DNA of 64,000 nucleotides from an uncultured Nitrososphaeraceae archaeon (GTDB taxonomy: Archaea; Thermoproteota; Nitrososphaeria; Nitrososphaerales; Nitrososphaeraceae), in the NCBI GenBank assembly GCA_963765895.1, contig CAVXZB010000084.1, positions 480,001-544,000 of the forward strand. Direction: 5' to 3'. This document shows positions 1 to 64,000 of this stretch, piece by piece (position 1 is the stretch's first letter; each line of letters begins with the position of its first letter). A program made the position numbers and the translations under genes. The notes below the pieces were generated by a model that made no database searches, had not been told where the DNA came from, and saw nothing but the letters and a program-made list of their open reading frames with translations.

Positions 1-940
1 TTGCCTTCAACTCATCTTCTGGTATAGCTTTTCCTGTAATCTTCTTGATCCCTTCATTTAATAATTTTGCAGCTTCTTCTTTATGACTATTAATCCATAA
101 AGTTTCATTTACATTAGCCGCTAATAGTTTCTTTATAACGTCAGGGTTACTTTGGAGATAGTCTGTTCTTGCAACTATATTATTAGTTACAAACTTGCCT
201 TGAGGCCACAAGTCCCTTTCATCTAGTAATATCTTTCCGCCACCTTCCTTTACCAATCTATCTCCCCATGGTTCTGGTACCCAAGCTCCATCGAGCTGTT
301 TCTTCTGGAATAAGATCAGAGTATCTGCATTTGTTACTGGAACAACTGTTACATTCCCACCATTTTCTGTTGTTTTATATCCATGATCTAAAAGATACTT
401 TCTCAATGCCACGTCTTGTGTATTACCGAGCTGAGGTGAGGCAAATTTCTTGCCTGCAAAATCTCTAGGAGAATGGATGCCTGAATCATTTCGAATAACA
501 AATACAGCTCCACCACTTGCCGCTCCAGATATGATTCTTAAATCCTTCCCTCCGGATGCTATATAACCATTGATTGCAGGATTGGAACCAACGTATGTGG
601 CATCTATCCGCTTTGCCAGAAGAGCTTCTATAGCTGATGGGCCAGCATTAAATGTAATTGTTTGAACATCAATGTTATCTCCAAATTGTTTTTCAAAGTC
701 CCCCGTTTGAAATCCTATTATTGCTTGAGCATGATTAACATTCGGAAAATATCCTATCCTTAACACCTTCTTTTGTGTCGATGCTCCTTGTGCATATGCA
801 AAGTTGTGGTATGCAAGCGAAGAGACCAAAGCTGTAGATGAGACTATAAGTAGAAAAATAGATAATGCCATAATGCGTTTAGCTATTCTAGAACTTCTAA
901 AATTTGCTGTTGATCTTGAATTTATTTTAGCTGTTTTCAT
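1..940 (-). CDS. ABC transporter substrate-binding protein, aliphatic sulfonate/nitrate (SsuA/TauA-like); runs off the window edge
   Basis: Manual translation from ATG at 940: signal/anchor segment, then LRIGYFPNVNHAQAIIG..FNAGPSAIEAL..IDATYVGSNPAINGY..ASPQLGNTQDVALR..DGAWVPEPWG. Absent from the ORF track because there is no stop in the window. Confidence 0.9.
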   Translation of the reverse strand, partial: MKTAKINSRSTANFRSSRIAKRIMALSIFLLIVSSTALVSSLAYHNFAYAQGASTQKKVLRIGYFPNVNHAQAIIGFQTGDFEKQFGDNIDVQTITFNAGPSAIEALLAKRIDATYVGSNPAINGYIASGGKDLRIISGAASGGAVFVIRNDSGIHSPRDFAGKKFASPQLGNTQDVALRKYLLDHGYKTTENGGNVTVVPVTNADTLILFQKKQLDGAWVPEPWGDRLVKEGGGKILLDERDLWPQGKFVTNNIVARTDYLQSNPDVIKKLLAANVNETLWINSHKEEAAKLLNEGIKKITGKAIPEDELKA

Positions 941-1322
941 TCATCAAACAACCTGCTGATAGATATATTACTGCTTTTGAATATGTAGAAATTCGAGATT
1001 ATACGCAAAACTTTCACATATCTTGAACAGTAATACAAGGACTGATCGCCAATGGATTATTTGCCAATTCATAGGAATTAGACAAAATAATCTTGAATCT
1101 AAGCGTACTCTTATCGAGCTTTGTCTAGAAGTTATCAGTGTATGATAAAGTGAGAAAGAATTAGCAGAGTTGCCTAATTTATAAAAAGATATCATATTTA
1201 GAAAATATGAACTATTGCAAAATAATTGCTAAGCTTCTTTAAAAACATAATTTATAGATTTATTAATAAAGACCAAATCTACAATAAGAAAATTTGCTAA
1301 TAGATGCAATATATCCAAGTAA

Positions 1323-1577
1323 TTATGAGTTGCTAAATAATAACCAGTATTTTTTGCCACCGAATTTGGCTCGACAAAAGTTTCGAAATAGATTCTTGAG
1401 GCTATGACATGGTTTACATAAAAGTTGGTACTCTCTAGAATAAGGATCTATTTCCTTTGGAATTACATGATCCAAAGTCAGATCTGAATATTCTGTTCCG
1501 AATTCGAGCTTGCATTTTGCGCATTTTCTTCCAACCTTTCTTATCAAAGAATTTCTTCGTCTTAGATTGGTATTCAA
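1323..1577 (-). CDS. Small HNH endonuclease
   Basis: CAKC..LTLDHVIP..YQLLCKPCHSLKN: HNH fold with two CxxC pairs. Confidence 0.75.
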   Translation of the reverse strand: MNTNLRRRNSLIRKVGRKCAKCKLEFGTEYSDLTLDHVIPKEIDPYSREYQLLCKPCHSLKNLFRNFCRAKFGGKKYWLLFSNS

Positions 1578-1789
1578 TGTATTCTAGCCTTAATCGATGT
1601 CCGTTACTTTTAAAATCTTCGCTTTGGCCATATACTGATCTCCATCTCCATATCGATCAAAAAAATACATTTGTTCTACTAGGTCGATTTTGCGGCAGTC
1701 TCGATTACACGAACTTGATTACAATATATAGCGGTGCTGTAGCTAGACAGGTTATTAAACGAATTTACAAATAATCATCCTATAGCTCT

Positions 1790-2150
1790 ATCACAAGTTG
1801 ACAACATAGTTGATCTTGGTTATCTGGTATTGAAAGGACTTTCCCACAGTAAACTTTGTAATCATATCAAGAAGAAAAAGAATACTTTGCTTTCAAATGA
1901 CGATATGAAATATAACAAGAATCACTCAAGACTTAGGATCATAGTGGAACACACCATATGTAAGACCAAAAAGTTTGGAATAATGTGTAGATTCAGAAAT
2001 AATTTAAGAAGGTACAATAACATATCTGATATTGTGTCCGGTTTCCTGAACTTCAGAGTGATGCAGTCTAACAGGATTTTCAATTTAGGAATACAGTCAA
2101 AATAGGCAGCATAAATGGATCATAACGGCTAATTACGCAAGGGATCTTAT
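1790..2150 (+). pseudogene. IS5/ISL2-like (DDE_Tnp_4-type) transposase C-terminal remnant
   Basis: VDLGYL..KKKKN..YNKNHSRLRIIVEHTICKTKKFGIM..FRNNLRRYNNISDIVSG; N-terminal part missing. Confidence 0.75.
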
Positions 2151-2152
2151 AT

Positions 2153-2980
2153 TTATTTGCTAGAATACACCCGTTTAAAAATGTGCCTATAATATAGGAC
2201 TATCTCCTGATAGATCAATTTCTTTAGTGAACGATTATTAGACGGTGAATCGGGAGAAGTACGTTTGAACAATCCTTGGATAGGTACTATGGCAGGATGT
2301 ACTTCATCGAATGTTCTACATAGGCTATTAATTTTGTTCTTTGTTTCAGTATAGTCAGTTAATTTTGATTGCTTATTTTCATCTTTCACATAACCTTGGC
2401 TAATAGTTTGGCAAAGCTGATTGACGTCAGTGATAATTTGAGGCTCTAGAACGTCATTTAAGAAAAACATTACATTTTTAATGTCATTTACTACACGAGA
2501 GATTATTTCGTAGCTTCTATTAATTTGATCTTTTATATTATCACGATTTTTTGTATCGCTGGCATACATAGGTTCTAGCCTATTTACCAACGACATTGAA
2601 AACAGTAACGTAGTAAAGTGATTCTTCAATGACTGAATTGCAAATTCTTTTCTCCTTTTTCTCATGGCATCATGTTCTTCAACTATTATTTTTAATTTTA
2701 GACTCTGTTTGTGAGCTAGATGATGAAAAAATACACCTAAGAAAGCGGCTATTAAACCATCAATAATCAAGTGAGACCAAGCAGATAGATCACATCCATA
2801 TTTAATAGAAAATATTGGACAGTCATTGTTAGCATTAGATGATGTAGCCAAAGCTTGACTAGCAAAATATAACGATTGTACAAGAAACACCATAGCAATA
2901 CTTAATGCAATCACTATTATCCCATTCATTACTTGATTATACGATCGTGTTGAATTGGTAGTAAAGGTCAATAAAATCAC
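2153..2980 (-). CDS. Hypothetical membrane protein, downstream of the two-component genes
   Basis: 275-aa ORF with two hydrophobic segments and a helical C-terminus. Confidence 0.7.
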   Translation of the reverse strand: MILLTFTTNSTRSYNQVMNGIIVIALSIAMVFLVQSLYFASQALATSSNANNDCPIFSIKYGCDLSAWSHLIIDGLIAAFLGVFFHHLAHKQSLKLKIIVEEHDAMRKRRKEFAIQSLKNHFTTLLFSMSLVNRLEPMYASDTKNRDNIKDQINRSYEIISRVVNDIKNVMFFLNDVLEPQIITDVNQLCQTISQGYVKDENKQSKLTDYTETKNKINSLCRTFDEVHPAIVPIQGLFKRTSPDSPSNNRSLKKLIYQEIVLYYRHIFKRVYSSK

Positions 2981-3003
2981 ATTACAAAACTTTCGATATC
3001 ATA

Positions 3004-3366
3004 TTAAACTTGCACCTGCTCTAGTTTCTCTAAAAGAAAATCCAGATCCACAGGTTTTCTTATACAAGAATGAACTCCTTTTTTAACAAGTTCTTCTATT
3101 TCTGAATCTATTACTGATGAAGCAGTAAATACTATAATTTTTTGTTTAGTTAAAAGTCCCTCCTTCAGAAGCGAATTAATTACATCAAATCCACTGAATT
3201 CAGGCATAGCTAAATCTAGCAGTACGATATCGAATTTTTTTTCGCGAATGAATTTTAGCCCTTCAGTTCCATTCTTTACATAGATAAATTCATGGCCACT
3301 TCCATTTAAGACTGTGTCAAGCAGTTCATTTATGTCTGTGTTATCGTCTATTCCCAGTATTTTCAT
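3004..3366 (-). CDS. Single-domain response regulator (receiver)
   Basis: ILGIDD..FDIVLLDLAMPEFSG..IIVFTA..IRKP; start overlaps the kinase stop. Confidence 0.95.
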   Translation of the reverse strand: MKILGIDDNTDINELLDTVLNGSGHEFIYVKNGTEGLKFIREKKFDIVLLDLAMPEFSGFDVINSLLKEGLLTKQKIIVFTASSVIDSEIEELVKKGVHSCIRKPVDLDFLLEKLEQVQV

Positions 3367-5324
3367 TTAGCTTCTTCTCTGACATCCATTACTTTTTCGC
3401 TCATTACTTTTTCGCTCATTGTTGTATTAGTTCTGTCATTTGGAATGGTGAAATAAAAGCTTGCTCCCTTTCCTAATTCGCTTTCAATCCATATCTTACC
3501 TCCTAATGATTCAATGATCCCTTTTGAGATTGCTAAGCCCAGGCCTGATCCTCCATGTTTCCTAGTCACTGAAGTGTCGATCTGGTAAAATTTATGGAAA
3601 AGATTCTTTTGTTTTTCAGGTGATATTCCTGTTCCGTTATCCTTTACATAGAAGAGTACGTCATCATCTTTACTTTGAGCACCATATTCGATTTCACCAC
3701 CTTCAGAAGGAACAAAATCGACTGCGTTAAGAATAAGGTTATTTAAAACTTGCTCTATTCTATTTCTATCTGATCTGATAGTAAGTTGCTCTTTTGTAGA
3801 GTTTATTTGTCTAATATTCTTTTGAGCCATTACATTTTGAAGGTTATTATACATATAGTTTAATAGATCATCGACATTTATAGGTTGACTATCAAACTTC
3901 ATTCTATTAAGATCAAGTTTTTGCACATCTAATATATCTCCAACTAACTGAAGTAGTCTTTTTGCATTCCTTTGAATTACATCTACTGCATTAAGTTGTT
4001 TGCTATTTAACTGTCCTATCAATTTTGGATTCTTTAGAGTCTGACACCATCCAATAATAGGAGTAAGGGGAGATTTTAATTCATGTGTAACCATCGAAGC
4101 AAATTCGTCTTTTTGTTTTTCAGTAGCATTTACTCTTTCTATCATTTCGTTAAATGCATCTATAACTTGGTTGATTTCCTTGTCCTTGCCTGTAGGATTT
4201 ATTCTTTGTAAGTCACTTACATCTTGGTTTCTACATTTCCTTGCAAAGTCTATGATGGGGCGAGTAATTCTATTTGATAGTATATATACTGCTATTAATC
4301 CACCAGCAATTACACCAAGAGATATTACCAATAGGATGACGGCAAGATTATGCAAGTTATAGTTATCAGACATCATTAATGAATATGGTTTTTCGTAAGC
4401 TAAAATCCAACCGAACATAGGTAATCGTTTGTAGACAATATAATGCAATTCTCCATTTGCAGAATACGTTACATGACCGGTATTTGTACTATTATCACTA
4501 GCTAAAATATTTCGGATGTCTTTATTAAATTCAGAAGATGCTGAAATAGTACTTATCGAAGGAAAAAAGTCTTTTGGAGACTGGCGAAAAGGTGCTGAAT
4601 TTAGACTTTGGTTGTAAACATGACCTGAGTCAGCTACCAAGTATCCTCTAGGATCAACCACATAAGCCCTACCTTGATCGACTCTGGTCATATCCTGAAA
4701 AGATTTTAGAGGCATTTCAAAATGATAAAACGCAGGTTTTGAACCGTCGTTAAGCACTATTGGAGTAGTATATGCAAAAACCCATCTTTTAGTATCAGGT
4801 GAGACATAAGGATACTGCGAATATACCTCATTAATATTTTTCTGAAACGACGGTTTAAAGAATGGCGTAGCTGCTTCTTTAGATGAGAGACTACTAAAGG
4901 GTGCGATTGTCTTCATAACCAATCTAGTGTGTTCTTGCCCTGTCCTATCTACTAAACATGTCTCGTCTACAGAGAACTTGTTCTGAAAGTCATAAATCCA
5001 CTGGTCAAGTTCGTTCTTGACGATTCTCTGTTGTGCTGTAAACTGTAGTACACCATCTTTGTATATATTTCCTGCCCGAGTATCAGGTAATTCAAAATAT
5101 TTTACAAATACCGGATTTTTGACCGCAAATAGCAAATCCTCTGAAGCTCTGGAATTAAGATTATCAATTAAATTCGCTTTGATTTCTACTTCATGACCCA
5201 TTTGTCGAAGTTGAGATTCTATTATTGCTGATTCAAGAGATTTGAAAGATATATATGAAGTAGATACAACTGCAGCGATAATAACTATTGAAAACATTAT
5301 AATTAGCTTTAATTTTATACGCAT
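3363..5324 (-). CDS. Sensor histidine kinase (TM, dCache-like, TM, HAMP, HisKA, HATPase)
   Basis: H-box FASMVTHELKSPL, N-box QVLNNLILNA, G1 VKDNGTGI, G2 GGSGLGLAI; two TM segments. Confidence 0.95.
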   Translation of the reverse strand: MRIKLKLIIMFSIVIIAAVVSTSYISFKSLESAIIESQLRQMGHEVEIKANLIDNLNSRASEDLLFAVKNPVFVKYFELPDTRAGNIYKDGVLQFTAQQRIVKNELDQWIYDFQNKFSVDETCLVDRTGQEHTRLVMKTIAPFSSLSSKEAATPFFKPSFQKNINEVYSQYPYVSPDTKRWVFAYTTPIVLNDGSKPAFYHFEMPLKSFQDMTRVDQGRAYVVDPRGYLVADSGHVYNQSLNSAPFRQSPKDFFPSISTISASSEFNKDIRNILASDNSTNTGHVTYSANGELHYIVYKRLPMFGWILAYEKPYSLMMSDNYNLHNLAVILLVISLGVIAGGLIAVYILSNRITRPIIDFARKCRNQDVSDLQRINPTGKDKEINQVIDAFNEMIERVNATEKQKDEFASMVTHELKSPLTPIIGWCQTLKNPKLIGQLNSKQLNAVDVIQRNAKRLLQLVGDILDVQKLDLNRMKFDSQPINVDDLLNYMYNNLQNVMAQKNIRQINSTKEQLTIRSDRNRIEQVLNNLILNAVDFVPSEGGEIEYGAQSKDDDVLFYVKDNGTGISPEKQKNLFHKFYQIDTSVTRKHGGSGLGLAISKGIIESLGGKIWIESELGKGASFYFTIPNDRTNTTMSEKVMSEKVMDVREEAK

Positions 5325-5934
5325 AATTGTAAGTCTTGTAGAAGATTCTTAAACCTTTCTCTTAAATTTAGATTTTAAGGATTGTTGAATACTGATGAGT
5401 CTAATTATAGTCATTTTCTAGTATTAAGTAACAAGAAAGGCATATAATTAAACACCACAGGATTTTAACATAGTTTATGAACGGTATGGCGTATTACCAC
5501 TAGTTGCTATCAGACAGAATATCAATTGGCGTTTCACCTCATTTCAAAATTCATGAGCACAGTTTATCGGAAGACCAGAGGAAGCTCAGGCATAAACGAA
5601 TGAGCTCAGACAGCTGTTATCGCGATAAGAGGAACAAAAGTCAGCTTTTGTAGCTAGCATTGCAACTATTGTAGAGGCTACCAAAACATTATCATTTGGA
5701 TAAAGATTGTGAAACTTCTACTCCTTAATTGGCAACTCTAAATTTTGCAGACCATGGCTAAGCCAATACTTTTACCCACATAAGTTGGTATTCTCAAAGA
5801 ACTAGTAAATAGATTATAGAGAATTGGACGAGTTTCGAATGCAGAACAAATTATTATAAATTTCTTTCAAATCATATTTCATTTATCCTACAAGAAAATC
5901 CATATGCTATGAAAATGCCTGGAAGTCAAAATGC

Positions 5935-6423
5935 TTATTTGAATTTTTCTATAATCGATCTGTGTTGAGGATAGGTATGCACGAGATTGGTTATATTTGC
6001 CAACTCCCAATCGTGATAATTAAATCCTGGAGATACTGTACATCCAATTAGAGAATAAGAAGAAGGATCATTTACAAATGCCGCAAACCAACAGCCGGAT
6101 TCTATAACCTTTTGAAATACCTCATTATTGTCAATATTTTGTCCCAGTCTAATTTCGTCTAGGGAGCCATTCCTATGAATAATGTATAATGTTAGACTGC
6201 TGCCAGCATAGAAATGCCATATTTCATCTGATTTCATTCTATGGAATGAGGAAAATTGATTTCCCAATAGTAAATAATAGATTGCCGTGCAAATGTAACG
6301 ATCTCCATCATAATCGTCAAAATTTACTATCCTTCGGGATTTGTACGTTTCAATAAAGTATCCCCCTTCAGGATGTTCTTGAAGTCTAAGTTTATCAATC
6401 CAGTAATTGGCATCTTTATTCAT
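5935..6423 (-). CDS. Cupin superfamily protein (DUF985/Cupin_5)
   Basis: LQEHPEGGYFIETY..TAIYYLL..SSFHRMKSDEIWHFYAG..GCTVSPGF. Confidence 0.92.
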   Translation of the reverse strand: MNKDANYWIDKLRLQEHPEGGYFIETYKSRRIVNFDDYDGDRYICTAIYYLLLGNQFSSFHRMKSDEIWHFYAGSSLTLYIIHRNGSLDEIRLGQNIDNNEVFQKVIESGCWFAAFVNDPSSYSLIGCTVSPGFNYHDWELANITNLVHTYPQHRSIIEKFK

Positions 6424-6875
6424 AATTCTGCATAAAACCCTAAATGTTATATTGATTTTAGGCTAACAAATGAATCTAAAGGTCCTGAATATCTTATGAA
6501 AGATGGATTTAATACTCGTGCCTCTATGCTCAGTTGTACGTGGTTTATGGTCAGAAGGGAATTGTCATACTTGGAAATTGAAGGTGAACTCGTCGAGTCC
6601 TGTTAGCTTGAGATTAATATACATCGATTGTTTTATAAATCCCTATCTCTTTTTGATTACGAAAACATAGCGTACAAATTTCTCAGATTCTTTCTTTTGA
6701 ATTTCCCCAAACTGATGTCAAAATACTTAAATGACGAGTGATATCATTGGCGATTATTTTGCGATTAGATTTATAAAATGATCACTATTCTGAAATTGTT
6801 CTGCCTGCCAGTCTCATTTCGTTCCAAATCAATTAACAACATCTAAACTAGTCCATATCTAGACTTGAGTTGATC

Positions 6876-7291
6876 TTACTGTGCCTTACTCATTCTCCGA
6901 TTACCTGCTGAAACAAGGTACGAGTCTACATTAGCTCGAACCTCTTTGACAATACCATTGGCGAATCTGAGTATCCAGCAGTAAGTATTCGGCCATGGTT
7001 TCCCCCTTGAGTGTAGTGGAAGTCGAAGTCATTTCTACTACAGCAATATCCTCTGAAACAAAGATTTGAGTAACTTGAAGTATACTCCTCCTTTTAGAAC
7101 TCTAGTCAAGCGTTAAAAAGTATCTTCAAGAAGTTGGCCTTGCTATTATAAACTCCAGCCAGTGGATGTGTTTCCCATGACCGTCCAATTTACGTCATCA
7201 GCTACGCTAATAAAAAAGGCAACTATGTTACTACGTTACTATCTGAAAAACTTATAAAAAGATTTTCTACAAATTCAACTGTTATTGGCAT
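6876..7291 (-). pseudogene. SnoaL/ketosteroid isomerase-like (NTF2 fold) pseudogene
   Basis: Fragments VADDVNWTVMG..HPLAGVYNSK..DIAVVEMTSTSTTLKGKPWPNTYCWILRFANGIVKEVRA, separated by frameshifts. Confidence 0.75.
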
Positions 7292-7920
7292 AGTCTTGCT
7301 ACCCTATATCTATGCCCACGTATATTAATAGTGTATATTAGTAGTCCGATTATATATAAGATTCGGCTGAAATGAACTTAAATTCATTTTTAAGTTACTT
7401 GATTCTAAGAAAGGTATCATATTATCTTGGCATATCGATCCTAATTGGAAAGCTATAGCTCTCCGCAATGGCGCGAATAAGTACGAATGCACTAGTAACT
7501 CCAATTACAAGTTCGCATAAATCTTATTTGTCTGGCTGATTAAGGTCTTCATAATCCAAATCCTTTCAGATCGGATAGATAGTCCATTGAGATAACTAAC
7601 TAACACCAGATTTTTGCAATATTAAGTATTGACATGGAAAGCGTTGAGTACTATATACAGGCATAAACTTTCATTCTCTACCAGTCTGGATATTTTTCTT
7701 TTCTCGTATATCATCGTTAACTAGTTATTTAACAAAGGATCATGCATTCAGATGATTATCTCAAATAATTTCGTAATAATAGTTGGTGATATTTTCTCAG
7801 TTGATGAAATGAATCGTAATAGGATCTGTTAGCTCAAGATATAGATTTAAAATTAATGAATCGTTAACATATATCGACAGGAGATTGACGAAAAAGTTGT
7901 TATTTTGTTCTTTATGCTAA

Positions 7921-8421
7921 TTACTGGGTAGAAATATTATTCTCTAAAGCTGCTATTGTAGCTATTTTTCGGTGTTCAAAAATGTTTTGTAGATGCTTGT
8001 TTGCATAGCCTTCGAAAAGCCTTCCAAATATCCAATATGGCAATTCAAACTCAATTTTATCTAATATCGTAGTTTGCTTTCCATCATGATCATAAAAGAT
8101 ATGCCTATGTTTCCACCTTTTGAATGGACCTTCCAGCATCTCATCTATATATTCATAAGGTTTGAATAAGGTAATTTTCGAATGCCATCTTGACCTTTTT
8201 TTAGTAATTATTTTTCCACTGAGCCATATCTCTTGTCCTTCAACGATATTTTGGCTAGTTGTATTAATTATTTGGATATCTACTTCTAGAGGAGTTATTA
8301 GCTTTAAGTGTTTGACTTCAGTGTAAAAACTCCAGACTTTGTCTATATGGCAATTTACAACAAATGTATGAGTAAATACCCGCATAAGTAAGAAGATTAA
8401 GTGTATAATAATTAATAGCAA
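7921..8421 (-). CDS. SRPBCC (cyclase/dehydrase-like) family protein; true start probably MRVFTH
   Basis: VWSFY..LKLITP..RWHSKIT..YIDEMLEGPFKRWKHRHIF..DKIEFELP. Confidence 0.88.
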   Translation of the reverse strand: MLLIIIHLIFLLMRVFTHTFVVNCHIDKVWSFYTEVKHLKLITPLEVDIQIINTTSQNIVEGQEIWLSGKIITKKRSRWHSKITLFKPYEYIDEMLEGPFKRWKHRHIFYDHDGKQTTILDKIEFELPYWIFGRLFEGYANKHLQNIFEHRKIATIAALENNISTQ

Positions 8422-8989
8422 TATCGTTTTTGGATTTCTTCAAACCATATTTCAGATGGACTAGGCGAATATAAACATTCAAATGATGACTTCATATTTA
8501 AATATCTCCCCTACTTTACCACACTGCACGCTAGACTAGGAAGTTTGGCACATATGTCTACAAGTCATATACAAGGGATAAAAAATGCTGGAATTTATTC
8601 TGTATACTTTGTTGCAATAGGAGAGAAATGGTACAAGGGAAATTCTATTAGCCATGCAACCTATGCTCGTACGATTCATGATGAAGTTCTAGTAAAGCAA
8701 AATGATGGTGGAATTATTATCACCTGAAGTTTGTAATACTGCAGGAAAAATATCCCCTTGCATCCTCTGGTACCAGTTGACTGGCAAAATCGAAATACAA
8801 CCCCCTACGGCCTCCTGATTAAGAAGAACTAAAGATTAATCTTAAGACTTTATTAGATTGATTTCCCCCGATTAATTTACTGAAGTCAGATGTTTGGTTA
8901 TCCTGTATTGCTCGTCAGTAACCTTTTCCATCCAGCCTGACATATTGTCGTCAACCTATTCCTGAATAGCCATAGTTTGTCATGCCCAG

Positions 8990-9265
8990 TTAATGTGATT
9001 TGAGCGAAGCCATATCAATAGAAAAGCGATACTTTACATCCGCATGAGAAAGTCTCTCATAAGCCTCGTTGACCAGGCTTACAAGAGTCATTGCCTGCAT
9101 ACTAGGCGCTAGTCCACGGAACGAAGTTTTCATTGCTAAATAATTGTGCATCGTTAGCGCGGTATCACGAACTTCCTTTAAAAGTTTAAAATGCTTGATT
9201 ACTACGTCAATGTATTCTTGGACAGTGTCCTTTTTCCCGTAAAGCCTCATAAGACCAGTTCTCAT
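8990..9265 (-). pseudogene. Chimeric remnant: unknown (possibly TFB-cyclin-like) N-part fused to the C-terminal tail of an NADPH-dependent alcohol dehydrogenase
   Basis: C-terminal VNEAYERLSHADVKYRFSIDMASLK matches the conserved end of CAD/YahK-type ADHs; the rest does not. Confidence 0.55.
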
Positions 9266-9934
9266 TTACATCCTAAGATAGAATTATCGCATGGATACAT
9301 AATTAGATTGCGTAGGTTATAAGGCAAAAAAGTTCTTTCATTTTTTTAGTCAAATATGCTGAACTTTTGCGAGTCAACCTGCTTCCGCTTCTTTTGAATT
9401 TCTTTGTATATCATTTTCTTAATAATGCTGAACGTCAGTTCTTTTTTCATTTGCAACTAATATATTCTATCGGTATTGGTTTCTAAGAGTAAGAAAGTAT
9501 AGGTAGAGGTACTCCATGCTTACCACTATTTGGTATTAAGTTATGGTTGTTAGTTATCCTAATGGAGTCAAACACGCCTCATTAGTGAGGAGTTATTCGA
9601 AGCACAAATATTCTGGTCCACCTTTTACCACTCCGATGTCATCAACACAATCAAGAATGATGACACGTAACTTAGAAAGGAATCTATTAAGGGTTACATC
9701 TATTGTGTTCTATAATTCATTTTCCTGCTGAACTTTCTCAGTATAGACGAGGCCTTTAAGATGGAGCCAGCAGGCCACTAAAATCTAAATTACCTTGAGT
9801 ACAATATCTGTGTAAAAATAACAGGGAAAATGCAAGTCATGCTCGAATATCCCATTGAACTTCAGCCGCTTGTCACCCTACGTCCTAAACATGGAATAAA
9901 AATGAAATTAAAAGATAGAAATAATGCCTGACAT

Positions 9935-10882
9935 GGCTGTGTAGAAACCATCTCATACAGTCAAAGCTTTGTAAGAGTATAATACCAATAGTCTATTGAA
10001 AGAATCAATGTACGTCAGACTTGCAGGTACTATGTTCCGTGTTTTGAAGCATGCAAGGATTCCTCTATTTTCTAACAGGAAAAGTAATCACATATTTACA
10101 ATATGGCAGCACATAGTTCTAGTTGCTATACGACAGTATGAAGGTAAGAGTTATAGAATGTTTGTCGAGTGGTTAATTGAAGCCTATTACCTAAGGTCAT
10201 TTCTACGGTTGTCACGTATTCCTCATTTTACAACATTGCAAAAGTTTACAGATAGAATTAATAATTCATTGCTTGAAAAGATAATTTCGTCATTCATTGT
10301 AATTAGTGGTACCAAGCATATCTTTGCAGGAATAGATTCAACAGGATTTAAGATAACTCATGCATCACAATATTATACTGATCGAACAGAATTGAGAAGA
10401 AAATATGCGAAATTATCTATTGGAGTAGATGTATTACAACAAATCATATGTACAATTAAGATAAGACGAGCTCCAACAAGGCATGATAATGTAGATTTCA
10501 GGCCAATTATAACAAGGACATCAAATATTCTTCCATTATCTGTAGTTACAGCTGATAAGGGTTACGATAGTGAAGATAATCACCTTCTCGTAAGAGAGGA
10601 CTTACATGCATTCAGTATTATTCCTGCTCGATATGAACATGTACCGATGTGGAGAACACATGGTAAGTACAGAAAGCAGATGAAGCGTGGTTACTCCAAA
10701 TTGCTGTACAATCAACGAAACAAAGATGAAACCATAATATCAGTCATAAAACGACTATTTGGAGAGAATCTTATGTCTAGATTGACTAGAATGCAGAACA
10801 GAGAGTTATCATTTAGATGTATCACCTACAATATGCATAGACTGACTAATCTTGTAATATTGATGATGTTTTCTACATAGCC
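9935..10882 (+). mobile_element. Complete IS5-family insertion sequence (IS903-like ends), 948 bp
   Basis: IRL GGCTGTGTAGAAACCATC (9935-9952) and IRR reverse complement GGCTATGTAGAAAACATC (10865-10882), 16/18 identical; 9-bp target duplication GCCTGACAT at 9926-9934 and 10883-10891. Confidence 0.95.
9996..10880 (+). CDS. IS5-family DDE transposase
   Basis: IPHFTTLQKF, GIDSTGF, TADKGYDSE, YNQRNKDETIISVIKR; stop lies inside the right IR. Confidence 0.95.
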   Translation: MKESMYVRLAGTMFRVLKHARIPLFSNRKSNHIFTIWQHIVLVAIRQYEGKSYRMFVEWLIEAYYLRSFLRLSRIPHFTTLQKFTDRINNSLLEKIISSFIVISGTKHIFAGIDSTGFKITHASQYYTDRTELRRKYAKLSIGVDVLQQIICTIKIRRAPTRHDNVDFRPIITRTSNILPLSVVTADKGYDSEDNHLLVREDLHAFSIIPARYEHVPMWRTHGKYRKQMKRGYSKLLYNQRNKDETIISVIKRLFGENLMSRLTRMQNRELSFRCITYNMHRLTNLVILMMFST

Positions 10883-11175
10883 GCCTGACATATTTAATTG
10901 AGGACACTATATACTCTGTTGCTTAGAGCCTTTTAGGAGTAACTGTATCTTTCTACCATTCGCGTGCATTATCTCCTTTAGAATTATTGGAAAATAAGAT
11001 AATTATATCACACTGTGACAGCAGACCCTCGTTAATGTCGTTTGTTTCCGGGAACAATGGGAAACAAATACACCATAACAAGGTATCACAGTGTGACATA
11101 TTTTTATTATCTAAATTATATATAATACTTCGGATTAGCTTTGCAGTTACTATGTTAATATGCCTTCGACATTGA

Positions 11176-11272
11176 CTATTTCTCCTCTATCCTAATATTC
11201 TTAAATGAAACATGAGAATCTGTACCATGATTTTGAATCCCAATATATCCTTCAGTACTCCTATTGCCCACC
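11176..11272 (-). pseudogene. C-terminal remnant of a DUF1080 (3-keto-disaccharide hydrolase-like) protein
   Basis: Manual translation STEGYIGIQNHGTDSHVSFKNIRIEEK*. Confidence 0.6.
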
Positions 11273-11562
11273 TATCTTGAAAGAAGTATTTTCTAGTACA
11301 GATATGCAGCGCGCCAGATTATAAACATTCTGCAAAGTGGGAGATTTGATGCATATAGTTTAAGTTGCTGTGTATCAATGTGCATTTCTAATATGAGTTG
11401 AGCCAAATTACATGTTGAATAAACGAGAATTGTTTAGAGTAATTCTAATACTGTGTCGAATCCTGGAAGATAACACCTATTAATTACGGGTTAGCATGAA
11501 TTTATAGTGAGGATACTTCTTTTCGTTTATCTGTAATACTAATACCACCAGGTTGAAATGTT

Positions 11563-12300
11563 ATGACTACTAATACCCCCAACAAACAAGTAGCCATTGT
11601 CACTGGTGCTTCGAGCGGTATAGGCCTGGGTATAACCCGAGCGTTGATGCAACACGGTTATCATGTGGTCGCCAACTCACGCAATATCAGCAAATCAAAA
11701 GATTTGAAACCCTCATCCGACCTTATTCTTGTGGACGGGAACATCGGCAAACTGGACTCTGCCATAAAAGTGGCCGATGCCGCCATCAAAAACTTTGACC
11801 GTATTGATCTCCTGGTCAACAACGCGGGCATATACATCACAAAGTCATTCACCGATTATACGCCGGCTGACTTTGAGTTGATGATTGGCACTAACGTTGC
11901 AGGTTACTTTTTCATCACGCAAAGAGTGGTCGCGCAAATGCGCAAACAGAAGTCCGGCCATATCGTGGGCATCTCAACGGTTTTGGTGGATCAGCCGTTG
12001 GCTGGTGAGACGATTTCGTTGCCTGTGATTACCAAGTCCACCATTCCGGCGTTTCACCGCGCATTGGCTATGGAATTCCTGGCTGACGGTATCCGGGCGA
12101 ATACAATTTCGCCTGGTGTTGTTGACACTTCGATGCACGCCAGCGACGACCACGAAATTCTAAAAAGACGCCACCCCTTTCCGCGATTGGTTCAAATTTC
12201 GGAAATCGTGGATGCACTGCTTTATTTGCAATCAGCACCCATGGTGAATGGCGAAAACATCCGCATTGATGGAGGGGCCCATGCTGGCGCCAAATGGTAA
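11563..12300 (+). CDS. SDR family oxidoreductase, GC-rich and bacterial-like
   Basis: TGASSGIG, DLLVNNAGI, NTISPGVVDT; canonical YxxxK appears degenerate (PVITK). Confidence 0.92.
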   Translation: MTTNTPNKQVAIVTGASSGIGLGITRALMQHGYHVVANSRNISKSKDLKPSSDLILVDGNIGKLDSAIKVADAAIKNFDRIDLLVNNAGIYITKSFTDYTPADFELMIGTNVAGYFFITQRVVAQMRKQKSGHIVGISTVLVDQPLAGETISLPVITKSTIPAFHRALAMEFLADGIRANTISPGVVDTSMHASDDHEILKRRHPFPRLVQISEIVDALLYLQSAPMVNGENIRIDGGAHAGAKW

Positions 12301-12451
12301 TCAGCGTAGTGAGAAGAGGTCCTCGAAGTGGGAAGTTAGGTGCTGCTTTTAATTACCGAGGAGGACATCGTTAGTATTATATTACTCAGATTAATCGTAA
12401 AACGCACTAAATCATTCATAACATTATAGGCATATAGATACTATCTAGACT

Positions 12452-12844
12452 ATGTTGGTTATGGAGGATCAGCAAATTCAAGCTGCACTAGATCAACACT
12501 GGGCCGCCTCAGCGGCTGGTGATCTAGAAAGGGAACACGACATCTACGATGATCACGTCGTTGTAGATTACCCTCAATCTAGGGAGCGTATAGTCAGCAG
12601 GCGAAATATACAAGCTCTTCGCGGACATCACCCGTCTAAGCCAGCTGGATTCACGATCAGGAGAATAATTGGTAATGGAGACCTATGGATCACCGAGTAT
12701 GTGATCATCTATGACGGACGACCTATCCCAACAGTAAGCATAATGGAGTTCCGTGACGGGAAGGTCATCCACGAGACACAATACTTTGCTGAACCATTTG
12801 AGCCTCCGGCTTGGCGTGCTCAATGGGTCGAAAGAATGATCTGA
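12452..12844 (+). CDS. SnoaL-like / NTF2 family protein
   Basis: HWAAS..EHDIY..VVDYPQSRERI..WITEYVIIYDG..VSIMEFRDGKVIHETQYF. Confidence 0.9.
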   Translation: MLVMEDQQIQAALDQHWAASAAGDLEREHDIYDDHVVVDYPQSRERIVSRRNIQALRGHHPSKPAGFTIRRIIGNGDLWITEYVIIYDGRPIPTVSIMEFRDGKVIHETQYFAEPFEPPAWRAQWVERMI

Positions 12845-13053
12845 GCTTGCGGATTGAGCAGGTTGGCGTCCCACTAATTCTCCGAAACTGCTATTTACAT
12901 GACTTACTGACTTACTGAGGATCTTTAGAAGAGAATTGAATTGCCTATTACTATTTGAAATTCGATAGGTTTACTACAGAATCGTAGTAAAGCCAGAGCT
13001 CCCTACCTACAGTTCTACAGCTTATAGAAATTAATGCCAATAGAATGTCATGA

Positions 13054-13275
13054 TTGTCAAAGCAACAGCAAAAAGAAAAAGAACTAACGATAGACGAAGT
13101 CAAGAAAATGATCTGCAAACAAATTGAAAAGAGACAGAAACAAGTCGGCCCAGCTAAACATAACATGCGAATAATAGAAAACAACATGACAGAACTAGAA
13201 ACAATGCAGTTCATACTTAGTATGATAACTGATGAAGAGCGATTAAGGGAGCGAGACAAACCAACCAACAAATGA
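13054..13275 (+). CDS. Small hypothetical coiled-coil protein
   Basis: 73-aa ORF; a degraded paralog lies at about 9330-9450 (-). Confidence 0.55.
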   Translation: MSKQQQKEKELTIDEVKKMICKQIEKRQKQVGPAKHNMRIIENNMTELETMQFILSMITDEERLRERDKPTNK

Positions 13276-13433
13276 TATGCCAAATCTTGAAACCATGAGC
13301 TGTCTCTAACTTCTACTGCATAGGATTGGCCCACAGCACACAATGGGAGGATGAGCCATGGCCGGTGGTCACAGAGGTCGCCCAGCAAGCGGTAACAGAA
13401 ATGACTAAATCCAGGTGAGCGGAAGGAAAATTC

Positions 13434-13742
13434 ATGGAATACCTGACCGATATGGTCACCACAGTTCCCGAGGGAACTAGCCCCGCCAAAGTAGATGAAA
13501 TGCGGGCGGCAGTGCGAGCCGCTGAGCTCGCCAAAGCAGGCCATTTGGTCCGGCTCTGGCGCCCCCACTTGGTCCAGACGAATGGCGCAGCATTGGGCTG
13601 TTCTGTGCCGCAGACGAGGCAGAGCTTCGAAGTCCTCTACTCGTTACCTCTTCATATTTGGATGAAGGTCACTATTACTCCGCTGAGTTCACATCCCAAT
13701 GATCCAGAATCTCGCGCCCGTCAGGCCATGGAACATTCATAG
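13434..13742 (+). pseudogene. Muconolactone delta-isomerase (CatC-like), internally frameshifted
   Basis: MEYLTDM..VPEG..RAAELAKAGHLVRLWRP and LPLHIWMKVTITPLSSHPNDP; the middle WRSIGLF.AADEAEL lies in another frame. Confidence 0.8.
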
Positions 13743-13919
13743 ACCTAGCGGCATTACTGAAACTAAACCAATTACGACAAATACTGGACATCAGTGTAAT
13801 GTCGTCTTCTCATCTAAACTGTATAGACACAATAAGTGATGGCTAAACCAAAACATGCACAGTAACTAATACTAAGACCGGTAACGAATCGCTCACTTAC
13901 CCGGCCGAATTTAACAAAT

Positions 13920-14240
13920 TCCTGATCGTACAGCAACTGAGCTATCGAAATCGAATTTTAGTAAGATCGTAAGCCGGCGAACACATCAAGAAATATTGTT
14001 TATACAGGCCTGACTAACTCTAATGAGCCTATGTAAATGAATTAGACGGGCAAAATGCCGGCGATATTTATCGTGTCTAGCTACGCCATAGACTTTACAT
14101 CATAGTAGGTCGACGTAAAGATGTAAATCTGAATCACGCAGTTTCTGGATTCTCTGCTGGGATAACATCCATTTGCGAATATTAGAGCACTACGCCTATA
14201 CACTTTAGCATAATGCGACCAGTCTTCGTAGGTTTCATAT
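13920..14240 (-). repeat. Dispersed repeat family, copy R1 (3' half of the Zn-ribbon ORF plus segment B)
   Basis: Reverse complement aligns with 48085-48430, e.g. CAGCAGAGAATCCAGAAACTGCG..CAGATTTACA. Confidence 0.85.
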
Positions 14241-14289
14241 ACTTATTATTCAGTTTATGCGACAAAATTCGTTTCGCGTCTAATCACGC

Positions 14290-15277
14290 TTAAGATACAA
14301 ATGTGTCCTTCATTTTTTGCACTAATGGCAAATAATCATTGAATCTTTCTATTGATGCAGAGTAGTCAATGAAATAACCGGTATCTTTTCCTATTAACGT
14401 TCCGAACTCCATTACCTTTCTTAGTCCATAGATTGGATTCACGTAGGTCCAAACTAGTTTATATGCTGGGGACCCCGAAAGTATATATTTATTATTATTT
14501 ATGTCATCTAGGCTGGTCGCTTATAATTTTGAGATTAGGAAAATTGGTGAGGTTTTTAGATTTAACTGCTAAGTAAAGGTAGTCTTTCAAAGATATCGGA
14601 GAATGACCGATCCGCTTGGACAAATTACTATTGGTGCCTATGTAGAATATTGGTAGCCCACTTGATAATCTTGGCACATAGAAGGAAGCAATAACCTTTG
14701 ACTTAAAATGATCTGGCTTATGTTGTTGCAGATTAGAATTGTTTTCAATTCGTATACTCCAATTGGATGGATACTGAACCGAGGCTCCGTAGCGGTCGTT
14801 ATGATATATCAAGAAAGTTCCCGTAGGAATTGCAGCAAGGGTTGCGTCATTTAGAGTAATATTGGGGATTGAAAGTAGATGCAACAGGTCCCGGCCAACT
14901 TGGTCCTCAAGCGCGTTGAAATCTGCTATGATTAAATTATTATTATTATTATTGGTTGCAGAAGCATAATGTGATTTATTTTCGTCTGACAATGAATTTA
15001 ATGTATTTATAAGGGTTGATCCTAAAGCTCGTGCATTAACAATGTTTCTGTCATTCATTTTAGCAAATATCAGCAATTCATCATAGGCAGCATGTAAATG
15101 CAAAATAGAATCAGCACTCTTGTTATTTTGAAACGACTGAATAGCTTGATCTATAAGGATTTTTATTAAGATGGAATTGTCATTCTTGTCATTTTGTGCA
15201 GATATATGGTTAATACCAAATAGAATCAAAGTTAATGTAATCAGGCAAGGTAGTAGAATGAATAATAGTCTGAACAA
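14290..15277 (-). pseudogene. Exported PsbP-like domain protein, one frameshift near 14510
   Basis: Signal peptide; YHNDRYGASVQYPSNW; continues in another frame as LSGSPAYKLVWTY..GYFIDYSASIERFNDYLPLVQKMKDTF*. Confidence 0.75.
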
Positions 15278-16351
15278 AGTACAGACATATTTGGTAACTA
15301 ATGGTTATACTCAAGCGGCAATATTTCTTTATAGATTTCTAATGTACATCAAACCCTGTTAGGTTAAGCTCTCTCGCCTCACAGAGCATACGATCCGCAA
15401 TTCAATTATATTTCGCCCGGCGATTACATAATACATTACATATGTATCAACTTAGGATATGGCTGATCCTTCATTCTGTGACATGGGTGGCACAATAGCT
15501 GCATATTTCTGACTATTGACTTCCCATATAGTGCTCGCGGGACAATATGATCGACGCTAAGTTCGCTATCAAGAAAATTGTAGAACCTACGTCCTTCCAA
15601 CTTATGTTTTACTTGGTAAGTGAAAATATAATATCTTTATCACTATAGTTTACTTTAGATCGCCTGCAAATCTCACGGCCGATATCCTTTCTGTACACAG
15701 ATGACAAACCAGGCGTGAATATAATATGATTAGCAAGATTTACTTTACATAATTGCATAAAGCCTCATAAGAGTCGATATATTTTCTGTCCCTACTGTCC
15801 CTAACTAGTAGTCATGATCTATCCCTGAAATGACTAACTAACATTGTATTAAATTATAGAGATATAGTAAAAAGGTAAGTATAGGTAGAGTAGATAGTGA
15901 TATCGAACTAGGGACTAGATAAGAAATTTCTGGAGAAGTGGATCCTGACTAACAATTATGCTGGGATTATTCGAAGTCATGCGACTGAAGGTTTAATTTG
16001 AACGAAGTAAATCATTGACATCAGTCTTGGTATGTTCATTGCGACAGTAACATATTTAGATAAAGTGGATCTTTGGGTTTCGTTATCTAATCTGACGGTG
16101 AATTTTTCATTGTCTATGCCATCATTGCTGTTTCAGCCGTATATTATGTGATATAGTATGCAACTAATGGCCATATTCTCCGTCCATCTGACATTTCTAA
16201 CAATAATAGCCTGGGTTATAATGATGTTCTGAAGGTTCGGACATAGCGGAGGTTAGTTTATCTACTTGAGAAATGATAGTGCTAATAACATCAAATTTGT
16301 ACTACTATTCCTTGACCGTTTCAAATAAACTCAGCGTATTACATAGAAAAA

Positions 16352-16687
16352 TTATATTAGGGATTTTTCATTACTAGGTTCTCTTAGTGAATGCAGCATG
16401 TACAACATCTTCTGTAAATATCTGTCGTTATTAGACATTGAAACTTTTAATTTACCTTGGTAGTATTCAATAAGATGATCAAGAAAGCAGTTCGTTTTTT
16501 CTCTATCCTCTGATATATTAGAGAGTATCATAGCAAACCAGTACTCTATTAAGGCATCTTTTCCGTACCGACTTTCTAATTCAACAAGGAAAACAAAATT
16601 AGAATGACATCGTCTACATAGGCCATAATGTGTATTTAAGTATGAACTTTCTTCATTTCTAACAATGTGCCCACATTTTGCCTTCAT
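16352..16687 (-). CDS. Hypothetical protein with N-terminal Cys/His zinc-binding motif
   Basis: KCGH..GLCRRCH; 111 aa. Confidence 0.7.
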   Translation of the reverse strand: MKAKCGHIVRNEESSYLNTHYGLCRRCHSNFVFLVELESRYGKDALIEYWFAMILSNISEDREKTNCFLDHLIEYYQGKLKVSMSNNDRYLQKMLYMLHSLREPSNEKSLI

Positions 16688-16975
16688 TTTGATACTATCC
16701 TTATTATAAGATATTACTTAGGTCTTAAAAAGTATAAGAGTTAATATTTACTTATATTGTTTAACATTAAATATAAGTTTTATAATTAGAAATAGTATAT
16801 TTCAAACCGCTATTCAAAGATGAGTATTAAATAATAAATTTATACTATTTACTTGACAAACATAATTATACTAAATCATGAATTGAAGAGACTTGACTGT
16901 AAATTTTATATTATCAAAATCAAATAAGGAAAAATACTGCCATAGGAAGAGTGACACTTTAAACTGATATTGTAA

Positions 16976-18557
16976 CTATGAATGATTCTTTATCCAATCT
17001 CCTACCTTTGGCCATAGTTCTTTATGAGCCTTTTTTCCTATCATTAGGCCTACGTGCCCAGAATTAAACTCGAATAGATCTTTATCATGACTTTCTGTTA
17101 ATACATCGTTAAGAGCCTTACTAGAATTAGGTTCCACCAAATCATCATGTTTGGCTATAATGTTAAGAAATGGCATACTAATTTTCTTTAGATTGACAAC
17201 TAGATCTTTAGTAGTATTTGCGTTAGTATTATTATCTCGATTTACTCCTATTTCTCCTCCTTCTATACTCATTTTACTTTTGATAAGTAAATTTTGCTTA
17301 TAACAATACTCTACAAATTCTCTATAGATTTCACCAATTACAGGTGGACTATCATATAACCAGGTTTCTGTTGCAAGGAATTCTATTATTGATTCTATAT
17401 CATGGGGTTGCTCAAAGAAATGGAAATACTTATGGCTATACTCTATAGGTCTTCTAAGGTTAAAAGCAGAATTTAGTAGTATGCCAGGTACATTCCAAAC
17501 GCATCTAAAATATGATCTTCATTTATTGATTTTGTCCATACAGAAAGTAACGAATTATCAAGATCAAAATCTCCGGGCGTAGCGATAGTTATTAGATTTT
17601 TCACCTTTTCAGGATGTAAAGCAGAGTACATGAGCGCAAGATCACCTCCCCAACAATAACCAAGTAATGATATTTTGTCAGATTTTGTAACCTTTCTTAT
17701 AAGGTCCACAGAACTGTCTATGTATTTATTTACAAAATGGCCTATAGTTAAAGTTCTATCATATGCTGATGGTGTTCCCCAATCTGTAGCAAACATATCC
17801 AGCCCCTGGTAAAGTAAGCTCCGTACTACACTCACTTCAGGTAGGAGATCTAGGATATAATGTCTGTTTATGAATGCATAGATTACAAGCACAGGAGGAG
17901 GCTTATTTTTCTTCTTCTTCTTCTTCTTCTCATAATGCTGTCTTTGTACCTACTCTTTTTCATTTCATACTTAGAGAGACCTGATTTATCATCATAATGA
18001 AATAGTGAATATTTTTCTAATTCGCAAATTTTCTGCGAAGGTGTACGGTATAGCATGTCTCTGGCTGGTTCAACAAAATCATTATTCCATACGGAAGAAT
18101 TGTTTGATATATATTGATACATCTTCCCCAGGCCAGTTATTTTGACTAACTTTGAATTGTTAGCAATAGTATCTGAAAGGACCTTGATGAATTCTTCTTC
18201 TCTAAACCTTGCATCAAATATCTTACCAAATTTACTTCTTAACATACTATCCAGTTCGGGCAGGTTCTTCCAAGTCCTATTATATTCAGAAAGTGTATCA
18301 AGGTATGTCAAATAGGCTTCTGCAAAAAAGTTGAATAGCTTTGTATTAAACTGCAACGAGCTTGAATAAGCTCGGGTAAGAGCATCAAAGCCATTCATAA
18401 TGGAATTATAGTAATAAAATGGGAAAAGGCCGATAACATTATTGCTATACTTGTTTGTTTCCGAATTAGTACTAGGCAATTGTACCCTATAATAGCCTCT
18501 TCTATAACCTATTTTAAAGTTCATATATCCAATATTAACAAATAAAAAGGAAAGCAA
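16976..18557 (-). pseudogene. phaC: Class III polyhydroxyalkanoate synthase PhaC with N-terminal extension, split by two frameshifts
   Basis: RTPSQKICELEKYSLFHY / PPVLVIYAFINRHYILDL..DWG..LLGYCWGG (catalytic Cys) / NVPG..HDDLV (Asp)..SGHVGL (His); shifts near 17930 and 17490. Confidence 0.88.
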
Positions 18558-18599
18558 TAGTTTAAACTATCCAAGAAAATAAATTGTTATAAATTCATG

Positions 18600-18828
18600 A
18601 TGCCATATTCAAATGTAACATACCATGCAGGACCGGCATCCTTACCCATGATCTAAATCATACATCAACCATGGTGTGTGTCCCTGTATCCTTGAGCAAA
18701 AAATGACCTACACTAGATGCACAAACAGGTGAATCTAGTATATCGCAAGTAGTAAAGTCAGCTGGCTTTAAGCGCTTTAGACGATCAGCTCAGACTTCTT
18801 AATATAGTATATGAGGCAAAATCCTGAA
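18600..18828 (+). pseudogene. C-terminal remnant of a SAM-dependent methyltransferase (Rv2258c-like)
   Basis: STMVCVPVSL..LDAQTGE..VVKSAGFKRFRRSAQT..NIVYEAK. Confidence 0.65.
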
Positions 18829-19387
18829 TGAGTTAGTGATTAAAAGTCCTTACCAAGCTGAATAACTCCATCCAGAGCAGCCAATGTGATAGTGCAAATG
18901 TGATGACACGTACTAAAACATTATAGTTTTGGATAAAGATTGTGAAGCTTTTATACTTGATAGTTGGCAGGTCGTGTATGTGTAGTTGATAGGCGGCTAA
19001 GTTATCGGTCTAATATCTCTCTTGCTAGGACTCGGAAATACAAACTAATCTTGCCAGCGATTGTCATTGGAGCCGTTACTGTTTCATAATATCCAAGGCC
19101 ATAGCTTCCTGCTACCAACATCGCATAACGTCAAAACACTGATTAAATCATACGAAATCAAATATTGATAGTAATAGTCATCTCTATAATGCATTTAGAA
19201 TTTAATATTGAGTGCTTTATGACCTCTGTTACTAAGATCCGATTTTTGTCGTGCATTTCGACATCAAAGTTTTGTCATCATGAAGACAGTAGCAGTGAGT
19301 GAGTAACTGACCAAATAAGACCAAACCTCTAAAGTGCAGTTAACTCAATACTCCTTGATAGTGTAGAAATAAAAAATAAGGCTTATG

Positions 19388-19564
19388 TCAAGAATTACGA
19401 ATAGTTGCCTTAAGATTAGTTTGCATTTGAGTCATATCTTGTTGTGTTTTTCCGTGTTCTTTCATTCCATGTTCGGCTGCATCTCTAATAACTTCTTCCT
19501 CAGTTTCTCCTTTAGCAACGTAATCGCAGTCGCATCCTGCATCACGACAAGACAGTGTCTTCAT
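19388..19564 (-). CDS. DUF1059 small metal-binding protein (58 aa, below the ORF-track cut-off)
   Basis: MKTLSCRDAGCDCDYVAKGETEEEVIRDAAEHGMKEHG.. Confidence 0.9.
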   Translation of the reverse strand: MKTLSCRDAGCDCDYVAKGETEEEVIRDAAEHGMKEHGKTQQDMTQMQTNLKATIRNS

Positions 19565-19664
19565 ATCTAAATTAAGAGTATGGTCGATATTAAAACAATT
19601 CCTTTAGACTACACGTAATACATATTCTAGACATAAATCTACTGAGATTCATAGAAGCAGATCA

Positions 19665-20195
19665 TTGATCGGCACTGGGTACTGTAGACATGTTCTTCAC
19701 TATATTGTCAGGAAGCCGGCGAAATCCAGCGAGATAGTCTTATGCGATTCTGATAGAAGTATGCCAAATATTTCCTAGAACTACGTCACAAGAAGGAACT
19801 GATAAGGGAAGTGGAGTGTGTTAACACCTTGTTTTCTACCTAGCATTCGTGAGACAGAAATCGAGCAGCCAACTAAAGTTGGTCTACATGCTATCACCGG
19901 ATATAAGCAAAAACTTCCTATTTGTCAATGTTGAAAGGTATCGACGGATGGCAACCTATTCTTCGTAATTCAATCCGAGGGTTAGCCTAAATCGTAACGC
20001 TACCAGAAGAAATTTCAATATAATTTGTGGTAACACCTATAATAAAGATAATGTAGGTCACTTGAATATTGTATTCGATGCCCGCTGGCTTTGACCTAGA
20101 CTTCTGATGTTACAGCGGTCAGCTTACTAAAAACGAATCTAACAAGAGTATCCTAGTCGGCAAACAGATCACGAAATATTGAAGCCTCGTAAATC
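19665..20195 (-). repeat. Dispersed repeat family, copy R2 (segments D, C, B)
   Basis: GTGGAGTGTGTTAACACCTTG and ATAAAGATAATGYAGGTCACTTGAA are shared, in reverse orientation, with 49455-49690, 51735-52185 and 52383-52780. Confidence 0.88.
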
Positions 20196-20282
20196 ATCTC
20201 GTAATGGTGGTCAATTACTAGATTCATGCATTAATCCAAAGTAATCAAGTCAAATAAATAACCAAACAAATAAAGGATTTGC

Positions 20283-20975
20283 CTACACTACATTGAAGGC
20301 TTTTTGTAACTTTGAATCGTAATTGTCTTTTTTGATTTCTAAATTGGTATTATAAATTCCATTACTTGATTGAGGTCCTATTTGTACAGTAAATGTCGCA
20401 TGTCCATCTTTATCCGTATATGCCGTTTGAGTAGTTGTTGTTGTTGTTTTGTCTATGGATGGATTGAAATTTGGTGGTTCTATGGTCAGTAGAACAAGTA
20501 CGTCAGAGATGGGTTGATCCGTATATTTATCTCTGACAGTTACACTCATGTAAGTTGTATCACCTACTTTTACGGGGTCTTTTATAATAGAATAGTCTAT
20601 GGTATACTGTTTTGAAGACTTGCAGTTAGCTATTCCACTAAACAGAGGTGCAAACTTTCCTCCAGCAATATTATCAACAGTATTACAAAAGCCCTTTCCA
20701 TCTGAGGATATACTATTTTTACCATCAAAGGCAGCTGCTTTTCCATTTCCAGAAGTATCAATATCCACATCAGCTCTGGCAGTTTGAATGATAGTAGGTA
20801 AGAGTGATAGTGGTGATGATGATGATATTGCGGGAAGTATTGAATAATTAGATAATAATACCGAAGGTGATGTCATAGTCAAGACTACAAGTAGACTAAT
20901 AATAAGCAGAAACTTGGGTTCTCTTTTCATATATCCCCTACCTTCTTTATTGTATACATGTCTATACATACTCAT
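20283..20975 (-). CDS. Exported protein with a C-terminal Ig-like beta-sandwich
   Basis: Hydrophobic signal segment; VTVRDKYTDQPISDV..TDKDGHATFTVQI..GIYN. Confidence 0.7.
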   Translation of the reverse strand: MSMYRHVYNKEGRGYMKREPKFLLIISLLVVLTMTSPSVLLSNYSILPAISSSSPLSLLPTIIQTARADVDIDTSGNGKAAAFDGKNSISSDGKGFCNTVDNIAGGKFAPLFSGIANCKSSKQYTIDYSIIKDPVKVGDTTYMSVTVRDKYTDQPISDVLVLLTIEPPNFNPSIDKTTTTTTQTAYTDKDGHATFTVQIGPQSSNGIYNTNLEIKKDNYDSKLQKAFNVV

Positions 20976-21061
20976 CTATCTCTTTAAAATTAGTTGATTT
21001 GAAAAAATGTGATTGGTGTCTTTCCATACCATTCCAAATCTTGCTCACAAACACTAATCAA

Positions 21062-21379
21062 TCATCTGCCACCAGCTGCTGCGGCTGCTCCTGCACTGCC
21101 ACCGGCTGCTGCCAGATGATGCTGCGCTATCGCCAGCTGCTGCGGCTGCTGCTGCACTGCCACCGGCTGCTGCAGATGATGCTGCGCTATCGCCAGCTGC
21201 TGCGGCGTGCTCGCGGCTGCGCCATGACTACCATGATGATGATTATTATGATGACCGTAGTTGTAGTGGTGATGGTTTCTGTGTGCGAACACGGACTGCT
21301 GTTCTGACATTGTTGTAGTAACTAGCAATAGAGCTATTGTCGCTATTGCTATTCCTGAGATAATATAACTTCGATTCAT
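21062..21379 (-). CDS. Small exported His-rich, Ala/Gly-rich protein with a 60-bp internal duplication
   Basis: Signal peptide ending SVFA; HRNHHHYNYGHHNNHHH; duplicated unit at about 21080-21205. Confidence 0.7.
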   Translation of the reverse strand: MNRSYIISGIAIATIALLLVTTTMSEQQSVFAHRNHHHYNYGHHNNHHHGSHGAAASTPQQLAIAQHHLQQPVAVQQQPQQLAIAQHHLAAAGGSAGAAAAAGGR

Positions 21380-22304
21380 ATCTATACAATGTATAATAGA
21401 TTCGAGTATACCAAGATTATGAACATATATTACAACTTCTTGATCTGTAATTATTTTCTATAAGATATTTGGTGCAATTTTTTCACTATATGAACTTGAT
21501 GAGCAATAATGTAATCGTACTTATAGCAGTAATCACAATGAGCCTCATCGTAATTATTCTAATCTACTCCAAAGCGTTATGTAAGGACTTTAGAGTATTT
21601 ATCTGTATACAAATAACGAATATGTCTTTAACTATCGATAGACTAACTTAGTTCATTGGAATCGCATACAAGTTAAAAAATATCGTTGCTATACTTATCT
21701 AGACAGGCAAATAATAACCATGTCTATGATGTTAGAATAGACCTGATATAACTAACCTGATTCATCAATCCGCCTGCCAAATAGTTGGTCTGGATAGACC
21801 TCATACTTCCGGCAGTTATGCCATATAGAATATCCATAGACAATCGGCCGGCCGTTATAGAATTCAGCAGTCTTAGGGGATGTGCTTCCTACCTATGACA
21901 TACACTGAATTCATTTAACGTCCGTGTGCATAACTAACTGTCAGTATACGTTATCTATATTATACATTATAGAATATATTAGTAAATTAATAGATATGTT
22001 ATTATCTATAATTATCTCTATTTTTCTTATGAAAGTGTCGTTAGGTTCAATCTCTGCAATAATGTTGATAGGAAGTTTAACGCCTCGACATCAATTGACA
22101 TATCCAATATCTTATGATCAATATACACTATTTATGATGCTTTTTGCCGGCAGGTCTGCCCCCATGAAGGTTCTCTATAAGAGATCATATCAGATCCGGC
22201 AAACTATCCAAGATCAGTATATGTGAGACAAGATGAGTAGTATGATATCTTAGCGACATTACTTGTAAAAAGACAAGACTATCATACGCTTTCAATTTTC
22301 CTCA

Positions 22305-22546
22305 TACTGTCAACGTAGAGGTGTAAATCTGAAATCCCGCAGGGTCTGGATTCTCTGCTGTGACAGAAGTCTATTTGCGAATACTAAAGCGTTACATGTG
22401 TTGCATCGTAACATAATACGTCTAGTCTTGATAGGCTTGAGCACAGCCATAGCATTGCAAAAAAGACAATACACATATCATTCCCATGAGTTGATAACTG
22501 ACAATTTACTAATGTACAGTATATCATATCTAAGCTATATATAGCA
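22305..22546 (-). repeat. Dispersed repeat family, copy R3 (promoter plus Zn-ribbon ORF)
   Basis: Reverse complement aligns with 47981-48270. Confidence 0.9.
22310..22504 (-). pseudogene. Small Zn-ribbon protein of the repeat family (early TGA; a GTG restart at 22474 would give 54 aa)
   Basis: MSVINSWE*YVYCLFCNAMAVLKPIKTRRIMLRCNTCNALVFANRLLSQQRIQTLRDFRFTPLR*. Confidence 0.7.
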
Positions 22547-22920
22547 CCAAGAGAATTTCGCCGGATAGTCTGGTTGTTTGCTGGTTTTGTGCTGGTTTTA
22601 TGACTGCATGAGATCTTCGCCGGTCTGCCGGCGTGGACAAGAGAAAAAATCCGGTGAGCAGTATAAGATAGAAAAACTTAAGGAAAGTATGATGAGACAT
22701 GAAGTTATCGCCGGCTCCCAAAAAAAGTGCGCAAGCGATCTAAACATATTTCTGGCGTTTAATGCGTTCAGAATGGTTAGATTTCTAGATAACTCACAAA
22801 AAGGAGTAGAGCAGGATATAAGATATGTCAAACCTATCAAATTGTAAGCATCCAGGGCAAAATAAGAAGAGATCAAGCCTAGTGAACAAGACGTCAGTGT
22901 TCAGATACTTTAGTAGATAG

Positions 22921-23208
22921 ATGAAGAAACAAATGAAGAATAATGCTAAAATCATAGGATTCATAACTGGGGCATTGACCCTGGCCTTTGTGGTACAAAT
23001 ACATGATCTAAATGCAAAATCTGACCACGAATCTCAATTAGCACAAGAAGCCAGATTATTGGCCAAGAGCTTTAGAAATGATGATGCTAAAATAGGCAAA
23101 TGCAGATCCTTATCAGAAAACCCCAATTCAGAGAACGTAACTAGTTGTATTGAGAAGGCAGTAGAATCGAATAATAAAGATCTAGCACTATTGAATAAGG
23201 TCAGTTAA
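22921..23208 (+). CDS. Small exported hypothetical protein with one Cys pair
   Basis: Basic N-terminus, hydrophobic core, 95 aa. Confidence 0.65.
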   Translation: MKKQMKNNAKIIGFITGALTLAFVVQIHDLNAKSDHESQLAQEARLLAKSFRNDDAKIGKCRSLSENPNSENVTSCIEKAVESNNKDLALLNKVS

Positions 23209-23439
23209 TCTAGCTTTGAGATTGTCATCTTGTCTTTGTTCTCCCTGGAGATGTACATCTTTATCATAAAAGCATTATTCTGTTGTAATAGTTAGAAGCG
23301 ATGGCACTTAACGAGTTGATTGTCTGGTGATCTTTACCATTATACATTATTGAGATAGCTATCATATTATTCAAATATTTATCCGTGTTCATTTAGCCTC
23401 ACCTAAGGGATATATCATGGTATGACGCCTTGAAGGTTA

Positions 23440-26064
23440 TTGTCTACTTACAGATGTCCAAATTGTAATTCTTTGAACTCTGTTGATGTTAGTAAAATCT
23501 ATAATGGAGGATTAATATTTGCCTGTGGCAAATGCAGTGTTTGTGGTGTTGTTAAAGCAATTGACGATCACGATGAAGCATATTTAGAATTCTTGGATAT
23601 GTATGACAACGGACAGATCTCTAAATTACAAGATTTAGAATCTTTGTCAAATCGAGAAAAATTCTTACGTCCAAGGTCTGAAATAGAATCTTTGCTAGCC
23701 GATAATAACTTGATGGAAAATGACCTACTCAAGGCAATACTACATTCTAAAAAGGATTATGTTGTTGATTTCCGGGTCTTTCAAGAATCCGCACCCGAAA
23801 CAGGTGACGATCTTGGACTTTTACCTCTAGATGAAGGAATTATTGATGCATTACATGCGAAGAATATCGCGAGGCTTTACAAATTCCAAGAAGAGTCATT
23901 TGAGCAAATTTTAAAGGGAAACGACATTATAATTGTCGCTCCTACTGCTTCTGGTAAAACTGAAGCCTTTTGTATTCCAATAATACAAAAAATCTCTGAG
24001 GAAATTCTACATTTTTCCTCGTTGAGGTACCAAGGCTTTAAAGAAAAGGGAAAGGTGTTTGCTGTTTTTGTATATCCGACTAAAGCATTGGCACGAGATC
24101 AATTGCCAAAAATAACTCAAATCGCAGCAAATTTGGGAATAAACGTGAACATATTTGATGGAGATACTACAATGGCCGAAAGAGAGTCAATAATTAATAA
24201 TTCAGTTCCGGAAATCATTATCACGAATTTTGATGTAATTCATTATCATCTGATTAACAGGACAAGATTTTCACGTATGATTAAAAGTACGAAATTCCTA
24301 GTCGTTGATGAGGTCCATGTCTATACTGGTATATTTGGAGCAAATATTCATCATGTGATAAAAAGACTGCAAAGACTGATTAGATCATCAAGAAACGTGG
24401 AAAAACTCCAGATAATTGCTGCTTCTGCCACTCTGTCAAATCCTAAAGAATTCTGCAAACAACTGTTTGATAGAAAAATGGAAATGGTACAGGGCTTAGG
24501 CAGGAGAGGTAAAATAAACTTCGCCATCATGTTCCCGTCATTACATTCACAAAGGTCATTAATAATAGAATTACTTAAGCAGACCACTGCGAGAAAGCAT
24601 AAAACAATTGCCTTTAGCAAATCGCATTTGTCTTCTGAACTCTTGGCTTTTTATTCATCAAAGCAAGGTATCCCGATAAAAGTACATAGAGCTGGGTTGC
24701 TAACTGTGGTGAGAAAGTCTGTCGAAGAATCTTTTAAGACTGGTAAATTAATGGCTATCTCTGCTACTCCAACGTTGGAACTAGGTATAGATATTGGGGA
24801 TATAGACGTAGTAATTTCAGATATCGTACCTGTTAATAGGCTGATTCAAAGGTTGGGAAGAGCCGCAAGAAGTGGCCAGGATGGGTATGCTTTTCTTGCT
24901 TTAGGTAACGATCCAATAAGCCAATATTACAAACTACATCCTGATGATTATTTACAGGATCAAGAATTTGCGTATACTGATCCCAGTAACCCATTTGTAA
25001 TGGAGTATCAAGTTCTTGCAATGGCATGCGACAAGCCAATATCTATGTCGGAGTCGCCTTCAATTATTTCTACACTTCACAAGCTTATCTCAAAGGATCT
25101 TATCAAGTTGTCAAATGGCAAGTTCGTACCTAATTATAAAAAAGCTATGGAGGTCCTTAGAGAATTTAGTATTAGGGGGATTGGATCCAAGGTGGGGATA
25201 ACCTACAGTGGAAAATTAATAGGCGAACGTCAGATGCCTCAAGCAATAGAAGAACTCCATGATCATGCCATATATTTTTTGGCTGGAAGAAGATATCTTG
25301 TTCAAAAGCTATATTTTAGTAATAATAAGCAAGATAGTAAAATTCAACTACGGGAACAACTACCAGTGCCTTACGCGGATCTGAAATCTATTCCCTATGA
25401 CTATCCATACTATACAAAAGCAATTGTTAATGAGTTTCCTACTATTCTGGAAATTCACAATCAAAAAACCACGTTCGGTCTGGAAGTTCTATATTGCTCC
25501 TTAAGGATACAAAAGAAAGTAATCGGCTATTCAAACATAGAAGTTGGCAAAGAAGCATTACAGGGTACAAAAATTATGCTTGAAAATCCTATAGAATTTG
25601 AGTTTATAACTAAAGGATTGGTCTTTAAGGCACCTTTGCCTGAAGCCATAGCGAAATCTGCACTTGATGAGCAATATGTAGAAATGAGTGGTTACCATGC
25701 CTCAGAACATGTCATAATCGAAGGAAGCTCAATGATAACAGGAGGAGCATCTCAGGATTTGGGTGGAATATCACTTGGATCCACAGGTTTGATATTTATA
25801 TATGATGGTAGCGTGGGCGGTAATGGCGCCAGTAGAGCTCTATATGAGAAGTTTGATAAAGCGATTGCACGAGCATTAGATATTTTATCCGGTTGCCCAT
25901 GTATAAGTGAAAGTGGTTGTCCTAGATGTACTTTTTCATACAGATGTGGAAACAATAATGAATATCTGCATAAATCATCTGCTAAAGAAATATTGAATAG
26001 GATAGTGAGTGGGCAGCAAATGCAAATAGGTGATGCAACAATATTAGATAAACCTCTTGTCTGA
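23440..26064 (+). CDS. DEAD/DEAH-box SF2 helicase with DUF1998 (Hrq1/SftH/MrfA-like) and N-terminal Zn ribbon
   Basis: APTASGKT, DEVH, SAT, TLELGIDIG, QRLGRAAR, FIYDG..GG.G, CPC..GCPRC. Confidence 0.95.
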   Translation: MSTYRCPNCNSLNSVDVSKIYNGGLIFACGKCSVCGVVKAIDDHDEAYLEFLDMYDNGQISKLQDLESLSNREKFLRPRSEIESLLADNNLMENDLLKAILHSKKDYVVDFRVFQESAPETGDDLGLLPLDEGIIDALHAKNIARLYKFQEESFEQILKGNDIIIVAPTASGKTEAFCIPIIQKISEEILHFSSLRYQGFKEKGKVFAVFVYPTKALARDQLPKITQIAANLGINVNIFDGDTTMAERESIINNSVPEIIITNFDVIHYHLINRTRFSRMIKSTKFLVVDEVHVYTGIFGANIHHVIKRLQRLIRSSRNVEKLQIIAASATLSNPKEFCKQLFDRKMEMVQGLGRRGKINFAIMFPSLHSQRSLIIELLKQTTARKHKTIAFSKSHLSSELLAFYSSKQGIPIKVHRAGLLTVVRKSVEESFKTGKLMAISATPTLELGIDIGDIDVVISDIVPVNRLIQRLGRAARSGQDGYAFLALGNDPISQYYKLHPDDYLQDQEFAYTDPSNPFVMEYQVLAMACDKPISMSESPSIISTLHKLISKDLIKLSNGKFVPNYKKAMEVLREFSIRGIGSKVGITYSGKLIGERQMPQAIEELHDHAIYFLAGRRYLVQKLYFSNNKQDSKIQLREQLPVPYADLKSIPYDYPYYTKAIVNEFPTILEIHNQKTTFGLEVLYCSLRIQKKVIGYSNIEVGKEALQGTKIMLENPIEFEFITKGLVFKAPLPEAIAKSALDEQYVEMSGYHASEHVIIEGSSMITGGASQDLGGISLGSTGLIFIYDGSVGGNGASRALYEKFDKAIARALDILSGCPCISESGCPRCTFSYRCGNNNEYLHKSSAKEILNRIVSGQQMQIGDATILDKPLV

Positions 26065-26636
26065 TCGATATCAAAATCAAAATCAATTGCAATTCTAAAG
26101 TATTAGGACACTAATATGCTGTAATAATAATATCTCAGAATAAATGATATTCAATATCTTGGCAAGACAAAAAGATGCTTTGCAATGACTAAATAGCCTT
26201 CCAGTTTTTAAAGAATTACATTAATAAATACAGGCAGACACAGTATAGAATTAAGCAAATAACGTAGGGGTTTATGGAGGTCGTCAGAAAATATCAAAAT
26301 TGTATTCGTGCCTTGCGTCTCGATCTCAGAGCCGAGTTTATGTTAAGTCGTGTCTGTCCACAATGAGGATTAGTTCAATAACGAGTTGAATAGACCGTTT
26401 CTTTGATAAATAAGAATGCTATATTCAGATATAATTTCGCATAACGTAGTAGACGCGAAAGCTATCAACGCTACTATTACTCTCATTTTTGTAGATTTGT
26501 AGAATTAGGGTAATGAGAATTGGAATAAGAATTACAATGAGAATAACTGTGGTCTAACCAGTAATCTTAGATTCATTATTGTTATCGGTTTTTCCATCCA
26601 TCTATATGAATATTAGACGATTGATGAATTATTACT

Positions 26637-27095
26637 TTGATGGAGGGGTTTGCACTAAGTAAAGGGGAGGGTTCGCAGATTAACTTTCGTGGTACAAAAA
26701 TGGTTGTCAAGGTCTCTGAGGAAAATTCTGAAGGAAGGTATTCATTAATTGAAATGGTACATCCGCCGAACATAGGTCCTGCATTTCATATTCATCCTAA
26801 TGCATCTGAAGCCTATTATGTGATTGAAGGAGAGTATATAATACGATGTGGCGAAAAGATTTATCATTCCCAAGCTGGTGATTTTGTGTTCATTCCAAAA
26901 GGTGTTCCGCACAATTACCAGTCAGGTCCAAGCGGTGGAAAAGTAATTGTTATTTCACCAGCAGGTTTAGAAAAATACTTTAAGAAAATCGCAGATACTC
27001 TTCAGATTGGTAAGGTTACATGGGAATTAGAACAGGAAATTGCGCGTCGTTACGGCCAAGAATTTCTTGATAGTCTAAACCACTGGGGACAATAA
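26637..27095 (+). CDS. Cupin domain protein (quercetinase-like)
   Basis: GPAFHIHPNASEAYYVIEGE..GDFVFIPKGVPHNY. Confidence 0.9.
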   Translation: MMEGFALSKGEGSQINFRGTKMVVKVSEENSEGRYSLIEMVHPPNIGPAFHIHPNASEAYYVIEGEYIIRCGEKIYHSQAGDFVFIPKGVPHNYQSGPSGGKVIVISPAGLEKYFKKIADTLQIGKVTWELEQEIARRYGQEFLDSLNHWGQ

Positions 27096-27239
27096 TATAA
27101 AGGAATCATCTACTATCATCAGATTTTGCTGCTTTCTGGCTGCAAAAACAGGCTAACATTTGATTAGTAGGAGATCTTATCCTATATTTTTAAAGATAAC
27201 TCAGAGAATTCCTCGTATTACAAATAGTTTTCACCGAAT

Positions 27240-27575
27240 TTGTTATTTCACAGCCAATCTGCGATGATTACCTCTGTCTCAATTTCAAGGTTTCTGGATC
27301 AATCAGACGACTTACCTCTGCCAATGTAGTGGGTTGAATGAATTTGTTTAAGGTACTCTGAATGCGGCTGTCCTTTTCCTAATTCTACCATCATTCCTTT
27401 TGTTTTTAATCAATTTTTGTTTTCTTGGTTTTTCCTTAATTGCAAAAATGATATTTTTTGCAGCTCCTTTTCCTTGTCTTATTGCGTGCTGAGCCGTAGG
27501 AGGATAAGGCTTTCCCGGTATTGGGATCAGTTATAGACGCACAATCACCAAGTGCATAAACACCGTCGTTATAAG
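27240..27575 (-). pseudogene. Remnant of a type-II NADH dehydrogenase-like FAD oxidoreductase
   Basis: GVYALGDCASITDP..KPYPPTAQHAIRQGKGAAKNI..KGMMVELGKR. Confidence 0.75.
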
Positions 27576-28281
27576 GTACTTCTAATTACAATATTTTGAC
27601 ATCCAAATTGGAATATTATTTAGTTTCCTTCTCTCTATAATGAGGAAGAATAAGTGCAAGGGCACCTAATGCAGCATATTCATTTACAAGTATTTGATAT
27701 CCTATTTTCTTCAGTATAGTTTTTTGCCATGTATATCAAATCCTTTATTGTATAGTTGGCATACATATTTTGAGACTTTAGCGATCTTTGCATCTAGTAG
27801 ATAGAGATTGAAACCAGGTTTAAGATCTGCACTGTTTTTATCTACAGGTCTGTCTGCAAGGGAAGCTGTTTTAAGAGTAACACGTTATTAAATTATTGTG
27901 TTTTCGATGGCAAATCCTGAATTTTAGCATTAGCCTGAGCAAATGCCACCATTATCTTCGTTATCGAGAGCACCAAGTTTATTAACCTAATCACTCAGAG
28001 TCTTCCGAAATCCTTAGCATTATCATTATACTCAACCACTATATGCATTTTATAGACGGATCATTATATCGAATGTTAAGTTCTATGACACATGTCCATC
28101 GTAGTTAGGACTGACCCAAATTTGCTCATTATAACGAGTCCCTACAATCATGTTCTTAATCAATTATGACCGTCTATACTATCTCTTTAATCAAGTGGAA
28201 AATACAAAATAATAGAAAATTATACGCATCTAGAGGTTATGAGTCACGGGGGATAGACGCCTTCCTAATTTTAGTAATTGA

Positions 28282-28800
28282 CTACGAGGATTCCTTTGTT
28301 TTCTCAATAGTTGGCGATTTAGTCTCTTGATGCATCTCATTATTAGTAATGTAATCTATGTTTGATGAGTTGGTAGTAGTTGATGAAACGGAAGATGTTG
28401 TTGTTTGTGGTACTGAACCATCATCAACATGAACACTGCTCTCGGGCTTTTTATCGAAGGTGAACCAAGAGTCTCGATCAGAATAATCGTCCTTAGCCAG
28501 ACCTTCACCTAATCCTGATAAAATTCCAGAAGGTATCGGTTGTGATTTGCTGAAAAGATTCGATAAACCCAATAATGCTCCAACTCCACCATGATGCACT
28601 CGTCGGTTAAAAATATAGACTTTTCCTGGGTTTTCTTGAGAATTCCAAGAAGATGTTATCAATTTGGCAATTGAAGAACCTAGTCTAAAAGCTTCTTTGT
28701 TCTTATCAGAGGATTCGTTGTCAGCCTGAGATTTCTTAGTCTCGTTCTGGGAACGGTTTCTAAAAAACATATTATAATCTTCATAGTTATATGGTAGCAT
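28282..28800 (-). CDS. Hypothetical protein
   Basis: 172-aa ORF with RRVHHGGVGALL..DDYSD motif and a Ser/Thr-rich tail. Confidence 0.7.
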   Translation of the reverse strand: MLPYNYEDYNMFFRNRSQNETKKSQADNESSDKNKEAFRLGSSIAKLITSSWNSQENPGKVYIFNRRVHHGGVGALLGLSNLFSKSQPIPSGILSGLGEGLAKDDYSDRDSWFTFDKKPESSVHVDDGSVPQTTTSSVSSTTTNSSNIDYITNNEMHQETKSPTIEKTKESS

Positions 28801-29367
28801 TAGATAATAAAGATATGCTATTGATCTGTGCTGATAATTTGAGGCAATAATTTGCTTGGCGATATTGCAAACCTAATGACGATTAATATGCGTAGTCTAG
28901 AGCGTACTAGCAAATCCAGCGAATGTTTATTCGTTATATATTGCAAATTAATGTTATCTTTCACTAGCAGAATAACGAGAATTGATCACCTTGACTTTCG
29001 TATTTTCTTACATAATATCTTAGTATAGGGATATTATAGTGAGTCTTTATGAAATTTATGACCTAAGTAATTTTATAGGCAGTTCAGTCTTGGTTACGTT
29101 TAGTGCAGATTATATCAAATAGGACGCATTCATAATATGATATTAGTGAATATGTGGTCAATCACTTGTCTGTATTATGTTCTCATATGATCTGTTTATA
29201 GTTTTCAGAAGCGGTATCCGGTTTATGTAAACGTGCTTTCTCTGGGATTTTTAATGTCTACAATAAGCAAATCATCGGTAAAAACATGGATCAACACTTT
29301 CATTCTGCTGTTATTGTGAAAAGTTATGATACGAAACTGATAATAATATTAGATTCTGTTCTAACAC

Positions 29368-30138
29368 ATGTCGGATTCATTAGAGCAGCAGCAACAGCAA
29401 CAACAACCACAGACGCGATTAGGAGTGGTCACAATACATGACGCATGTCCCGCTTTTTCAACAAAGATATTCGAATTGGCTGATGAATTAGAGAGACTAG
29501 ACATAAAATTCAATATTGCATTGGTGCCATTCTTTAATGAAAAGCAAGACCTTCCTCGATTTCCTGAATTTGTTGATAAGATAAAATCCTACGACAACTG
29601 CCAAATTGTTTTGCACGGTCTTTATCATGAGTTGAAAAATGGTCAGTTTGATAACTTCCATGATACAAAAGAAGCAGATGCGGAGGAACAGATACGTGCA
29701 GGGCTAGAGATATTCCACGAAATAGGAATAAACACAGACGTGTTTATACCACCAGCATGGAAATTAAATAATAGCTCAATCAAAGTATTAGAAAAGTTGG
29801 GATTCAAATTAGCAGAAGAGCAAGAAGAATATATATTGCTACTTTCGCAAGGAGAGTTTAAGAAAATAAAGCTGCCAAAGGTTTTAAATTGGGATTCTAC
29901 TGGCTTTCCAGAAAAGAACATTGTAAACATGAGTAGAGATGAAAGAGCCTTCAAGTTGCAAACAGAAGAAAGACCACAAATTATCAGAATAGCTTTGCAT
30001 CCAAGAGACCCGGCTGAAGCAATCAAGGATCAAAAACAGATGATATCTATACTAAAGGATAGTGCTTATGAGATACCCACATATACGGAGCTTGTACCCA
30101 AGTTACAAAAATTAGCTCATTTAACAGAACTGAATTGA
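29368..30138 (+). CDS. DUF2334 / polysaccharide deacetylase-like protein
   Basis: VTIHDACP, IVLHGLYH, FIPPAW, RIALHPRD. Confidence 0.9.
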   Translation: MSDSLEQQQQQQQPQTRLGVVTIHDACPAFSTKIFELADELERLDIKFNIALVPFFNEKQDLPRFPEFVDKIKSYDNCQIVLHGLYHELKNGQFDNFHDTKEADAEEQIRAGLEIFHEIGINTDVFIPPAWKLNNSSIKVLEKLGFKLAEEQEEYILLLSQGEFKKIKLPKVLNWDSTGFPEKNIVNMSRDERAFKLQTEERPQIIRIALHPRDPAEAIKDQKQMISILKDSAYEIPTYTELVPKLQKLAHLTELN

Positions 30139-30377
30139 AGAATAATAATAATAATCTTGTTTTATAACTAAAGATAGTAGACTATTCGCCGTCATAATAT
30201 CTATAACCTTAATAGATGCTTATACAGTTATATATTCATAGACTTTGCGCTATGTCCTTCAATACATATAGGACAAAAATATCTCTAGAGATTTTCTTCG
30301 AAAATATCTTTAGTATTGCATTATACATCTGCCAGAAGAGTTCAAACGTTATATTTTAGATAGAACGTTATTAACTA

Positions 30378-30929
30378 TTGACTGTACAAGGAAAGGGCAG
30401 GAAAAAGACTATACTAAGAACTGTTCGTCTAGATAGGCAATTAGATGAAGCTTTAGATAAAGATGCGGAGGAACACGGTATTAGTGAAAATGCGCTTATA
30501 TCTTCAATACTTGCAAAATATATTGAGTGGGATAGATATGCTGAAAAGTTTGGCCGCATTTCTTTGCCAAGTGAGGCTCTGAAAGCAATTATTGAAGCTA
30601 CCGAACAAGATAAGTTAAGAACTGCCGCCGAGGAATTTGCAGCATCAGTTCCCAAGGATTATATCATGTTTCACTACAGGAAATTAGATGTTGAGGCATG
30701 TCTTTTGCACCTGTCGTTTTTAGCTAGATATGCTGGAATGTTCAAATATGAAGTTCAGATAGAACAGGAGAGAAGATACACAGTCACAATTCATCATAAA
30801 TTTGGCGAGAAGTGGTCTTATTGGTTAGAAAAGTCCATTTCTATTGGCCTGTTTAAGAATGTACTAGGAATCCTCCCAAAAACTCATCTGAGTAAGAGTT
30901 CCGTAATATTTACGTTTTTTCTTCCGTAG
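30378..30929 (+). CDS. Putative regulator with N-terminal ribbon-helix-helix-like domain
   Basis: RTVRLDRQLDEALDKDAEEHGISENALISSILAKYIEWD..HHKFGEKWS. Confidence 0.7.
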   Translation: MTVQGKGRKKTILRTVRLDRQLDEALDKDAEEHGISENALISSILAKYIEWDRYAEKFGRISLPSEALKAIIEATEQDKLRTAAEEFAASVPKDYIMFHYRKLDVEACLLHLSFLARYAGMFKYEVQIEQERRYTVTIHHKFGEKWSYWLEKSISIGLFKNVLGILPKTHLSKSSVIFTFFLP

Positions 30930-31195
30930 CAATATACATTTGGCAACTATCAAGCCTCATTGTACCAATATGTTTTTTGGATTCGTGCCCATTAATACTT
31001 AATGAATTAGTAGATCACGGAATTATTATATCTTTGAATACCATCATGCCTCATTTTATGGCATAAGAATTACTAGTAAATTCATGAGATGGAGGACAGA
31101 TATTATTGTCACGATCTTAACGACTCGAATATTTCTTCATATATGGCCCGCTAGGCTCTTCATTTTGCATATTTTATTATCAGAGATATTATTCC

Positions 31196-31843
31196 TCATT
31201 CTTCGATCCCAATAGCGCGTATAGGTGAACCTGAAGCACCTACAAGTTTCAGAGGAGTCATTATGAGCGTAAACTTTTCATTGTTGAATCTGTATAAATT
31301 GCATAAATTTTCTATTACTAGAATTTGATTTGACAGGAGCGTATTATGAGCTATGAGTCCGCTATCAGAACCTACGTCAATGCTCGGACAATCTATTGCT
31401 ACGGCATTAACTTTTTTCTCTACTAGAAATTCCGCCGCGTCCTTTGATAAGCCTGGATTATTTTTCATATAATTGTCCTTTTCATTGATTTGCTTTTCCC
31501 AACCTGTGGATAAGACAACAGTGTCTTTTTCTTTTATCTCCAATTTAGTGTGTTTTCTTATATCATGGCTAGTAATCATTTGATTAGAATTCTTCTCTAT
31601 TTTTATGAGTATGCTATTATTACAAATATACCTATGGACTTCAATTTGATCTATTGTTGGGCCACTAGGGGCGAAATGAAATGGAGCATCCATGTGGGTT
31701 CCCGTATGAGTGCTCAAAAACACGACTTCTGAAATATATCCTTGAATCTCAAATTTTGACCATTTTAGGAACGTAGGTGATGGATATCCAGGGAAGGTTA
31801 TCATATCCGATGTGATTCCAAGTGTAAGATCAACTATTTTCAT
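31196..31843 (-). CDS. Cyclase family (kynurenine formamidase-like) metal hydrolase
   Basis: HTGTHMDAPFHF, IDCPSID, VIENL, GASGSPIRAI. Confidence 0.93.
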   Translation of the reverse strand: MKIVDLTLGITSDMITFPGYPSPTFLKWSKFEIQGYISEVVFLSTHTGTHMDAPFHFAPSGPTIDQIEVHRYICNNSILIKIEKNSNQMITSHDIRKHTKLEIKEKDTVVLSTGWEKQINEKDNYMKNNPGLSKDAAEFLVEKKVNAVAIDCPSIDVGSDSGLIAHNTLLSNQILVIENLCNLYRFNNEKFTLIMTPLKLVGASGSPIRAIGIEE

Positions 31844-31855
31844 GTTTTAGTACGG

Positions 31856-31886
<31 letters not shown>

Positions 31887-33506
31887 TCCTTTTGTCATAA
31901 ACTATCGATCTACATAAGCGCACTATCTAGATTGGCTATCGTATGAAAAGCGAAGTTCATTTTCTATTCGGTTAATTTTTAGAATTGGGCAGACTATGGA
32001 TCGAATCATTTGTATAATATCTTTTACTATAGACAACTGCCAAGTACAAGCTAGACTTTTCCTAAAACTCGAGACGAACATATACTTAACACTTTAGTTT
32101 AATCTTCTATTTGCACGTGGTACTTCATCGGCCAAACTTTTTATGTCCCCAAGACAAGCTACACAAATGAACGACGTCTGCGACAGATATTTGCTAATCG
32201 TTTGGGTATCTTAAAAATTCTCCCTAGAATAGCAGCTTAGATGGTATTGTGTATAATTATACAGTTATATTATGATTAATCACCTTTCAATCCCGAAGCT
32301 TCATGTATTAGGCTAATCTTAAATGATGTTCAAGACTAATTAAAACTAATAAAGGGAGAAATATATTAAAATAAATAAAGCAGAATGAGTGAGAAACCAT
32401 ACTATTAAACTGGAATAAGTATAACATTGAACATAATACGTCTATCGCAACCGGATAAAAAGAGTTAAATGCCGAACAGAAATTTCAAAATATCTATCTT
32501 CATTTGAAGTATCATGAGTAATCCCACTAAAAGTAATAAGGCTGGACATCAACAACATAGAATAAATACTTTAATCAGACATGTGCGAAAAAAATCCCTG
32601 ACTTACCGCTAGCCAACGGGTACGGTTCTATTGTTGGTAATCTAAATATAGACGCCATATGATGTCGTTATCTATACTTTTATTCTCAAATTAGATTCAA
32701 CAAGGAATGATAAAGCAGACTCGGTTTGGCCCAAACATATAATTATGCATAGTTAAGATGGGATTACTAATAGATATTAGTTTACATCACTACTGAAGTC
32801 TATGTCAATTTTGAATTAGACGTAGAAATGCTAGAATGAGATAGAACTGGTAAGGCCAAGTTTCTCTCGTACTTACACCCTCATGACTTTACCACGATTT
32901 AAGAGTTTAGCAGTCTATACCTATTTTTATTAGGCGCAAGCAAATAGGACTGTAAAGGATAGGTACATACAACAGTATTAATCGCAGCTTCTAAAAGTCC
33001 TATTTTAAGAAATTTAATGTACGAAAATGCTTTTATCCCTCTCTCCTCAGCAGTCTCTATACTGATGATGTTCTTGCTGCACCAAATAATGGAATATTAC
33101 CAGTAATAGTAGTTTCAGCTGCAAGTATGGACTATAGAGAAATATCATCAGTAGAAAATCCCTTATGTCGATACAATTATAGCTAGCAGTGTTGGGTACA
33201 TTAAAGTAATCAGTCTAATGTCAGGCTATTAGTTGAAATTATTGCGTTATTTATAACCGTTAAAATCCAGAATCAACTCCACGAGATAATTTAATACAGG
33301 AATTAAATCAAAAACAAATGTAATCGTAATAGCAACAGATGTTGACTCTGACCGTAGATAGAAATAGGCAGTCGGGATCTCCTGCATGTTTTTGATTGAT
33401 TGCAGTAAAGATATACTAATATTTCGTATATTTTGATTATTTTGCACATATCTAAGCAGTAATATTTATCTTACCTGATACCCCTTAATTAGGTGCTAGA
33501 AAACAT

Positions 33507-34368
33507 ATGACTGAAGCGAAGCAGTACGCACATCCAGAAGTGTTAGTTGACATACCATGGGTTGAAAATCATCTCAATGATCCAAATATCAGAATCGTTG
33601 AAGTAGATTATGACCCTGTGGCAAACTATGAATTAGGACATATTCCTGGTTCAGTATTAGTAAACTGGAAGCATGATATAAACGATCCTGTAAATAGAAA
33701 CGTTTTAAACAAACAAGCTTACGAACAGCTGATGCAAAGAATTGGAGTCAATAATGATACAACTCTTGTTTTGTATGGAGATTTCAATAATTGGTTTGCA
33801 GCATTTGCGTTTTGGGTATTCAAGTATTACGGATATAGAGATGTCAGAATTTTAAATGGTGGCAGAAAGAAATGGTTAGCGGAAGACAAGCCTGTGACAA
33901 AAGAGATTCCCAGCTATCATCAAAGGGAGTTTTAAGCTAGACCTACAGTCAGAGCCTGACAAAAATATTAGAACATTTCTTAATTATGTGCGTAATACGC
34001 TCGGAACAACTACACTGATAGATGTCAGAAGCCCAAAAGAATTTACAGGAGAAATTACAGCGCCTCCAGAATATCCTACAGAACATGCTCAGAGAGGAGG
34101 TCACATACCTAATGCTATCAATATCCCATGGGCTCAGGCCGTAAATGATGCGGATGGAACGTTCAAGTCAGTTGAAGAATTAAGAAAATTATATGAATCT
34201 AAGGGTATAACTCCGGACAAGGAAGTCATAACTTACTGCAGAATCGGTGAAAGATCCTCACATACCTGGTTTGTTCTTTCGTATTTGCTAGGATATCCCA
34301 ATGTGAAAAATTATGACGGATCGTGGACAGAATGGGGAAATATGATAGACAATCCTATAGAGAAGTAG
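33507..34368 (+). pseudogene. Tandem-domain rhodanese / thiosulfate sulfurtransferase, one frameshift near 33920
   Basis: GHIPGS..LYGDFNNWFAA..LNGGRKKW / [38 protein letters not shown]; linker KGSFKLDL is in the second frame. Confidence 0.9.
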
Positions 34369-34593
34369 AGATTTAAATGGAGGCACATAAAATCTAAAAT
34401 GATTCACATTTTATTTTTTATTTCTTTGATTCTCTAATTTGTGAGTAGCTGATCATACTAGGATCCAAACAGTACACTAACAAACAAACTAATCATAACG
34501 GCAGATGAGGTTTAGCTCAGTTGGTTGAGGTTAGATTTAACAGTGGTTAATCAAAACTCAAATAGCAAACACTTCCTTCTGAACTACTAAGCC

Positions 34594-34791
34594 TTGAAGC
34601 AGAGTAATAGACGAAATTTCAAATGCGATCAACCTTTAGATAAAAAAGTGGAGAGATTACGCCTAGAAAATGGAAAATTTTGTAGATGTGGGTATTTAAA
34701 ATCACATCATGCTAAAATATTTGGATGTACATATTTTTACGTATGTACTTGTAGAATGTATTATCCTGTTAAAAAAGCAAGATGCAATTAA
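34594..34791 (+). CDS. Small Cys/His-rich basic protein
   Basis: CRCGYLKSHH..GC..VCTCRMY. Confidence 0.45.
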   Translation: MKQSNRRNFKCDQPLDKKVERLRLENGKFCRCGYLKSHHAKIFGCTYFYVCTCRMYYPVKKARCN

Positions 34792-36257
34792 TTCAATAGG
34801 AAAAATGACATGAGTGACACTAAACTAACCTCACTATCGATTCTGATAGGCGGCAAATTTCATGTAATAATAAATCTTTTGATACCTCCATTGATAACGA
34901 AGCAAGGATACAGGGGTAATAGAATATTGCTTTGAAAAGAGGTGCAGTAGACTTGCTGGTTTGAGTCTTGAGATTAGTGGTAGTTGATTTTATACATCAC
35001 TACCGATGCAGAGTCAATCAAGGAAACTTTAGGGATGCCTGCGGAGAAAAGTTCAATGGTTTGAAAATACATCGTCTTTAACTAATCAGAAAGTATACAG
35101 ACCAGAGGACCAGAAAAATTGAAATTTAAGGAGCAGCAGATAATGATACAACTTGATTTAAAACTAGCGAGTATATTTTTGGACATAATGATTTTAATGA
35201 ACAAATAAAACTTGAGTGTAATATAGAGGCTTTTATATTTTAGTGTTATAAGTCTTGTCTGAGGTGTGAAAATCGCCAAATTAATCATACCCTATGTTGT
35301 CTAGGATATTGCATGATATGTGAGCCTGACGATACCAAAAGCCAAGACTGATCATTGAAAACTGATAGTAAGGCACGAAAAACATAATTAAATAGCTTTT
35401 GTGAAGAATTGAAGAATAATATACGGAATGCCAAGCCGTCGGTATTGGAATTTATTATTATGATCCTGTAGATGAGAATATATCGAGGATCCGAGAAGCA
35501 TTTGTGTATGGTTCAATACTGTACCGACCTTTGACATAAAATTCTGTCCTTTTTACGGTAAGACGTTTAAGATAATCCAGAAATGAAAACACAGGCTAAA
35601 CAACAAATGTCAGTGCCCATTCATATACATGATTTCTATTGTAATCGTAGCTAGTCTCTCTGGTACAATTTTATTATAAGACACAAGATACTTAAAGTAA
35701 CACGAAACAACTTTATACAAAAAGGCATTTAAAGACCTGCCAGAACACCTGACTCAGTTATCTAGATAATTGTATGTCATTAAATCCATATTTATCTTCG
35801 TAATGTATATGACAACAATGTCTTTTTTCGTTCAGTGGACTTAATTGTAATAGTATCGTTTTTCAGCAATTTGTCCGAGCTGTTAACAGCGGTATAACAC
35901 TAAAAAGCGATATTTCGTTATATTTCGGTATAATTAAACAGTACAAAAACAAATTTGTGTACAATCGACTAGTAACGCATCTATAGTGTAACATTAATTT
36001 TCTGAACATGATTAACATCATAGACAGGTGGTATCTAAAACACTGCTATCCCTTGCATCTCTTTGCTACATCTTTGGCGTTTGCTACAGATTTTTCAGTT
36101 TTACAGCACTTGTTTATTAATCATGATAACTGACGATAAGATTTTAGCGATAAAAATTGATTTCCATGACTGTATATATTCTGTTAGAATATAGTCCATT
36201 TGAATGACTAGAGACATAGAGTTATATCTTAGATAAAGATATATAGATATACTTAAT

Positions 36258-37211
36258 ATGAAATTTGGTTTACAGCATCCCAATTTTAGTTTCGATTATA
36301 AAAATGACGATACATCCCAGATAGTGGATTCTTTAAAAGATCTCATCTTAATGGCAGAGAATGCTGGCTTTGATTCCTTTTGGGTAATGGATCATTTTCA
36401 TCAGATAAAGTTTGTAGGAGGCCCAGATGAACCTATGCTTGAAAGTTGGACAACTATCTCCGCGCTTGCAGGTATTACTACAAAAATAAAACTTGGAACG
36501 TTAGTAACAGGCATTGTATATAGACATCCAGCAATCCTAGCAAAGATTAGTGCTACGTTAGATGTCCTTAGTAAAGGCAGATTGTTTATGGGAATAGGAG
36601 CGGCATGGAATCAAGAGGAATCCTTCGCATATGGAGTTCCTTTTCCCTCGACAAGAGAGAGGTTATTGAGACTTGAAGAAGTCATTCAAATTATACGTAA
36701 AATGTGGACTAAATCTACCGCTACCTTCAATGGTAAATATTATCAGATAAAAGATGCTTATTGTAATCCTAAACCATTACAGAAGCCTCATCCTCCTATT
36801 ATGGTAGGTGGGGGCGGAGAACGTAACACATTAAGGATCGTGGCAAAGTACGCAGACGCATGCAACCTATTTGGCTCTTTCGAGACAATAAAAAGAAAGT
36901 TGAGTATATTAAACGAACATTGTAAGAATGTTGGTAGAGACTACGATTCAATTCTGAAGACCAAATTGGGTATTGTGTTAATCGATAATGATAAGGAATC
37001 ACTAAACAAAAAGTTAAATGAACTGTTTAAGGGAATGCCTAAAGAGCAGATTAAAGAATTCGTTATTTATGGAACTCAAGAAGAAGTCTTGAAAGAAATA
37101 GAATCGCTTGAAAATGTCGGGATTGAGTATTTCATAGTGGATTTAGATCCATCTAGAGAACTCGAACAATTAGAATTGTTTGCAGATAAAATTATGAAGA
37201 ACCTTTCCTGA
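36258..37211 (+). CDS. LLM class (probably F420-dependent) oxidoreductase
   Basis: GFDSFWVMDHFHQI, LESWTTISALA, GRLFMGIGAAW, PPIMVGGGGE. Confidence 0.95.
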   Translation: MKFGLQHPNFSFDYKNDDTSQIVDSLKDLILMAENAGFDSFWVMDHFHQIKFVGGPDEPMLESWTTISALAGITTKIKLGTLVTGIVYRHPAILAKISATLDVLSKGRLFMGIGAAWNQEESFAYGVPFPSTRERLLRLEEVIQIIRKMWTKSTATFNGKYYQIKDAYCNPKPLQKPHPPIMVGGGGERNTLRIVAKYADACNLFGSFETIKRKLSILNEHCKNVGRDYDSILKTKLGIVLIDNDKESLNKKLNELFKGMPKEQIKEFVIYGTQEEVLKEIESLENVGIEYFIVDLDPSRELEQLELFADKIMKNLS

Positions 37212-37528
37212 TTTACTATACCAACAGGATAAGAAAGTGTTATTATATTATTTAACAAGCTTTAAACTTTAAAATTAACGTAATATGTTATAATATTACC
37301 TAGAGATACTGTAACTCTTTGTCAGTGACCAATGAATATTTAATATTTTACTATTTGATTATCTGATATAATTTGTAACTGTGACTAAATCAGCTAACGA
37401 AATGACTATCGTAAGTGTAGAATAGACGAATTTCAGAAATATCATCATGTTTGAAAATGAGTTCTGCGATATCTGAATCATAAATTCGTAATATTATCAA
37501 ATTAGACAGTATAGATGTATGTATACAA

Positions 37529-38395
37529 GTGGAAGAGAAAAATGTTGCAATAATAACAGGTTGTTCGTGTGGGATTAAGCTTGAAACCTTAAAAATTTTG
37601 CCAGAAATGGGTTTTATGCGTACTCTACAATGCCTAACATTGACAATACAAGAAACTGACAAATCAATCAGAGAAAATTCTGGTCGAGATTGATATGCCA
37701 CTGTAAATTATTAGGCTCGATGTCAACGATGGCTTATCTATCCATAATACAATTGATACAATATTATCAGAAAGACAGACGATCGATATTTTAGTAAATA
37801 ATGCCAGGTATGTATCAGTATGCCCAATAGAAGAGACATTAATTGATGAAATGAAGACCCCAGTTTGAGACTAATCTCTTTGGGGCAATTAGGGTTATTA
37901 AGTCGATATTGACTACGATGAGAAAACAGATGAGTGGAAAGAATAGCAAATATCTATGGGTAGCAAAATTGCCGTTCCTCTTAATACAACTTATCACGCT
38001 ACAAAATTTGGCTTGGAGGGAATATTTGAATTACTACAATTTCAATCGGAATAGTTAGGATAAAGATAATACTAATAGAATCTGGAGCTGTAGAATCTAA
38101 TTTTTGGGCTAATTTGAAAATCGCTAAGCTCCGAGCAGATGTACAGGCCTAATTCGCCTTAGTTACGATTAATTCAGACTGTATCAAAAGTGGTTGAAAG
38201 AATGTCCGGAGAACCAATCACCGCAGGAGAACTTGCATGAGAGGTATCAGAGACTGTCACCTAGAGACTATCACCTCTGACGACCCGGGTTTAGATATGT
38301 AGGTGGTAAGGATGCCACAAGAATAATGATACAAGGAAGATATGTCTGAAAAACAGTTTAAAGAATGAATGATGGAGAATTTCGGCCTGGTATAG
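37529..38395 (+). pseudogene. Heavily degraded SDR oxidoreductase
   Basis: VAIITGCSCGI, IDILVNNA, QFETNLFGAIRV, YHATKFGLEG; many stops and shifts. Confidence 0.85.
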
Positions 38396-38859
38396 GAATC
38401 TGTGAAGACTGATTATTACAAATATTTACTTACCGGCACAGACCCATCCTCTAGATAGACTCATTAAAAGTAGGTATTTTTGAGCTTCTTCTAGGAATAT
38501 TTGGAAACTTAATTACTAATAGGCCTCCTTATTGTATTCGTTTATTTATATAGATCGTGTATCTCACATAGAGAGCAGAAGATGTTGTTAATTTATTTCG
38601 AATAACCATTTATTCCTATAATTCATAAGTAAATCTACTGTCGTTCCTACAACATGAGGTTGGTTGGAACCCCAGGAGCATATTTGTCAAATTGATGACA
38701 TGTGTTCATCCGTGCAAATTGTTTTGGGGGCTACACCATCAACCAATTTGCTATATTTTTATTATAGTATACACATTTGATTAGATTTGGTTGTCATTCA
38801 AGCTATTAAGGCGATGCGATCATAACTCTACTTTCTTGATCTCATTTTATGGCAAGTTA

Positions 38860-39108
38860 TTAGTTAGTTCTTTTTGAAAGTTTCGTAATCAACTCTTTAA
38901 TCATTTTCTGTTGCTCCAGTATTAATGCAATAAATAACGATTCAGTCGTAAATGGCTCGCCTTTAGCATTTATTGCATCAACATATTTATTAATTTCCTC
39001 TATCATTTCCATAAATGATTTTTTATTATCTGCTCGTAAAGCGAATGCAAAGCCATTTTTCCATGACTCTATTTCTTTTGTTAAACTATAGTTCTCATTC
39101 GTAGCCAA
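38860..39108 (-). CDS. Small helical protein resembling the archaeal PolB2-associated family (arCOG07300-like)
   Basis: EIESWK..FAFALR..F.EM..PFTTESLFIALILEQQKMI; family call from memory. Confidence 0.55.
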   Translation of the reverse strand: MATNENYSLTKEIESWKNGFAFALRADNKKSFMEMIEEINKYVDAINAKGEPFTTESLFIALILEQQKMIKELITKLSKRTN

Positions 39109-39130
39109 ATATGTAATTAGCGCACATTCC

Positions 39131-39209
<79 letters not shown>

Positions 39210-39338
39210 GAGACTACTTTACCGGGAGGGAACAGTTAGTTTGGTTGGTTGTTTATTTGTTCATACTTACACATTGTCTCATTTGTCCCTGAATATATTT
39301 AATATGTCTTCCTTGGAGAGAGGTGTATCTGTACCTGT

Positions 39339-39587
39339 TTACTTGTGGTATAATTCAATTTCAACGACTTTCTGTACATCCGGATCGAGATTTTCTTGTT
39401 TATTTAGAAGCAGAAAATCTCTCCAAGACATATTGCTAGTGGTTGTAAAGGCCTGTCGTGCAGCAAGCTCGTTTTTTAGCGAGTCGAAGATCTGATAATG
39501 TCGATAACAGTATATGCTATTATTATCATCAAGCGAAGAGGCATTCTGTCCACATGCTATGCATATCTTTCCTGCTCCGATAGTCAT
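39339..39587 (-). CDS. Small hypothetical protein with CxxC..CxxH motif
   Basis: CIACG..YCYRH. Confidence 0.6.
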   Translation of the reverse strand: MTIGAGKICIACGQNASSLDDNNSIYCYRHYQIFDSLKNELAARQAFTTTSNMSWRDFLLLNKQENLDPDVQKVVEIELYHK

Positions 39588-40225
39588 TATTTGTGATAAT
39601 TTCTAGCCCTTAATATGGTTTAAAAATATCATATATCAGCTCAATTTCCCACACTATACCATCCATCACCATTTTCACGTAGTGCACAGACAATAAACGA
39701 CAATCTATTAAATCAAGTGACTATATCAGCATTTAAATATAATACTACAATGAGTAATAGTACCAATATTTCCAAATCTAACGCAACTAGTAATACACGT
39801 GCTAGCAATTTCACACATTAAGTTGATAGGATAGTTGCTAGACGGTTTGATGTATAGATATTCTTACTTATTCTTACTGTATCTGTACCTAGGTACTATT
39901 ACTATATGCTATAATTACAGACACAGATGAATATTTAGCTTACGGACATGGGTTAAACTTCTGTTGTCAGGAAGTACCTCCTCCATTCCATTGTGATCAT
40001 AACAAGAATGGTGGAGGTAGTTCTAATAGATAGAGATGTCAAGAAATGATACTCCGTTTAAATCCTGCTTTTACGCCTGTTTTTAGTACGAATTTGATCG
40101 TAGAGATAGTAGAGATCGTGAAGATATTTCATTATATCATAATCTGCAGTTAATGTGTGATTTTGTTAGTTTAGCTAACTTCATGTTGTTGGTTTTAAAT
40201 AATATATCAACTACTAACAATATAC

Positions 40226-41164
40226 ATGACTCGAGCTAATGGGAAAGATATTAAGTCAATGTTAATAAACAAAAAAACTATTTCATTATTCTTTCAGTTG
40301 TCTTTGACGGTCCTGATTTTGCTAGGAGCTGGATTAGCGCCTGCTCAAGCTTCAGCGCAATCAATTCCAAGTACTGGCAATACATATTCCTTCTCAAACC
40401 TGAACTTATCTTCTCCTGTCAGACCTAGTCCAACTACATTTCCTCCACCGTCAGTATCTCCCGAATTGTCTGCGGCTCAAAAAAGCGCATCAACAAACAA
40501 GCCATGCACACTTACACCATCGCTGATAGAACACGAAGGTACTCCACAACAGACAGAAGGTCCATACTTTATTGATGGCATGCCTAACCGATCTAATATA
40601 AGATCAGATCCTTCTCTTGGTTCAATACAGCAAGGCATCCCATTGCACCTAGTAATTCATGTTTATGGTATAAATAAAAATGGTTCATGTAGTCCTCTCA
40701 AAGGAGCCAAAGTAGATATCTGGCATGCTAATTCTCAGGGTATTTATTCTGATATTGCTGACCAAGGTAATATAGGAAAGAAATTCCTCAGGGGATATCA
40801 ACTTACGGACAGTAGTGGGACCGTTAGATTTACGACGATATATCCAGGTTGGTACCAGGGTAGAGCCATTCATATACACGACAAGGTTCGTACATTTAAC
40901 GGATCAGACAAAACTTTAGATTGGACATCACAGCTATACTTTGACAATTCTGTAAATGAACAGGTCCACAAGCAACTACCATACAGCAAGCATGGACCTC
41001 CTGACATGACGAATGAACAAGATGGCATTTATGCAGGACCATCAACTGATGGCCCATTTCAGAGCAATAGTGGAAAGCATTTAATGGTTGATTTAACTAA
41101 AGAAGGACAATCCTACCGTGGTACATTCAATATTGTATTAAACACTACTCAACAAAAAAGTTAA
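40226..41164 (+). CDS. Exported intradiol ring-cleavage dioxygenase-like protein
   Basis: Signal peptide; TEGPYF, VDIWHANSQGIYS, FLRGYQ.TD, TIYPGWYQGRAIHIH (Tyr/Tyr/His/His Fe ligands). Confidence 0.9.
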   Translation: MTRANGKDIKSMLINKKTISLFFQLSLTVLILLGAGLAPAQASAQSIPSTGNTYSFSNLNLSSPVRPSPTTFPPPSVSPELSAAQKSASTNKPCTLTPSLIEHEGTPQQTEGPYFIDGMPNRSNIRSDPSLGSIQQGIPLHLVIHVYGINKNGSCSPLKGAKVDIWHANSQGIYSDIADQGNIGKKFLRGYQLTDSSGTVRFTTIYPGWYQGRAIHIHDKVRTFNGSDKTLDWTSQLYFDNSVNEQVHKQLPYSKHGPPDMTNEQDGIYAGPSTDGPFQSNSGKHLMVDLTKEGQSYRGTFNIVLNTTQQKS

Positions 41165-41369
41165 TCAATACTAAAACCGTAGTGATTCCAAAACTAAGGA
41201 GGAGGACGAGATAATAATATATATGAATAGTTTGGGACAATGTGCCTGCATGGTACAGCTTTCGAGTTCTGCGGGTACTAGTTACCAAAAAAGTGAGCCG
41301 CTAATAGTACTTGAATACGAATACAAAAGGGCAGCATAGTGAGACATTTGAGCATAAAAATGACAAGAA

Positions 41370-41654
41370 GTGCCATCGCATTCTTTATCATCACCGTTAC
41401 CATCATTATACACTAAATTCTCCGACCTTGGCAAAGTATTCTGGCCTGAGACAACACAACACCCACCGCCAACAAGAGCAAATTTAATTGAATATTATGA
41501 TAAGATTGGTAGCTATATCCTCACACATCTTAGAAACAGGCCGCTCATATTAAGCAGATTTCCGGATGGCATTGACAGCAAACACCTTTATCAAAAGAAT
41601 TTGGATAAAGAAACAAACAACCTCCGGAGTATGATTAGTTACCTCTTTATCTAA
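41370..41654 (+). pseudogene. N-terminal fragment of the NHEJ LigD polymerase (PolDom) domain
   Basis: LGKVFWP..LIEYYDKI..ILTHLRNRPLILSRFPDGI..YQKN, then truncated. Confidence 0.8.
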
Positions 41655-42106
41655 GACACATTTACCATTTTCTACTGCTGTTCTTTATGCAGTAGTCTGC
41701 TTGCTAAACCTAGGATGCATAATGAATAAGCTAACACCTGATTTTGTTTAGAGGGACTCCGAGTTATTCGTTCAGCATCGCTATCTTCTTGGATACACAT
41801 ATGTCCGAAGAATACCTCCTTTAATACCAAAGTCTGAAACTAGTCCAGAGCATGCTAACGAAATTCTGAAAAATGAGTGAATGACTAAATTAACACGTTG
41901 GACTTTTACTGTAGTTACCTTTGCTCCTTTAGTTACACTAGGTTTGGGAATCTTGGGTTTCTTGTAAGTTGCAACTCCTTTCGATTTCGATCATGTCCAT
42001 CATCAGGCGCGCCCCCTGGCGTATTTATGCATTATTATCTTCCCGTTAATCCTATTTAATTCGCATGCTGAATAGTTATATACATATGTTATTCCTATAT
42101 ATTTTA

Positions 42107-42462
42107 CATGGATTCAAAAGCTCTGATTCATAGCATACTAGCAGTATCAACGATCATCATAATACTAGTAACAATGGCGTCAGTAGGGCAAAGAGTAGAT
42201 ACCATCTGTAGTTACAACAATAAAAAGTGCTGCTAGAACAATAACCCCAAATACAAATGACATAAATTGTCAATCTAAGAAGGGAACTGCAAACACTGAA
42301 ACAGATCTAGGTACATTAAAGTTTGCAGGTGAAAAATGTACAGGTGAAAATGGTGGAACTGTAGTAGCAGGCGGAGTCAAATCCAATTCAGGAGCTACAG
42401 GAATACACGGTATTAATGGCCCAAACGACAATTCTCATATTGGGGGATTTATCAAAAGGTAA
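42107..42462 (+). pseudogene. Frameshifted small exported protein
   Basis: Signal-like MDSKALIHSILAVSTIIIILVTMASVG; continues in another frame as NDINCQSK..GEKCTGENGG. Confidence 0.45.
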
Positions 42463-43354
42463 ACAAGTACATACTCTATTTTTCCGCGTAGCAATAATTG
42501 TCTGCACTTGCTTGTTCTCTATAAATTACTGTAAATCTGCAAAGCAAAGATTTACTCATCTTATTAGTGCGAATTGTGCACAAATTCAGAAATTATTCTC
42601 TACTGAATATGTGAAAAGTCCTACTTTTTCCTCTCCTTCATTGTCTAAAGGCATTCTAAAATGGGCCAGCTCTAAGTTGATCTCAATCAACCGTCCTATC
42701 TGCCAACGATATCGTTTCTGAATATAATGAAGCGATGGAAATAACGCTTCAGCTTACTATAGCTGCTTATAATGATTCGAAAGTTTAATACGAAACAGCT
42801 TCTTAGGCATTAAAATCCCCATAAAGCTTCATGCAATGTAGCGACAATATATTCTAAGCTAATGTTATGCTTGAATAATTTGGCTCCAAGTCAATTTCCA
42901 GCCCTACAAAATAAGGTCAGAAATATCTTACTATTACTAATTCTTTTTTTTATACTATAGGTATTTGAATTATAATCAATATGCAAATGAGCAATAGCCA
43001 AACAAGTAATAACTATTTCAAATATTTACTATTAACTATGAAGGGTATTTCTTCGATTACAAGATATTCTACCCAATTTTGATGAGGGTTTTGTAATCGA
43101 GGAGGAATGAGACACACATCGCCTGACATTCATCATCATTTCTAATTTCATAGATTAGGATCGAAAAGATTTCTGCTAGCAGTATCATTTAATAATCCGT
43201 CTACTACCAATATAAAAAAATGAAGAGTTAGAAACAAGTTGGTATCCTTACATCTGTTTCTTATATTCACTAATTGCTGGCATCATTATTACTGTCGTTA
43301 GGACTATTACCTGTATCCTTACTGCCGCCAGAATTGTCGTTAGTATCGCTGCTG

Positions 43355-43732
43355 CTACTGCTGCCTACCCCCTCCAAATGTAGAATCAAAACAATCTCTT
43401 ATTTGCTGTTTCGTTGCAGAACCACCGTTTGAAGCGTCAGAAAGACAACTCTGGAACTTGTCGTAATCGCCTTTACCCGAGCCGCTACTGCTTCCACTGC
43501 CGCTACTGCCGCTACTACCACTGCCGCTACTACCACTGCCGCTACTACCACTGCCGCTACTACCACTGCCGCTACTACCACTGCCGCTACTACCACTGCC
43601 GCTACTACCACTGCCGCTATTGCTACTGTCGTCTTTCTGTGCAAATACATGGCTTGTGAAACTAACTGATGACATAGATAATGCCACTGCAATTGTCATG
43701 AGAACAATTGATATCATTTTTGTTGTATACAT
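43355..43732 (-). CDS. Exported Gly/Ser-rich low-complexity protein
   Basis: Signal peptide ending VFA, (SSGSG)n, C-terminal Cys pair. Confidence 0.8.
   Translation of the reverse strand: MYTTKMISIVLMTIAVALSMSSVSFTSHVFAQKDDSSNSGSGSSGSGSSGSGSSGSGSSGSGSSGSGSSGSGSSGSSGSGSSSGSGKGDYDKFQSCLSDASNGGSATKQQIRDCFDSTFGGGRQQ
43480..43620. repeat. 15-bp tandem repeat CTGCCGCTACTACCA, about 7-8 copies (coding)
   Basis: Directly visible. Confidence 0.95.
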
Positions 43733-44831
43733 TGTTTCTTTAACGAATATCCTCTTATGTCATTTAAATTATTTACTCAACATTTTGTTACTCCTTATTC
43801 AGGTTATGTTGTTAAACAAAATATGTGGAATTAGGTCATAATATTTTGCAAGTCGAAATGGCATAAATGGTAAAAGCTATCAATTTGGCTACATTTGATG
43901 AGTAATTTATATAATCAAGGCGAAACTGAACACTCGAAACTATTATTATTATAACGAATCATCTTTTTTGCAATAGCAATATTGCGACAAGAATAATCTC
44001 GCATATATTGAGCATTTGTGATTATTAAATCAAGACGAATTCCGATAGGCAAATCCCACCATAGATCAAACGGAATACAACTTAAATGAGAATTCAAAAG
44101 GGGTTGAAACCATCAAATATTAATAATACCGTGCTTGCTGCGAACGTATCATCTTAAAGTCTTGACATATCCATTGTATCACAGGTTTTTCATATTAGTA
44201 ATTAATTTGCCGCAACAGTCATACGATTGGAGGAAAATTAAAACTTCTATGAAATGATTTACATATTTAATATTACTTTTGCGATACAGAGCATCTAAAG
44301 GAGTATCGTATTATACCTTTTTTATATTTTATTAGAGTTTTTATCAAAGTTAACGTCTTTTTCAAAGTGGGAGTGTTTATCTGCTAAATAATAGACAGAT
44401 TAATTTAGCGTAGAGAGGATCGTTGTTTGAATGTTCTTAAAATGCATAGATTGAGTACGATAATATATCAGGTTAAAATGTGCAAATGACCATCAAGAGC
44501 ATACAAGATAAATAAAAGATATTGTTTTTTATTCTAAATATATGAAAATTCCAAAGTAGATACCTTGATATGGTTGTAAGATCAATACTTGACTCCCTTC
44601 TCAATAGTATAAGGCTTCAGGTCTTTTGCAAAATGCCCAGAATTATATTTGCAAGAACAACGCAATCAATCTATCAATTAATCTAAGCCATGTTCTAGGG
44701 CTATAGAATTAGTAGAAGATATCTATGATTATATTGAGGTTTCCATTCTCACCGATCTCAGATAAAGAATAATACAACTCGATATGGCAGTAGTATTCAT
44801 AATGAAAAGGTAAACAGGCGCAACTTAGCAA

Positions 44832-45400
44832 TTGAAGGCAGCATTGACAGTAATAATGTTAGTTGGCACAGCCTTGATATCGATCACCGCATCAACAGCA
44901 GATAGCATATTTGCAAGAAAATATGGAAGACATGATGTAAATAATATTGATCAAGCGGCGTCTATTAGCAATTCATGTCTAAACCCTGATCTAATTCTAA
45001 TACTAACGATAATATGATTAGTAACAGTAATTGTGGCGGTACAGTGTCACAGCAAGGAAGATTAGGGCAAGCATCAACACCGACAACTGTTCAAAATGCA
45101 AACCCTACAATCGAAGTGCAACGATCAATACAACCACTATTAACAACAAGAGGAAACTGTACAGCATGTTTTGATTCCTTACCTCTGCTCAGAAATCGGG
45201 TTTGAAAATACACTCCACATCCACTTCCCTAATGCCGGGATAACTACAATCGAAGAATTATGTGCGTTCCTGAGAAATGAAGTTGCGAACTGAATAGATC
45301 CGATAGAATCAATCAACACAATAAGTAGTGCCTTACCTGACGATCGAGTTAGTTAAAGCACTATTTCAAACATAACGTCTCGTGTGCTAAGAGCAGTCGA
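44832..45400 (+). pseudogene. Exported Cys-containing protein, several frameshifts
   Basis: Signal peptide; QAASISNSCLNP / NCGGTVSQQG..CTACFDSL / TIEELCAFL. Confidence 0.6.
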
Positions 45401-45818
45401 ATAATATAAAATAATTAGTCTCAGATATATGCATGCATAAGATAGACAGCCAGAGAAAAACAATCCAAGGCCCACCCTAATAACTAGGGTGATCTGAACT
45501 TTACAACACTATAATTAATCTTAAACAATCAAAAATGATCCTAAAGGCAAAGTAATGATTCTTGTTCTGATCAAATTATTATGTCTTTTAATATCCAGCT
45601 TGTATTTTAGGGTTCACAGGCTGCTCGAGAATTCTATTATAATGAAAATCAATTGTTATAGCAAGAATCTTGTATACATACAGAACCTACTGAATTTACT
45701 TCATTTAAAATAGCTACTGATTTGGTTTATATTTCGATCAATTCTAAATCAATTTTTCTGCCCAGCACCGAAATATTTGAATAAGTCATTTTATCTTCTT
45801 CTTGGCTTGAAGATAAAA

Positions 45819-45986
45819 ATGGTTTATTATACATGTACAAAGTGCCAAGCTCAGATAGCAGACACATCACTTGATCGTAAGAAACTAGATCAACAGATCT
45901 GGGAGCATTTTTGTAGTTTCCACGCCGAAGAGCAAGATTTGGACGCATTAACTGTCTTCCGTGCTTATCTGAATCCTGAAAAGTAA
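45819..45986 (+). CDS. Small C2H2-like zinc-finger protein
   Basis: MVYYTCTKC..WEHFCSFH. Confidence 0.6.
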   Translation: MVYYTCTKCQAQIADTSLDRKKLDQQIWEHFCSFHAEEQDLDALTVFRAYLNPEK

Positions 45987-46354
45987 TACTAGTATTATTT
46001 TGTTCATCTGAACCTTCTAGAACCTGCTCTTTAGTGGGCCGGGTCGTTTGTGAATTGTTATTGACACAATTTCCTGGCCCCGAATCATAGAGCCCATAAG
46101 TAGTATGATGCTACATAGGCAGTCGTCTGATATTGTTAATTAATTCAGGTCAGATATAGAAGTATCATCTCAGATCCATACCGCTATCTTTCTTCCTTGT
46201 CATTCGTTGTCGCATCCATATAGTAGACTTAAAATAGCCATATAGAAACATCTTCGTGATATGTCCCAGAATAAGGGGAATTCTCTCTTTAGTTTCTCAT
46301 CATTGTTAAGAATAATAAACATGCCTGTATAAAGCGAATAAAGCGTCGTACCAC

Positions 46355-46573
46355 TTGATCACTATTAGAATAGAAACAGTAGCAGCAGCAATAATGGTGG
46401 TATTAGTGCTAACTTTCGTGGTAAACACAACTACAGTATTTGCTGACTCGAGCGGAAATAACGGACAACGCATACAGCTTCAGAAAACGTTCCCCCCTGA
46501 ATTACAAGATTATCAAGGCTGTCATGACACATTTACAGGCCCAGGACACAATGAGCCACCACCACTACCCTGA
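46355..46573 (+). CDS. Small exported hypothetical protein
   Basis: Hydrophobic signal ending TVFA, about 40-aa mature part. Confidence 0.55.
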   Translation: MITIRIETVAAAIMVVLVLTFVVNTTTVFADSSGNNGQRIQLQKTFPPELQDYQGCHDTFTGPGHNEPPPLP

Positions 46574-46718
46574 GTCACAGCCAATATCCTAGTCCTGAAA
46601 TATAACACACATAGCAACCTCAGGGTCAACAGCTCTAATATTGGTTTATTAGTTGGAAGACATGGCCCTCATGGTTAAATCAACGTATAATATGACTATT
46701 ACTCGGTTAAAGAGGATA

Positions 46719-47849
46719 CTATGCTCCCATTTTCTTTTTACGAGTGAAGGTATTCACCTTAGCTCGTTTGTTCTTAGTCATGTGCGGCACTTTTAATTCT
46801 TCTGGGAAATGCAAACTGCGTATTCCCCTGTCTGCCGGTTGACCATAGAGATCTGGATAAATGTAGTAGCCTCGTTCATTATCAGGTTTATCCACTTCAA
46901 CTTCAATCCTGTGAGCATTTGCCCAAGGATCCTTACGAATACCTGTAACCTGCCAGGAAACTTTCATGCATGAAGTACCACCCGTAATCTTGAAACTACT
47001 GTGGCTGTTGGTATTCTTGTTATTGTCAGCAGTATCAAAGTAGTCTGTATTAGATTCAGATATTTCCTTTGCAATGTAGAGATTTGGTCCAGGAGATCCT
47101 ATAGCAGTAACCTGATAGCAAAAATCCTTATTGAGTGCGCTGAACCAATCTGGAAGATCTATCTCTGCCTCACCCTTTTCATCTAATGCAACAACACCGT
47201 CATACACGTTTTTCTTATCTGGTGACTCTACAAAGGAGTGGTGAAGGTATTTGTTAGCTGGGTCAAGTGGATGATCTATCTTAAAGGAGCCTCCGGGTTT
47301 CTCGAGAGAACCGCCTATGTAGACTCTTCCGTTTAGATATGCAGCATGGCCATATCTGCTGTAGCCATGCAGGGCATGACCGCCGTAGCTCTCGCCATAA
47401 ACGCCATTCGCAATGCCGCTAATGCCATACACGCCATCACTGACCCTGCTGCTGCCATAAACGCCAATCCTGGAGTCGCTCTCTCCGTAAACGCCATTGC
47501 TGACCCTGCTGCTGTCATAAACGCCTTGGTCCTCGTAGCTGCTGCCAAACACGCCTTGGCCCCGCTGGCTGATGCCAAACACGCCAGCACCTATGCTACT
47601 CCTGCCCATCACGCCATCGCTTTGGAAACTCTCGCCATAAACGCCAACGCTGTTGATGCTCTTGCCATCCACGCCATCGCCGCTGTCGCTCGTACCATAC
47701 AAGCCATCACCGTGTTTGCTGCCGCCTTTCACGCCATAACCTACGCCATCGTCAACTCCGTCTATGTGTGGCATATCAGTAGTCCTCCTTCTTCCAACAA
47801 ACGGCATTTCATAAACGTGTGTATGACTGATGGAAAATATCTTTTGCAA
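46719..47849 (-). CDS. Fibre/beta-helix-like repeat protein with a conserved C-terminal FKIDHPLDP domain
   Basis: About 13 ten-residue GVYGxS repeats; GGSFKIDHPLDPANKYLHHSFVESPD..LPDWFSALN..VSWQVTGIRKDPWA. Confidence 0.8.
   Translation of the reverse strand: MQKIFSISHTHVYEMPFVGRRRTTDMPHIDGVDDGVGYGVKGGSKHGDGLYGTSDSGDGVDGKSINSVGVYGESFQSDGVMGRSSIGAGVFGISQRGQGVFGSSYEDQGVYDSSRVSNGVYGESDSRIGVYGSSRVSDGVYGISGIANGVYGESYGGHALHGYSRYGHAAYLNGRVYIGGSLEKPGGSFKIDHPLDPANKYLHHSFVESPDKKNVYDGVVALDEKGEAEIDLPDWFSALNKDFCYQVTAIGSPGPNLYIAKEISESNTDYFDTADNNKNTNSHSSFKITGGTSCMKVSWQVTGIRKDPWANAHRIEVEVDKPDNERGYYIYPDLYGQPADRGIRSLHFPEELKVPHMTKNKRAKVNTFTRKKKMGA
47341..47760. repeat. 30-bp degenerate tandem repeat (ACGCCA..CCATAA), coding
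   Basis: ACGCC recurs every 30 bp. Confidence 0.9.
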
Positions 47850-47979
47850 CTTTCATAAAGTAGAGATACCGGAATATATCATATAAGAGATACACATATT
47901 AGGCAGAATCGACCGCAAGATAACGGTTACGTATTAGCTCCTCAGAATATTGGATGTTAGATTCCAATTGTTCTCTAGA

Positions 47980-48440
47980 GGCTATATAGCTTAGATATAC
48001 TGTACATTAGTAAATTGTCAGCTATCGACTCATAGGAACGATATGTATATTGTCTTTTTGCAATGCCATGGCGACGCTCAAGCCAACCAAGACAGGTCGT
48101 ATAATGCTAAGATGCAATACGTGTAGCTCATCCTCCAGGTATGTCAACTCCATTTGTAACAGTTGGTCAGACGCTAAGAGGTGCTCTTGTATTCGCGAAT
48201 GGAATGTTATCACAGCAGAGAATTCAGAAATTGCGGGATTTCAGATTTACACCTGTACGTCAACCTAGTACGATGTAATCGCCGGCATTTGTGCATCTCA
48301 TTCATTTACAAAGGCTGCGATTACAGTTAATGGGACTATCTGAGCAGTATTTCGGGTTTATTCGCCGGCTTGGACAGTCTTGCTAGATTTCGATTTCGGT
48401 AAGTCGGTGGCTATTGCAAGACAAATCCTGGCAAAGATCT
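47980..48440 (+). repeat. Dispersed repeat family, copy R4 (promoter, Zn-ribbon pseudogene 48015-48278, segment B)
   Basis: Aligns with R1, R3 and R7; contains a 55-bp insertion. Confidence 0.9.
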
Positions 48441-48969
48441 GGAGAAGTAAATAAGGAGATCGGTTTCAGATCATTTTTATGTATATTAATGGGCTTATAC
48501 GGACGATCAGTTACCAGTCTTCGTATTGACTATCGTGCATATCTTAGTTTCAATATCATTTATAGTAGCAATGCAATCAGAGGAGAAGATGACATTGTAC
48601 TTATGCCCGGCATATGTCGTAATTGGTTTAGTTTCAGTAACTGCTTATGGACCCTGCAGCCAATTTGAACATCAACTCCTGATTCTGAGCCTGGAAAATC
48701 TGTTGGTGATGTATTGTTTCCGTTTACGTGCATAATAAAGTCGGATGCTTCAGAACTACTGCTCGGTATTTGTAATCTATTATTTGAATAATTAATGACT
48801 ATCAAGTGTGCAGTTCTGTGAGATGACCTAGATGCGGCTGCTCCTACAGGACCAACCAATTCATAAATAAAATGGCTTTTGTTCCTATTTCATCTGTATT
48901 AGAATCTTCTTATAGAAAAATATAGTCGAATATTCAATAATATGAGTTTATAATAGATACGGTCACAAG

Positions 48970-49272
48970 ATGAAAAATCTAATTGCGTTAACTATACTCA
49001 TAGTGATGGTAGCAGGTATAGCAACGGCAACGGTAGCGACAGAGACTGTCATGGCAAAGAAACACAAGCCGGGAACAAGTGCGGTAGAAAGAGGGGTTCA
49101 TGATGCACAAGACAGTTGTCAACATTCAGATGGGTGCCATTGGTACATACTAGGTAAACATAAGGGATTTGGTGACCATTCGTCAGAATTTAACAAGAAT
49201 TATTTGAAGGGATTCTGTGCGGCCGATGGTGGTGGCAGTGACGCAGACCAAGCAACGTTTAGCTGTCCATAA
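48970..49272 (+). CDS. Small exported Cys-containing protein
   Basis: Signal peptide; GVHDA..C..GCHWYI..KGFGDHSSEFNKNYLKGFC; T-rich tract after the stop. Confidence 0.8.
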   Translation: MKNLIALTILIVMVAGIATATVATETVMAKKHKPGTSAVERGVHDAQDSCQHSDGCHWYILGKHKGFGDHSSEFNKNYLKGFCAADGGGSDADQATFSCP

Positions 49273-49454
49273 TCTTTTTTTTATTTTATTTATTTAATCT
49301 AGGCTGATAAAGGTATCAGTTTTGGAGATAGTGTCGGGTTTAGTGTAGGACTACCGAAGAGATCATGGATTTTATCTCCTAGGTATAGTAGTCCCAGAAA
49401 TCCATAATCTTTTTCCGCCGGCTCACTCGCCTTAGGCGATTTGCCTTGCTTCAA

Positions 49455-49690
49455 GGATAGTATGTAGCCAAACTTTGATTAGCCACTCTTCATGCCTCTC
49501 AGTTGCTTGGTAGAAATCAAGGTGTTAACACACTCCACTTCACTTATCTGTTCCTTATTGTGACGTGGTTCAAAGGTACTTTAGGCATATTTCTTTCATA
49601 ATTACGTAAGATAATAGGCTGTATTTCGCCGGCTTCCTGACAATGTAGTGAAGAGCCTGCCTACAGTCAGAATACCGACATTTATTGAAG
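49455..49690 (+). repeat. Dispersed repeat family, copy R5 (end of segment C plus D)
   Basis: CAAGGTGTTAACACACTCCAC..TTTCGCCGGCTTCCTGACAATGTAGTGAAGA. Confidence 0.88.
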
Positions 49691-49744
49691 TCATAACTAA
49701 CAAGCGATAACAATAGAATTAGTGAACTTATAATGCAGTCAGGT

Positions 49745-49880
49745 TCCAGACAATTAGAATAACCGATGGTGCATGTACGGTATCACTTCCATCTTCAAGC
49801 GGTGATTACAAACAGGCAGCAGTTCAAATTATAGATGATATGGGAATCGAATCAAAAGCGAATTTGACGGTATTAGCATT
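49745..49880 (+). pseudogene. C-terminal remnant resembling a type III RM (Mod-like) DNA methyltransferase
   Basis: TVSLPSSSGDYKQAAVQIIDDMGIES compared with the remembered tail TVSLPFxxGxxKRIAVKIIDDRGIES. Confidence 0.55.
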
Positions 49881-49924
49881 CGGTATCGTGTATCCTGCTG
49901 CCTCCTCTGTTGGGCATCTTGATA

Positions 49925-50257
49925 CTACTTCTCAGGCTTTATGGCTTCAATCATAGCATCAATCTTTTTATCCAAACTAAGTATCTCATTAAGTATTCTT
50001 TCGTGATGATTTTGAAATATCTCTATGGATTTCAAAACTTTATCGTGACTTTCTTCGATAGCGTTTATGCGGCTGAGAGTTTCTTCCTGGTTCATAGTAG
50101 TATTCTTCTGTATTTTATAGACCCACCAAGTTATGAGAGCACCTACAACTGCTCCTATTACAATACTAAGATATGTGCTTGATGCATTTGTCATATCTGC
50201 ACAACCCCGGGTTATCTCGGGCATACAGCCCCAAACGACAAGAACAGGTAATACCAT
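49925..50257 (-). CDS. Small membrane protein with coiled-coil tail
   Basis: TM segment YLSIVIGAVVGALITWWVY. Confidence 0.7.
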   Translation of the reverse strand: MVLPVLVVWGCMPEITRGCADMTNASSTYLSIVIGAVVGALITWWVYKIQKNTTMNQEETLSRINAIEESHDKVLKSIEIFQNHHERILNEILSLDKKIDAMIEAIKPEK

Positions 50258-50499
50258 TCTACTATAATGATTTTGACTTAGTGTTATATTTTGTGTATCC
50301 TAAGGGCATCTTGTCTTATCAATATATAATCAACAATTTTTAAGATTATGACATTTATACACTTTAGAATTCTTAATAGTCTCGGAACATTGCTTACATT
50401 TTATGGTCGCCAGTTCATGTTTTATCACAGATCTTGCCTGCTGGCCTTCAGTATGACTAAGAGTGTATCATCAACATCCTTTCCTGACAAGTGCAAATA

Positions 50500-50660
50500 T
50501 CGTCTAATCACAAAGAAGAAATACAAGAGTGCATACGAGCTAGGTAAGCAAGACGCAAATTGCGATACTAGCGCAGGCTGTCACCTCTACATAACAAAGC
50601 CAGGTAAAGGTTTCAAGGATCACTCGCCAGAGTTTAACCACAATTACATTAAGGGAGTAC
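50500..50660 (+). pseudogene. Degraded paralog of the 48970-49272 exported protein
   Basis: SAYELGKQDANCDTSAGCHLYITKPGKGFKDHSPEFNHNYIKG. Confidence 0.7.
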
Positions 50661-50708
50661 GCTTTTTTTCGAAGTCTTTACAACAATATTCTCTAGTCAT
50701 TATAGTCA

Positions 50709-50885
50709 TTACGAATTATCTATGATGTCTTTGCTGCCATTGCCATCGCTCTCGCTGTTATTGTCTTTCATTTTTTTAGTTTTGTTATGCGTATAGACAA
50801 TAGTCCAGATAGTTGCTACAAAATACGGCAACATTATCAGTATTGCTACTACAGGTATAACTTCAGTTGGAACGACTACGACCAT
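50709..50885 (-). CDS. 58-aa single-pass membrane protein
   Basis: MVVVVPTEVIPVVAILIMLPYFVATIWTIVYTHNKTKKMKD.. Confidence 0.55.
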   Translation of the reverse strand: MVVVVPTEVIPVVAILIMLPYFVATIWTIVYTHNKTKKMKDNNSESDGNGSKDIIDNS

Positions 50886-51540
50886 AATTTAATTATTAGT
50901 TAGTTTACTGGACTCCTATTGATAAAGATGTCATTTTTTCTCGTTTACCTCATATCACTAGTATAGCTGCGGTTTACCACGGCCTGCTTAGCCACAGAAT
51001 GTCTGACAACCTTTGTACAGATGGGTAAAAGTTCTGTACAAACGTAATCCTGATCTCTAGCGATATTACATGTTTAATAAGAAGTTTCTGAATGGAGTTC
51101 ACAGACAAGTGATGCAGGAAATCTCTCATAATGAATACAAATACAAGCTACATGTTGTAACTAGATTACTCATTAGTTACTAGCAACCGTAACGTACCGT
51201 ACCACTATATGTGATATGTTGTGTTCGCCGGCACTTAGCGGACCAACAGAATTCTATATCTTGATTTTGGTGTCGTTACAGGAGGATTAGTTTCTTCTAC
51301 CAGATATAGCAAACATCTGATTTCTAGTATATATGTCTCACTGATAACATGATAATATCATAGCTAAATACGTTAACAGTTTAATATTTCGGAACGTTTT
51401 TAGAAGTCCTAGCCTAATTACATAGTTCCTACTCGCCATTTAAATATTTGCCAATAATGTGGTATTATCTAAACCTTAGTCGGAGAATTCATACTCTTAT
51501 GTTTTGGAAAAAATAAGGAAGAAAGGGAATTACAGTTAAA

Positions 51541-51641
51541 TCAATTCGAACTAAGCGCTCCATGTGCTGCATTAGGCAAGAGACTTATTCCTAAGCCGCA
51601 GCAATGAGAGCTCCGATGATAGCTACTAACTTCTTTACCAC
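51541..51641 (-). pseudogene. Tiny exported-peptide precursor (33 aa after restoring one base)
   Basis: GTG start; MVKKLVAIIGALIAA[G]LGISLLPNAAHGALSSN*; TATA-like TTTATAGA upstream and T-rich tract downstream. Confidence 0.6.
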
Positions 51642-51734
51642 TACATGGCTGTAGATTAGATATCATATAATATTATGTGTCTATAAAGTTAGCTTATTTC
51701 CCCATTCCGGGAAATTGGCATGCGGGAATTGCCT

Positions 51735-52185
51735 AGAGCAATATTTTTTGATGTACTCGCCGGCTAAATTTCTGGATTTCGGTATATTGAGAGTCATAGA
51801 ATCAGAAATGTTAGTCTAAACCAGTGAGTTGAGCTGATTCCGCTAAATGACTATAACTCGAGTCTCGTCTTATCTGAATCACGCAGAAAAGATTGCCACC
51901 GGGGATCTACCAATACGACAAAGTCAGCACCTTCATATATCTCTGTTGGTAACGACTTCCCTCAATCTTGACTAGTCGTTCTACATCCTCCTCTTGGTTG
52001 TTAGGTAGAAAACAAGGTGTTAACACACTCCACTCCACCTATCTGAGTTCCTTCTTGTAGTATAGTTTGAAGATATATTTGGCATGCTTCTTTCAGAATC
52101 GCATTGGACTACCCAGCTCGCATTTCGCCGGCTTCTTGGCAATGTAGTGAAGAACCTGCCTGCGTCAGAATATCATATTTTATTG
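51735..52185 (+). repeat. Dispersed repeat family, copy R6 (B, partial C, D)
   Basis: TACTCGCCGGCT, GAAAAGATTGCCA, CAAGGTGTTAACACACTCCAC, TTTCGCCGGCTTC..CAATGTAGTGAAGA. Confidence 0.85.
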
Positions 52186-52382
52186 AGCTTATAGTGTGAT
52201 AGATCCAAGGATAGTTCAACATATCAAGAAGCGGGGAATGACTAATTCAAATATTGACGGTTACGCCGGCGAAAACAACTTCTAATCATTTCCTTTTTCT
52301 CTATTTTATCAGATTAGTTTTTTGGCACTCTGGCTGGTTTCGGATACATTCATTCTTCCTTTTTCTTTTCTTTTCTCTCTGA

Positions 52383-52780
52383 CCTATTTACAAGGGCTGC
52401 AATTAGAGTAAGTGGGCTGTTTGAGCAGTATTTCGTGGTTTACTCGCCGGCTTATGGTCTTGATCTAGATTCGATTTCAGCAAGTCGGCGCTGCCAGAAT
52501 CAGGAATCTTGGCCTAAAGCCGGCGAGCATCAAATACAACCTTCAAGTGACCTGCATTATCTTTATTATTAGTATTACTGCAAATTATATTGGAATTTTC
52601 TTTACCAGCGTTATGACTTAGGCCTAACCTTTCAGTTTGAATTACGAAGAAAAGATTGCCATCCATTGATATCTTCCAACAGGACAAATAGACTTCTTGC
52701 TTATATTGAATGATAGCATGTCGCCCGACCTTGATTAGCCGCCTTACTTTTGCCTCAGTTGTTAGGCAGAAATCAAGGTA
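52383..52780 (+). repeat. Dispersed repeat family, copy R7 (B and C)
   Basis: Aligns with 48300-48440 and with the reverse complement of 19830-20190. Confidence 0.88.
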
Positions 52781-52828
52781 GACATGGTTTTGTATTTGTC
52801 AACATCATTATTTTTGTTATATATAGTA

Positions 52829-53863
52829 CTATCCGTTTCTAAAATATGGAATAACGTATCTTGCGAATAAATTCAAGGATCTAATATCTGGAACATCTGC
52901 AAAGTGTATGGTAAAGTAGTTAACACCAAGTTTTACATATCTACTAATTTCTCTTATTATATTATTAGCTGTTCCAGCAATAACTAGGTCCGGCTTCTTT
53001 TTCCATACCTCACTGTCATCAATACTATGGTTATTATTACTAGTATTGTCATTGTATAACTTATTTTTTAACGATGCTATCTTGTTATCTGACTCAACAA
53101 AGAGTATGACCGTATGTAAAGCTTTGACTATATTTTCATAGTTTCTACCAGTTACACTACAGCAATTTCTAAGAATGGATAGCTTACTGAGATATTCCTC
53201 ATAAGTACAAAGCCCGTAATTCCAACCATCTGCATATTTAGCTGCCAACTGAAGGGTTTTCTTTCCTCCTCCACCTATCCACAAAGGTGGATGCGGATTT
53301 TGAATTGGTTTTGGATTGCATTCTGCTTCCTTTATAGTATAGTGTTTGCCATTAAATGATGAAGCTTGCTGTTCAGTTAACATTTTCTGAATTATGACAA
53401 GACTTTCTTCCAACATTTCAAGCCTCGTGGGGGCATCTGGAAAAAGAAGGCCATATGATTTAATTTCCCTTTCATACCAACCTGCACTTAATCCGAACTC
53501 CACTCTGCCATTGGTTATTACGTCGAGAGTGGAAACCATTTTAGCTGTAATAGATGGACTTCTATGAAGATTTACCAAAATGGCTCCTAATCTTATTTTC
53601 GTTGTTACTGAGGCTAGTGAGGAAAGTGTAGTCCAACATTCAAGTATAGAAGAATCAGTAGATTTTTTTAACACTTCTCTTTCCTCTTTATTTGAAAAAT
53701 AAGCATTGAGCCAAGAGGAGGTAAAATTGTCCTTAAGCCATATAGAATCAAATCCTAGTCTTTCACATTCGATGGCAATACGTTTTATGTCTTTGTAGTC
53801 AAGACATTGTTGGTAAATATAACATCCAAATCTTATTTTGTTGTCTTCTTTTTTATTTGTCAT
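52829..53863 (-). CDS. LLM class flavin/F420-dependent oxidoreductase
   Basis: GFDSIWLKD, LECWTTLSSLA, GRVEFGLSAGW, PPLWIGGGG, KYADGWN. Confidence 0.93.
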   Translation of the reverse strand: MTNKKEDNKIRFGCYIYQQCLDYKDIKRIAIECERLGFDSIWLKDNFTSSWLNAYFSNKEEREVLKKSTDSSILECWTTLSSLASVTTKIRLGAILVNLHRSPSITAKMVSTLDVITNGRVEFGLSAGWYEREIKSYGLLFPDAPTRLEMLEESLVIIQKMLTEQQASSFNGKHYTIKEAECNPKPIQNPHPPLWIGGGGKKTLQLAAKYADGWNYGLCTYEEYLSKLSILRNCCSVTGRNYENIVKALHTVILFVESDNKIASLKNKLYNDNTSNNNHSIDDSEVWKKKPDLVIAGTANNIIREISRYVKLGVNYFTIHFADVPDIRSLNLFARYVIPYFRNG

Positions 53864-55290
53864 GATATTGATTCTTAATGCCGCTACAATTCCCTTTCAG
53901 CATTTCATAAAATGAAATTTCAGAATATATACTGCAATTATTTCACTTCCCGCGTATTCGGACGATTTTATCTCTAACGATCTATTCTTGGGCTACTTGT
54001 ATTGCTTAATGACTGATTTTTCATAGTTCGCCATCCCATTATGATACTCGCTTAGTAATTGTTCTATTATATCGCCCAAAAGTGCGTATGCAGTAAAGCT
54101 TTCAGATAGTCCGCTTTCAAATAGATATTCAAATAATAAATTGAACCTATTGTGAAGGTCTATCGTTACTTTGGTAGAGAGTAATTTATTTTGCCGGCAA
54201 CTATGCGGTCATTATCATCCCAATACGAATCGTCGAGAGTAGCGACCATAGTAGGTCTACCAAGATCAAAGCTAAAAGTTTTTACGAAATTCTATTTGAT
54301 CCTCGTTTTACTGGTAAATCATGTAAGATACCTTCAGTAATATTGTTAAACAAAAGTGCTTCACTATCTCATCTGACACTGTTCACTATTGTTGCTACTC
54401 ATTAGCATTTCTCCATCGGCAGCATCCGGGCGAATTAATCGATAGTATATACTCACCTCTCTCCAACATTATGACGTCTAGGTAGACCCGTGCAATTAAT
54501 CTGGTTTATCAAAGATTAGAAGAGACTTAAGAGATTGTTATCAGCAACGCGATTCAGCACCTCACCTTATGTATTAACTATGGACGATATTGATAGGATA
54601 TTACTTTAGATATTGGTGAGACATAATTAATCGTCTATTGGTAGACCAATACATTGACATTCCTTTTTGTACATGCTATGATATTTTAGTTTCAGTACCT
54701 CAGCTATTATTGAAGCAACATTAAGGTAATAATACCTCCATACCCCTATCTGGCTAAAGAGAGATTACAAGAAGAATTCGGAAGTAATATCCTCGCCCCA
54801 CCCTCCATGGTAACCAATTAAGAAGGGCGATTAGAAGAATTGGCTAACAATCGGATTAGAAACACATGTAGATTTAGGCAAGAAACTATAGCAATTCTTA
54901 CTTAGTCTGACTGATAATGTTTTATTACGTCTACAGATTTTATGTATAATAATGCAAATCAGTTAGACTAAACACTATTGCAGTTGCTTCGTCATTATCT
55001 GTATCAACATACTTCTCTTCAATATGAAGAACCTACTAGACATTTCTTGGGGCCTAGTTCCTTGTAAAAGAAAAAACAATCTATGTTGCAATAGGCACTC
55101 CCCACGCTCCCCACGCTCATCTAGATCTTTCAAATACTGGTATATATCATTAGTAAATATTCAATTTATGTATTCTGTATTTGTAGTAACTTCAACAAAT
55201 TTTTTTCCTCCAAGACCAGATTACGAAAATGATCAAAAAATGGGCAAAAATGGCATTTTACTCCCCACGCTCTGCTTTTACTTCTTTAAT

Positions 55291-58070
55291 CTATGCGAAT
55301 TCCCTTATAGTCTCTCTAATCTCTGCGCCAATCTCCGACCCTTCATAATCAGTATACGTCTCATTCCTAACCCCATCCTCAGGTTTAGCCTCGGAGGTAT
55401 CTGTTCCATAATTGGTGTTAGTTGTGCATGCGTTAAGAGTATCGAATGTTTTTAACTTTGTTTGACTCTCTACTGTAAGGTCGTCAATTTTTACATCTAA
55501 TATATTCAACAACTTATGCACTCTTACGACTGCTATCTGTTTACCATGTGATTTCATCATCTTTCCATCAAAATAGGCTGCAAATGTGCTCAGATTGGGT
55601 AATTGCTCGGTTGTTACTCCCTCCGCTTGTAATTCTCTTATTACACCGCTATAGAACCCGTAGTTTCCAGTAGCTTTATGGTCTGACGGACTTCTCATCT
55701 CTTTACAAAATGGCAGGAGTTTATTATCAACCAGAAACCCAAGTCAATCATATGCATTCTTGTAAGTGTCAAATGCAAGGCTGCCCTTCAGGTTCTTCAT
55801 TTTATTGATAATCATGGTTTCAAATGCCACTATTACGGCGTCTTTCGCATCTGACAGCGATTCTTCTAGGAAGACCTGTTTTAACTCCTTATCAAACCAT
55901 TGTGGTATTTGCCTGTTATTATCTGTCTTGTATGTGGCTTCTAGTATTAATCTGGCCTTTTGAAAAGATGTTAGTTTCTTATCTAGTATGATTGCTTCGT
56001 TATCTGCGATAATCCTGTTTCTGAGTCTGCCTATAACATGTAGTTTATGAAGGTTTGGTACAATTTCGTTGTCAAATTTCTGAGCATCTTTACGTCCCTT
56101 CAAATGTGTTTCATGGATTGAATGGTGTCTTATGGCAAGTCTTTTCATCAATGCTGCGTTTTGGAATGGTGGCGGCTGGTTGCTAGTCATTATCAAGGCC
56201 GACAGTGCAGGTATCTTTTCCTTCTCTCTTGACTGGCTTAGCACCTTTCTAGCAATTGGCTTATCTATCGCTGACTTGATAGCAGAGGTTAGTGTTGTAT
56301 TCTCCTTACCTGTTCGGTTGTCTATAAGTTCCATTTCATCACTAAGAATCGGAAACGTAGTCTTTGAAATGGTATCGCCTAATCTCGCAAGTGTATCAAC
56401 CTGAGACATACTAATGATATAGTCATCATCTGTCTCGTGTCCATCTACAGCAAGAACAACCTTTCCAGTTGAGGATTTGGTAGAATTTGGAGGTCCGTAG
56501 AAGTGCATCCACTCAAGTGTAGGTGATTTTATAACTTTGAATACGAAACTACATGGTGCTATTAATGCAAATTGTAAGGCATGTGCCAGTAGGTCTAGCC
56601 GACCCTTATAGATAGTCTTTGCTAGTAAGTCGATAAAGTCAAGTGCTTCTTTTAATTCTGTTGAATTTATGCACCCAGGCTCCGGTATATCAACACCGCT
56701 ATAGATTATCGAAGTTGCTTCTTCACTATTTGGAAAGAATCCAGTTACATCAATGTCATCGTTTTCCTCTAATAATTCTAGTTTTTCGAACCCTTTCCTT
56801 TGTGCGATAAGAGCAGCCTCTAAACCACGATCTGTTAATGCCTCAGTCTGCTTTAGTTTGCCGACTATCTCAGATAATGTTTTATGCTTTAGTGTGAAGT
56901 TACCCGACGGCTCCGAGCCACGGAATTCTATAGTAAATTTCTCTGGTATATCCAAGAACAGTAATGGATTTCTATGCTTGACTATCTTGATCGGCTTACA
57001 ACATAGAAATGTCCTCGTATTGTATACCTTGCATATTTTCTGTGATGGATCTTCGTCGCTATTCTCCCACTTATGAATAATTTCTTCAAGTTTGTTATCT
57101 GGCGTCGATACTATGAACTTGTCTGGATTGCTATTTATCTGGTAGGAAACACACCCGGCCATACCAGCAAATTTGTTACGCTTGGCTCTGACTTCCTCGT
57201 GTACCTTATCACGGTTCTCTCTAAATGTATCAATTGTCCACTTACACAGTCTGTCAAATTCCTCTCTTGAACGCGGCGGATTGCAGTGCTGCCAAGTGCC
57301 ATTCCCATGCTCTATTAAACTGTTGATCATCTGAATAGTTAAGCCATTCTCCAGAATATTTCCAGTAATAATGTATTATTTTGAACTTGGTAGCATCATG
57401 TCTGCCCTGATTTATACCTAGTATGGTATCTGGTTTATCTAGCCATTCAGTGTATCTCTGCTTATCGTCATCTGACATGTAATTTTTGGAAAGGGAGTCT
57501 ATCTTTGCTTGTGTTCTTAATAGGTCATTATTATCTATAATCTTAATGTCGGAGGTATCCAGTGGCCTATACCTGTTTCCGAGTTTATGTATCGAGGGCG
57601 ATGCAAAAAGTGCCTGTCGATCGCATCTTACCTCAAGGAGTGCATCTCCTATGTGGATTCGTCTGTTAACACCAAGAAGTCTTGTATGACTTTAGTATAG
57701 TGTGAATCTTTCCATCTTCAAAGTTATCATGCCATTCGACTCTTGTTCGCCTAGCAAGTGCTTTTACATGTTCCCATGTCTCTTCTTTGGTATCGCCCCC
57801 GAACCATGCTGTTATAGCATCCCAACCATCAAAATCTAGCGCAAATGTATAATGACTTCCAGATACGGTTTTACCCAGTACTATGCATATACCTTGATCA
57901 TATAGGCCGCTCTCTAACCGCTGTTTAAAATCTGCTTTAGAATAATCCTCTTCCTGCCACCCTTTCTTATCAACATGTTTATTCTTAGTATCTCCCTCAA
58001 AGATTGCAATATCATGAACATATGGCCATGATAATATTTTATCCTGGTCCTCTTGCGTCCAAATAGTCAT
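55291..58070 (-). pseudogene. Prim-Pol / PriCT-like / SF3-type helicase replication protein (about 920 aa reconstructed; two frameshifts and one in-frame TGA)
   Basis: FALDFDG..GKIH / LEVR..FASPSIHKLGNRY..QGRHD / HCNPPRSREE..FYGPPNSTKSSTG (Walker A)..ILSDE (Walker B)..IMTSN..KRL; TGA at 55744-55746 is in frame with 55291-55698. Confidence 0.82.
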
Positions 58071-58180
58071 CTTTTATTTAACACCTCCTCTGCTAGAACA
58101 AACAACAGCAAACGATACCGAGATATCCGATGCGGCGTTAAGTGATTCAGCACAACGATGCGGCCTCATATTGTCGTAGT

Positions 58181-58366
58181 CTAGTGATACATTTTTACCG
58201 TTCTTACATCATTATTTTTTATATGACAACCACAGCTACATCTAGTTTGGGAGGTAGTGCCTTCCATTAATAGAGCCCATCTATAACATAATGAATTCCT
58301 ATACTCCTGACTTAAGGGGTTGATGATAATTGGTATCAGTTTCAACTCAAATCTCTCTACCTGCAA
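58181..58366 (-). CDS. Small element-associated protein with CxCxCH motif
   Basis: RCSCGCH; lies within the operon. Confidence 0.45.
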   Translation of the reverse strand: MQVERFELKLIPIIINPLSQEYRNSLCYRWALLMEGTTSQTRCSCGCHIKNNDVRTVKMYH

Positions 58367-58480
58367 CTAGATAGGCACTTTCCATGCTCTCTCTTTTTCT
58401 TTCTATATTCTTCAAAGCATTCATAAATAAAATGTGGATCAACTAATCCCATTAGGTGAGTGTTCATCATACAATAGAAA

Positions 58481-58672
58481 TTATCGGGAGGTATTTTTCC
58501 ATCTAACTTTGTCCGCTGTGCGTAGAATTATTTGCCTACTTGCATTTATATACTGTGCATACACTTTGTATAGGTTTAAGTTACTCCTTCTGAATACGGT
58601 CTCGACCCTTTCATTTTTGCGCTTATCGGATTTAATCCTCTCTTTAGAGAGTTTGTCATTTGTATTAGCCAT
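58481..58672 (-). CDS. Small basic hypothetical protein of the element
   Basis: Start overlaps the upstream gene; 63 aa. Confidence 0.45.
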   Translation of the reverse strand: MANTNDKLSKERIKSDKRKNERVETVFRRSNLNLYKVYAQYINASRQIILRTADKVRWKNTSR

Positions 58673-58810
58673 TCACGGAACCACTTTTAATTACTACTTT
58701 CTTGCCATCGATAGTACATTTCAAAAATTCCCCTTTCTCATACCTAGTTCCACTGCAAATTGCTTTGGAGAAACAGAGGTAGGGCTGCGATTATAACTCT
58801 GAGTATTCAT
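58665..58810 (-). pseudogene. Second AbrB/MazE-like small protein (frameshifted)
   Basis: PKQFAVELG / EKGEFLKCTIDGKKVVIK. Confidence 0.6.
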
Positions 58811-59072
58811 CGATGATCTTTTCCTCTTTGCTTGAGTTACAAATCGTTAATGAAACGCCATTATCAGTTTCTGTTTCGTCGATCCATGTATCTTCGTTAA
58901 TTCTTAGACTTTTTACTAGCTCTGGATGTATAATTATGAGTGTTTTTCCTGAGACACAAAATACCTTCTTTCGGAACTTTCTAGGGGGTGTAATAGTAAC
59001 ACCTATATTCTCTTCCGTTGATAATGAGGATGTCACAGGCCCATCAGCTCCTTGCTGTTGCACCTCCGACAT
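58791..59072 (-). CDS. AbrB/MazE-like DNA-binding protein
   Basis: KVFCVSGKTLIIIHPELVKSLRINEDTWIDETETDNGVSLTI. Confidence 0.6.
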   Translation of the reverse strand: MSEVQQQGADGPVTSSLSTEENIGVTITPPRKFRKKVFCVSGKTLIIIHPELVKSLRINEDTWIDETETDNGVSLTICNSSKEEKIIDEYSEL

Positions 59073-59292
59073 TTGCCGCTACAAACTGACTGTGGTCACC
59101 AACCTGTGCAGATTGTAGCGGTTTTTGAATTTTATTACTAGAAATACGTATGCTCCGCTTGCACGATGGGCATGTCGCATACATAAAGAATCGCCCTCGG
59201 TACTGCCATTCATAGTTACCACAAATAGGATTTGGGCATCTGATCCATACTCCTGCTGTGGCTTTTTTGTATATTTTATCTTCTACATTCAT
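59044..59292 (-). CDS. Zinc-finger protein, first gene of the element operon
   Basis: CPNPIC..WQYRG..ATCPSC; TATATAAA shortly upstream. Confidence 0.7.
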   Translation of the reverse strand: MNVEDKIYKKATAGVWIRCPNPICGNYEWQYRGRFFMYATCPSCKRSIRISSNKIQKPLQSAQVGDHSQFVAANVGGATARS

Positions 59293-60197
59293 TTCATCTT
59301 ATTATCTCTTTATATAGCTAACGAATACTTCTAACTGTATTTATACTTTATACTTTATCTTTATCGTGTACTATCATAGTAACATAGCCATAAGAATTTT
59401 CATTGGTTACTAGGCCCACATAATGCTATCCATACTGTTACAGAATATTAGTATAAATGACTACAACTATATAGTTTTAGCAGAATAGGTATTTACTATG
59501 TACCATTGCAATAGTTATTTCTAAATTACGGCTATGGTTAATCTATAAAACAAGTACAATTTTGAATCTTTTACTCTTGAAGTACATTTATACAATTTTT
59601 CAATGGTACGGGTATGAAAATAGATATAATTTTAAAAGGGTCGATATCCTATAGGAGACTAATGAGTGAAATATAACTTTCGGCGTTTGTATCATATTTT
59701 ACGATAGACTGTTAGTATAGATTCAGTATATGAAAGAATAGTATTAATAATTATATGAGATAGTATCAATATATTAAAATAGCGATGTCAACCGGCTATG
59801 GCACAAGCCGACACAGGTCCTCTCATCACTTTCTTCTCCTTGTATCATCGGTCTTTCAATTCTGCATTTAATTCTGATTATGAACGTCGAAAGTCCTTAC
59901 TAAATTAGTCATAAATGGTGGTTGGAACTAGTGTCGCTACAAGTCATTATTCAAATTCAAATTCAAACAGTTAGATGCAGCAACATGCGGCGTAAATCTG
60001 AGGATGTTATTATGCACTATCTAAATTGCAAGAATATGGACAAATAATAGCTTGATCCATAGGTTGATGTGGTTTAACGTAGCTAGGCAAATAGTATATA
60101 AAAAATGGAATTTGAATTAATTTGAAAATGGAAATCGGCCGGCGAGCAAATAACAGTAATAGCCGGTAAAATAGCGCGCTGATAGTCTATGCTGGAT

Positions 60198-60785
60198 TTA
60201 ATGTGCTCTTACGGCTTCTGCAAGCTTGATAGGGTCTCTGAGTAGATCTAGGATTTCATTATGTGCAGTTTGCATTGCAGCGATCTGCTCCCTTAGATCC
60301 ATGACTTCCTTATCTCTAATTTGTTTCTGTAATAGTTTTGGATATCTGTTTAGTGTTAGTAAATCGATAGCCTTCAAGTAATCTTCTAGAACGTCTTGTT
60401 CTGTAGGTTTATAATAACTAGCTGAAACTCCAATATCATGCCCCATGGTGATCTCTACATTGATAGGTTTCATGACTTGTTCCGCATGAGTCTTGTAAAA
60501 CTTTCTCATTCCATGCACCCCCTTCCACTCTCTACGACAGACTCCTTGGGGAAGTGGTTTGAATAAACCTTGGGCGTGAATAGCGCGCTCTATCAGACTT
60601 TTTATTCCGCTGCTCTTTAGCCTCTTAGGATATGTAGCAAAACCAAACTTAGCACCATACTTGGTATCAATAGTCTGCCATAAATCTCTCATTAGCCATG
60701 ATTCCTCAGTTATCCTCTCGCCCTGCTGTATACGATAATCCATCCATTCTTTCAGAGCAGAGTATGCATCTGTATTCACTGTTAG
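60198..60785 (-). pseudogene. Tyrosine recombinase/integrase, C-terminal half only
   Basis: HGMRKFYKT (HxxR), MGHDIGVSASYY (His, catalytic Tyr); N-terminal half replaced by unrelated sequence. Confidence 0.88.
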
Positions 60786-60835
60786 CTTTGTACCACAACA
60801 AGCATCAGCATAGGGTAACCAAACTAGTGGAAGCA

Positions 60836-60916
<81 letters not shown>

Positions 60917-61533
60917 ACCAGACTAGTAGCAACTCAACTAGCGGCGGCGCACCAGCCGGTGGTAACACGACTGGTACTAGTGGCGGTAATCGTTATTAAC
61001 CACATTTACAGCAACTCGGCATCACAAAATTAGTGCACAGTAGAAAAGAATATATCACCTCATCTTGATTTTTTTTATCAAGAGTTTCTTCATAGGTAAG
61101 TTCTGTTGAAAAATGTCATTGCGTACTAATGAATTCTATAATATGTGGCATATGGCGCTCGCCATTCCCCGGCCAGCTACCAAGATTTGCGCATGCCAAT
61201 TCGTTCTTATATGTATGGGCAAGACGTCATAGATGTCAGAGTATCCATAGTACTTTATTGTTTTTCACATTATTAATACTGGCCAACATTACATTGTATC
61301 GTAGCTCTTTTCTTTGTTATACAGAATTGAATATGTACTATGGATACTATGATGGACAAGATATCGGTTGCTTTTTGAGCGGATTTTTGCCAGAATTGGA
61401 AACCAGAAGCGTCGGGGGACTTTCTGCGTTGCCAGCGGTGGATTCTGATTAAATGGTTTTATATGGGATTTAAGCCCATTAAATACCAACGTATATATGA
61501 GCTGGGTGCTAATAAGATAGTAGATGAAATGAA

Positions 61534-62022
61534 ATGGTAGATAATAATAAATCTAAAGACGAAATAATTACTACATCAACTAGGTCAGCTGAAGCGACTA
61601 ACTTTTATGACACTGTAAGACAAAATTGCATTAGAATAGTAGACGAGTTTGCAAAGGCTCAACCGCAATGTTCGCAATCGGTGTCTAATCTACAGCTTAA
61701 TTGCATTGCCGCAGCAAAGGACAGTATCAAAAGTATGGTTTCAGCTCACAGGCTGTTAGCAAGTAACGGAAACGTTCCACCAGTTGTAACACCGTCATAC
61801 ACGGATGAATTTGTAAAGCAATCAAACGAGATCACCGAGAACATAGTCAAAGCAGTTAGTATAAACAACCAGTTGACAGTCAACGCGATAAATGCAGCAG
61901 CAGAAAACTTCAGAACCCTTAATCGAACAATCGAGTCTGTGACAGAATATAACACCAATACCGCAAATGCTTGGAATTCATTCGCCACAGTTCAACAACA
62001 ACCGTTCCTCCACAAACAATAA
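61534..62022 (+). CDS. Helical Asn/Gln/Ala-rich protein, possibly phasin-like
   Basis: 162-aa amphipathic ORF; TATA-like GTATATATGA upstream and poly-T immediately after the stop. Confidence 0.7.
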   Translation: MVDNNKSKDEIITTSTRSAEATNFYDTVRQNCIRIVDEFAKAQPQCSQSVSNLQLNCIAAAKDSIKSMVSAHRLLASNGNVPPVVTPSYTDEFVKQSNEITENIVKAVSINNQLTVNAINAAAENFRTLNRTIESVTEYNTNTANAWNSFATVQQQPFLHKQ

Positions 62023-62494
62023 TTTTTTTTGTGTCCATTTTCTTTGTTTAAATGTTTATAGTATACATTTTTTGATTTAATCTAAAATGCAGCCATTGAG
62101 AGAATATGACGATTTATGCACGGTTTATGCATATGCCAGTGTTGTTTCTGTGTCTGCAAGGCTAAAATAGCAGATATTAAAACTACTAAAACTTACAATC
62201 GACTGAACTCATATAGATGCTATAGATGATGGCCGTTCTAGAAAAATTATTAAAGATAATGTGTATTAGTCGTATAATGACTAATGATGAGATGCGTGAA
62301 ATACAGGCACAGCAAGATGAACTAACCCGTAAACTTAATGAAAAAATTTCTGATGACCTGAGAACAGGAGCAGGCAGACTCGAATATAAAATTAGGTGAT
62401 TTGATGAGTGCGATGGCCCATAAATTAACAGCCGATTGGTATTCATCTATGCTAGTAATGACAATGCATTAGGTTACTTTATCCTAATTTTTGT

Positions 62495-62930
62495 TTTTGA
62501 ATTATGGAATAACTTAACACGCTGTACTTGCATAGGTATCTTGTAAAATTTTGTTCAATTCATTTCTGGAAGTATCATTCAGTGCGTCAAAGTTACCTGT
62601 AAATTCTACAATACACATATCATCGTCTTCTTTAAGGGCAGTAACAGTCACCTTATTTACTAGGTCTTCAAATGGTGTTTTTGGTGCACTTGCAATTCTC
62701 TATGTCATTGTTCTATCGTGGTCATTTAGCGATGTAAGTATCTCTATGGTCTCTGATACTATTTTGCCTCCATCTACAGATACATAACATGTGTGTTTAG
62801 CTCCTATTCCATATCCATCCACCTTTGACGATGTTACCAGAGGATTAAACTTCCCACTTCCACCAAAAGACTTTAGAGTTGTCCACACGTCTTCTGCAGG
62901 TGCATTTATTACAATGGATCTGGATGGCAT
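62495..62930 (-). pseudogene. SRPBCC/polyketide-cyclase family protein with an in-frame stop
   Basis: IVINAPAEDVW..FNPLV..GIGAKHTC..DRTMT*RIASAP..VEFTGNF. Confidence 0.8.
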
Positions 62931-63363
62931 GAAGGGATCAATGGTCTTTCCATCAGAGATGTTTCTAAAGATTAATTACATCTACCGCACGTATAAGAGC
63001 GAGCAGCCAAGTGTAATCCATGTAGGTAATCGAGAATGTAACCTATCTGCGCAATGTAACAATTAGTTATAAAGACAAGTGGTAAAAATTTCTAAAAATA
63101 CAGATTCAAAGATGATAATAATTATACCATGTTAAAATATTACTTCATTTGGGTATTTTTCTAGTTTATCTAACCAATCAGATAATCCTCAATGTGATTC
63201 GTGTCCTGATACGATTTTTATTATCTTGCCTTTATTTATCAAATATAGACAAGATATAAGTCTGAAGCCTATATATTTTGTAATTAGTCACAATGTTCCG
63301 CAGGATTTGTTAATACAGCCGCAATTTAAAGCCCATTTTGCTGCATAGATGTATATATATGGA

Positions 63364-64000
63364 ATGTTAGCAAATGAGTTAGTATGTAAATCATGTTATA
63401 AATTCTCCGATTTAATCACAGACACAGAGTCTGGAGAATTGATTTGCACAAATTATGGCATAGTTATTAGTAATGATAAGTCATCACAGGAGGTTACCCC
63501 AAAGTGGCGTGCATTTGATGCTAATCAAATGAGAGATAGAAATAGAGTAGGAATGCCCATGACATTAACACGTCACGATGGAGGGCTTTCCACAGTAATT
63601 GGAAGACCAGATAAGGGCTAGTGGACATGGGTTGGATAATTCAGTGAGTTCTATGATGCATAGATTAAGAACATGGGACTATAGAATTCAAGCTGGTTCA
63701 CCAACGGATAGAAGTCTTAAAAATGCGTTCCAGAAGCCTGACATACTAAAAGGGAAGCTGGGGTTGCCAGGTAATGTAATAGAAAAGGCAGCCTATATCT
63801 ATAGAAAAGTACAGCACCTGAGGATGGTTAGGGGAAGAACAATATCTGCTGCAATAGCAGCATCTATCTATATTGCTTCTAGGGAGGCTGGAGTTCCAAG
63901 AACATTAGCAGAGATAGCGTCTATTAGCAATGTATCATACAAGGAGATCTCAAAAGCATATAGACAAATAGTTTGGAATCTAGATTTAAAAGTTCCAATG
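63364..64000 (+). pseudogene. tfb: Transcription initiation factor IIB paralog, frameshift near 63616; runs off the window
   Basis: ITDTESGELIC..WRAF..RVGMP..HDGGLSTVIG / RLRTWD..EKAAYIYRK..VRGRTI..YIASRE..PRTLAEIA; one Zn-ribbon Cys is also lost. Confidence 0.9.

Follow-up and report, generated by a model that had tools for sequence, protein, structure and literature searches.

The micro-gene described here lies on the - strand of the window, by which we mean the whole 64,000-nucleotide stretch of DNA that was analysed, and extends over positions 51541-51641, from a GTG start (51641-51639) to a TGA stop (51543-51541). As assembled, it is read in two frames. The first, of 16 codons from the GTG (51641-51594), reads VVKKLVAIIGALIAAA and runs into a TAG stop at 51593-51591, and the second (51597-51544) reads GLGISLLPNAAHGALSSN, with the tail ALSSN directly before the TGA. 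The distance from GTG to TGA is 101 nt, that is, 34 codons minus one base, and the one-base break falls at 51599-51600, within the codon pair that encodes Gly-Gly in the family to which we assign this gene. The sole open reading frame listed at the micro-gene as assembled is a 41-aa ATG frame (51541-51666). Two TATA-like sequences precede the GTG on the - strand, TTATATGA at 51663-51670 (-29 to -22 from the GTG) and TTTATAGA at 51680-51687 (-46 to -39), of which TTATATGA is the better placed relative to the GTG and may act as the promoter of the micro-gene, in which case the transcript would be leaderless or have a short leader. A T-rich tract 3′ of the stop (51508-51529, - strand), with a run of six T at 51513-51508, is a candidate archaeal oligo-T terminator. 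The elements on which the original prediction was built (a TATA-like sequence, a GTG, 101 nt to a TGA, a T-rich tract, and a frameshift) are all present at this locus, and the thaumarchaeal host it assumed is borne out by a Nitrososphaeraceae genome that carries an archaeal amoA, the relatives of a helicase encoded in the window being named as Nitrososphaeraceae.

Three degenerate copies of a dispersed repeat flank the micro-gene in the window (49441-49700, 51736-52161, and 52423-52780), with pieces that are 72-93% identical, and more copies are found elsewhere on contig C84 and on C73, C29, and C56. A 58-aa protein with one hydrophobic helix (..LPYFVA..), an acidic tail, and no Pfam family is encoded at 50709-50885 (-), and its homologs adjoin micro-gene copies on C9 and in genome G002. 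Upstream of its gene, an element at 51000-51234 recurs beside the copies on C9, C71, and C77. A 110-aa membrane-anchored, coiled-coil-like protein, also without a Pfam family, is encoded at 49925-50257 (-), and a homolog of it adjoins the micro-gene of G070, a genome from a different genus. The window ORFs at 48970-49272 and 50348-50725 (+) are related to small Cys-containing secreted proteins with repeats, a family with further members in the vicinity of the micro-genes on C73, at C84:83910, and in G002.

When the two frames were bridged with an X, the window peptide matched a 26-sequence family profile over positions 2-34 of 34 with 40.5 bits (E 2.3e-9, in a search space of 201,802 six-frame segments of its own genome), and this full-length match argues that the window ORF is not there by chance. 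The broken codon aligns with the first G of the family GG, and the match retains all conserved family positions except at the break. The match of the 41-aa ATG frame is confined to its C half. Judged by this profile, the window feature is a real member of a micro-gene family that is specific to Nitrososphaeraceae and whose genes stand alone. Alignments of intact peptides from 13 genomes (A1, n = 11; A2, n = 26) define a family of about 33-37 aa with a consensus start of M-(K/R)-K-(I/L)-(L/F)-A-I-I-G-A-L-I-x-G-G-x-G-I and an end made of about eight small or hydrophobic residues, P/Q-x-A-x-A, and a short tail with a terminal Asn. The hydrophobic, uncharged stretch has about 20 residues and includes a near-invariant GG (G15/G16). 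K4 is invariant in both A1 and A2; for the two Gly and the terminal Asn, conservation is complete in A1 and at least 90% in A2 (with the Asn present in 26 of 26 A2 sequences), and the Ala at -1 (A30) is invariant or at least 90% conserved. By inspection and counts, the layout resembles the Sec type, with a basic n-region, an h-region that is long at about 20 residues, and small residues at -3 and -1.

The pattern of substitution points to a translated product, as pN/pS was 0.3-0.5 in the six closest pairs and pS was 0.66 vs a pN of 0.35 when pooled over all pairs. The micro-ORF is very short and the window copy is out of frame, which could suggest a frame open by chance, or a conserved element that is non-coding and merely resembles a peptide. 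However, frame, stop position, and residues are conserved over 10 genera and 234 protein-library clusters, synonymous change exceeds non-synonymous change, and an Rfam scan of the window gave no match, so we regard such an explanation as extremely improbable. A tRNA scan of the window was also empty. The family is peptide-coding by these comparative measures, since reading frame, peptide length, the position of the stop, and particular residues are kept across genera under stronger synonymous than non-synonymous change. The copies also share features of transcription units, with TATA-like boxes about 25-35 nt 5′ of stand-alone copies and of the first copies of arrays (tatataat before L017, L018, and L047), GGAG-like motifs before internal array copies, and oligo-T runs 3′ of stand-alone or last array copies (L041, L044, L048, L050, L053, L057, L058, and L019:253-360).

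For five array peptides, the queries being one residue short at the N end, Pfam and NCBIfam returned no family at E ≤ 10 other than a DUF2749 match that stayed below threshold (12.2 bits against a cut-off of 25.5). An ESM Atlas search gave no usable match, and a complex prediction with four copies of the peptide (score 0.05, mark 0.42) is evidence neither way.

A DNA search of 41 related genomes gave short matches exactly over the micro-ORF in one genome of the same genus, and among these 41 relatives no orthologous locus with conserved flanks was found, only family paralogs and dispersed repeats. Genome G004 has two intact homologs of 35-36 aa (L017 and L018) and also the copy that most closely resembles that of the window (L012), which is out of frame with its own ATG at a run of six A. 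A by-eye comparison showed that the codon differences between L012 and the window copy are mostly synonymous. In its own genome, a six-frame profile search detected 12 family loci. Two of them (C68:20096 and C25:51062) are intact and have a canonical tail, four (those of the window, C9, C20, and C69) are broken by a frame change of a single base, and six are shortened or diverged. Family copies are dispersed or tandem, and the largest array, on G006:C634 (L019/L028, about 3360-4320), contains eight head-to-tail copies within about 1 kb, with tails that are all different (GRTLN, GVALN, GRVLN, GRMLN, GVQLN, GINFN, GRTFN, and GRVFN). A phosphoribosyltransferase gene directly follows this array.

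Of 121 Nitrososphaeraceae genomes, 24 had matches at E ≤ 1e-3, and these genomes represent 10 of 18 genera (without the unpublished G092, 23 of 120 genomes and the same number of genera). Nearly all of the matches lie within open frames of 35-50 codons. In a class-wide sample, none of the 261 genomes from 14 other families had a match, and 3 of 39 genomes from its own family did. A library of 1.84 billion cluster-representative proteins yielded 234 matches at E ≤ 1e-3 and 18 at E ≤ 1e-10. Among the best 150 of these 234, 96 have up to 40 aa, 36 have 41-60 aa, and 18 are longer, several of the longer members being two units read as one; 131 of the same 150 end in Asn and 19 do not. The gene had been proposed to be missed by annotation because of its size, and this turned out otherwise: hundreds of members are present in public protein sets, named 'hypothetical protein' or not named at all, as was the case for the ten library representatives we looked up. 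The full-text literature that we searched held no description of this micro-protein family or of peptide signals in ammonia-oxidising archaea. The family is sizeable, lineage-specific, and without a name.

The frame break of the window copy is most likely a consensus error of the assembly, or a minor allele, and not the death of the gene. In the same genome, amoA (G000:C24:168102-168652) is spread over three reading frames in a stretch of about 550 nt, and two frames are needed to read the Rpb2_6 domain of rpoB (G000:C23:24785-25907), indicating that the assembly carries frequent single-base indel errors and that the apparent pseudogenes and the low ORF density of the window call for caution. 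Alignment with intact copies places the breaks of the C9 and C20 copies at runs of G, T, and A. Parts of the stretch are present in four soil-metagenome runs from one study, where no contig bridges 51599/51600 in the form of the window, and an exact-pattern scan of metagenome contigs for the window's own allele gave 0 matches. One contig from run X3, with a depth of 3.4, covers 51363-51599 and continues with an extra C (+ strand) and the next seven letters of the window, reaching only eight letters beyond the break. On the - strand, the extra base makes the broken codon read as Gly, the first of the family GG, and the -1 residue, Gly in the window, is Ala in this contig, as in the family consensus. 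The contig differs from the window at 51560, indicating that it represents another allele and does not prove that the gene is intact in the window's own strain. A single restoring G, as originally proposed, is supported by the extra base of this related run, but the base falls one codon earlier than proposed and restores Gly-Gly, not Ala-Gly.

A genuinely dead pseudogene, with a frameshift that is real in the organism, would equally be one base short as assembled, and the locus does sit amid dispersed repeats and degenerate copies. Several copies of the same genome (C73, C77, C71, C78, and C84:83865) are shortened or diverged beyond a single indel, and L012, which comes from a different assembly, is likewise out of frame, so some family copies may be truly dead. 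For the window copy, however, this seems rather unlikely, as the essential amoA and rpoB genes are equally frame-broken in the assembly, the X3 contig has the restoring base exactly at the family GG, every conserved family position is retained apart from the break, and the promoter-like and terminator-like flanks are intact. We consider the window copy to be probably intact in reality.

Among 173 non-redundant sequences, 154 have a terminal Asn, and in 108 of these 154 the best small-x-small site leaves a tail of five residues. The composition at -3/-1 is biased because the site was picked as the best-scoring one, and the concentration on five residues is not affected by this choice. The 108 tails comprise 84 distinct pentapeptides, with mostly G (57) or A (25) at +1, variable residues from +2 to +4, and N at +5. 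The ALSSN of the window falls in an A-L-(S/T)-x-N group (ALSTN, ALASN, ALTAN, and ALTTN) and is repeated exactly in family member P0122. Of the features that were expected of a peptide-signal family, intact homologs, a constant length, and a kept A-x-A site were found, but the tail is not freely variable, given the preference for Gly or Ala at +1 and the Asn at the end.

Homologs that run on into a long mature domain had been named as a sign of an ordinary exported protein, and they are only a small minority (the 157-aa form in G004, P0132, and P0134). A truncated N end of an ordinary exported protein could be discarded, as almost every member keeps the stop after the tail and few have a long form. 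In the long form of G004 (L055/L056; C31 and C343), the stop after the ..AAALN tail is absent and the frame continues into a 157-aa helical protein, and C69:19575-19694 of the window's own genome is this gene again, its frame changed by a single base. Two further candidates were rejected. An archaeal type IV pilin signal was rejected by inspection, as the peptide is too short and lacks the G/A that follows the basic residues in the pilin motif, and a translation-arrest leader peptide was rejected by reasoning, as a chain of 35 residues would still be within the ribosome tunnel at termination.

Neighbouring genes were clustered at 31 and at 35 loci (within ±3.5 kb for the 35), with attention to families present at three loci or more. 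Only two neighbours recurred across genera: a phosphoribosyltransferase gene, at 5 loci in 4 genomes and 4 genera, and a gene for a dienelactone-hydrolase-like protein, at 3 loci (L028, L057, L045, L043, L042, and L040 for the two together). Their recurrence may reflect leftover synteny or a functional link. These two recurrent families were annotated with Pfam, and the others were judged by eye from representative sequences. Kinase or TPR genes, which were expected nearby if the peptide had a dedicated receptor, do not recur beside the copies in either the 31 or the 35 loci, and the statement that the micro-gene has no adjacent receptor holds for the family, as no candidate receptor is recurrent next to its copies in either set. 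Similarly, no adenylyltransferase, C39 peptidase/ABC exporter, radical SAM, or YcaO gene was apparent among the recurring neighbours of the 35 loci within ±3.5 kb, mostly judged by eye.

Genes for secreted proteins were seen beside some copies. In G004:C402, the L012 copy, the one closest to that of the window, is followed some 180 nt downstream by a gene (L012, 1784-2389, +) for a 201-aa glycine-rich protein of secreted type. A secreted protein of about 230 aa (MNRSHLIIFPL...) starts about 45 nt after the micro-gene on C68, on C9, and on G004:C123 (L022, 5376-6050, -; L025, 3044-3731, -) and is split into pieces in C68 and C9, which are multi-kb duplicates of each other.

Read from N to C terminus, the basic end, about 20 uncharged residues, a P/Q breaker, A-x-A, and five residues form the layout of a predicted type I signal-peptidase substrate. 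A gene for an archaeal signal peptidase I was detected in the genome (79.9 bits, above the cut-off of 51.85). The reading that we favour, if tentatively and at a little under an even chance, is that the micro-gene product is a precursor cleaved by signal peptidase to release the C-terminal pentapeptide. A chain of about 35 residues presumably cannot be targeted co-translationally, so that the peptide would leave the ribosome and then insert post-translationally, with its Lys/Arg-rich N end in the cytoplasm and its short C end outside. The archaeal type I signal peptidase would cut after the conserved A-x-A, freeing outside the membrane a C-terminal peptide, usually of five residues with a final Asn (here ALSSN), and the hydrophobic, GG-containing remnant would stay in the membrane. 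Tails that differ between copies, and genes present in several or tandem copies, would fit extracellular peptide signals or recognition tags. A true signalling role may account for perhaps a third of the weight that we give to the cleaved precursor. The signalling model leaves the G/A at +1 and the terminal Asn unexplained. It also counts against a cleaved precursor that the copies have no recurrent neighbour for a receptor, a peptide transporter, or a processing enzyme.

The conservation of the hydrophobic segment bears on a different possibility. The helix, with its near-invariant GG and its GAL-I-x-GG-x-G pattern, is far better conserved than ordinary signal peptides, which points to a function as a membrane segment. 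The product could then be an uncleaved, single-pass membrane micro-protein, in which the GG helix is functional, through complex packing or self-association, and the A-x-A-G...N end is a short extracellular cap. A segment of about 20 residues can span the membrane, this segment is the best-conserved part of the family (G15/G16 at least 90%, with small-xxx-small spacing), and small proteins can evolve from signal peptides, as a preprint on E. coli MntS reports. Yet an uncleaved protein leaves unexplained the nearly constant spacing of five residues between A-x-A and the stop, the helix-breaking P/Q ahead of it, and the 84 distinct tails among 108. The same N-terminal module also precedes longer, secreted-looking domains in rare members (the 157-aa ORF of L055 in G004, and P0132), and no partner membrane complex is consistently encoded nearby. 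On balance, we think a membrane micro-protein unlikely, though it deserves to be weighed seriously.

The terminal Asn (131 of the 150 best library matches) and the near-invariant GG also recall precursors of ribosomally made, modified peptides, processed either by terminal-Asn chemistry as in microcin C or by cutting of the leader at Gly-Gly, and multi-copy, tandem genes with variable C-terminal residues would suit such a product. This origin is very improbable, however, as no modifying or exporter gene is apparent among the recurring neighbours (35 loci, mostly by eye), the GG lies midway in an uncharged hydrophobic stretch and not at the end of an amphipathic leader, and neither Pfam nor NCBIfam gives a match. 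Other roles that we cannot name are also improbable, though less so.

In anatomy, the family is closest to the Phr precursors of Bacillus and the AimP precursors of phage arbitrium systems, yet it is not one of them. Phr and AimP are encoded by micro-genes with a signal-peptide-like N part, their last 5-6 residues are the active ones, and their paralogs are diversified. The family resembles them in being encoded by stand-alone micro-genes with a signal-peptide-like N part, a predicted short C-terminal product, and diverse paralogs, but it has no sequence homology to them and no Pfam match, and no adjacent gene for a cytoplasmic TPR/HTH receptor was found among the recurring neighbours of its loci (31 and 35). 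Its hosts are archaeal, its hydrophobic part is strongly conserved and contains GG, and its arrays reach eight copies. Its tail has a near-invariant Asn and is predicted to be released directly by signal peptidase, with no second protease.

Other short peptides share single features with the family. The microcin C precursor MccA is a very short, hydrophilic, cytoplasmic ribosomal peptide with an obligatory C-terminal Asn, encoded beside the MccB adenylyltransferase. A terminal Asn is common to both, but the family peptides are hydrophobic and of the export type, and no MccB-type gene is found among their recurring neighbours, mostly by eye. Precursors with double-glycine leaders differ in the position of the GG, which is mid-stretch in the family, and no C39-peptidase ABC exporter was seen among the recurring neighbours (again mostly by eye); the family is not a double-glycine-leader peptide. 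KdpF, CydX, and AcrZ represent a class of often overlooked proteins of fewer than 50 residues with one hydrophobic helix, which are encoded with the complex they belong to and, to our knowledge, have no conserved A-x-A followed by a tail of fixed length. The family peptides are also shorter than 50 residues and have one hydrophobic helix, and they differ in having the A-x-A and the fixed-length tail and in that no partner operon was found at the 31 and 35 loci. Enterococcal sex pheromones are cut from the signal peptides of lipoproteins. MntS of E. coli is reported to be a small protein derived from a signal peptide. In both cases a hydrophobic segment that resembles a signal peptide is conserved and serves as the functional product, and a functional segment of this kind would explain why the GG helix is the best-conserved part of the family; they differ from the family in that they derive from or adjoin a larger exported protein, while the family is stand-alone and has a conserved tail of its own.

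The case of the micro-gene carries a caution for work on this genome, as a frame break in this assembly is not evidence of a pseudogene. It also draws attention to a little-visited field: we know of no studies on the small proteins of ammonia-oxidising archaea, which are soil nitrifiers of global importance, and essentially of no peptide-based cell-cell signalling in Archaea generally, and a full-text literature search found none described for ammonia-oxidising archaea. Even if the members turned out to be membrane micro-proteins, a lineage-specific family of 234 clusters, its near-invariant GG helix, and its terminal Asn would still need explaining. In its boldest form, which we think doubtful, the cleaved-precursor reading would have soil ammonia oxidisers secrete strain-specific (G/A)-x-x-x-Asn pentapeptides, with tandem arrays that encode several 'dialects' and a receptor encoded at a distance, and would make this the first pheromone-like system in archaea. 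The family offers a concrete and testable candidate for such signalling, as the peptides are small and numerous, the predicted products are within reach of chemical synthesis, and the predicted pentapeptides are accessible to targeted mass spectrometry.
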